In this document: one piece after another, positions 1 through 64,000 of the stretch
Numbering within the stretch: the first letter of the stretch is position 1
How the letters are laid out: the number at the start of each line of letters is the position of its first letter
Assembly (NCBI GenBank): GCA_964016885.1
Contig: OZ024743.1
Location: 302,436,001 to 302,500,000, forward strand
Direction: 5' to 3'
DNA length: 64,000 nt
From: Eledone cirrhosa
Taxonomy: Eukaryota
Translations under genes and position numbers: made by a program
The notes under the pieces: model-generated
The model's input: only the letters and a program-made list of their open reading frames with translations
Database searches by the model: none
Told to the model about the DNA's origin: nothing

Positions 1-244
1 AAATCTCTGGTTGGTTGGTTGGTTCCACAACCAGATAGTTGTTTATATATATTGTCAAAGTTCTTTCGTCACACGTTCCGTGACCTCTTCAGTGACTGGG
101 GATTATTTTCTTTGTTTTTGTGCCTCTCCTTTGTTCTGTCCTACGCCATTTTCTTATTGGCAACATGACCCTCCCAAAGTATAACAATATCGGTTTCAAC
201 ACACGATTTCAGATAAATAATCTTGCTAAACAAATTCAGAAACG

Positions 245-248
<4 letters not shown>
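1..248 (-). mobile_element. PLE pseudo-LTR fragment (same family as 55557-56890), internally rearranged
   Basis: 1-125 matches 55720-55835 directly; 151-248 matches the reverse complement of 55557-55653; carries an HHR; ends in (TA)n. Confidence 0.75.
54..96 (-). ncRNA. Minimal type I hammerhead ribozyme
   Basis: Minus strand GTCA-CTGAAGA-G-GTCAC(ggaacgt)GTGAC-GAAA-GAAC-TT-TGAC; stems I and II pair, stem III minimal. Confidence 0.7.
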
Positions 249-298
<50 letters not shown>

Positions 299-680
299 TT
301 AAATTAAATAATAATAATAATAATGCATGTTAGTTTTGTATATCGAATACTATACATGTTTACGAATACACATTTAACATTTACATCTACAGGCCTTTGG
401 AGAGGAAATTTAAATGTGATGGCTGACGTGATCTACCTTGTTCCAGAAGAAGCACGAGGAGGCAACCAAAATCACTTTTTTCGGCTATTTGGCCATTGTC
501 AAGGTGACGTGTTGGACATAACAATTTTCTGTATGGTATATGTGTGGGATGGCAAACCCCACAGAGCATAGGTAAAAAATATTTGGACATCGGTGGTGTC
601 ATTTGTTATTGTATGAGACGACCGAATGTGAATTTAATGCAAAAGTAAGGAACCGAGTTGTTTCTCTAGCGTAAGGACAA

Positions 681-853
681 AGAAGAAGAAGAAGAAGAAA
701 AAGAAGAAACAGAAGAAGAAGAAGAAGAAGAAGAAGAAGAAGAAGAAGAAGAAGAAGAAGAAGAAGAAGAAGAAGAAGAAGAAGAAGAAGAAGAAGAAGA
801 AGAAGAAGAAGAAGAAGAAGAAGAAGAAGAAGAAGAAGAAGAAGAAGAAGAAG
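681..853. repeat. (GAA)n microsatellite
   Basis: Near-perfect GAA tandem run. Confidence 0.98.
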
Positions 854-1068
854 ATGGAGGAAATTTACCTAGGAGTTACTCGAAATCATAGGCAGAAAGC
901 AACAAGAAAAAAACATAATGCATTTCAGCCGACGCATTTACTTATACCACTGCCTATATACTCGTTCATTTATATATTTTTTTCTAATTTGAATGTGGTA
1001 AAATAAACTAATATTAGGGATGCTGGATGAATTATTATTGCTGTTTTTGCTTTCATATACACATCCTA

Positions 1069-2110
1069 GTAAAGATTTAATTAGTACCTTTGCTAATCTT
1101 AACCTTAAAATTACTATAGATACGAACCTTACTAATGCTAACTTTCTTGATATTAATCTTGATCTACTTACTGCCTCTTTTAAACCCTATCATAAACCTA
1201 ATGAACATCTTAGGTATATACACAAAGAGTCTTGCCATCCCCCTATAGTTTTTAATAATCTTATTCCTAACATTAGCCGTAGGATTTCTACCTTATCTTC
1301 GTCTATAGACATTTTTAATAAAGCCAGCCCTTATTATAATAAAGCCCTTAAGAACAGCGGTTTTACAGAAAATATTTCTTATTTACCTACTCCCCCCCCC
1401 CCCTAAAACTAACCATAATAACAGGAAAAGGAAGATTATTTGGTTCACACCCCCCTTCTCTCTAAATGTCAAAACTAATGTAGGAAGGAAATTCCTTGAA
1501 CTATTAGACAAACATTTTCCTCCTATTCATAGATATTATAAGATTTTTAATAGGAATGTAGTTAAGATCAGCTACTCTTGTTGCCCATCCATGAAGTCCA
1601 AAATCACCAGTTCAAACCGTACGAGGATAAATCCAGGATGCAGTTGCAAGAAGCCGGATGAATGCCCATTGCAGGGTAAATGTAACACAAAATCTGTCGT
1701 TTATGAGGCTAAGATAACGCCAGTTATCAACAACCAGCCAGCCAGAAGTGAGCGATATGTCGGTATGACCCAGGACAGGTTTAAAACCAGATTTTACTCA
1801 CATGTCGCTTCTTTTAAACACTCAGATAAACGAACATCAACGGCCCTCGCAAGTAAGGTATGGGATCTCAAGGATAGTAATATCCCGTACTCTATTGATT
1901 GGTCTATATTAGACCATTCGAGGGAGTACCAAAGGGGCACAAAGAATTGTTCTTTGTGTACCACAGAAAAGTATAGGATTTTGCTAAACTTGAGAGCCAC
2001 TTCCGCCGTGCCTTAACTCAAAGACTGAGATATTCAGATGCTGTCCTCATCTGAAATCGCATCTGATCTGTAACTGGATTGACACTCCTACGATAAATCA
2101 ACCGCCTTGA
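1069..2110 (+). mobile_element. 5'-truncated Penelope-like retrotransposon ORF remnant: RT thumb, linker and C-terminal GIY-YIG endonuclease (Hydra-clade-like), frameshifted
   Basis: NFLDINLDL..FKPYHKP..YIHKESCHPP; frameshift at poly-C ~1392-1403; IIWFTPPFS..KISYSC; CSC-x5-CPLQGKC; VVY..YVGMT..FKTRFYSH; CSLCTTEK; second frameshift ~2000 then LNSKTEIFRCCPH. Confidence 0.92.
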
Positions 2111-2271
2111 ACTCCTTCTCTGCTCTTTACTTTTGCTACGGTTTTTATTTTGCTGATTCTACCTCTGTACTCTTGTATATTTAAAATGTTGTTCTCCCTT
2201 ACCTCCCCTTATATTTTTACCTCCTCTTAGCCCCCCCCCCATATATTCTTTTTGTTTTGCCCTTCACATAC

Positions 2272-3100
<829 letters not shown>

Positions 3101-3119
3101 GATAAACCAGGCTTTTTTT

Positions 3120-3172
3120 CATTCTGAAGATTGAAGGAAACTTTTTTGCTTTTAAGAAACCTCTGGTGAATG
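3120..3172 (+). ncRNA. Hammerhead ribozyme, degenerate copy (GUG cleavage triplet)
   Basis: CATT-CTGAAGA-TTGAAGG..CTTTTAA-GAAA-CC(tct)GG-TG-AATG. Confidence 0.65.
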
Positions 3173-3772
3173 GATTAATTGCCTTGTATGGCTTTATTAC
3201 TTTACTACTATATATACGTTTATGTAAGGTTCATTTGTCTTATCTAATACTGAGCTTTACACATACACACATGTATATGTGTGTGTGTATGTGTATGCAT
3301 GTGTGTATGTGTACGTGTATGTGTGTATATATATGTATATGTATATATATGTATATATATGTATATATATATATATATGTGTATGTATATGTATATATGT
3401 ATATGTATATATGTGTATATGTATGTGTATGTATGTATATGTGTGCGTGTGTATTTATTTATTTTTATGTATGTGTGGGTTTGTGTGTGGGTGTGTGTGT
3501 GTATGTGTGTGTGTTTGTATTTAGTTGTGCGTTCTTTTGATATATACGTATTTGCATGTGTATAATTGTTTAGCTATGTATGTATATGTGCGTTTACGTA
3601 TTTATATGTGTGTGTGCGTTTATATTTTTATATTTTTGTATGTATATATATATATATATATATATATACAATATTAAATAATTGTAAATATACTCCAAAT
3701 ACTTGTCGAGTGCTTTTATATCAGTTATAAATATTTACTAGTTGTAACCCAACAATTTAAATATAACTCTCC

Positions 3773-3806
<34 letters not shown>

Positions 3807-4188
3807 ATATAATTACATATACATGTGTGTGTTTATATTGTATACGTGTACGTGTTTGTGTATGTATGTGTATGTACGTGTTTATGTATTTGTATATGTA
3901 TATTTATGTGTGAGAGTGTGTGTATTTGTTTACTATTTCGTACGTATGTATATGTGCTTTTGTGTGTATTACTTACCACGCGTCTCTGTCCGATTAGCTG
4001 GGGCATGTATCGCTGTCAAAAATTTGTTAATATATATTTATATATGTTTTTCTTATATTTATTTGCGTGTGTGAATATGTAGTGGAGTGCATTCATGTAT
4101 GTGTATGTATGTACGTTGTATGTTTGTGTGAATGTATGTATGTGTGTATATATATGTGTGTGTGTATGTGTATGCTTGTACACACACA

Positions 4189-4231
<43 letters not shown>

Positions 4232-4258
4232 GTATATATGTACATGTATATATATGTG

Positions 4259-4299
<41 letters not shown>

Positions 4300-4344
4300 A
4301 TGAATGTATGTATGTGTATATGTGTGTATATATATGCAAAAGTA

Positions 4345-4469
4345 CACGAACTCCAACCACAGCCGACTATTCCCAGTAAATGTTTTGGTTGCCGACTCTG
4401 TGCAAGACATTTTAGATCATTGGCTGGGCTAAAAAGCCACATTCGATCGCAGCACTGTTAGTTGCTATC

Positions 4470-4507
<38 letters not shown>

Positions 4508-4586
4508 GCTTATGTGCGTGCGTGTGTGTGTATATATATATGAATATGTATATTATTATTGTTATTGTCGTTATTATTATTATTGC

Positions 4587-4635
<49 letters not shown>

Positions 4636-4757
4636 GTTATTAATGTATGTGTGTATATATGTGTGAGTGTATGTGTATGTATGTGTGTGTGTATATATGC
4701 ATGTATGTGTATGTATGTGTGTGTGTATATATACGTGTATGTATATATATATGTATA

Positions 4758-4794
<37 letters not shown>

Positions 4795-4931
4795 TTTCCC
4801 CTTTTTTTTTTTTTTTTTTTATTTATTTATTATTATTATTATTGTTATTATTATTATTATTATTATTATTTTTTTTTTTTTTTTTTTTTATTGTGCAATG
4901 GCCATACTCGATAACGAGGGGGCAGCCATCA
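4345..4931 (+). mobile_element. RTE-type LINE 3' end (C2H2 zinc finger and 3' tail) split by microsatellites
   Basis: CRLCARHFRSLAGLKSHIRSQH at ~4390-4460; tail GGCCATACTCGATAACGAGGGGGCAGCCATCA at ~4900-4931 resembles 61775-61806. Confidence 0.65.
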
Positions 4932-5206
4932 TGTGTGTATATATGTGTATGTGTGTGTAGGTGTACGCTCTTTATATATATATATATATATATGTGTATA
5001 TGTATATGTGTATGCGTACATTTATATATGTGTATATATGTATGTGTGTGTAAGTATGCTTTTGTGTTTTTTTTTTGTTTTTTTTTTGTGTGTGTTTGCA
5101 TGTGTAGTTTTATTATTTTTCCTTTCCTTCTCCCTTTTCCAGCCTCACTTTCATATAGATTGCATTTTTGTTTTTAGAATCCATATTCAATAAACAAACC
5201 AGGATT

Positions 5207-5266
5207 TTTCATTCTGAGGATTGAAAGCAAAACCTTTTGCTTTTAAGAAACCACTGGTAAATGGAA
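5207..5266 (+). ncRNA. Hammerhead ribozyme (type I)
   Basis: CATT-CTGAGGA-TTGAAAGCAAAA(cc)TTTTGCTTTTAA-GAAA-CC(act)GG-TA-AATG; GUA site. Confidence 0.85.
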
Positions 5267-5675
5267 TAATTGCCTTATGTTGTTTATTACATAATAATAA
5301 TAATTAAGCTCTGTTGCATACATAGAGCACTCTTTTTTCCTGGACTTTTCCGATGGAATTACTTCACACATATATATATACACATATATAAGAAAACACA
5401 TGAATATTATATATATATGAACATAAAAAAGGTGAAACAAATAGTTGGAAATACGACAAATAATAAATAAATACATAATTAGAAAAGGGTATAAATGTTT
5501 ATAGCTGATTTAGAGCACTCAAAATGTTCCTGGAGCAAATAATCAATGAACATAAGCATTTATTTATGTGTGTGCGTATGTAGGTGTGTATACATATATC
5601 TATATTTGTGTATGCGTATGTATGCGTGTATATACGTGTGTATATGTGTATGATTTGTGTATGTATATATATAAA

Positions 5676-5728
<53 letters not shown>

Positions 5729-6052
5729 GTATATATATGTATATACATGTATGTGTGTGTGTGTATTTGTATGTATGTGTATGTATGGATATGTTGATAT
5801 ATATGTGTGTATGTATGTATATGTATATGCATGCGTATTTGTACGTGTATGAATATGTGTATATATGTATATATATATATATGTGTGTATATGCATGTAT
5901 ATATGCGTGTATGTATATATGGGTGTGTAGGTAATTGTGTGTGTGTGCATGTGTGCTTATTTTTCCTTTCCTTCTTCCTTCTCCAGCCTCACTTTCATAT
6001 AGATTGTATTTTTGTTTTTAAAATCCAATGTCAATAATTACACCAGGATTTT

Positions 6053-6113
6053 TTTCATTCTGATGATTGAAAGCAACATTTGTTTGCTTTCAAGAAACCA
6101 CTGGTAAATGAAA
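6053..6113 (+). ncRNA. Hammerhead ribozyme (type I), intact
   Basis: TTTCATT-CTGATGA-TTGAAAGCAA..TTGCTTTCAA-GAAA-CC(act)GG-TA-AATGAAA; 7-bp stem I, 10-bp stem II, predicted cut after 6106. Confidence 0.9.
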
Positions 6114-6206
6114 TAATTGCCTTATGTTGTTTATTACATAACTATTAAGCTCTGTAACCTACATAGAGCACTCTTTTTTCTTGGACCTTTCCGACGGATT
6201 TACTTC

Positions 6207-6257
<51 letters not shown>

Positions 6258-6835
6258 CATACAATGTAAATTGTATATAATTGTGTAAAAGAATATACTT
6301 GAAAGTGAATTAGAAATAAAAGTTTGTATACTTGTGTGTATGTGTGTGTGTGTGTGTGTTTACGTTTTTGTCCTTATTCTCAAAAGTATTGTCTTCTTGC
6401 GTATTTAGCAGCATTTGTATTCATAGTTAAAATATATATTCAATAATTTAGACCTGTTTCTCAATAATTGCACGTGAAATTTCCTGCAATCATATCAAAT
6501 GAAACGATAATAATATGGAAATACGGGTAGGAAAGATGTTAACGAAAAACAGAAATTGGTTCACCATCTCTGATGTTTTGTGTAATTGAATATGGGTAAT
6601 GGTGGAATCAGGTTTGCCAACAAATTAGTGGTAAACAAGAAAGTTAGTTGGTTTGACTGGAATATATACATATCGCCTAGAATGCACAATAAATGTTGGC
6701 ATGTTATAAAACATATGATACTTTATATTAAGCTAGGCGTAGGGTAAATGTTTAGGTACTGCCGACCAACACCGTTGTTGTGTTTTACTGGCATATACGT
6801 ACACGCCTCATGTATTCATACACATAACCATATAC

Positions 6836-6881
<46 letters not shown>

Positions 6882-6967
6882 GTGTGTGTTTGACAACTGA
6901 GAGAAAAGAGTACTCAATACCAAATCAGAATGTTAATACTGATTTGATTAAGGCTAAATCGTAAGTC

Positions 6968-7013
6968 TTGTTACACTGGAGTTTCGCCTGTTTATCTGAA
7001 GGTCATCAGACAA
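6968..7013 (-). ncRNA. Hammerhead ribozyme (type I)
   Basis: Minus strand TTGT-CTGATGA-CCT..AGGC-GAAA-CTCCAGT-GTA-ACAA. Confidence 0.6.
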
Positions 7014-7099
7014 AAAATAACACACTATTAGGAGACACAGTATAGATAAGAATGTCTTGGGGTGGGGAGATTTATTTGAGAAGAGGTAATACAGATAGT

Positions 7100-7335
7100 G
7101 AAGTCACGTTGCTTAATGGTAAGGGTATTGGACTTATAATCGTAATGTCATGGGTTCGATTCTTGGGCTGAGTTGCGTGTTGCGTTCTTGAACAAAACAC
7201 TTCATTTCACGTTACTCCAGTATACTCAGCTGAAAGTCCGTACCAGCAATAGTTGGGAGTTTAACCCTCTGATTAATTGGTATCATGACCAGGCGGGCTC
7301 TTGTACTGAGAGTCGCTTCACGCCATACAAAATGA
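7100..7335 (+). mobile_element. tRNA-derived SINE (family B; also at 57077)
   Basis: A-box-like TTGCTTAATGG, B-box GGTTCGATTC, then the central domain TTCTTGAACAAAACACTTCATTTCAC shared with 57150-57200. Confidence 0.75.
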
Positions 7336-8099
7336 ATAAGTACCGGCTCAACGCGCTGCTGGCAGCGCAAGATGGCATGCATGGAAGCAATAAAGATAGG
7401 GTCAACAGAAAGGTGGTGTCAGTGAAGGAGTATATGGCTGTCGGAAAGAATGTGATAACGCGTGGTAGTGGTAATAGCCATTGAAATGTTACCTTTCAGC
7501 GATAATATATACATAGAATGTTAACTTGTGAATGGGAGACATGTAATGAATACGAAGGTGGTTTTATAGGGGGATTCGTGAAACATTTTGTGGGATTAGT
7601 AGGATAAAGTAGTGTATGGAATATACACATGTATACACATACTCATATAAAGTAACTGACAATTCAGGCTTTGGAATTAGTGGTGAAATTCTTCTGGGAC
7701 CCCACAGCCAATACCTTGTAGTCATGACACTATTGTGAGAAAACAGGAAATATACTACTACAACCTTCAATATCGGTTGCTAGAAATTCCGAACATTATT
7801 AGATAATGACTCAACACCAAGAACATATCAAGAGAGAAGATTTCATAGCTACTGATTTTCTGCGTTATAATACGTATGTAATACCTCTCTGAGAAAAAAC
7901 ACCTGCACAGTTCCCTTAAGTTACTGCCAAAATACATAAATTTGTCCACTACCGGGAGTTTCTGATAATAAACTTTCATGCGTAGTTCTACGTAGGTGCA
8001 CCGAATATGAATATGTATTTGCAATACTACGTTTCAACTTATACATATGTAAAAGACAACAATGTATGCATCCTGGCTCAAAATACTGACATCTCTATA

Positions 8100-8455
8100 G
8101 CATAATGAAATATTGTCAAGAATTGGCTGCGCTACTGGTGAATTCAGTAATATAGGAAAACGAATATACTCACAGCGAGGTACCTCCATTAATATTAAAG
8201 TTAAGTTCTACGTGTTTTGTGTATTTTCAACTCTACTGTATGCTTTAGATGATTGAATTTCGACCGGAAGCATCTAAAACTACTGAAGCTCTTTGACAAG
8301 CAGAACCTTCATCGAATGTTGTACCTATATTGAAGAATATATGTGAATGATATTGATTTCCTTGAAAACCTTCATGTCTCCGATAAGTTTGATATGTGCT
8401 GAGAATGAAGGACAATAGTTTACCCAAATAAACCCTGAAACGTATTTTGAGGGAT
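8100..8455 (+). mobile_element. RTE (BovB-like) LINE RT C-terminal fragment, decayed
   Basis: EILSRIGCATGEFSNIGKRIYSQRGTSINIKVKFY..VFSTLLYA and RMKDNSLPK; a related piece (LPVVDKFMYFGS) lies on the minus strand at ~7920-7960. Confidence 0.7.
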
Positions 8456-8568
8456 GACCCCCACACTACCTCCTGTTTCTATGTTTCTATCTTTATTTGT
8501 CTCTCTTAATATCTAACTTCCTGCTAGGACCACCATAAACTCTTAGTGGGACTCATGCTTTGCCTTAC

Positions 8569-8810
8569 TACTTGCATTCCCTCGGTTTTCACAACAATCT
8601 ATCCGGGATACACAACATGCATTGCAACCACCTTTTGCGGATATGCAATGTGAGAGACCCTGAGGCTGTGCTACTTGACATATCTTTTGGGCGGTTTAGA
8701 TTCCCTGTCCTGGGGAATAAGACCCACATCGCAGGAACACTTCAGTATATTTGGCTGGCAAATGTCTTCCACCGTATTAACTTCGAGTATAGTAACGCAT
8801 TAATAAACCA
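8569..8810 (-). pseudogene. Decayed Cys-rich exon-like segment of a putative secreted protein
   Basis: tttatAG acceptor and GTAAGG donor; 242 nt (243-1); VY*CVTILEVNTVEDICQPNILKCSCDVG..[frameshift]..HCISAKGGCNACCVSRIDCCEN. Confidence 0.35.
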
Positions 8811-9651
8811 CTATAAAATGTTTCTTTATAGATATTAATAGTAGGATTACCCCTTTCCTCCACGCCGCCTCTACATATATTATGCGTTTCCTAGCATATT
8901 TTACGTTTTTGTACGTCAATTAATTTCGTGATAGACAGTGGCATGGTCTATAGTCGTACTTTTCGCACATCCAATCTTTTTGTTCTTCTATTTTTTCTCT
9001 CATTTATTTCTACTTCTGTACCATTCACACTAACATTTCGCTTGTGATTTATTTAGTTGTCATCTATCTTAAATCTTAATTCTGCTTTATTTTGTTTTAT
9101 TATATTTTATCACTCGTATATGTCAACACTAATTCTCAACTAATGTGTATCGTACTAAATAATGGTTGGATTGCTTATATTATCACTACTGCCAGAACTA
9201 CTAATACTGTAACAGCTATTTAACTGAGGTGTTGTCTATGCAGCCAGGCTTGTTATTGTTATTGTTGTAGACAAATCTATCTACCATAGCAACTGATTTC
9301 TAAGATTAAACCCTCGTTCTAAATCATCTGTGAATGACCTGTTTCATGTAAAAGTAGACAGCGAGTCTCCGAAAATGGTGTCACTAAGCAATTCACAATG
9401 ATTGGATCATTCAGCCCGGGACATATCAGGGAATTGAAAAGATAAAAAACAGAAGTATTTTTTAATCCTTCAGGTTTTTTTTTATTCAATTAATAGATAT
9501 CTGATGATGTTATAGCTGTTGCATAACAGTTATCGAAATATATAAAACAGCGAATGCATAATGAATATGAATCATAATAAATTGAATCAATTCTAACCTG
9601 TTGACATGTCCTTTATTATTTCATATATATATACGTATATATATATATATA

Positions 9652-9999
9652 TATGGTGGAAGCAGGGTTCACGAACGCCTTGCGTCACGAACAAATCGAT
9701 TCATGAACAATGTTTCTGAACATAAAACGACTCGGCTGACGAACAATGTATCCAGTAACCTTCACACAAGGCAACAATAACAGTTAGTGATAAGCTGGGA
9801 GTATGGGCGAGATTACGTCACATTCTATGAAGTTGTGTAGTATGGTGATATCTGTCATTCAAACATAGTCTCTCTCTATCACACTGTATTTGTCTCCTAA
9901 CGTCTCTTTTGGAAAACATATTTTCGGTTTTGTGCTCATTTCAGATTTCGAACGTCCTTCGAGAACAAATTATATTTCGTACTCAAGTATATATACTGT
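9652..9999. mobile_element. Tc1/mariner Tigger/pogo-like MITE, degraded
   Basis: Left end GGTGGAAGCAGGGTTCACGAAC with repeated ACGAAC subterminal motifs; right end TTCGAAC..TTCGTACTCAAG..ACTG; TA context. Confidence 0.45.
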
Positions 10000-10059
10000 G
10001 TTTGTGTATGTGTGTTTATATGTATTATATATGTCTCCATAAATATTTATGAATGTTCG

Positions 10060-10640
10060 GCAATGAGGACAGTGCCTGTCCCTGAACTACGCATCTACTC
10101 AGCGGATGTCTAGCCTTTCCCATATACTTCCATCTCACATGCGGTGTCAGGAGATGAACAGAGAAGAAGTACTACTTATCAACTTCAAGCTCGACCTCAC
10201 AATGCCTGAAGCCCGGGAAAACCTTCCTAATATGAGCAGGAAATCACGAAACCATTCTGGGAATCGATGAATACTCTTAGAGCTAATACATTTATTTTGA
10301 AAAAAGAGAGACGAAGATCATGGAATGAATTAATATTTGCCAACCAAGACATTGTCCAGGACGCCACATTTAAATCAGCCGGATGTGCTCTTCTTAGAAA
10401 GCAATGGGTCACCATTAATCGGATCCGCACAACACTTGCCAGGACAGCTCTTGTTCTACATCGATGGCAAAGACAGCGCAGCATGTGATTGTCGGGACCA
10501 TAACCAACATTGTTGTATGTGACGTTTTCCCGGTGGCTTGAATGCAATCTATAATACTACAAGTTACTCATTACTCTGCCGCACCAATCTCGAGCTGCCT
10601 CTCTAACCATTGGGCATATGTCATATGGAAGAAGAATATA
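10060..10640 (+). mobile_element. I-group (Ingi/Vingi-like) LINE C-terminal fragment
   Basis: RKQWVTINRIRTTLARTALVLHRW followed (frameshifted) by DSAACDC, matching the W..LNR.RT..R....L.KW...C.C zinc-knuckle region. Confidence 0.6.
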
Positions 10641-11899
10641 TATTTATGGAATCAAAGTGGGTGTTTAACCCTGGCGGAGTCGAGCTGGCTCCAGGTTTGA
10701 AAACAGCCACCTTCCCTACATGAAAAAGAAAATAAGAAATACTGATACTGAGAAGGTGAGAAAAGATAGAAGAAATAATCGACGCTAGCACAGAAGTGTT
10801 ATCATTTTTATCAACTTCGAAATGATTAAAGAAATGATAAGTATATATTTTCTGTCGGTTGTTATCCCTTATTTAATATTCAACTGTTTACAACATTTTG
10901 TAGCTCTTGAATTCAGACGTTGTGATTGACTTTACCGCATTGTAACTGGCATCAAACTACTTGGATTTTGGCGTGGCCCTTAATATTCACTTGGCATATA
11001 TCAGAGTATGAAGCTGCGTTGGGAAGAGTACTTATACAAAAGATGTACATATCAGTTTCAAGAGATTCGTTTATAACGAGTTATCATGAGACTTACTAAA
11101 ACTTCACGTTGTAAAACGCACTTTAAGAATATCAACCGCTAAAAAAATATTTTCTATCACTTTTTATATATATCATATTTTACCAAGTATTTTGATTATC
11201 ATTTCTAAAAGACACACATGAATATGTGCACATATATGTTCATCACATAATTCTCTTGGTTAACGAAATAATTGAAAACCCACCTGGGTGCTATAAAAAT
11301 ATGTAACAGTGCATATAGGGACCTCGATTTCGTATTAGCTTGTTGTTGTTTATATCTTATATATTTTTTCTAATCGAAGTGTATGAAGAATTGAAAATTA
11401 ATTAGATATATTTGTCCTATTTATTTTTTTATTTTTTACAGGAAAACACACAGAGGAAAAATATGGTGTGTATGTTTATATGCTTATATACTATATACTA
11501 AAAATATATGAATTCATAAACATATTTTCGCAGCCTTGGTTACATCTATTCATATATAACACCCACTGCTTATTTCACAACAATATAAATACATACGTAC
11601 GCACATACATACATATCTATACACATACACATTAACATCAATCATACACACATGATTACATACATGACGGCTGCACATCGATTTCGAATATTGCCATCGC
11701 TTGACAGTTAAGCATGAGCAGAACAGTCCTGCTAGGTATTTACACATTCTTGCTGCAACAAGATGCTGCAACAATGCGGGCCTCTTGCAGTAGGTGTTAC
11801 GGTACTGTTCTGGTGCTCTTTCACGTGATATTTCACCCCTTTTCAACACTCACTACAATCATAAATGCCATACGGTGCACTGCTGATAGTGCCCCGGTC

Positions 11900-12190
11900 T
11901 ACGTGGCTTCTCTGATGACCCACATGGTCCACCCTACTTAGACATAATCGGACACATCTTTTACAAATGTAATCATCATGCATGCCAAAATAATTAGGCA
12001 AACAAGATTCGAGGTCTTTACGAACACACGGCTTGAGGTATCCATGCTCAGAAAAGTTTCCTTGAAATTCTTCTTTTCCATCATTCACTGCCTTCCTCCT
12101 GGAATTTCTATCCTGAGCGTGGTTCTCCCAGTCATCTCCCGTCCATAGGTACAGTTTACATGTTTTTATTGCTTTTTTGTCAATGTCTGC
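11900..12190 (-). mobile_element. RTE LINE ORF C-terminus with C2H2 finger
   Basis: DWENHAQDRNSRRKAVNDGKEEF..YICKRCVRLCLSRVDHVGHQRSH. Confidence 0.75.
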
Positions 12191-12319
12191 GTTCCGAATT
12201 ATTCCAATTTCAAATCACCAAGTGCTTACATCACATGCAATCAAAGGATAAATAATGCACACCCCAAAAATGTAATGTTGCCACACACGCAACATTAACG
12301 ATGATACACCTGGATGCTG

Positions 12320-12440
12320 CAGTTTGAGCAACGTGAATTGAGGTCTTTTGCTCAGAAACACAACATACAAACTTGTGCAAGAATTAAACCCACAACATTA
12401 TCATTGTAAGTCCAACACACTAGGCCACGCACCTCCACAT
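12320..12440 (-). mobile_element. tRNA-derived SINE head (family B), degraded
   Basis: AGCAACGTGAATTGAGGTCTTTTGCTCAGAAACACAAC resembles 42063-42100. Confidence 0.55.
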
Positions 12441-13675
12441 TATTATACTTAGATCGCTGAATGGAAACTGTTTTTCACTTCTTCCTCTATCACTCCACTT
12501 TCCTAAAATATTCTATCCTTTGACAATGTAGAGCTTACGAATATTTGATTATTGAAATATGACTAGGGATTATTGCTATGGTTATCAATTGAAAGTATTC
12601 TTCGAAGGGATTAGCACAAACAAATAAATTTCTTCGTGAATTTGGCAAAAAACATATTTTTCTTTGCTAAAGTTCTAGTGGAGGTCATAATCTGACAAAC
12701 CCTGTTGAATTCGAGCTTGGGATACGCTGTGAAGTAACAGTATGAAGCAAGCAACTGTGTCCACCACATTACTGAATATACCATTCACTATCCTTTTATT
12801 TCAAGTGCCTCTGTGGATATAATCATTCTTCTTTGGGCCACCGTTGGCTCTGATCAACTAAACATCAAACAGGGGTTTTGTTATAAATGTTCAGACAGTG
12901 TAGCATTGAAAATGCGTGATCAAATCTATCCATCCTGATGAAAACAGAATTTAATTTGAGGAGGTGTAGTAGAATGAAGAAAAGCCATGGAGAAACTATG
13001 GCGTATCAATATGTGATAATATTGGAATATGTGATACTCCATGTAAATACCAAATATCTACTGTAGTATCTTTATAGGAGGAGAACGCAAAAATAGGTGG
13101 ATATGTAGATGTGTCTGAAGTCGATTATTATGTTATCTGACGAAAAGTATTGTTATTAGCAAATCGCCGATTTACTCCGTACCATGGAATTATGAAAAGG
13201 GATAATTATATATATGGAAAGGCCTGTCTCCTAGAAAGATATAAATTTTCAAATGGAATTCTGATAATCGTTCAAATTTGTTCGAAGAATCACTTGTATT
13301 AGAATGAATACCTACGAATTGAACTATACATTGAAGAATACAGCCTGCAGTACTCAATAATATGTGATATGAATCTTGTTTGGAACAATTTCAAAAATAT
13401 TCTTCACAGAATACAAATTCATTATCTATTGATGTTTTAATAGGCAGAACTATCTTTAAGAATGTTTCTAATGCAGGTGTCATCTCTGCCCATCATTTTT
13501 CTTAGCCAATATTTCCATTCATGTCATGAATTGTTAAATAATACGACACGTGTTAGGACATGTGAATGCTGAACAGGCAGATCCGGTATCAAATATTTTC
13601 CAAACGAGTCCAATCTGTTTTTTGTAACTATTATCTATCTATATATATATATATATATATATATAAATATATATA

Positions 13676-13943
13676 TATTGTTATACTTGGGGAGGGGCAA
13701 ATTTGTGTAATAATATTGCCAGAATTAATAACAGAACACACCCACTGTTTGGTTGGTTTTCGTTTCTGTGTCTTTTATATCGGTTAATGTAATTCATTCG
13801 GTCAATGGTAACATTGAGGACCGAATAAGTTAAATTAACCGATACAAAAGACACAGAAGCGAAAACCAACCAAACAGTGAGTGTGTTCTGTTACTAATTC
13901 TGGCAATATTATTACACAAATATGCCCCTCCTCAAGTATAACA

Positions 13944-13946
<3 letters not shown>
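13676..13946. repeat. ~270-bp fold-back palindrome inserted in (TA)n
   Basis: Arms ~13676-13803 and ~13819-13946 are near-perfect reverse complements; terminus CCCTCCTCAAGTATAACAATAT resembles the PLE end at 56868-56890. Confidence 0.9.
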
Positions 13947-14009
<63 letters not shown>

Positions 14010-14061
14010 TTCTATATAATACTTAGTAAAAACAATAAAAAATGTTAACACTAAGATTTAC

Positions 14062-14226
14062 CTTTGGGTCATGTTTTGGAGTGTCCCTCTGCATAATGTT
14101 GAATATGCGACAAGCGTAACACGGTGCGTGCAAATCAGCTGTGGATCCAACTGAAACATCCATTAATAATATAAGAACCACAAACCAGCTTGTCGATAAA
14201 GGTACTGGCCAGGCACGTAAATCCAT
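14062..14226 (-). CDS. Candidate first coding exon of a secreted protein (signal-peptide-like)
   Basis: ATG at 14226; MDLRAWPVPLSTSWFVVLILLMDVSVGSTADLHAPCYACRIFNIMQRDTPKHDPK; AAG|GTAAAT donor, 165 nt, phase 0. Confidence 0.35.
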
Positions 14227-14539
14227 ATTTGAAAGTAATCCTTTTTAATCCAGGTTAATCCACTGAAAATATAAATTTAAAATGAAAACAATGCGTATTT
14301 CGGAGTGAAATACATTGTTTATGGCATATATACATATATATAAATATATACATATACATATATATATATATATATTTATACATATATATATATAGATATA
14401 CATATACATATATATATATATATATTTATACATATATATATATATAGATATATATACATATATATATATATATACATATATATACATATATATATATATA
14501 CATATATATACATATATATATATACATATATATATATAC

Positions 14540-14570
<31 letters not shown>

Positions 14571-14601
14571 CATATATATACATATATATATATATATATA
14601 G

Positions 14602-14651
<50 letters not shown>

Positions 14652-15556
14652 GTGTGTGGTTGTGAGGGTGCATGTATGTATACCAAAAATAATACTATAG
14701 TAGAAAGTTTACAATTTGCTTACATCTTTGAGTGTTCCTGATAAGTTTTTATTTAGTGTCGCTTTCAAAACATTATAGTAATATTATACAAACCTAGATA
14801 TGTGTAAAAGAGAGTGTATATCATTCGAAACAAATTATATAACTGATCTACAGCAGGATTATATATGAATCCACAATCGTCAGTTAATTCCGATTTAAAA
14901 ATCTTGTTTCTACAACCTGATAGTTGTAAAGAGGTTCAAGGTTCGTTATGTCAACCGGATACCACATCGATGATACATATAAGTACAGCTGCAATCCCTA
15001 CTGCTAGAATAACATACATTTAGATAGTGTCACCTATACTAACCTACAAAAGTTATGCGAAATCTCATTATATTAAACCATATTTTATAAAACGAACATG
15101 AAAAGAACTGCTACTCATGTTAATTAACATATCTATTTCAATTATTTTTACCTAAATTAATAGAAAACTTTAATGGAGTTTAGATAGAATACAATTCATG
15201 AATTAACAATTCTGAGGTAAGAATTGTACTCGAACATATGCCAGAGATAATATAACATTGGCTTTTATTGTTGGAGATATTGTTACAGTTATTATTTTTC
15301 TGATAATTGTAAGCTCTGAGATTAGTTTAACAGAATTAGTAATGAATCAGAAATCATTTTTGATTAGGTGGAAAGTATATTATGGGATGGAAGGAATATC
15401 TATGTTGGATATTTTTTTTTGTTTTCTTTTAATATGGGTGCATTGAGATTTACAGAGATCTAAGATGGTCCTCCCACATACTACATAGCTAACGATTGCG
15501 ACAAACGAGTTGTGAAAACGTATGTCTCAATCTACATTCTGATGGATTGTCTATAC

Positions 15557-16262
15557 CAACGGTTCTCAACGGGTGGCATATGCACCCTCGGGGGGCGTTT
15601 CGGAACTCCAGGGGGGCGTTTGGTAGCAAGGTCGCGTTAGGGGTGGTGGTGGAGAGGGGGGGGGGGGGGGGGGGGGGTTAGGGTGCTGGAAGGCTCTTTA
15701 TTTTGGTAAGTTTTATAAGCCATATTTGTATGTCTTTGAGACAGCCAGTGTGAATGCATTTGAATGAGCTTGCAGACAGCATAACTATAGTCTGACCGCA
15801 GCTGTGAGCAGGTGTACAGGCATGTCCGGTAATTGAGATCATAAAATGAAAAAAACCCACAGTCAACTGGGTCAAAGACACTTTGAGCGCAGCCAGTTAG
15901 AATCTTATTTTTCCTTCACCGATAACAATGTATTTCATGTCTGAAATTATTGACTCAACTGCAACGAGTTAACACTATGTAGACCTATTTTATTCCCCAT
16001 TGTATAAATAATGTTACAAATAAAAAAAAATAAAATAAAAAACACAACCGAGTAGCACACACATCTAGGACCACGCACATACAACACATAATTAGATAAT
16101 ACACACATATTTGGAATATTGTTAATCATTTTTTTAGTAAACTACTGATGTAAAAATCAGTAGTATATTGAAAAATGGAAAAATTGGTGGGGGGGCGTTT
16201 CATAATTTCGAGGGACAAAAGTGGGCGTTTGGCGTTTGGCCTAAATGGGTTGAGAACCTGTG
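15557..16262. mobile_element. Non-autonomous hAT (Charlie-like) DNA transposon
   Basis: TIRs CAACGGTTCTCAAC / GTTGAGAACCTGTG; perfect 8-bp TSD GTCTATAC at 15549-15556 and 16263-16270; subterminal GGGCGTTT repeats. Confidence 0.9.
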
Positions 16263-16481
16263 GTCTATACCATTGTTTTATCACTAATGGACATTGATAT
16301 ATATAGGGGCATTATATTAACAACAGCCAAACGGTGAATGAAAATATTAACTGCGTACTTTTTATTTAGACGTATTGAAATTCATTTTTTTCGGTAGGGA
16401 CCCTTTCATATAAACATAATTAAACACAGACACACACAAACACACACACACATACACACACACACACATATATATATATAT

Positions 16482-18300
16482 AACGAAGGAGTTGTGGTAA
16501 GGAACCAGATGAACCATAACGCACCAGAGTACGCAATATTTAGGGTAGTAGAGGGGGTAATAGGAGAAAGTATGACTCCGACGGCAGGGCTCAAGCCGTT
16601 TCGACGGCTACTTCCGGACTAAAGTAAGAGTTTTTTGGGGGGTCTGGTAAATAAATAGTAGAACTTTTCAAGGGGTATTTCCTTATATGGGAAGATTGTA
16701 GTTGTCAAGAGGATTGGTCAAAATTTGTAGCAGACACAGAAAAGTCTATCATGGCAGTGGGTGCGGGGTGGGAGTGGCTGAACTTGCCTGAAGAACATAG
16801 GGGAGTTGGTAGAGCCGCTCAAGCGTTGAAGGTGGAATCTACGCGGCAAATTCTAAGGAATGTGTATGAAAGTAGGCCAGGGGAGGTAGGCGAAAAAAGG
16901 TTTCTCTAGAAAATTGAGGAGGGACGTTATAGAACAGTTATATCAAATGAGATTAGGCGACAAAGACAAAATATAATAAAAAAGAATAAATATAAAAAAA
17001 AGAATATAATAAAGTGAGAGACAGATATATCAGACTGTAAAATTGGAAAGTGAGATGTTAAATAAAACAAAAACTAAGGAGTATAACACAGCTGCTATAT
17101 TTAGTTGGTGCTGCTTGTTCGGCCAATGCTATAGAATGGATTGCTAGATGAGAATTATTGAAAATTTAGAATTGGGTATTAAAAATTAATACCACATCTC
17201 AGGGGTCTAACGCAGCTGCTATTGATTAGTTAGTATAGCGTAATCGGCGAATGCTATCTGTAAGTTACTGGGGTGGAGGTAGTGAGGCTAAAGTGGCCCG
17301 ATGGGCTGTCTCGGATTAGGCGAAAGGGGAAAAAAACAAAGGAACGAACGAGGAAGAAGATCGGTGGTGTAAAGAAGTGATAGGAGGAGACAAAGGGAAG
17401 AAGAAAAGAAAAGGGACACATCTACCTATATAAGTTGGGGTGTTCCCTATCTTATTCGGCAAGTGGGTTTTTTCGCCCTTGTCTACCCATACAGATCGTT
17501 AGTGGGTTTAAGGGTGAGGTAAGTCTTCCGCAATCTGTGTTTGCATGCAGTTAGCAGTTCATCTTTTGTGTTTAGGAGTTGATCCTTCGTAAACAGCATT
17601 TCCTCCGAGCATAAGTTAGATGGACGGTGTCCTCCCGTGTGAGGGTTAGTTCTGGACAGTAAGATCCAGGTAAGATGGTAAGTTATATTATTATCTTGGA
17701 GGTCCCAGATATGGCGCGAAAGTGTGGTGACATGTCACCGGACCGGGTTTCGGAACGTATGTCGCTGTTGGTAGAGCCGGGTCTTAAAATCACAAGCGGT
17801 TAACACTATATAAGCTTTGTTACAGGAGTCCGTCCTCACGTTGCACTGGTAGATCACGTTACGTTCTCGGCATCTGTTACTGAGGGGGCACGTAGATCCA
17901 TCAGAGCAGTTACACCTACTGGTCGGCTCTCCACTAATTTCTAGGTTGTTTCTTCCATAGGGGTTGTGTTTGTTGTTGTTTTGTTCGAAATTAGGTGTGG
18001 AGCTGCAGGATAGCTTGATAATGCTTTTGTCGTAGCGGTGTTCTGGTGGACGGTGTTTTTCTAGGAGCCTAAATAAGATTTTCCCGATAGGTGTTGTCAC
18101 TTTGGCATTGTGGGGAGGATTGAACCACGTTATATTTTTTATTTGTCCCCTAATCTCATTTGATTTACCTTTTCTATAACGTCCCTCCTCCATTTTCTAA
18201 AGAAACCTGTTTTCGCCTACCTCCTCTAGCCTCTTACTTTAGTCCAGAAATAGCCGTCGAAACGGCTTGAGCTCTGCATTCGGGGTCATACTTTCTCCTA
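16482..18300 (-). mobile_element. 5'-truncated Penelope-like element (Hydra-like): linker, GIY-YIG and 3' UTR/pLTR, with an inverted pLTR piece at 18170-18300
   Basis: ITWFNPP..IGKILFRLLEKH..CNCSDGSTCPLSNRC..NVIY..YIVLTACDFKTRL..IWDLQD..LLNTKDELLTACKH; 18170-18231 is the reverse complement of ~16875-16935; (TA)n at both ends. Confidence 0.9.
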
Positions 18301-19479
18301 TATATATATAAACAGATAACAAAATTAGCAGTGGAGGTGTGTGTTCTGAAAGTGGAGTAGCCAGAGTGAGAAAGTAATGTCAGATTTTCAGGGTGTTATA
18401 TAGACATTTCATGAACTTGGCACTTGATCTCAAAAATACCCAGCGTCATTTGATCACCATGATTATTCGCAAAACAAGAACATGCTGATTTTGAACATGG
18501 CGAGCTGTCAACATAGGCCGCTACGAATAGGCTCTGACATATTTCTCCACCAGTGTCTGAGACTGTATACGGCGCTTTATTCAAAGTGTCATGAATGTAG
18601 ATTTAATGTCATTCAACATGCATCCAGTACGTCATTTACTGTGTTGTTCGATCAATCATAACGCATTGCAGTGAAGAGGACATTACTATTAATATGCTAT
18701 GAGGGCTTAGTTTTGTGTATGTTGGAATTTAAAATATTCTGTAATCTACGTTGAGCTCCTGTGAAAATAATCTAGACAAAGAAGACTACAATATGTATAT
18801 TTGTATAATAACAAGAATATCGGACATTTTTCTATCCTTGTCAGGTTAATGCAGTTTAGGCGTCTATATTAGTATATTTTATTATTTGGTGATTTGATTG
18901 TTTAATAAAATTGTGTGTATCTCCTGAGAAAAGAGTCAAGGATAATATATTGGTTGTCATACAAGATAAAAGAGAGTGGGATTTGTAGTATGATTCAGTG
19001 TTGGAAAATTGAAAAACGTAAATGCGAAAGACATAAAAACTGAACTATGAATGTTATAGGAGACCACGTCCTAAATACGAAAGGGACATCAAAGGTTAAA
19101 TTAGTCGTCGTATATATAGGTATGACATGCGATAACGGCAATAGGAACTATTATACAATTACATCATAACAACAACGTTCTATTACTTCCTATTACCTTT
19201 AACGTTTTGCCTAACTACTCTCACAACTACTTACTTAACATTCGATATTCCTCCATTATCAACGACCTGAACTCAACTAACAATCTGGTGTTTGGTTTTA
19301 CTATGTTCAATTTATTTGTTAAATCATTGCACCTATGTTTAACATATCTACATGATATAATCTTTCAATTTAATCCAATACATTTTCGTTTTCATGTCTT
19401 ACTACAAGTCCTACTACATATATTATTATATTACAACCGATTGTCTTTTGTGGATAATGGAATTACGGATGTATATTGA

Positions 19480-20450
19480 ACAATGATTCTTAATCGAAAC
19501 CCTTCACTGGGGGAGTCTGACTCCAACAAGGGTGCGACCTGTCATCTCTAAGGTTCACTATATACATGAAGATTTTAGACATGCTCACCCGGGCTGGAAG
19601 AAGTATCATGACTGGCAGGTGTAAAACACCTCACCTGGAATTTTTAGATGACATAGAGTTACTTTAATTGAGAGAAGATGATTTCCGACATGCAATTGAA
19701 AAGTGTGATGCCGAGTGGTGGTTGGCTGGAATGAAAATCAGTGCTGCGAAAACTGAGACATGCATCCTCCCAAGGAGGGATTCGCAGTGCACAATACATG
19801 TGAATGAAGTTCAATTTCAGCAGGTGGAGAAGTACAAGTAACTCGAGGTCATGGTAGCGAGTGATGGGAAGCTGAATTAATTGCAAGAATTGCAGGAGCT
19901 GGTGCAGTAATGAACAATCTTCAACATTCGGTAATCGGAAGACGAGGTAGGCGCAAACTCATTATCTTCAATGAGGTGTCCGTGTTATCCTTTATCTGTG
20001 GTTATAACTGATACGTAATGAGCGAAAGAATACAGTCGCTAACAACAGCGGCAGAAATGGGATTCCTCCGAAAGGTATTTGGAGTAAAGTTACTAGCTAG
20101 ATGCGTAGCTCGGAGATCAGAGCCACTCTAGATAGAGCCGCTACGCCACGCAATGAAGATATCACAGCTCCGACACTATGGTTTGAATGTATGAGGGATG
20201 AATCGCTGCAGAGATTTTACGGGCAAAACCAACCTGCAGGAGACCAAGAGTCAGACCACGTGTTAGAAAGATGGATAACATCCATATGCCTAAGGGACTT
20301 GCTATGGGATCCAGCAATATCAGTTGCAGACGGTTGCATCTCGCAGGACGCGTTGGAAGGAGTGTGTGAGGACTCTGCCCCCACGTCCTTTCCAGGAATA
20401 TTTGGGGGAAGAATCTTACAACGATCGTATTGTCATACATTCCTCCTCAC
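19480..20450 (+). mobile_element. RTE/RTE-X LINE reverse transcriptase fragment, decayed
   Basis: LQQGCDLSSLRFTIYM (RT motif B), FLDDI (motif C), QQVEKYK, AAEMGFLRKVFGV, RSSEIR, RWITSI, RTRWK. Confidence 0.75.
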
Positions 20451-20515
20451 TTTCAATTGCTTTGGTCTTCACCTGCTACTTTAACAATACTTCAGCGCAG
20501 GTACCATCATGCGCC

Positions 20516-20615
<100 letters not shown>

Positions 20616-20652
20616 CTCTCTCTTTCCTTCTGTCTCATTCTCTGTATATATC

Positions 20653-21176
<524 letters not shown>

Positions 21177-21222
21177 ATTGGTGTTGGATACTTTCGTCGC
21201 AACACTGATTTTCTTTTTTCTA

Positions 21223-21284
<62 letters not shown>

Positions 21285-21505
21285 GCAACAGGTGTCAATA
21301 TGAATGGACCTGTTAATGTTATCTAAAGACATGTTTTCCTCTGCCCTCCCGTCCGCCCCCTCAATCTATCTTATCTCTCAATCTTTCTTCTGATGAAGTA
21401 GTAGCGCCCGAAACGAGAACACCCTCTTACAGTTATATTAAGCGATAACCTAATATATCCCTTCCCTATAATGTACCGATCGTCTTGTTATTTCTGTTTA
21501 CCTTT

Positions 21506-21546
<41 letters not shown>

Positions 21547-22041
21547 TATATATATATTCTTTTATTTGTTTAACTCAGTAGACTGCAACTGTGCTGGGCT
21601 ACTGCTTTAATGTAGTCGATCGAATGAAAAACGTAAAAAGATACGTATTCGTATCAGAAACAGGAACTAATTTGAATATATATTTGTTCGTAAATATTGA
21701 ATACAACCCGAATATCATTTACCTAATTCGCAGTCTATTGGTAAACCGTACTCTGTTTCAAAATATATATCTCTATTTCGCAGGCAGTGCACTTCACCCT
21801 GCTGATTTCAAATTATCTCTATTTTGTTTCACATCTCCATCTAGTAGATTATATTTTTTGTTCTGCCAAACTGAACTGAAGGTTGTAATATCTCAACAAC
21901 TGTGATGGGTGAAATATGATGATATATGAATGGATGGCTTGTTCAGGGAACGTTTAACAAGCTGTAAACTAAATACAGATTGTAGGGGCTGTTAAGTAAT
22001 ACATACTCCACTTCCCCGTCTGTGAACAACTGTTAAGAATA

Positions 22042-22180
22042 ATTGTTTCTACTTTTGGCACAAGGCCAGCAATTACCCAATACATTAATGGTACTTTATT
22101 TTATCGACACCGAAATGATGAAAGGCAAAGTTATCCTCGGCTTTGAACTCAGAATGGCAAGGGCCGTAAATCTATGCTAC
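22042..22180 (-). mobile_element. tRNA-derived SINE (family A, octopus-type), partial
   Basis: Reverse complement of the 22408 unit (GTACTTTATTTTATCGAC..GATGAAAGGCAAAG). Confidence 0.8.
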
Positions 22181-22407
22181 TGTTAAGAATAATACGGATT
22201 CGCATGGGCTACGAAAAAAGAAACACCGGAGCGCTCTGTCTCATAATATATAGACTGTATTGAATTTGGAAATGTATATAACATTCTCATTTCTTCAGAA
22301 GCTAACTGATGAAGTCCTGTTTGCTGGGTGCGTAATTACTGCATTATACATTGCAGTTTCTGAGTAAAATGTAAAATGAATATCTGGCCTTCACAATTAT
22401 CGTTGGA

Positions 22408-23149
22408 TTGGCAGTATCGGTAGAGGGTCGGACGCCATGCTTCCCAGCATAGTTACGTCCCTTTACGATTTGAGTTCAAACCCCGCCGAGGTTGACTTTG
22501 CCTTTCATCCTTACGGGGTCGATAAAATAAAGTACCAGTAATGCACTGGGTTATTGCTGGCTTTGTGCCAAAAGTAGAAACAATTATTATTCCCGCCGAG
22601 GATTGGCAGTATCGGTAAGAGGGTCGGACGCCATGCTTTCCAGCATAGTTACGTCCCTTTACGATCTGAGTTCAAATTCCGCCGAGGTTGACTTTGCCTT
22701 TCATCCTTACGGAGTCGATAACATAAAGTACCAGTAATGCACTGGGTTATTGCTGGCTTTGTGCCAAAAGTAGAAACAATTATTATTCCCGCCGAGGATT
22801 GGCAGTATCGGTAAGAGGGTCGGACGCCATGCTTTCCAGCATAGTTACGTCCCTTTACGATCTGAGTTCAAATTCCGCCGAGGTTGACTTTGCCTTTCAT
22901 CCTTACGGAGTCGATAAAATAAATTACCAGTAATACACTGTATAATTGCTGGCCTTGTGACAAAAGTAGAAACAATTATTATCAGTAGAGGGTCGGACGC
23001 CATGCTTTGCCGCAAAGAGTTACGGCCGTTTATGGTCCGAGTTCAAATCCCGCCGACGTTAACTTTGCCTCTCATCCTTACGGGGTCGATAAATTAATAC
23101 ACTGGCATAATTGCTGGCCTTGTGCTAAAAGTAGAAACAATTATTATTA
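22408..23149 (+). mobile_element. Tandem array of family A tRNA-SINEs: three 196-bp units and a fourth diverged copy
   Basis: Units start at 22408, 22604, 22800 and ~22985; A-box TGGCAGTATCGG, B-box GAGTTCAAATTCC, core GACTTTGCCTTTCATCC..GTCGATAAAATAAAGTACCAG. Confidence 0.9.
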
Positions 23150-25452
23150 GAATAATCTGTCAGGACTACCAACTCGCATTTGGAAGGATATATATATGTT
23201 GTTGAGTTGTTGAAACCTATTGCCCTATCGTTCAAAGATTGCAATGTTCCATACACAGACACGTCTATCTATGTACCTTACGGACGTAGTTTATCGGTTC
23301 TAGTATCATGCGTTCAAACAAGGTTTAAGGCATATTAGGAAATTGTCAATCTCCATACTCGTAGAAATATATAGCGGTAGAAATATATAGCCGTTGAAAA
23401 ACATGTTTTAATATGTTTCAATAAATAGGTAGTAAGTTTTAAAACAATAATGTAATGATTTATTGATATTGAAAACAGCTGTCATAATATTTTCAAGTCC
23501 TAACATTTATAATTTGAATGTATGAATCAGAATTAATAGACTATATATAATCCACATGTTGGTGTCAGTTACAGGGGGTTATTTATGATAAATATAAAAT
23601 ATATACTTATACATCATAAAACTTCTATTGGCCTTTGGAAATGAATGCTAGACAACAATAATTAATTGAGGTTGACTGTTTATGTGGTAGTGAATTAAGA
23701 GTATCCAATGAATTGTTCTGGTCGTGAGCCTACATTCGAGATTCTTCTCTCGATTACAATCAATACGCTGATGTCGAATTTAATAGTCACCGACGGTGAG
23801 TTACATGCCATTAGCTTTAGCAATCAAATCCTGCAGCTTGTCATCATTTATGGGTCAATAACATAAGTACCAGTCAAATTAATGGAGGGATTTAATTAAC
23901 TCTAGCCAATACATAACTGTACATATAACGTGTGCATATACTGAAAATTAATTTTATTACCTGTAAAGCAGATAGAATGTATAAATACTTACAGCATTAG
24001 AGGCCATAGGTAGGGACACACACAAAGACATAAAGACACGCCTGATAGCGTTACTTGAATAACTTATAACCGATTTTATTTTTAAAAGCAGAATAAATAA
24101 AACTCTATTTCACTCAAACATAATTTTCTCATACTAATTTTACAATTAAATTAAATGTTTCGACTAATTTAATAAGCTCAATATATTTCTGTAATTTTAT
24201 CTCATACATATAGATGGATGAATTTTCCGATATCAACAAATGTTTGGGATCTATCTCTCCTACGACAAATATGCTTTCAAATGATTATCGTATGCCTAAT
24301 GCTCAAATTGGTAATGTTATCCTGTTGCCTGTAGACGACAAACAATATAAAGACGGTAACAGTTTGTTTTTACATTTCAGATTATAGGCATTACATTAAC
24401 TTCTACACGTTCAATTAACATACATACAGTTGATATAACACTTACTCATCAATTATCTCAAACATATGCTTACGCGAATATTATCGTTATCTCTCTAATG
24501 TGATATTTCCTGATGTTTGGGACATATATTTTGTCTTATTCCAAATATAGGCCCCACAGCTGTCATAAAAGCTATCGCAAACGTGAGTCAGATAGTCATC
24601 AAGAAAAGCTTCATACTTCAACTTGAATAACTCTCACTCAATGACAACTATTAGTTCTTTAGTAAAACCAAATGTAAGGGTTTACGCTCTCCGATATCAT
24701 CCACCAACAAGCTCTTGTCTTTGAAAAATTTGTAAAAATTAAACCAAACAGTTTATTAAGAATGACGGTTACGACCGTGTCTGGGACACCGAACATATTA
24801 ATAAAATGTCTTCCAGCACTTTTGTTTGGTATATTTATATTTGATTTGACGAATGCTACATCCACTCAGGAACGATATATGTAGTCATCTCTTAGCTCAT
24901 ATTACAACATACACTAATCACTTCTCATTTCTAATTATGTTGTACATCACCCTTCTGGAATTACTTCCGTTGAAATTATTTAACTATATTTGAGATCATT
25001 ATGAGTATTGAGATTGCAAAGAACATATTCAAACTCTTTTTGTTACAAAGCAAAACCCACTAATGATAATTTCAGCCTTTACCTAAATGAATACAATATT
25101 ATTATTTTATTGTTGTAGTTGTCTTTCGAAATCTTTGCACGCTGAAATGTTGCTCTTAGGTTTTGCTCATTTTTCATTTTATATTTACTTCTAATGAATT
25201 GTTTGTTATTCTTAATCACTTGATTATAATGTCCACCTGCTTGTATCACACAATAGACAGCTTATATTAGCAGCCCTTTAGTGTATTATATCTGTTTTAA
25301 TTAATTTTGATTTTTCTAGCTAAAATATCAAGCAAGGTAATCTCCACACATAGAATGTAACAGATAGCTTTGATTATACGCTAGGAGCAAAAGACACGAG
25401 ACATTTTTACTGACGATCATAACTTCACCTTCAACCAGTCCCATATTACTAG

Positions 25453-25860
25453 AAGACTAGCACTACTAACATTACCAGCCAATACCAGCTGTCTCACTAC
25501 AACAAAAAAAAAAGGAGTTACGAGAAGAATGAGAAAAATGAAAACACAGCCAATGTCACTAACAACAACAGTTCAACCATAGACGCTCCTGCAAATACTA
25601 AACTCATGTTAACAAAATATTACAGCCGGAACATTACCATTAATACCGTGCGTGCATCGAAGAGTGGGAGCTTCAACGCAAAATCTAGCGGAAATACGAT
25701 GATTACCAACTTAAGCGTCTTTGCTGGGAGTGCATTTCCTGTTACTCAACAGATATCAATAGATACGGTTGAAATAACTAAAATGAGGTATACCGGAATT
25801 GCCCTAGAAGGTCAGGGCAATATTACGTGTTTTGTGGTCAATGTGAACGTTTCTGTGTAG
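25453..25860 (+). other. 135-codon stop-free Thr/Asn/Ser-rich frame (possible glycoprotein exon or remnant)
   Basis: Open from the TAG at 25450-25452 to the TAG ending at 25860; multiple N-x-S/T sequons. Confidence 0.25.
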
Positions 25861-27118
25861 TTGACAAGAAGAGAAACCTTAAAGCTAGACATTGTCCTTG
25901 TTGGTCAGACCATCATAATCGTTTTCAAGTTTCATTTGAAATAGAAATTGAGGCTAGAGTGTGACGTGTTGCCTTCCAGCATTTGCGGAAGGTAACATGT
26001 CGTACTCTAGCATCAATGTCAGGTGGATGAACGTCGAACATGAAATATGTGACCAGGCGTGATTTGTGATATATTTGTAAGTATGCTAGATGCATGACCA
26101 AATATTATGCGTCAAGTAATCAGGCATATATCTGAAAACTTAAATGTTTGAACCCTAAACGTACTTGCGCTTTCATACATAGGCGAATGTGATTAAAAGA
26201 AAGAACATGCATCCATTTATAGTTTGAAGAATGCCTTCTACTTAAACGTATGTATTTATATTTCCATTTGTGTGTTTGGTGAAATATTGAGGGAAAGAGA
26301 AAAGAAGTGGAAAGAAAGAGTCAAAGACATTGTGAACGTATTAAACTGTAATTATTTTCCATGATTGACATATGACAAAATAGCGAACAAAACGAAAGTG
26401 ATATGTTAACATTTCTCTTTACTTTTGTATTACAGAAGTTTTGGTTTTCGAAAATAAGACGTGATCGAACGAGACGTAGAGAATTCCCGATTATGATAGA
26501 TATTTCAATGTTTACGCTTCTTTTTCACTCTTCTCTCACCCTCTTCATCAATCATTTCTTCTCTCAATTCTTGCCTTGTGATTTTGTTCACTGCATTATT
26601 TTCTCGCTGACACATAACTTTCGAGATATTTTCGCGTATTAATTTCTTCAGAGTAGTTGACTATATATATAGATAGGAAAAATATGTGCAATAACATGCA
26701 AAGCAAAATAAGTCAAACGCTATCGTTGTGGATATCTAATTTATTAACTGAGAGGAACATGAATATGTTTGGCAATTTTTCGCATTTATACCATAAAAAG
26801 CAAGCACAATTATCAGCCACAAAGACATATATCAATAAGATAAAAATGGCTGATATATACACAAAGTACATTGGTAAGATTCATATTAGAATTCTGGTAT
26901 CAGTTATAAGAAACTTCATGACAAAACCTTATATTCTGTATAGATCTAAATTCTTCAACTTAAATATCTCATTTTTTTGAAATTTAACATCGAGACGTCA
27001 AAGTCTTACATTTCACCCTGACCACGTGCTTTTGACTCCACCAAAACCGTTCATTGCAATTATTAGAAATTGCTAATTATTAGTTAGTTGATGTAATAAT
27101 AATAAAACTGGGCAATAA

Positions 27119-27177
<59 letters not shown>

Positions 27178-27178
27178 A

Positions 27179-27298
27179 TTTAGTCCAGAAATAGCCATCG
27201 AAACGAGCCCTGCCATCGGGATCCTGACTATTTTCCCATTACCGACTCTACTACCCAAAGTATGAAGTACCTGATTCCTTACCACACTTCCTTCGTTA
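27179..27298 (+). mobile_element. Solo 3' end of Hydra-like PLE in (TA)n
   Basis: TTTAGTCCAGAAATAGCCATCGAAACG..CCTTACCACACTTCCTTCGTTAT matches the reverse complement of 16482-16620. Confidence 0.75.
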
Positions 27299-27386
27299 TA
27301 TTAATATATATATATATTTTCATATATATATATAGATATGTAAAATAAATCAAAGAACGCCTACATATTCGTACAATTTTTATTTG

Positions 27387-27420
<34 letters not shown>

Positions 27421-28169
27421 AAAATAATTTTTAAATGCAATTAGAATATTTAAGAAGTTTTATTTACAATGCTTATAACTGACCGGTTTGACATGTTTCA
27501 TAATTTTCAAACGTTAAAAGAGAAGTGCGGCTATGCCGAATTGTAACTCGTATCTAACAGATGTTGGGAATTTATTTCAATGTTATGCGAAAAGTTGTAG
27601 CTGAGATTGCAGTATGTTTGATGTACAGTTTTATAAGTTGATGAAGTGTACATAGTTATTTAATTGGTTTGGTAAATTGGCGCCAAAAGTCGAGAGTATC
27701 ATGGGTTTTTCAGGTTTTTGTAGAAAGGTGATTTGTTTATGGAATAATTTCATAGGCTGAGACTCATATTTGATTAGTCTCCGAAGTCGGAAGTACTTTC
27801 GCACCGAGAAAACATATAACAATAGCAATTCATGCCTGTTGTATTCAACTGTCAGTGGTAGTTGGTATTGTTCCAAATAAAACAAGTAGAGGAATTTTAT
27901 TTATGGAAGTGGGTGTTTGTTTCTCTGTGTATGTGTGTGAGTTTCTCTCTCTCTCTCGCTCTCTCTCTATATCTCTCTCTCTCTCCCTCTCTATCTCTCC
28001 ATATGTGTGTGTGTATGTGTGTGTATATGTGTGTGTGTATGTGTGTGAGTGCATGGTGTATGTGTGTGTGTATGTGGGTGTGTGTGTGGGTGTGTTTGTG
28101 TGTGCGTAGGTAGATTATGTTTCCTACAACGTCAGAATAACAACAGTAATAACTAAAACAAAAATAATA

Positions 28170-29165
28170 ATAATTGTTTCTAGGCAAGCATTAACCACAG
28201 TGCATTACTGGAGCTTTATTTTATCGATCCCGTAATGATGAAAGTGAAAGTTAACATTTGGCGGGACTTTTAACTCAGACCACAAAGTGCTGTAACACTA
28301 CGCTGCAAAGCATGGCTTCCGACCTCTACCGATACTGCCAATGCAAAAATAGTAATGATATTAATGATTTATGAATGCGTTTATTTGTCTTAGCCTGTGA
28401 GAGTTTATTTGTGTGAGCTAGTTTATTTTGTTTGCCGCTACGCCCAAACAAATAATATCATTAACAACAACAGAAAACCTATTAATTATAATTGCATATG
28501 AATGTGTGTTTATGTGTATAGCTCATTTTTGTTGTTTCCTGCTGCGTCCAAATAATACTAAAAACAAGAAAAATAGTAATATTAATTGTTTCTAATTTTG
28601 GCACAAGGTTAGCAATTATAGCAGTGCATTACTGGTACTATATTTTATCGACCTCGTAATGATAAAAGGCAAAGTTAACCTGAGCGGGATTTGAACTCAG
28701 AATGGCAATGGTCGTAACTCTATAATAATAATTGTTTCTACTTCTGGCACAAGGCCAGCAATTACTCAGTGCGTTAGTGGCACTTTATTGTATCGACCCG
28801 ATAAGGATGAAAGGCAAAGTTAACCTTAGCGGGATTTGAGCTAAGACTGTAAAGAGACGTAACTATGCTGGAAAGCTTAGCGTCCGACTCTCTATCGATA
28901 CTGCCAATTCAAATAATAATTGTTTCTACTTTCGGCACAAGGCCAGCAATTCACAGTACATTACTGGTACTTTATTTTATCGACCTCGTAAGGATGAAAG
29001 GCAAATTAATATTGGCGGGATTTGAACTCAGATCGTAAAGGGACGTAACTATGCCAATTCAAATAATAAGTGTTTCTACTATTGGCACAAGGACACCAAT
29101 TGTACCATGACATTACTGGTACCTTATTTTATCGACCCCGTAAGGATGAAAGGCTAAGTTAACCT
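28170..29165 (-). mobile_element. Cluster of about five family A tRNA-SINE copies, mostly tandem
   Basis: Repeated TGTTTCTACT..GGCACAAGGCCAGCAAT..GGTACTTTATTTTATCGAC..GGATGAAAGGCAAAG..GGGATTTGAACTCAG. Confidence 0.85.
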
Positions 29166-29679
29166 AATAATGAACAAGGATTTGACGTGATTGTGCGTGC
29201 ACATGTGTGTATGTGTGTGTGGGTGCGTGTGTTCGTGAGTATGTGCGTTGGGTTGTTATGGTTCAGTAAGTAGCTGGGTGCACACGTATATTTTCTTTAT
29301 TTTGAATAAACATATTCTCTTTTATTTAATATTCATATTCTGCGCACGCGCGTGTGTGATTGTCTGTGTTTGTGTGTGTATGTGGGTGCGTGTCTGTGCG
29401 CGCGTGTGTGCGTGTGTGTGTGTGTGTGTGGATGCGTATATGTGTGTGTCTGCATGTATGTGTGTCACATATCTTTTCGGGTACGGATGATCATATGATA
29501 ACATAGTAATAATAGCAACAACCATAGCAAATATAATGATGATAATAATTATATTAGTAAAGGGAAGAAGGTAACGTGTTCGTGTGCGTGGGAGTAGTTA
29601 CAGGCTATTCAGGCGTTGTTTGTATTTTGAAATAAATATATTTTCTTTATGTATTCGTGTTTAATATGTGGCATTATCT

Positions 29680-30295
29680 GGACAACGGTATACTGGAAAA
29701 ATGGAATTTGAAGTACTTCTTCGTTGCACCCAAATCTAAATACTCACTATTTGGTATCTGCCATGTGGTGATGTCTTCGAATTGTTGGCGGTGAATTCCC
29801 ATTCTGTTTCTGAGGGTGAGTTTGCTTTTCCTTATATAGTCTTCGTTACAGCCGTTATATTTATTTGCATACATAAAAATGTTGCACAACAGATGAAATG
29901 ATATTTTACAAACAGTGATTTGTCCTGATGTAAGTGTGTACAGTGAGTCCCAAATGACGTTAATGTAACTTCCACAGTTACAGTGACCAGACCCTTTGAC
30001 TTTTGGTGGGTAATTTGCTGCAGGTGAGTACATTTTAAAGCGTGTTTGGTTGTTTTTTACTTTTGAAAATGTTATGTGTTTCGGGTGCTATTATTATTTT
30101 TGAGGCTTGTCGCGATATTGGTTTTCTTTTGTGAATAATGTTGTATGCCTTACTATTTCTAGGATTTGTGTTCATATACAAGGTAGTATTTTGATGTATC
30201 TGAAGTTGCTTTTGTTTCTCGTAATTCTTACATGTGTATTGCTTACGCACGTTCTATTCTGCTGTATATTCATAATGATGGATACTTTCTTTCGA
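29680..30295 (-). mobile_element. Penelope-like (Neptune-type) GIY-YIG fragment, decayed
   Basis: YANKYNGCNEDYIRKSKLTLRNRMGIHRQQF resembles Y.I.C.GC.E.YIG.T..TLR.RM..HRQQI. Confidence 0.65.
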
Positions 30296-30529
30296 GTGGA
30301 ATTTCTGTATATACATATATACAACAAAGAGGTTGTGGATCATATCGCACCAGAGTACTCAATACTTAGGGTAGCTGTCCAGCTGTTGAAACGGCCGGAG
30401 CTCAGCCATCGAGGAAATGACTCCTTTCCTATATTAATATATATATATGAAAGCGCTACGGATAGATGCTTATGATGCCTATGATGCACTGAAACCTCCA
30501 TGACCCGTAGTAACTTACTTTGAGAATAC

Positions 30530-31005
30530 ATTTGACATGTTTCGATGTGTATTGTCCAGGGCCATGTCTAATATAATAGCATCAACTGGCGAACTCTTTC
30601 AAATCAGGATTTGGGCCCATGGACCATTCAAGTAGAGAATTATTGTTTACGGAGACTTAACCGTGTGTAGGACGTTTATACGAGATTTCTTAAAGGAATG
30701 TCTCCAAAGAACTCTGCAATGTTATGTGTTTTTTCCCATTTTAATGTATTTTGGTGTATTCTTAAAGAGAGCAGGGACTATTGAGGTGAAATAATTGTGC
30801 CGTAATGTCGTTATGAGATGCGAGTGTGATTTTATCGTGGACGGATAGCATGGCACCCAAGACATGGCATCAAAAGTGATGCCAACATTATTTGGGCAAT
30901 GCAGATAGAAATGTTTCCACATCATGAAGATAATGTAGCGCTTAAGGCAACCTTCGAGAGAATAAAGTTTGAGTTTTTCTGGTCGACTGCAATCGGGTCT
31001 TGAAG
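30530..31005 (-). mobile_element. CR1-clade LINE 3' fragment
   Basis: EKLKLYSLEGCLKRYIIFMMWK..HNYFTSIVPALF; homologous to 34060-34520. Confidence 0.85.
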
Positions 31006-31009
31006 TCAC

Positions 31010-32620
31010 AAGCGGTTAATCCTATATAAACTTTGTTGGAGGTGTCCGTCCTCACGTTGCACTGGTAGATCACATTACGATCTCAGCATCTGTTGTTGAG
31101 GGGGAAAAGGGATCTATCAGGACAGTTACACATCCTGGTCAGTTCTCCCCTGCTGTCTAGGTTATTTCATCCATAGCGGTTGAGTTTTTTGTTGTTAGAG
31201 GAGACGATGTATTGTGCGAAGTTAGGTGTGGTGCTGTAGGAGAGATTGATGGTGTTTTTGTTGATTATGTTGTGGTAGCGGTGTTGTAGTGGGAAGTGTT
31301 TTTCGATGAGCCTAAAGAAGATTTTCCCGATAGGTGTTGTCACCTCGGCATTGTGGGGAGGATTGAACCATGCTACCTTGCGTAAGCGGCGGTATCGCCT
31401 GCTGGTTTCGCTAATGGAAGCTGGACAATAGGATATTTCCCCCCGGAAGCCACTCCGCTTGAGGGCCTGGTTGTCTGCTCGTTTGTCTGCCCATTAGCGG
31501 ACAAACGAGATATGCGGAGGGAGATGTTTTTAACCAGGTTATTGGTGATGTTTCTAGGATGGTTCGACCGGCGATGGATGTAATGCAGGTTGTCGTTTGG
31601 TTTCCTGTATAGGTAGTACAGATCATTATAGAGATTATTGGTAACGTGCAGGAAGTTTACTCGGGTTAGGGACGTTTGTAGGGTTTAAATCCACAGTCAC
31701 GGAAGAAGCTGCTTAATTGTTTACGGACACGGTCTGTACTACTGGGGTTGTAACCTTTGAGGCTAAGGAGCCCATCATCACGGTACAATCCACTGCCGAA
31801 TGCAGGAAACATTTCGGTGAGTTTAAATAATAGGAGTAATCATATAAGATCTGTAGACCTCGGCCGAATCCGTCGCGCCCATACTGACATCGAAGGGTAG
31901 TCAGGAGCTCTGTTTATCCACTTGGAGTTGTTGAAAAGTAGGACTGTCTTCCTGGCGTGGAGAATGATATTTCTTTCCTGGTCGGTGATGGGCGTGAGTG
32001 TTTCGGCAAAGTCCAAGGCGGCCGTAAGGAGCGGTAAGGTGATTGATGCATAGTAACTCTCTATGTCAAACTGGAGGAATGTTGTGTCTCGTTTGTCCTC
32101 CATATTTCTGAACCATGAGATTACTTCCTGGGTGTTGACCCATAGGCTAAGTCTCGTGTTTTGCTTAACTTTTGGTATAACGCCGTCTAGGATTTTTTTT
32201 ACTGATTCTCCCTATGTCGGACTTCGTTGGGTTTATAAGCCTGATGGATGGTTTACAGTCGAAGTCGGATTTGTGGTCCTTCAGTGTGAAGTAGCGGGTC
32301 CGGGGATCTAGGGGTTCAGTACGGTCGGCGACCCGGAGGCTGTAGGTAATTTGTTATCCATCTCGATTTATGTCCTCGATACATGAATGGTTAGCCATTT
32401 TATTGATGGAGTTTAGGCTGCTCCTGATCAGTGTGTGGTATCTGTCGTGGTTGATGAAGTAGAGGTTTCCAGTTTTATCCGAGTGCACCATGATGCCGTT
32501 GGTGTTTTCATACTCTGTTAATTTGCTACAGAGTTTTTGTAGGAATCTTTTGTGTCTGGGTTACAATTTTATGCTCCTGATCAGTTGGATAGGGCCATTC
32601 TCGAAGGGTGAGAGCATAGG
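31010..32620 (-). mobile_element. Penelope-like element (Hydra-like) with RT core, decayed
   Basis: FLQFDIESYYASI (motif A), MGATDSAE (motif B), GSGLYRDDGL (motif C, ~31770-31797), WFNPPHNAEVTTPIGK, CNC..; same family as 17510-18150; inverted 3' end at 32640-32732. Confidence 0.9.
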
Positions 32621-32800
32621 GTTCAGAGGGGGGGGGGGGGTACTTGTTCCTATCACCCACTCTACTTCCCTAAGTATTGAGTACTTCGGTGCGTTATGGT
32701 CCATCTGGTTCCTTACCTCATTTCCTTCGTTATATATATCTATATATATAAAATAAAGTTAAATAAGAAGTCAAATGTTTAAAACTTAGCTTCGTTTATT

Positions 32801-32855
32801 ACTGCCATATATATTTCAGTGACAGCCATCTTTGTATGTGACCTCTTCAGGCAGT
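32801..32855 (-). ncRNA. Hammerhead ribozyme, degenerate (AUG triplet)
   Basis: Minus strand ACTGC-CTGAAGA-GGTCAC..GTCACT-GAAA-TATATA-TG-GCAGT. Confidence 0.6.
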
Positions 32856-32980
32856 CCGAATTAGTGTGCTATAGACAAGTACATATGTTGTTGAGGTGTA
32901 TAATTTTGTCAATACTCTGATATGCCCAGTTCCTGGTTGGGTTGTTATTTCACAGAGGAACTGGAATCATACTAATTCGG

Positions 32981-33035
32981 ACTGCCTGAAGAGGTCACTG
33001 CCAAAGATGGCTGTCACTGAAATATATATAGCAGT
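32981..33035 (+). ncRNA. Hammerhead ribozyme (type I, palindromic stem III)
   Basis: ACTGC-CTGAAGA-GGTCACTGCCA(aaga)TGGCTGTCACT-GAAA-TATATA-TA-GCAGT. Confidence 0.75.
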
Positions 33036-33184
33036 AATAAACGAAGCTAAATTTAAAACATTTGAGTTTTCATTTAACTTTATTTTACATTACTCCGGAG
33101 TAACCAAACCAACCTGCGCACTTCGTCGAGTGCTCCAGCCTGCATACTTAGGTGTTGGTATACAACCAACATATACACAAAATC

Positions 33185-33267
<83 letters not shown>

Positions 33268-33359
33268 TACTTTATATATATTATATATATATTATATATA
33301 TATTATATAAATATTATATATATATTATATATATATTATAAATATATATTATATACGTA

Positions 33360-34529
33360 ACTATCCAATGTTGGTGTCTCAGGAAGCTTACTGCAGTGGA
33401 TCAAATGTTTCCTGACAGGCAGAACCCAGCATGTTGTAGTCGAAGGAGTAAAATCAAGCTCTGGCAAAGTCCGCGTCCCACAAGGCACTGTGTTGGGCCA
33501 CTTCTTTTCGTCATCTACATTAATGACATTACTGACATTATCAAACACAGTAACATCAGCATCTTCGCAGCTGATTTTAAGCTCCAAATGGTCATCAATG
33601 GGGTGGGTGACCGGACATGTCTTCAGTCAGACCCACTGGCCGTTATTCAATGGTCAAGATGAATAATATGCTGTTGAATGAGGATAAATTTGAACTAATC
33701 CACTTTGGAAAAAAGCATGCCCTGAAACTACCATACTCTCTTCCTTCGTGTGAAACTATGGTGGCTTCCAATAACATCAGAAACCTGGGAGTCATTGTGG
33801 ACAACAATATAAGCTGGGCCACTCATATAAACAGTAAAGTTGATATGGCCCGCATAATGTGTTCCTGGATTCTCAGAACTTTCCAATCGAGCTCTATCAC
33901 ACTGTTGAACTTTTCTTCTCCACATTTGCCCGACCCCACCTTGAATACTGTTGTCCACTGTCGTCACTCCACACGAAACAAAGTATCATGAAAGTTGAAG
34001 CACCCCAAAGGTCAATTACAAAAAAGATAGTTGGCATGACAGGCCTTGACTATTGCGGTCGATTAGAAAAGCTCAAACTTTATTTTCTTCAACGTCGCCG
34101 TGCGCGCTACATTATCTGTATGATGTGGAAAATATTCCATCAGCTTAGCCCAAATGAATTTGGCATCACCTTTAGTGTACACCCAAGGCATCACCTTTAG
34201 TGTACACCCACGACAAAAATACCACTCGCATCATATAACAACAATATGGCACCATTATTTCACCTCAATTAGCCCTTCACTCTTTAACATTATACCAAAA
34301 CACATCAAAGCAGAGACAGACCGCATCAAGTTCAAGAAGTCGTTGGATAAATTCCTTCAAGAAATTCCGGATAAGCCTCCTACACCTGATATGCCTCCGT
34401 AAACAATAACTCTCTGATCGAGTAGGCCATGGTGCCCAAACACTGATTTGTAAGACTTCGCCAGGTGGTACTATTAAGTTAGACATGGCCTGGGACAATA
34501 CTGGCCGAAACCTATCAAAGTTATCAATG

Positions 34530-34530
<1 letters not shown>
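33360..34530 (+). mobile_element. 5'-truncated CR1-clade LINE RT, frameshifted, in (TA)n
   Basis: WIKCFLTGRTQHVVVEG..VPQGTVLG; IYINDI; IFAAD; NNMLLNEDKFELIHFG; RPHLEYC; LQRRRARYIICMMWK; 3' stem-loop and ATCAAAGT-like tail. Confidence 0.93.
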
Positions 34531-34603
<73 letters not shown>

Positions 34604-35102
34604 GATTATGGAAGCAGAAAATTGCTTATTGTGATCCAGTTCGTAGTTAAGAAAGCAAGTTTCATGGACGGTTTCAACGTACGGTTAGAGTTAATTCCAC
34701 AAGTTTGTAAGAATTCCGTTCAATCTTGGGGTATAAAGTATAAAAGAGAAAACACAGGTAAGCATTAAGAGAGGATAAAATCCTTCTCTTAATGCTTACC
34801 TGTGTTGTCTCTTTTCTTGCTGCTACCAAGATGAAAACTACTATGAAATCCCACACTGAATTTTATACTTGAATTTTCAAATCTCAAATTTTAACTCTTC
34901 TTATTATTAATTTTTCTTAATATTAATCAACATTTGAAAAGATCGCTTTTGCAGTCCCATCGAAACCGGTCATTTTGTATACCCTTTATTCTTTCCTTAC
35001 CTCATAAAATTATATGTTTTTTCACAAAAAAGTATTCTATCTCTTATATATTCCATGTGCCATTACCAACCTCAATTTTCTATATATATATAGATATATA
35101 TA

Positions 35103-36372
<1,270 letters not shown>

Positions 36373-36430
36373 AATACATACATATAAATATATACATATA
36401 CATATATACATATATATATATATATACATA

Positions 36431-38252
36431 TATAGACATAGAATATTCGAAAATATTCTGTATGTTTATAATAAACATTTTGAAGACCTAATCGCTATAG
36501 AATAGAATACGTCACGTATTACAATTAGATTCTCGACAAAAGCAAGGGAAGTAATCTACGCGTTTCATTCTTGTTAGAAATCTTCAGGACTACATATCCA
36601 GTGCTTTTATCGAGAATGACACAGCTAGAGACTTATAGAATACTTAGCTGTGTACAGGAACTGGTTTGAAAGAGCGGTTGCCGGTCCGGCAGAAATTAGA
36701 AATTGGAATAAATGCTCTGAAATAGCGATATATATGTGAATATAGACATAGAATATTCGAAAATATTCTGTATGTTTATAATAAACATTTTGAAGACCTA
36801 ATCGCTATAGAATAGAATACGTCACGTATTACAATTAGATTCTCGACAAAAGCAAGGGAAGTAATCTACGCGTTTCATTCTTGTTAGAAATCTTCAGGAC
36901 TACATATCCAGTGCTTTTATCGAGAATGACACAGCTAGAGACTTATAGAATACTTAGCTGTGTACAGGAACTGGTTTGAAAGAGCGGTTGCCGGTCCGGC
37001 AGAAATTAGAAATTGGAATAAATGCTCTGAAATAGCGATATATATGTGAATATAGACATAGAATATTCGAAAATATTCTGTATGTTTATAATAAACATTT
37101 TGAAGACCTAATCGCTATAGAATAGAATACGTCACGTATTACAATTAGATTCTCGACAAAAGCAAGGGAAGTAATCTACGCGTTTCATTCTTGTTAGAAA
37201 TCTTTAGGACTACATATCCAGTGCTTTTATCGAGAATGACACAGCTAGAGACTTATAGAATACTTAGCTGTGTACAGGAACTGGTTTGAAAGAGCGGTTG
37301 CCGGTCCGGCAGAAATTAGAAATTGGAATAAATGCTCTGAAATAGCGATATATATGTGAATATAGACATAGAATATTCGAAAATATTCTGTATGTTTATA
37401 ATAAACATTTTGAAGACCTAATCGCTATAGAATAGAATACGTCACGTATTACAATTAGATTCTCGACAAAAGCAAGGGAAGTAATCTACGCGTTTCATTC
37501 TTGTTAGAAATCTTCAGGACTACATATCCAGTGCTTTTATCGAGAATGACACAGCTAGAGACTTATAGAATACTTAGCTGTGTACAGGAACTGGTTTGAA
37601 AGAGCGGTTGCCGGTCCGGCAGAAATTAGAAATTGGAATAAATGCTCTGAAATAGCGATCGCTCTTTCAAACCAGTTCCTGTACACAGCTAAGTATTCTA
37701 TAAGTCTCTAGCTGTGTCATTCTCGATAAAAGCACTGGATATGTAGTCCTGAAGATTTCTAACAAGAATGAAACGCGTAGATTACTTCCCATGCTTTTGT
37801 CGAGAATCTAATTGTAATACGTGACGTATTCTATTCTATAGCGATTAGGTCTTCAAAATGTTTATTATAAACATACAGAATATTTTCGAATATTCTATGT
37901 CTATATTCACATATATATCGCTATTTCAGAGCATTTATTCCAATTTCTAATTTCTGCCGGACCGGCAACCGCTCTTTCAAACCAGTTCCTGTACACAGCT
38001 AAGTATTCTATAAGTCTCTAGCTGTGTCATTCTCGATAAAAGCACTGGATATGTAGTCCTGAAGATTTCTAACAAGAATGAAACGCGTAGATTACTTCCC
38101 TTGCTTTTGTCGAGAATCTAATTGTAATACGTGACGTATTCTATTCTATAGCGATTAGGTCTTCAAAATGTTTATTATAAACATACAGAATATTTTCGAA
38201 TATTCTATGTCTATATTCACATATATATCGCTATTTCAGAGCATTTATTCCA

Positions 38253-38253
<1 letters not shown>
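36431..38253. repeat. 310-bp hammerhead-containing tandem repeat (about 4 direct units, then about 1.9 inverted units); retrozyme-like or PLE pLTR multimer
   Basis: Units start at 36431, 36741, 37051 and 37361; inversion at 37659/37660; HHRs on minus at 36551-36593, 36861-36903, 37171-37213, 37481-37523 and on plus at 37743-37785, 38053-38095. Confidence 0.95.
37743..37785 (+). ncRNA. Hammerhead ribozyme of the 310-bp unit (representative copy)
   Basis: GTAGTC-CTGAAGA-TTTCT(aaca)AGAAT-GAAA-CGCG-TA-GATTAC; palindromic stem III ACGCGT, GUA site. Confidence 0.88.
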
Positions 38254-38330
<77 letters not shown>

Positions 38331-39297
38331 ATATATATATATATATTATAATGAATTAACAGGATGCTGGACTTGTGTAAATCCTTGAAAGGTTTATTAT
38401 ACTATGATCATTTCAATGACCGGGTTCCGTATGAATCCGGTGATATCATCAGGTATTCGAAATATAATAAGTGAATGTAATAGATAAAATCCATGGGGCT
38501 GAAAATCAAAGACCCGAGGACAACCGCCATCCAGCATCTTTCACCTTTGCCGGTCGCCCTCGAATGAGCTTACAGTGTGCTACTACCGGTCAAATGAAGG
38601 AAAACAGAAAGGTATAGGAACATAATTCAGCGTTAATATCATGCCACAAGAAAAAAGAAAGAAAGAAAGAAAGAAGAGAGAAGAAGGGGGAAGGAAGAAG
38701 TAGAGAAGCCAGGGTTAATGTCAGCTATAAGAAGAAAGACAGAAAGAAAGAGGAGGAAATGTCGGTATTACAGTCAGGCCAGGAATGTCGCTAAAAAAAT
38801 GTTATTCTAAGGGTCCCGTATCTTAACAACTTCTACCTGTCAAATATAGGCAAACAAAGAGGGGAAGGAAGATAGTAAATGGTAATATCATGCCCCCAGG
38901 AGAAAGACAGAAAGAAGGGAGAAGAGAAGGAAGAAAAGGAATACGAAGAAAAGTCAGAAAGAAAACAAGAAGAAAGATAGAAAGAAAGAGGAAGAAAGGC
39001 CGAATACCTGATGATATCACCTGATTCATACGGAACCCGGTCATTGAAATGACCATAGTATAATAAACCCTTCAAGGATTTACACAAGTCCAGCCTCCTG
39101 TCATTTCATTATAATATTTAACTCCGTACTAGCACCACCAACTACAAAAACAAAGACGGTTGAACTGCTTTACGTTGAGTACTCTCCATATTATTACATT
39201 GATATTGACCATATAGAATTGACCAGGACTATCCAGTGGTGATCCTCAAACCTGAATAAATAATGTTCCTGAAATGTTGAGCACTTTCAAATGTAAT

Positions 39298-39476
39298 AGT
39301 TGTTTCTACTTTAGACACAAGGCCAGCAATTACCCAGTGCATTACTGGTACTTTATTTTATCGAACCGTAAGGATGAAAGACAAAGTCAACCTCGGCGGG
39401 ATTTGAACCCAGATCGTAAAGGGATGAAACTATGCTGGAAAGCATGGCGTCCGACCCTCTACCGATACTGCCAATC
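39298..39476 (-). mobile_element. Full-length family A tRNA-SINE
   Basis: Reverse complement of the 22408 unit including A and B boxes. Confidence 0.9.
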
Positions 39477-39763
39477 CACCGCCATAAGGAACAACGGCAT
39501 GGGACTGAATATATCTAACCACCACTCGGATTTTGGCTACTCGGTGTTTTGCCTACCGCCCACCTGGCCCATTGCTACTTCCCTCTCAGAATATTCAGAC
39601 TTCGACGAAATTCTATGGATTATACCATAACATGTATTGTACTGTACTGTATTGACTAAATTCGCTACCCTATACACCAGGGCATGTATAACTCACACTG
39701 AATTCTCAGACTCGAACACACACTGATTCCATTTACATATCTATATGCATTATCTGACTGCAA

Positions 39764-40210
39764 CTTGAACTATATCGTATTTCTCCTGTGTCTTGATCTC
39801 TCCATTTACTCCACCACCACTCTTGTTTGTTTATTTATATCTTTATATATTTCTACCTTTGCTGTATTAATGTTTTATCCACGTATTCTACTTCTATACA
39901 TCCATGTACTTTTTACTTCTCTTATTCGGACTTTTACTCGCGTGTACCCATTAGCACACGACACTAGAATGTCTCCCCCTGGGAACATACATACTGCGAC
40001 CTGAACTATATTGTATTTCCACTATGTCTTGATTTCTCCATCTTACTCCACCACCAATCTTGTTGGTTTATTTATATATTTATACCTTTGCTTTATTAAT
40101 GTGATTTTCCACGTATTCTACTTCTATGTGTCCATGTATTTCTACTCCTCTTATTGGGACTTTTGCTCACTTGTACCCATTAGCACACGACACTAGAATG
40201 TCTCCGCCTG
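39764..40210 (+). repeat. Diverged tandem duplication, ~237-bp period
   Basis: TGAACTATAT..TACTCCACCACCA..GTACCCATTAGCACACGACACTAGAATGTCTCC occurs twice. Confidence 0.85.
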
Positions 40211-57856: not shown

Positions 57857-58368
57857 ATACACTCGATCACACGAATGCCTAGTTGTGTTAATATTTTGAA
57901 TTAATATATAGATATATATATAAGAGATATTTAATTTGTTGGTTATTCAAGACATTTATTTATGACAGAGTCAACAAATTTTCTGTAGTATAACAATGAT
58001 ATTAATAAATGGAAACTTTTTTTATTATATATATTTCAAGGGTACCAAAATTTAGGTACTCTCTCATGAGATAACATATACAATATGTTTTATAATTGTT
58101 GACATACCCAAGAAACCAAAACTTATCAGTTCAGGTTCAGTTTGGATATGTACATTTTTCAAAATATAAAACTATCTATAATTAAATGTGTGTGTAAATA
58201 TATACATATAAGTTTAGGAATAACAAAAACAAAAATATATATATATATATATACAAATATATATATGTGTATGTATTTTTATTCATACACACACAAACAC
58301 ATACAAACACACACACACACACACACTCACACGTACACACACACGCACGCACACACAAACACACACGC

Positions 58369-58437
<69 letters not shown>

Positions 58438-58623
58438 TATATATTCACTGCCTTACGTTTATGAATCCAATTCTCTACCCACGCCTCTGGGGTAGCTATG
58501 TACATTTTATGTTTACTTATTTGTATAGGTAAGTATACCTTACCCGTATGTTGGTGAAGGTACGTATACTTTCACGTCCGTGCTTGTTTTTCTTATAGGT
58601 GTATTATTATATCATTATATTAT

Positions 58624-58715
58624 GTTGACTTTGCCTTTCATCCTTACGGGGTCGATAAAATAAAGTACCAGTAATGCACTGGGTATTTGTTGGCCTTGTG
58701 CCTCAAGTAGAAACA
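58624..58715 (+). mobile_element. Family A SINE 3' half
   Basis: GTTGACTTTGCCTTTCATCCTTACGGGGTCGATAAAATAAAGTACCAG. Confidence 0.85.
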
Positions 58716-59245
58716 TTTATGTTATATTATATATACTGGTATATGTTTATATGGTATGTGTTTGTGAGTGTATGCTTTGTGTTTGTGTGTGTATGCGTTT
58801 ATGCGTGTTTGCACGTATGTAAGGTGTGTATATGTGTGCATTGTATCTTGGTTGACATAAGTTTGGTGAACATATGTGTATTTACTTGTAGGTATGTGTG
58901 TGCGTGCGTTATATACGTTTTATGTGTGTATATTTATATATGTTTATATAATTATACACTCACACACACACATATATATATATATAATATATATATTTTT
59001 TTATTCATGTGTATTTGGTGCATATGTTCTTGTGTGTGCAGTTTTATGTCATGTTCGTGCGGGTTTATGTATGTGTGCGCGTTTTAACGTGTACGTGCAT
59101 GTATATGGATGCATAGCGGGTGCTTTCGCGTGTGCTCTTTTATATGTACGTATATAGTTGCGTGTATGTATATATTTAATCATTATTGATTTTAATAACC
59201 TCTGTCATTTTCGTTCAACTAATTTAATGACATCATTCTGGTAAA

Positions 59246-59422
59246 TTGGCAGTATCGGTAGAGGGTCGGACGCCATGATTTCCATCATAATTACGTCCCT
59301 TTACGGTCTGAGTTCAAATCCCGTGAAGGTTAACTTTGCCTTCCATCCATACCGGGTCGAGAAAATAAAGTACCAGTAATGCACTGGGTAATTGCTGGCC
59401 TTGTGCCAAAAGTAGAAACAAT
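59246..59422 (+). mobile_element. Full-length family A tRNA-SINE
   Basis: Matches the 22408 unit. Confidence 0.9.
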
Positions 59423-59519
59423 TTTTCTGTCAAGACGCGCCTATCAAACTTCTCGAAGGAAAGATTTGTCTGCGCAAGCTGTGATATATTTCAACATGGA
59501 GGTTACCAATATATCTATC

Positions 59520-59604
<85 letters not shown>

Positions 59605-59631
59605 CTCTCTCTCTCGCTCTCTCTCTCTCTA

Positions 59632-59669
<38 letters not shown>

Positions 59670-59683
59670 TATTGTATAGAAAG

Positions 59684-59734
59684 AGCTTCTACAGGACTAG
59701 TACTGTTTCATTCAGATGAAATCTTCAGGAAGCT
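59684..59734 (-). ncRNA. Hammerhead ribozyme (type I), intact
   Basis: Minus strand AGCTTC-CTGAAGA-TTTCA(tc)TGAAT-GAAA-CAG(tactagtc)CTG-TA-GAAGCT. Confidence 0.85.
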
Positions 59735-59755
59735 GGGTGTAATATTAAGTTCTGG

Positions 59756-59837
<82 letters not shown>

Positions 59838-59882
59838 GAGAGTAAAACAAAGAATCCTTTAATACATCAACATTTTTTATTA

Positions 59883-59920
59883 GCCGACAATGTTTCGTCC
59901 TATTGAGGACTCATCAGGAC
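59883..59920 (-). ncRNA. Hammerhead ribozyme (type I, minimal)
   Basis: Minus strand GTC-CTGATGA-GTCCT(caat)AGGAC-GAAA-CATTG-TC-GGC. Confidence 0.8.
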
Positions 59921-60817
59921 AATCAAAACAACAAGAGGTAATATCGGCAGATAAAAGCCAGAAACTCTGAAGAATATGGAGTGTACATACACTAATGTCT
60001 TACAAAAATATATGATAATAAAAATGAAAATAAAGATAAAAATAATAAAAATGTATAATAAGAATAACTAAGGATGTAGATAACATTAAGAACCATATTA
60101 CAAATATAGTCCAAAGCAACCAACCTAAATCTAAACAAATTTGGTTATATAGAGCAGGAATTATATATAACACAATATAATACATTATAATAATAATATA
60201 CTTTTACCAACATTAAAATTCCAAATTAAAAATCAAAAGGTACAATATATAAATGTATATATGTGCGCGCACACACACACACACACACATATATAACAAC
60301 ACACTCATCTATGTTCGACCACACACAAATTAAGCCCTATTAGAAGTTTGAATATTAAAAATAAGCATGATAAGAGTGAAAATAATTCTAATACATCTAC
60401 CCAATAAACATGAGGCAATAATACGATATAATTACAAGAAACACATATAACAAATAATAAACAACAAAATTATATAATTCAATATAATATAATAAAATAG
60501 ATAATCCCCGGTTAATTTAGGGTGTTTGACTCAAACACGCTCCAGTATTCTAATCCTTATATATATATATATAAATGTAATCTTAGTTTTTCACATATTA
60601 ACAATAAAATTCGATTCGTTTGCAATTATGCTAACAAGCCTCAATTGTGTAGACATGTCAGTAGAATGAGCCCTTCATCCTTGCTCTTGTGTTGGCATGT
60701 GAACAGAACTGCAGACATATGACTGAATAGAATTGAGGCTTGTTTGCATGATTGAAAACGCATCGAATGTTATTATTAACATTCGAAAAGCTCTGATTAA
60801 CACACACACACACACAC

Positions 60818-60889
<72 letters not shown>

Positions 60890-60895
<6 letters not shown>

Positions 60896-61803
60896 CAGGA
60901 AAGAAGAGTGACACGGTTTGCTATACAAAAAAGGTTTTTAATCTCATTGTTGACAATTGTTTCTTTGAACTGGTAGGACTAGAGATCGCTATCCGCTTGT
61001 TTTCGCGTTATTCGATCGCCAATACAAAATTATAACCAGTCAGTTCATCGGAACTTGTTTCTTCTCAGCTGCTGTTATCGCTTGATCCTAAATCCAAGAA
61101 TATTTCAAAATACTACTACAATGGAACTTTACCTCCCTCTTGCCATAATTATAGTCAGCATATTTTCTCTTTGTATGTATGTATGTATTTGTATGAGTGT
61201 GTGTGGATATGTGTGTATATGTTTGTGTGCATGTGCGTGTGTATATATATGTGTATATATATGTTGGCGACTAAACTGGCAACCCCACCAAGGTTTCTTG
61301 GTGAGGAGGGTGACTTTGGACATCCTGCAGGACTAAAAACAAAACCTGTCAAAGGGCAAAGGAGCTCTTAAGAGTCAATGGCCATCCAAAATCACCGGGA
61401 GAGATGACCCCTTAGCCTTTGTCAAGGCAGAATTCTAGGAGAAGGAAAACTCTGATATAACACCTGCAACCCTGATGGTATCCAATGATGTTGACTTGTT
61501 CTTCTTTTTGGTAAATATCATCTTAGTTAAGAGAGTGGGACTGGCTTTGTGCAGTGCCTTTGCTCACTATAAAAGCTTCACGGCACAGGCATTGCTTTAT
61601 ATCTGGAGAGCTCTCTGCACTTGTTGTCACATGGTACCATGGACCCAGCACTATGTATCAATAATTGACACAAGTGTAGTGTTTGTACCAGGGTTTTCAA
61701 GTCGCTGGCTGGAATAAAAAGTCACACTCGTTCAGCACATCGGTTGGGGTTCTCCTACATGGATATAAGGTAGTGGCCGTACTCGAAAACGAGTTGGCAG
61801 CCA

Positions 61804-61842
<39 letters not shown>

Positions 61843-62472
61843 TATTACCTCCTTAACCTCTGTATTAACCTGCCCATTATTTAGCTTTGACAGTGTTGTC
61901 CTATACATGTATGTTATTGAGGATGGAACAGATAGACTGAACTCTCATCTAATATAGACCTCACAAATACTACTACAGTGATAAATACTTCATCGGTCAG
62001 ATAAAAACCGAATATTACGGCCACCTGACCTACATTGTTTATAAACACCAGCTTATCTTCACACTTGATATAATACACCCTACGACAGTCTTTACATGTC
62101 AATTGTATACATCTGCTTCATGTCAGCTAGTTTTACACTCTAAAATCAGAGATACACTATACTCCCCACCTAGAATGATGTTGGGATTATTTCAAATATT
62201 TTATTGCTAGCATTGTTGATATTGTTGTTATTGTTGTAAGTGAATGCCATTACTACTTCATATAGTAGCATGTATATTCCTTTCATGCCTGTATATTCAC
62301 TTCATTCTCGCAAGCTCCGATGAACTGACTGGTTATCATTTTGTATTGGCGATCGAGTAACGCGAAAACAAGCGGATAGCGATCTCTAATCCTACCAGTT
62401 CAGAGAAACAATTGTCAGCAATGAGATTGAAAACCTTTTTTGTATAGCAAACACTCTTCTTTCCTGATTTAT
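60890..62472. mobile_element. Inverted pLTR-like pair (60890-61057 and 62311-62472) carrying a variant hammerhead
   Basis: ~165-bp reverse-complement match; core CCGATGA..GAAA-CAATTG-TC. Confidence 0.75.
61263..61806 (+). mobile_element. Short RTE-derived element (5'-UTR-like part joined to 3' zinc finger and tail)
   Basis: CTAGGAGAAGGAAAACTCTGAT (RTE 5' UTR-like); CSVCTRVFKSLAGIKSHTRSAH; tail shared with 4900-4931. Confidence 0.6.
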
Positions 62473-62659
62473 TATTACTCCAAGTGTTTACAACATAGGA
62501 ATTACAGCGTACTCACAGCATCTCTATGAAAACGCCTTGTTGAGTCAAACTTAGCCAAGCGTTCATATCATCCACTACCCGGAATACCATAACTGGTCTA
62601 CACCTAAGTGGACTGCATATAACTATTATTTGTTACCCCGTATATATATATATATATAT

Positions 62660-63000
62660 AATGACGAAATATAAGTCAAATGCATAACTCATAATCCTTT
62701 ATTTACTGCTATATATATTGGCTATGACCTCATCAGGCAGTTAGGCAGTTCTTAGATATGCCAGCTCTGTGTTTATAGTGTTGATGGTATCAGAGCCTTG
62801 GGACATATGAGCTTGTTAGGAATAATTTAATGTTGTCAGCAGGAATAGTCTTAATTCTGATTGGTCAGTTTGTAGATGGTAGTAGGGTTGGTATTTAACC
62901 TCAAAGAGGCAGGTGGTATTGTTAAGTTCAAACCATCAAACAAGGTGACAATAGTTCCATATGACTGATTTTCATAAAAAGCGTTCCTGGTCAGATATAT
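62660..63000 (-). mobile_element. PLE 3' end remnant with a deleted hammerhead (same family as 32750-33090)
   Basis: Minus strand ACTGC-CTGATGA-GGTCATAGCC[deletion]AATATATATA-GCAGT at 62705-62741; upstream frame ends ..DGLN. Confidence 0.55.
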
Positions 63001-63012
63001 ATTCAATTAAGG

Positions 63013-63095
<83 letters not shown>

Positions 63096-63263
63096 GTGTG
63101 TGTGTGTATGTGTGTATATATATATATAACACATATATATATAAATATATGTATATATGTATATATATTGTTCCGGAGAGATTGTTTTGGTAAATAACAG
63201 AAGCAAGCACGAGAAATAACTCTCACACTCGCAGTTTCTAGTTACGGTGGAGAATTTTATAAA

Positions 63264-64000
63264 AATAACAAAATATGGTGCCGATGTTACATAAATCGTT
63301 TAATCATTACGATTATTTCTACGGTTCTCAAAGCAATCGAGAAGTCCTTCATGCATTTGTTGTTGTTATGAGGACAATATCCCCAAATGAAATCCGATTT
63401 ATGTGATATGCCACCGGTATGAAAAAACACACGTCTATTTGCTCGTCCGCCCAGCAGATATAGGAATGACTGAAAGGGTCTCCCATCAGTCGTGTTTGCT
63501 GGAGTAATGGGTTATCAACGTGTTAATTAGTTAAAACAGGATTCACGCAGCCCCCGCGGAGTTGAGGTCGTAAATCAACTGTGAGGTCATCTCACAAGTA
63601 TGCTGAAATTATCAAACGAAAAACTGTGTAGCCAGAGCCCGCTAGATAGTGGAAGTAATAAATGCAGCTCTGAGGTAGGGGAGCTATATATTTTGTTGAC
63701 ACCCACATTAAGACAACAGCAACAACAAGAACAAGAACAACAATAACAACAACAGCGTACGTTGGCCGTAGCATTCGTAGTGACGGTACCGCCCCACCGA
63801 CAACAACAAAGATAATTACAGCCAGAGCAATAAACGGAACTCTGAGGTAAGTTGACACACGGACTTGATGGCCACTTTCACCATGACCACAGCAACAATA
63901 ACAATAGTAACGGCAACAAGATTCTCGATTGCATGGAGAACCGTAGAAATAATTATAATGATTTAACGATTTATGTAACTTCAGCGTCCTATTTTGTTAT
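63264..64000. mobile_element. Element with long terminal inverted repeats, right end probably runs off the window
   Basis: 63265-63344 matches the reverse complement of 63922-64000 (GTTACATAAATCGTT.AATCATTA..ATTATTTCTACGGTTCTC..GCAATCGAGAA). Confidence 0.65.

Follow-up and report, generated by a model that had tools for sequence, protein, structure and literature searches.

Organisation of the 310-bp locus

The stretch of DNA analysed here (the window) comprises 64,000 nucleotides of the genome of Eledone cirrhosa and carries, within 36430–38254, 5.89 units of a tandem repeat with a period of 310 bp. A preliminary description had taken this repeat for a single near-homogeneous array; we found instead that it inverts, and TRF splits it into two opposed arms, 3.97 units on the minus and 1.92 units on the plus strand, which are joined 5'-to-5' at 37659/37660 (Table 1). 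The other features then described were borne out: the period is exact over about six units, which differ from one another by just two substitutions (37205 and 37791), no long ORF is present, the longest stop-free frame spanning 59 codons, and the outward-facing 3' ends of both arms run into TA repeats, in agreement with an insertion into (TA)n. The unit is non-coding, with a GC content of 34.5%, and thus falls within the range of retrozymes (non-coding tandem units of 150–450 bp with GC below 50%). It lacks the ORF with RT and GIY-YIG domains that marks an autonomous EN+ PLE, and no LTR-like flanks were seen in the array flanks inspected. Positions within the unit are given below as phases, numbered from the predicted hammerhead cut.

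Table 1. Features of the two-armed 310-bp array and its target in the window
Feature	Position	Strand	Remarks
(TA)n-type microsatellite	36373–36429		left target half
Left arm, 3.97 units	36430–37659	−	3' end phase 127 (site A), 5' end phase 138
Type I hammerhead motif 1	36551–36593	−	core intact
Hammerhead motif 2	36861–36903	−	core intact
Hammerhead motif 3	37171–37213	−	G5 to A at 37205, predicted inactive
Hammerhead motif 4	37481–37523	−	core intact
5'-to-5' arm junction	37654–37663		at 37659/37660, within 10-bp palindrome
Right arm, 1.92 units	37660–38254	+	5' end phase 191, 3' end phase 165 (site B)
Hammerhead motif 5	37743–37785	+	predicted cut 37779/37780, after GUA
Hammerhead motif 6	38053–38095	+	predicted cut 38089/38090
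'Tail', 38 nt	38217–38254	+	phases 128–165, outer end of right arm only
(TA)n microsatellite	38255–38350		right target half

Two further elements adjoin the insertion. A broken non-LTR reverse transcriptase fragment (35094–36371; RVT_1, E 2.7e-10) ends at the left TA tract, and directly after the right TA tract starts a second two-armed hammerhead element (38341–39260) with a different ribozyme, inverted 117-bp ends at 95% identity and a related copy at 41079–41886.

The hammerhead motif

As previously described, the hammerhead motif occurs once in every unit, but its core is intact in just five of the six motifs of the window, because the substitution at 37205 turns the core CUGAAGA of one motif into CUAAAGA (G5), which we take to be a catalytic hammerhead position. 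Helix I comprises six pairs and helix II a U-U followed by three pairs and a six-base loop, the U-U becoming A-U in a natural allele at 287; the motif is predicted to be cut after the triplet GUA. Helix III is a six-base palindrome through which two motifs pair in a cofold, and this predicted pairing fits cleavage as dimers, as had been suggested. Exact patterns of 34–35 nt gave 9,953 and 14,181 matches in the genome (reversed controls, 0), and the circular monomer folds with a z of −4.4 against 100 dinucleotide shuffles, so that the motif is not a product of chance. The proposed check with Infernal and Rfam Hammerhead_1 failed: 0 matches reached the gathering score in the 64-kb window, Hammerhead_1 did not match the unit, the best ribozyme match was Hammerhead_HH9 (15.5 bits, E 0.76, gathering 52), and the unit thus lies outside the Rfam hammerhead families (RF00163, RF02275) at the gathering threshold. 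The ribozyme call therefore rests on the motif and on covariation, from which the unit is predicted to bear a self-cutting type I hammerhead.

The ribozyme is weak-looking, with the U-U at helix II and one or two pairs in helix III, and it is not visibly spared, 7 of 77 private changes falling within the motif, which makes up 14% of the unit. From a MAFFT alignment RNAalifold retrieved one hairpin and helix II but missed helix I owing to a one-column shift; the helix pairs given here were read from the motifs rather than from that alignment. Five further type I hammerhead-like motifs, belonging to other families, lie in the window at 5260, 6107, 6971, 33031 and 55113, and dozens more were seen in other loci retrieved from the genome.

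Family size and sampled loci

With a 35-nt pattern allowing A or G, at least 16,026 units were counted in the genome (exact matches 14,181; control 0), covering about 5 Mb or 0.17% of the genome. We inspected 57 loci, namely the window, 35 others among the 150 matches listed, 13 position-ordered loci and 8 more. They comprise 45 complete two-arm loci, 11 single-armed ones and one (L048) that is broken by a gap, has a diverged separate copy and was excluded from the pairing counts. Every inversion is head-to-head, and arms reach 27.3 units, with cDNA lengths from 0.2 to 27 units. When six PLE proteins of this genome were used as queries, a PLE ORF continuous with the 5' end of an arm was found at none of the 57 loci; PLE fragments lie 200–800 bp from some arrays, past TA tracts, and at L200 across a gap and in opposite orientation. 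Private divergence amounts to 0.085% (77 changes in 90.6 kb), by which measure the family is very young. The expectation of dispersed, young, non-coding copies without a PLE ORF was thus supported, and the family consists, like retrozymes, of dispersed multi-copy arrays without an encoded RT.

Paired 3' ends and arm junctions

The 3' ends of the arms form two classes, A at 126–139 and B at 160–172 nt after the predicted cut, each blurred by a scatter that we attribute to TA microhomology. One A and one B end are present in 45 of 45 complete two-arm loci (29/29 in the sample of 36 loci, 9/9 in the 13 position-ordered loci and 7/7 in the 8 more), with a P of 3.4e-13 under random pairing and of 1.1e-4 for the 16 position-ordered loci alone. 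The family combines an inverted, 5'-truncated head-to-head copy with a one-sided tail of 30–40 bp and an AT-rich or (TA)n target; the 3' flanks are TA repeats or AT-rich, where target duplications cannot be read. Since the inverted 5' copy and the one-sided tail are marks of PLEs, mobilisation by a PLE is well supported and, in our judgement, highly probable. The case for a PLE-type enzyme, already made in the preliminary description, gains from the fixed position of both 3' ends and from the inversion of one arm.

The longer arm carries the A end in 12 and the B end in 17 of 29 loci, arm length being independent of class (p 0.29). Given that the outer ends are fixed and that neither arm is consistently the longer, both 3' ends are best read as starts, and we consider it probable that both are start sites of cDNA. 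The 5' ends, by comparison, are uniform in phase (Rayleigh p 0.45, n = 64). None of the 64, nor any of 36, lies within 5 nt of the predicted cut, which is no significant depletion, about 3 of the 100 being expected there. At 29 junctions the arms overlap by 1–8 nt in 22 cases, are blunt in 3 and have inserts in 4; phase 250, in the unit's own hairpin, hosts 4 of 36 5' ends. Two loci with different haplotypes, L195 and L201, have an identical junction (phases 250 and 13) via the unit's own basal hairpin, and at L039:4680-4720 and L226:4455-4530 the arm junctions contain small pieces of the unit, duplicated or additional, of the kind that slippage during joining would leave.

Sister families

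Two sister families, R320 and R316, were found in the flanks and share with the 310-bp unit the region about 60–245 nt after the cut. Their hammerhead sequences are different, and compensatory changes preserve the same helices I–III. The C3-G8 pair of the core is replaced in R320 by U3-A8, a covariation that natural hammerheads also show (PMC3088659). R320, with 1,368 candidate places (L058:7800-8660, L162–L191) and a 12-nt palindromic helix III, scores 27.3 bits (E 0.0035) in Rfam. The two ends are A and B in 14 of its 17 two-arm loci, a count made with a query biased to one B end; L167 has B and B, and two loci have a short arm ending elsewhere. One R320 array (L163) alternates as a-b-a-b, a and b differing at 8–9 places and like copies at 1–2, which fits either a dimer circle as template or a two-unit duplication of DNA. 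R316 is an older sister family with 1,650 candidate places (L132–L161) and ends at 141 and about 166.

Array haplotypes and the A>G excess

Among the 36 loci with at least three full units (305 units in all) we distinguished nine haplotypes, each fixed in every unit of its array, and none of the 36 arrays is mixed at the diagnostic sites. Of 27 informative loci, 26 have the same haplotype in both arms, whereas the gapped L048 does not; additional fixed types, among them the indels 51del2 and 3insC, likewise occur in both arms. In 6 of the 36 loci a private variant recurs in two units of one array, so that some block duplication at the DNA level has to be assumed. The fixed-haplotype pattern needs either a monomer bottleneck or fast homogenisation, and the latter is disfavoured because private changes stay unhomogenised. 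The rolling-circle copying postulated earlier gains indirect support from the single haplotype per array and from the lack of 5' ends at the cut. That the template was an RNA circle we hold to be fairly likely, and it is the weakest step of our proposal; arms of the same haplotype could also derive from two RNAs of one source locus.

A 35-nt stretch containing 10 A and 11 T was compared across the units: 1,845 of them have a sense A>G and 213 a sense T>C change, an 8.7-fold excess of A>G on the ribozyme strand in which the counts are of units and not of events. The A>G changes at 20, 259 and 276 fall at A-U pairs, and those at 20 and 276 recur on several backgrounds. This excess is an RNA-strand signal, but it does not distinguish between editing, recombination and selection for G-U pairs; selection for G-U-compatible changes, for one, would also yield it. 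Strand bias was also compared among the private changes, which include 6 T>C against 1 A>G (p 0.14) and 11 G>A against 5 C>T (p 0.04 without correction); it was not used as evidence.

Search for a PLE partner

A young PLE family of the window (1002–2016; also L096–L101) has open ORFs of 714–715 aa, often in inverted pairs, and a hammerhead about 225 nt before the ORF. We take the PLE families of the window to be Hydra-like (the family with the 714-aa ORF) and Neptune-like; Pfam named none of their proteins except one, with RVT_1 below the cut-off. The RTs of these families had been put forward as the partner of the 310-bp unit, a proposal that our comparisons did not support: neither the young family (query 1309–2013; 30 + 6 loci) nor a second, GIY-YIG family (47334–47600; 30 loci) shares sequence with the unit beyond TA-like or sister-fragment matches. 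Sequence shared with the pLTR of an autonomous partner was likewise not found in the array flanks.

Among sequencing runs, 20 runs from 17 studies, under 18 organism labels, hold 59–85% of the unit's words. Run X1 contains the unit and the PLE at high depth, and a loose-end motif from it had 0 matches in the genome. Runs X4 and X18 lacked the PLE and each yielded a single low-depth contig of the unit, of 340 nt (30 more than the period) and 280 nt, respectively, whose alleles are frequent in X1; run X3 contained identical low-depth PLE scraps, and the 1.9 Gb of the raw run X24 gave 0 reads. These runs are better explained by traces of a high-copy repeat carried over than by horizontal transfer.

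Comparison with known systems

The 310-bp family resembles the metazoan non-LTR retrozymes, which are AT-rich, non-coding tandem units of 150–450 bp, scattered in thousands of copies and each bearing a single type I hammerhead (PMC7229834; bioRxiv 10.64898/2026.07.22.740005), and its motif combines features of two axolotl motifs, the single-pair helix III with palindromic tetraloop of Amex1 and the U-U at the base of helix II of Amex2 (PMC7229834). Circles of animal retrozymes have been reported and their copying by PLEs into tandem cDNA proposed (PMC7229834, PMC7761336); retrozymes have further been linked to pLTRs, with mobilisation by PLEs again proposed (Li, Clavereau and Pollet 2026, bioRxiv 10.64898/2026.07.22.740005), and of the nine Xenopus retrozyme dimers in the same source, eight failed to cleave. 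Metazoan retrozymes are described as plain tandem repeats for which circles and cleavage have been demonstrated, whereas the present family, for which both are predicted, consists mostly of two opposed arms with A and B ends. Inverted arms or tails of retrozymes are absent from the main texts of PMC7229834, PMC7761336 and bioRxiv 10.64898/2026.07.22.740005, as far as considered here, and from the other open literature searched.

The family also resembles PLEs. Poseidon PAc of Anolis and EN+ PLEs also have a head-to-head, inverted 5'-truncated copy, a one-sided tail of 30–40 bp and AT-rich or (TA)n targets (PMC11167929, PMC8557442, PMC3846280), the inverted copy and the tail at one end being typical marks of PLE insertion (PMC8557442, PMC3846280), and EN+ PLEs share with our family two internal RT start sites downstream of the hammerhead (PMC11167929). 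In vitro, PAc acts on both strands of AT-rich DNA, which it cleaves and extends; its two internal starts bound the tail, and its start site does not differ between strands; it is a predicted dimer, its main substrate is unprocessed RNA, and hammerhead cleavage is unneeded (all PMC11167929). MRC1 of Chlamys is, like our family, a non-autonomous PLE derivative with multicopy head-to-tail insertions (PMC8557442), but Chlamys elements occur in green algae, mostly lack canonical hammerheads and share their 3' ends with known autonomous families (PMC8557442). Unlike EN+ PLEs, the 310-bp family has no ORF, has arms of up to 27 identical monomers and has no sequence link to the PLE families checked; the pairing of one A with one B end, moreover, has been counted for it (45 of 45).

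L1 twin priming likewise starts cDNA from both ends of the target and joins an inverted arm by microhomology. In L1, however, the two arms copy separate stretches of a single linear RNA, and the position of the second start varies; in the 310-bp family both starts lie at fixed sites, and each arm is a multimer whose sequence overlaps that of the other. The retrozyme class and its link to Penelope are already published; the paired A/B footprint was not found in the literature searched.

Proposed insertion mechanism

Taken together, we favour, with somewhat better than even confidence, the reading that the 310-bp family is a young non-coding hammerhead repeat, likely written by a PLE enzyme primed on both cut DNA ends, probably round a circular monomer RNA. 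Tandem copies would be transcribed, and the hammerheads, paired as dimers through helix III, would release 310-nt monomers to be ligated into circles, as in known retrozymes. A PLE protein, perhaps a dimer, may then bind the conserved structured region 60–200 nt after the cut and nick both strands of (TA)n, whereupon one DNA end would prime cDNA at site A and the other at site B, a step of which the paired ends were observed. Each cDNA would stop at random and the two be joined through short overlaps, the lengths and junctions being those recorded above. A more specific version, which we advance tentatively and at slightly less than even confidence, is that a PLE dimer provides two RTs, one per strand of the cut TA repeat and each with its own start site, which roll simultaneously round a single hammerhead circle that is sometimes A-to-I-edited.

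The same twin priming by a PLE might have used long, linear, uncleaved multimers, with uniformity arising from the source arrays and from DNA duplication and with circles as by-products or absent. The preference of PAc for unprocessed RNA and the continued insertion of its hammerhead mutants (PMC11167929) would agree with this, as would the repeated private variants in six arrays and the weak-looking ribozyme. Linear multimers, however, predict that a new variant is at first present in one of n units and that such patterns pass from locus to locus, whereas the arrays show nine array-wide haplotypes, none mixed at the diagnostic sites, and persisting private changes; arms of up to 27.3 units also speak against such templates, and we regard this course as unlikely.

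Still less probable is single priming, in which the inverted arm would arise by fold-back of the cDNA or by self-priming at a palindrome, and the tail by endonuclease trimming of the second end. Palindromes at junctions have led others to propose self-priming (PMC3846280), and resolution by the endonuclease has been suggested as the source of the tail (PMC8557442); the 10-bp palindrome at the window junction and the 5' ends at the phase 250 hairpin could be so explained. A fold-back copy, however, cannot outgrow its template, and yet either arm may be the longer; both outer ends are site-specific, PAc starts at both sites on both strands (PMC11167929), and most of the junctions are short overlaps.

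A further reading, very improbable in our view, takes the arrays for truncated multimers of a pLTR that belongs to an ORF-bearing PLE, so that the unit would not be an independent element: Xenopus retrozymes are related to pLTRs (bioRxiv 10.64898/2026.07.22.740005), the end structure is PLE-like and 57 loci were inspected of a family of 16,026 units, but none of these has a PLE ORF continuous with the 5' end of an arm, the unit runs straight into the next unit up to 27 times, and the closed monomer layout is common to the three sister families. An origin of the unit from a pLTR is nevertheless likely, and is compatible with priming on both DNA ends by a PLE enzyme, the reading that we prefer. 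As for a fold-back introduced by the assembly, or a plain satellite dispersed through DNA recombination, the palindromic junction is outweighed by 45 loci that share the architecture with different junctions and unequal arms, by the fixed 3' ends in (TA)n and by the strand-biased A>G, and both are extremely improbable.

How retrozymes enter genomes and how PLEs form inverted ends and tails have both been called open (PMC8557442, PMC7229834, bioRxiv 10.64898/2026.07.22.740005), and a 310-nt substrate with two mapped start sites makes both mechanistic questions testable, the predictions being paired priming at A and B, one template for both arms and multimers made from a circle. If the favoured reading is true, a PLE enzyme would be a rolling-circle writer that primes on both strands, which would be of interest for retroelement biology and for tools of RNA-templated insertion. 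Should the version with a PLE dimer and an edited circle also hold, it would account for the tail and inversion across PLEs and amount to direct evidence, from a genome, that rolling-circle retrotransposition takes place in an animal, with editing leading to heritable ribozyme variants.

Other hammerhead repeats and U6 genes

An internal U6-type promoter was also considered for the 310-bp unit and rejected, since the unit did not match either of two U6 upstream regions (of 20 U6 loci) better than shuffles do (81 and 170–175 of 200). Hammerhead repeats of 466 and about 500 bp occur at L062:400-2500 and L040:8300-10000, and both carry a 9-nt element also present about 76 nt upstream of two U6 genes; against the flank of one of these genes the 466-bp unit outscores all 200 shuffles, and against that of the other 180–185 of 200. 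By their sequence, these two repeats possibly contain an internal snRNA-type promoter that is absent from the 310-bp unit. A tandem cluster with more than 30 U6 matches, at a spacing of about 1.8 kb, lies at G000:C19:31780605-31840331.
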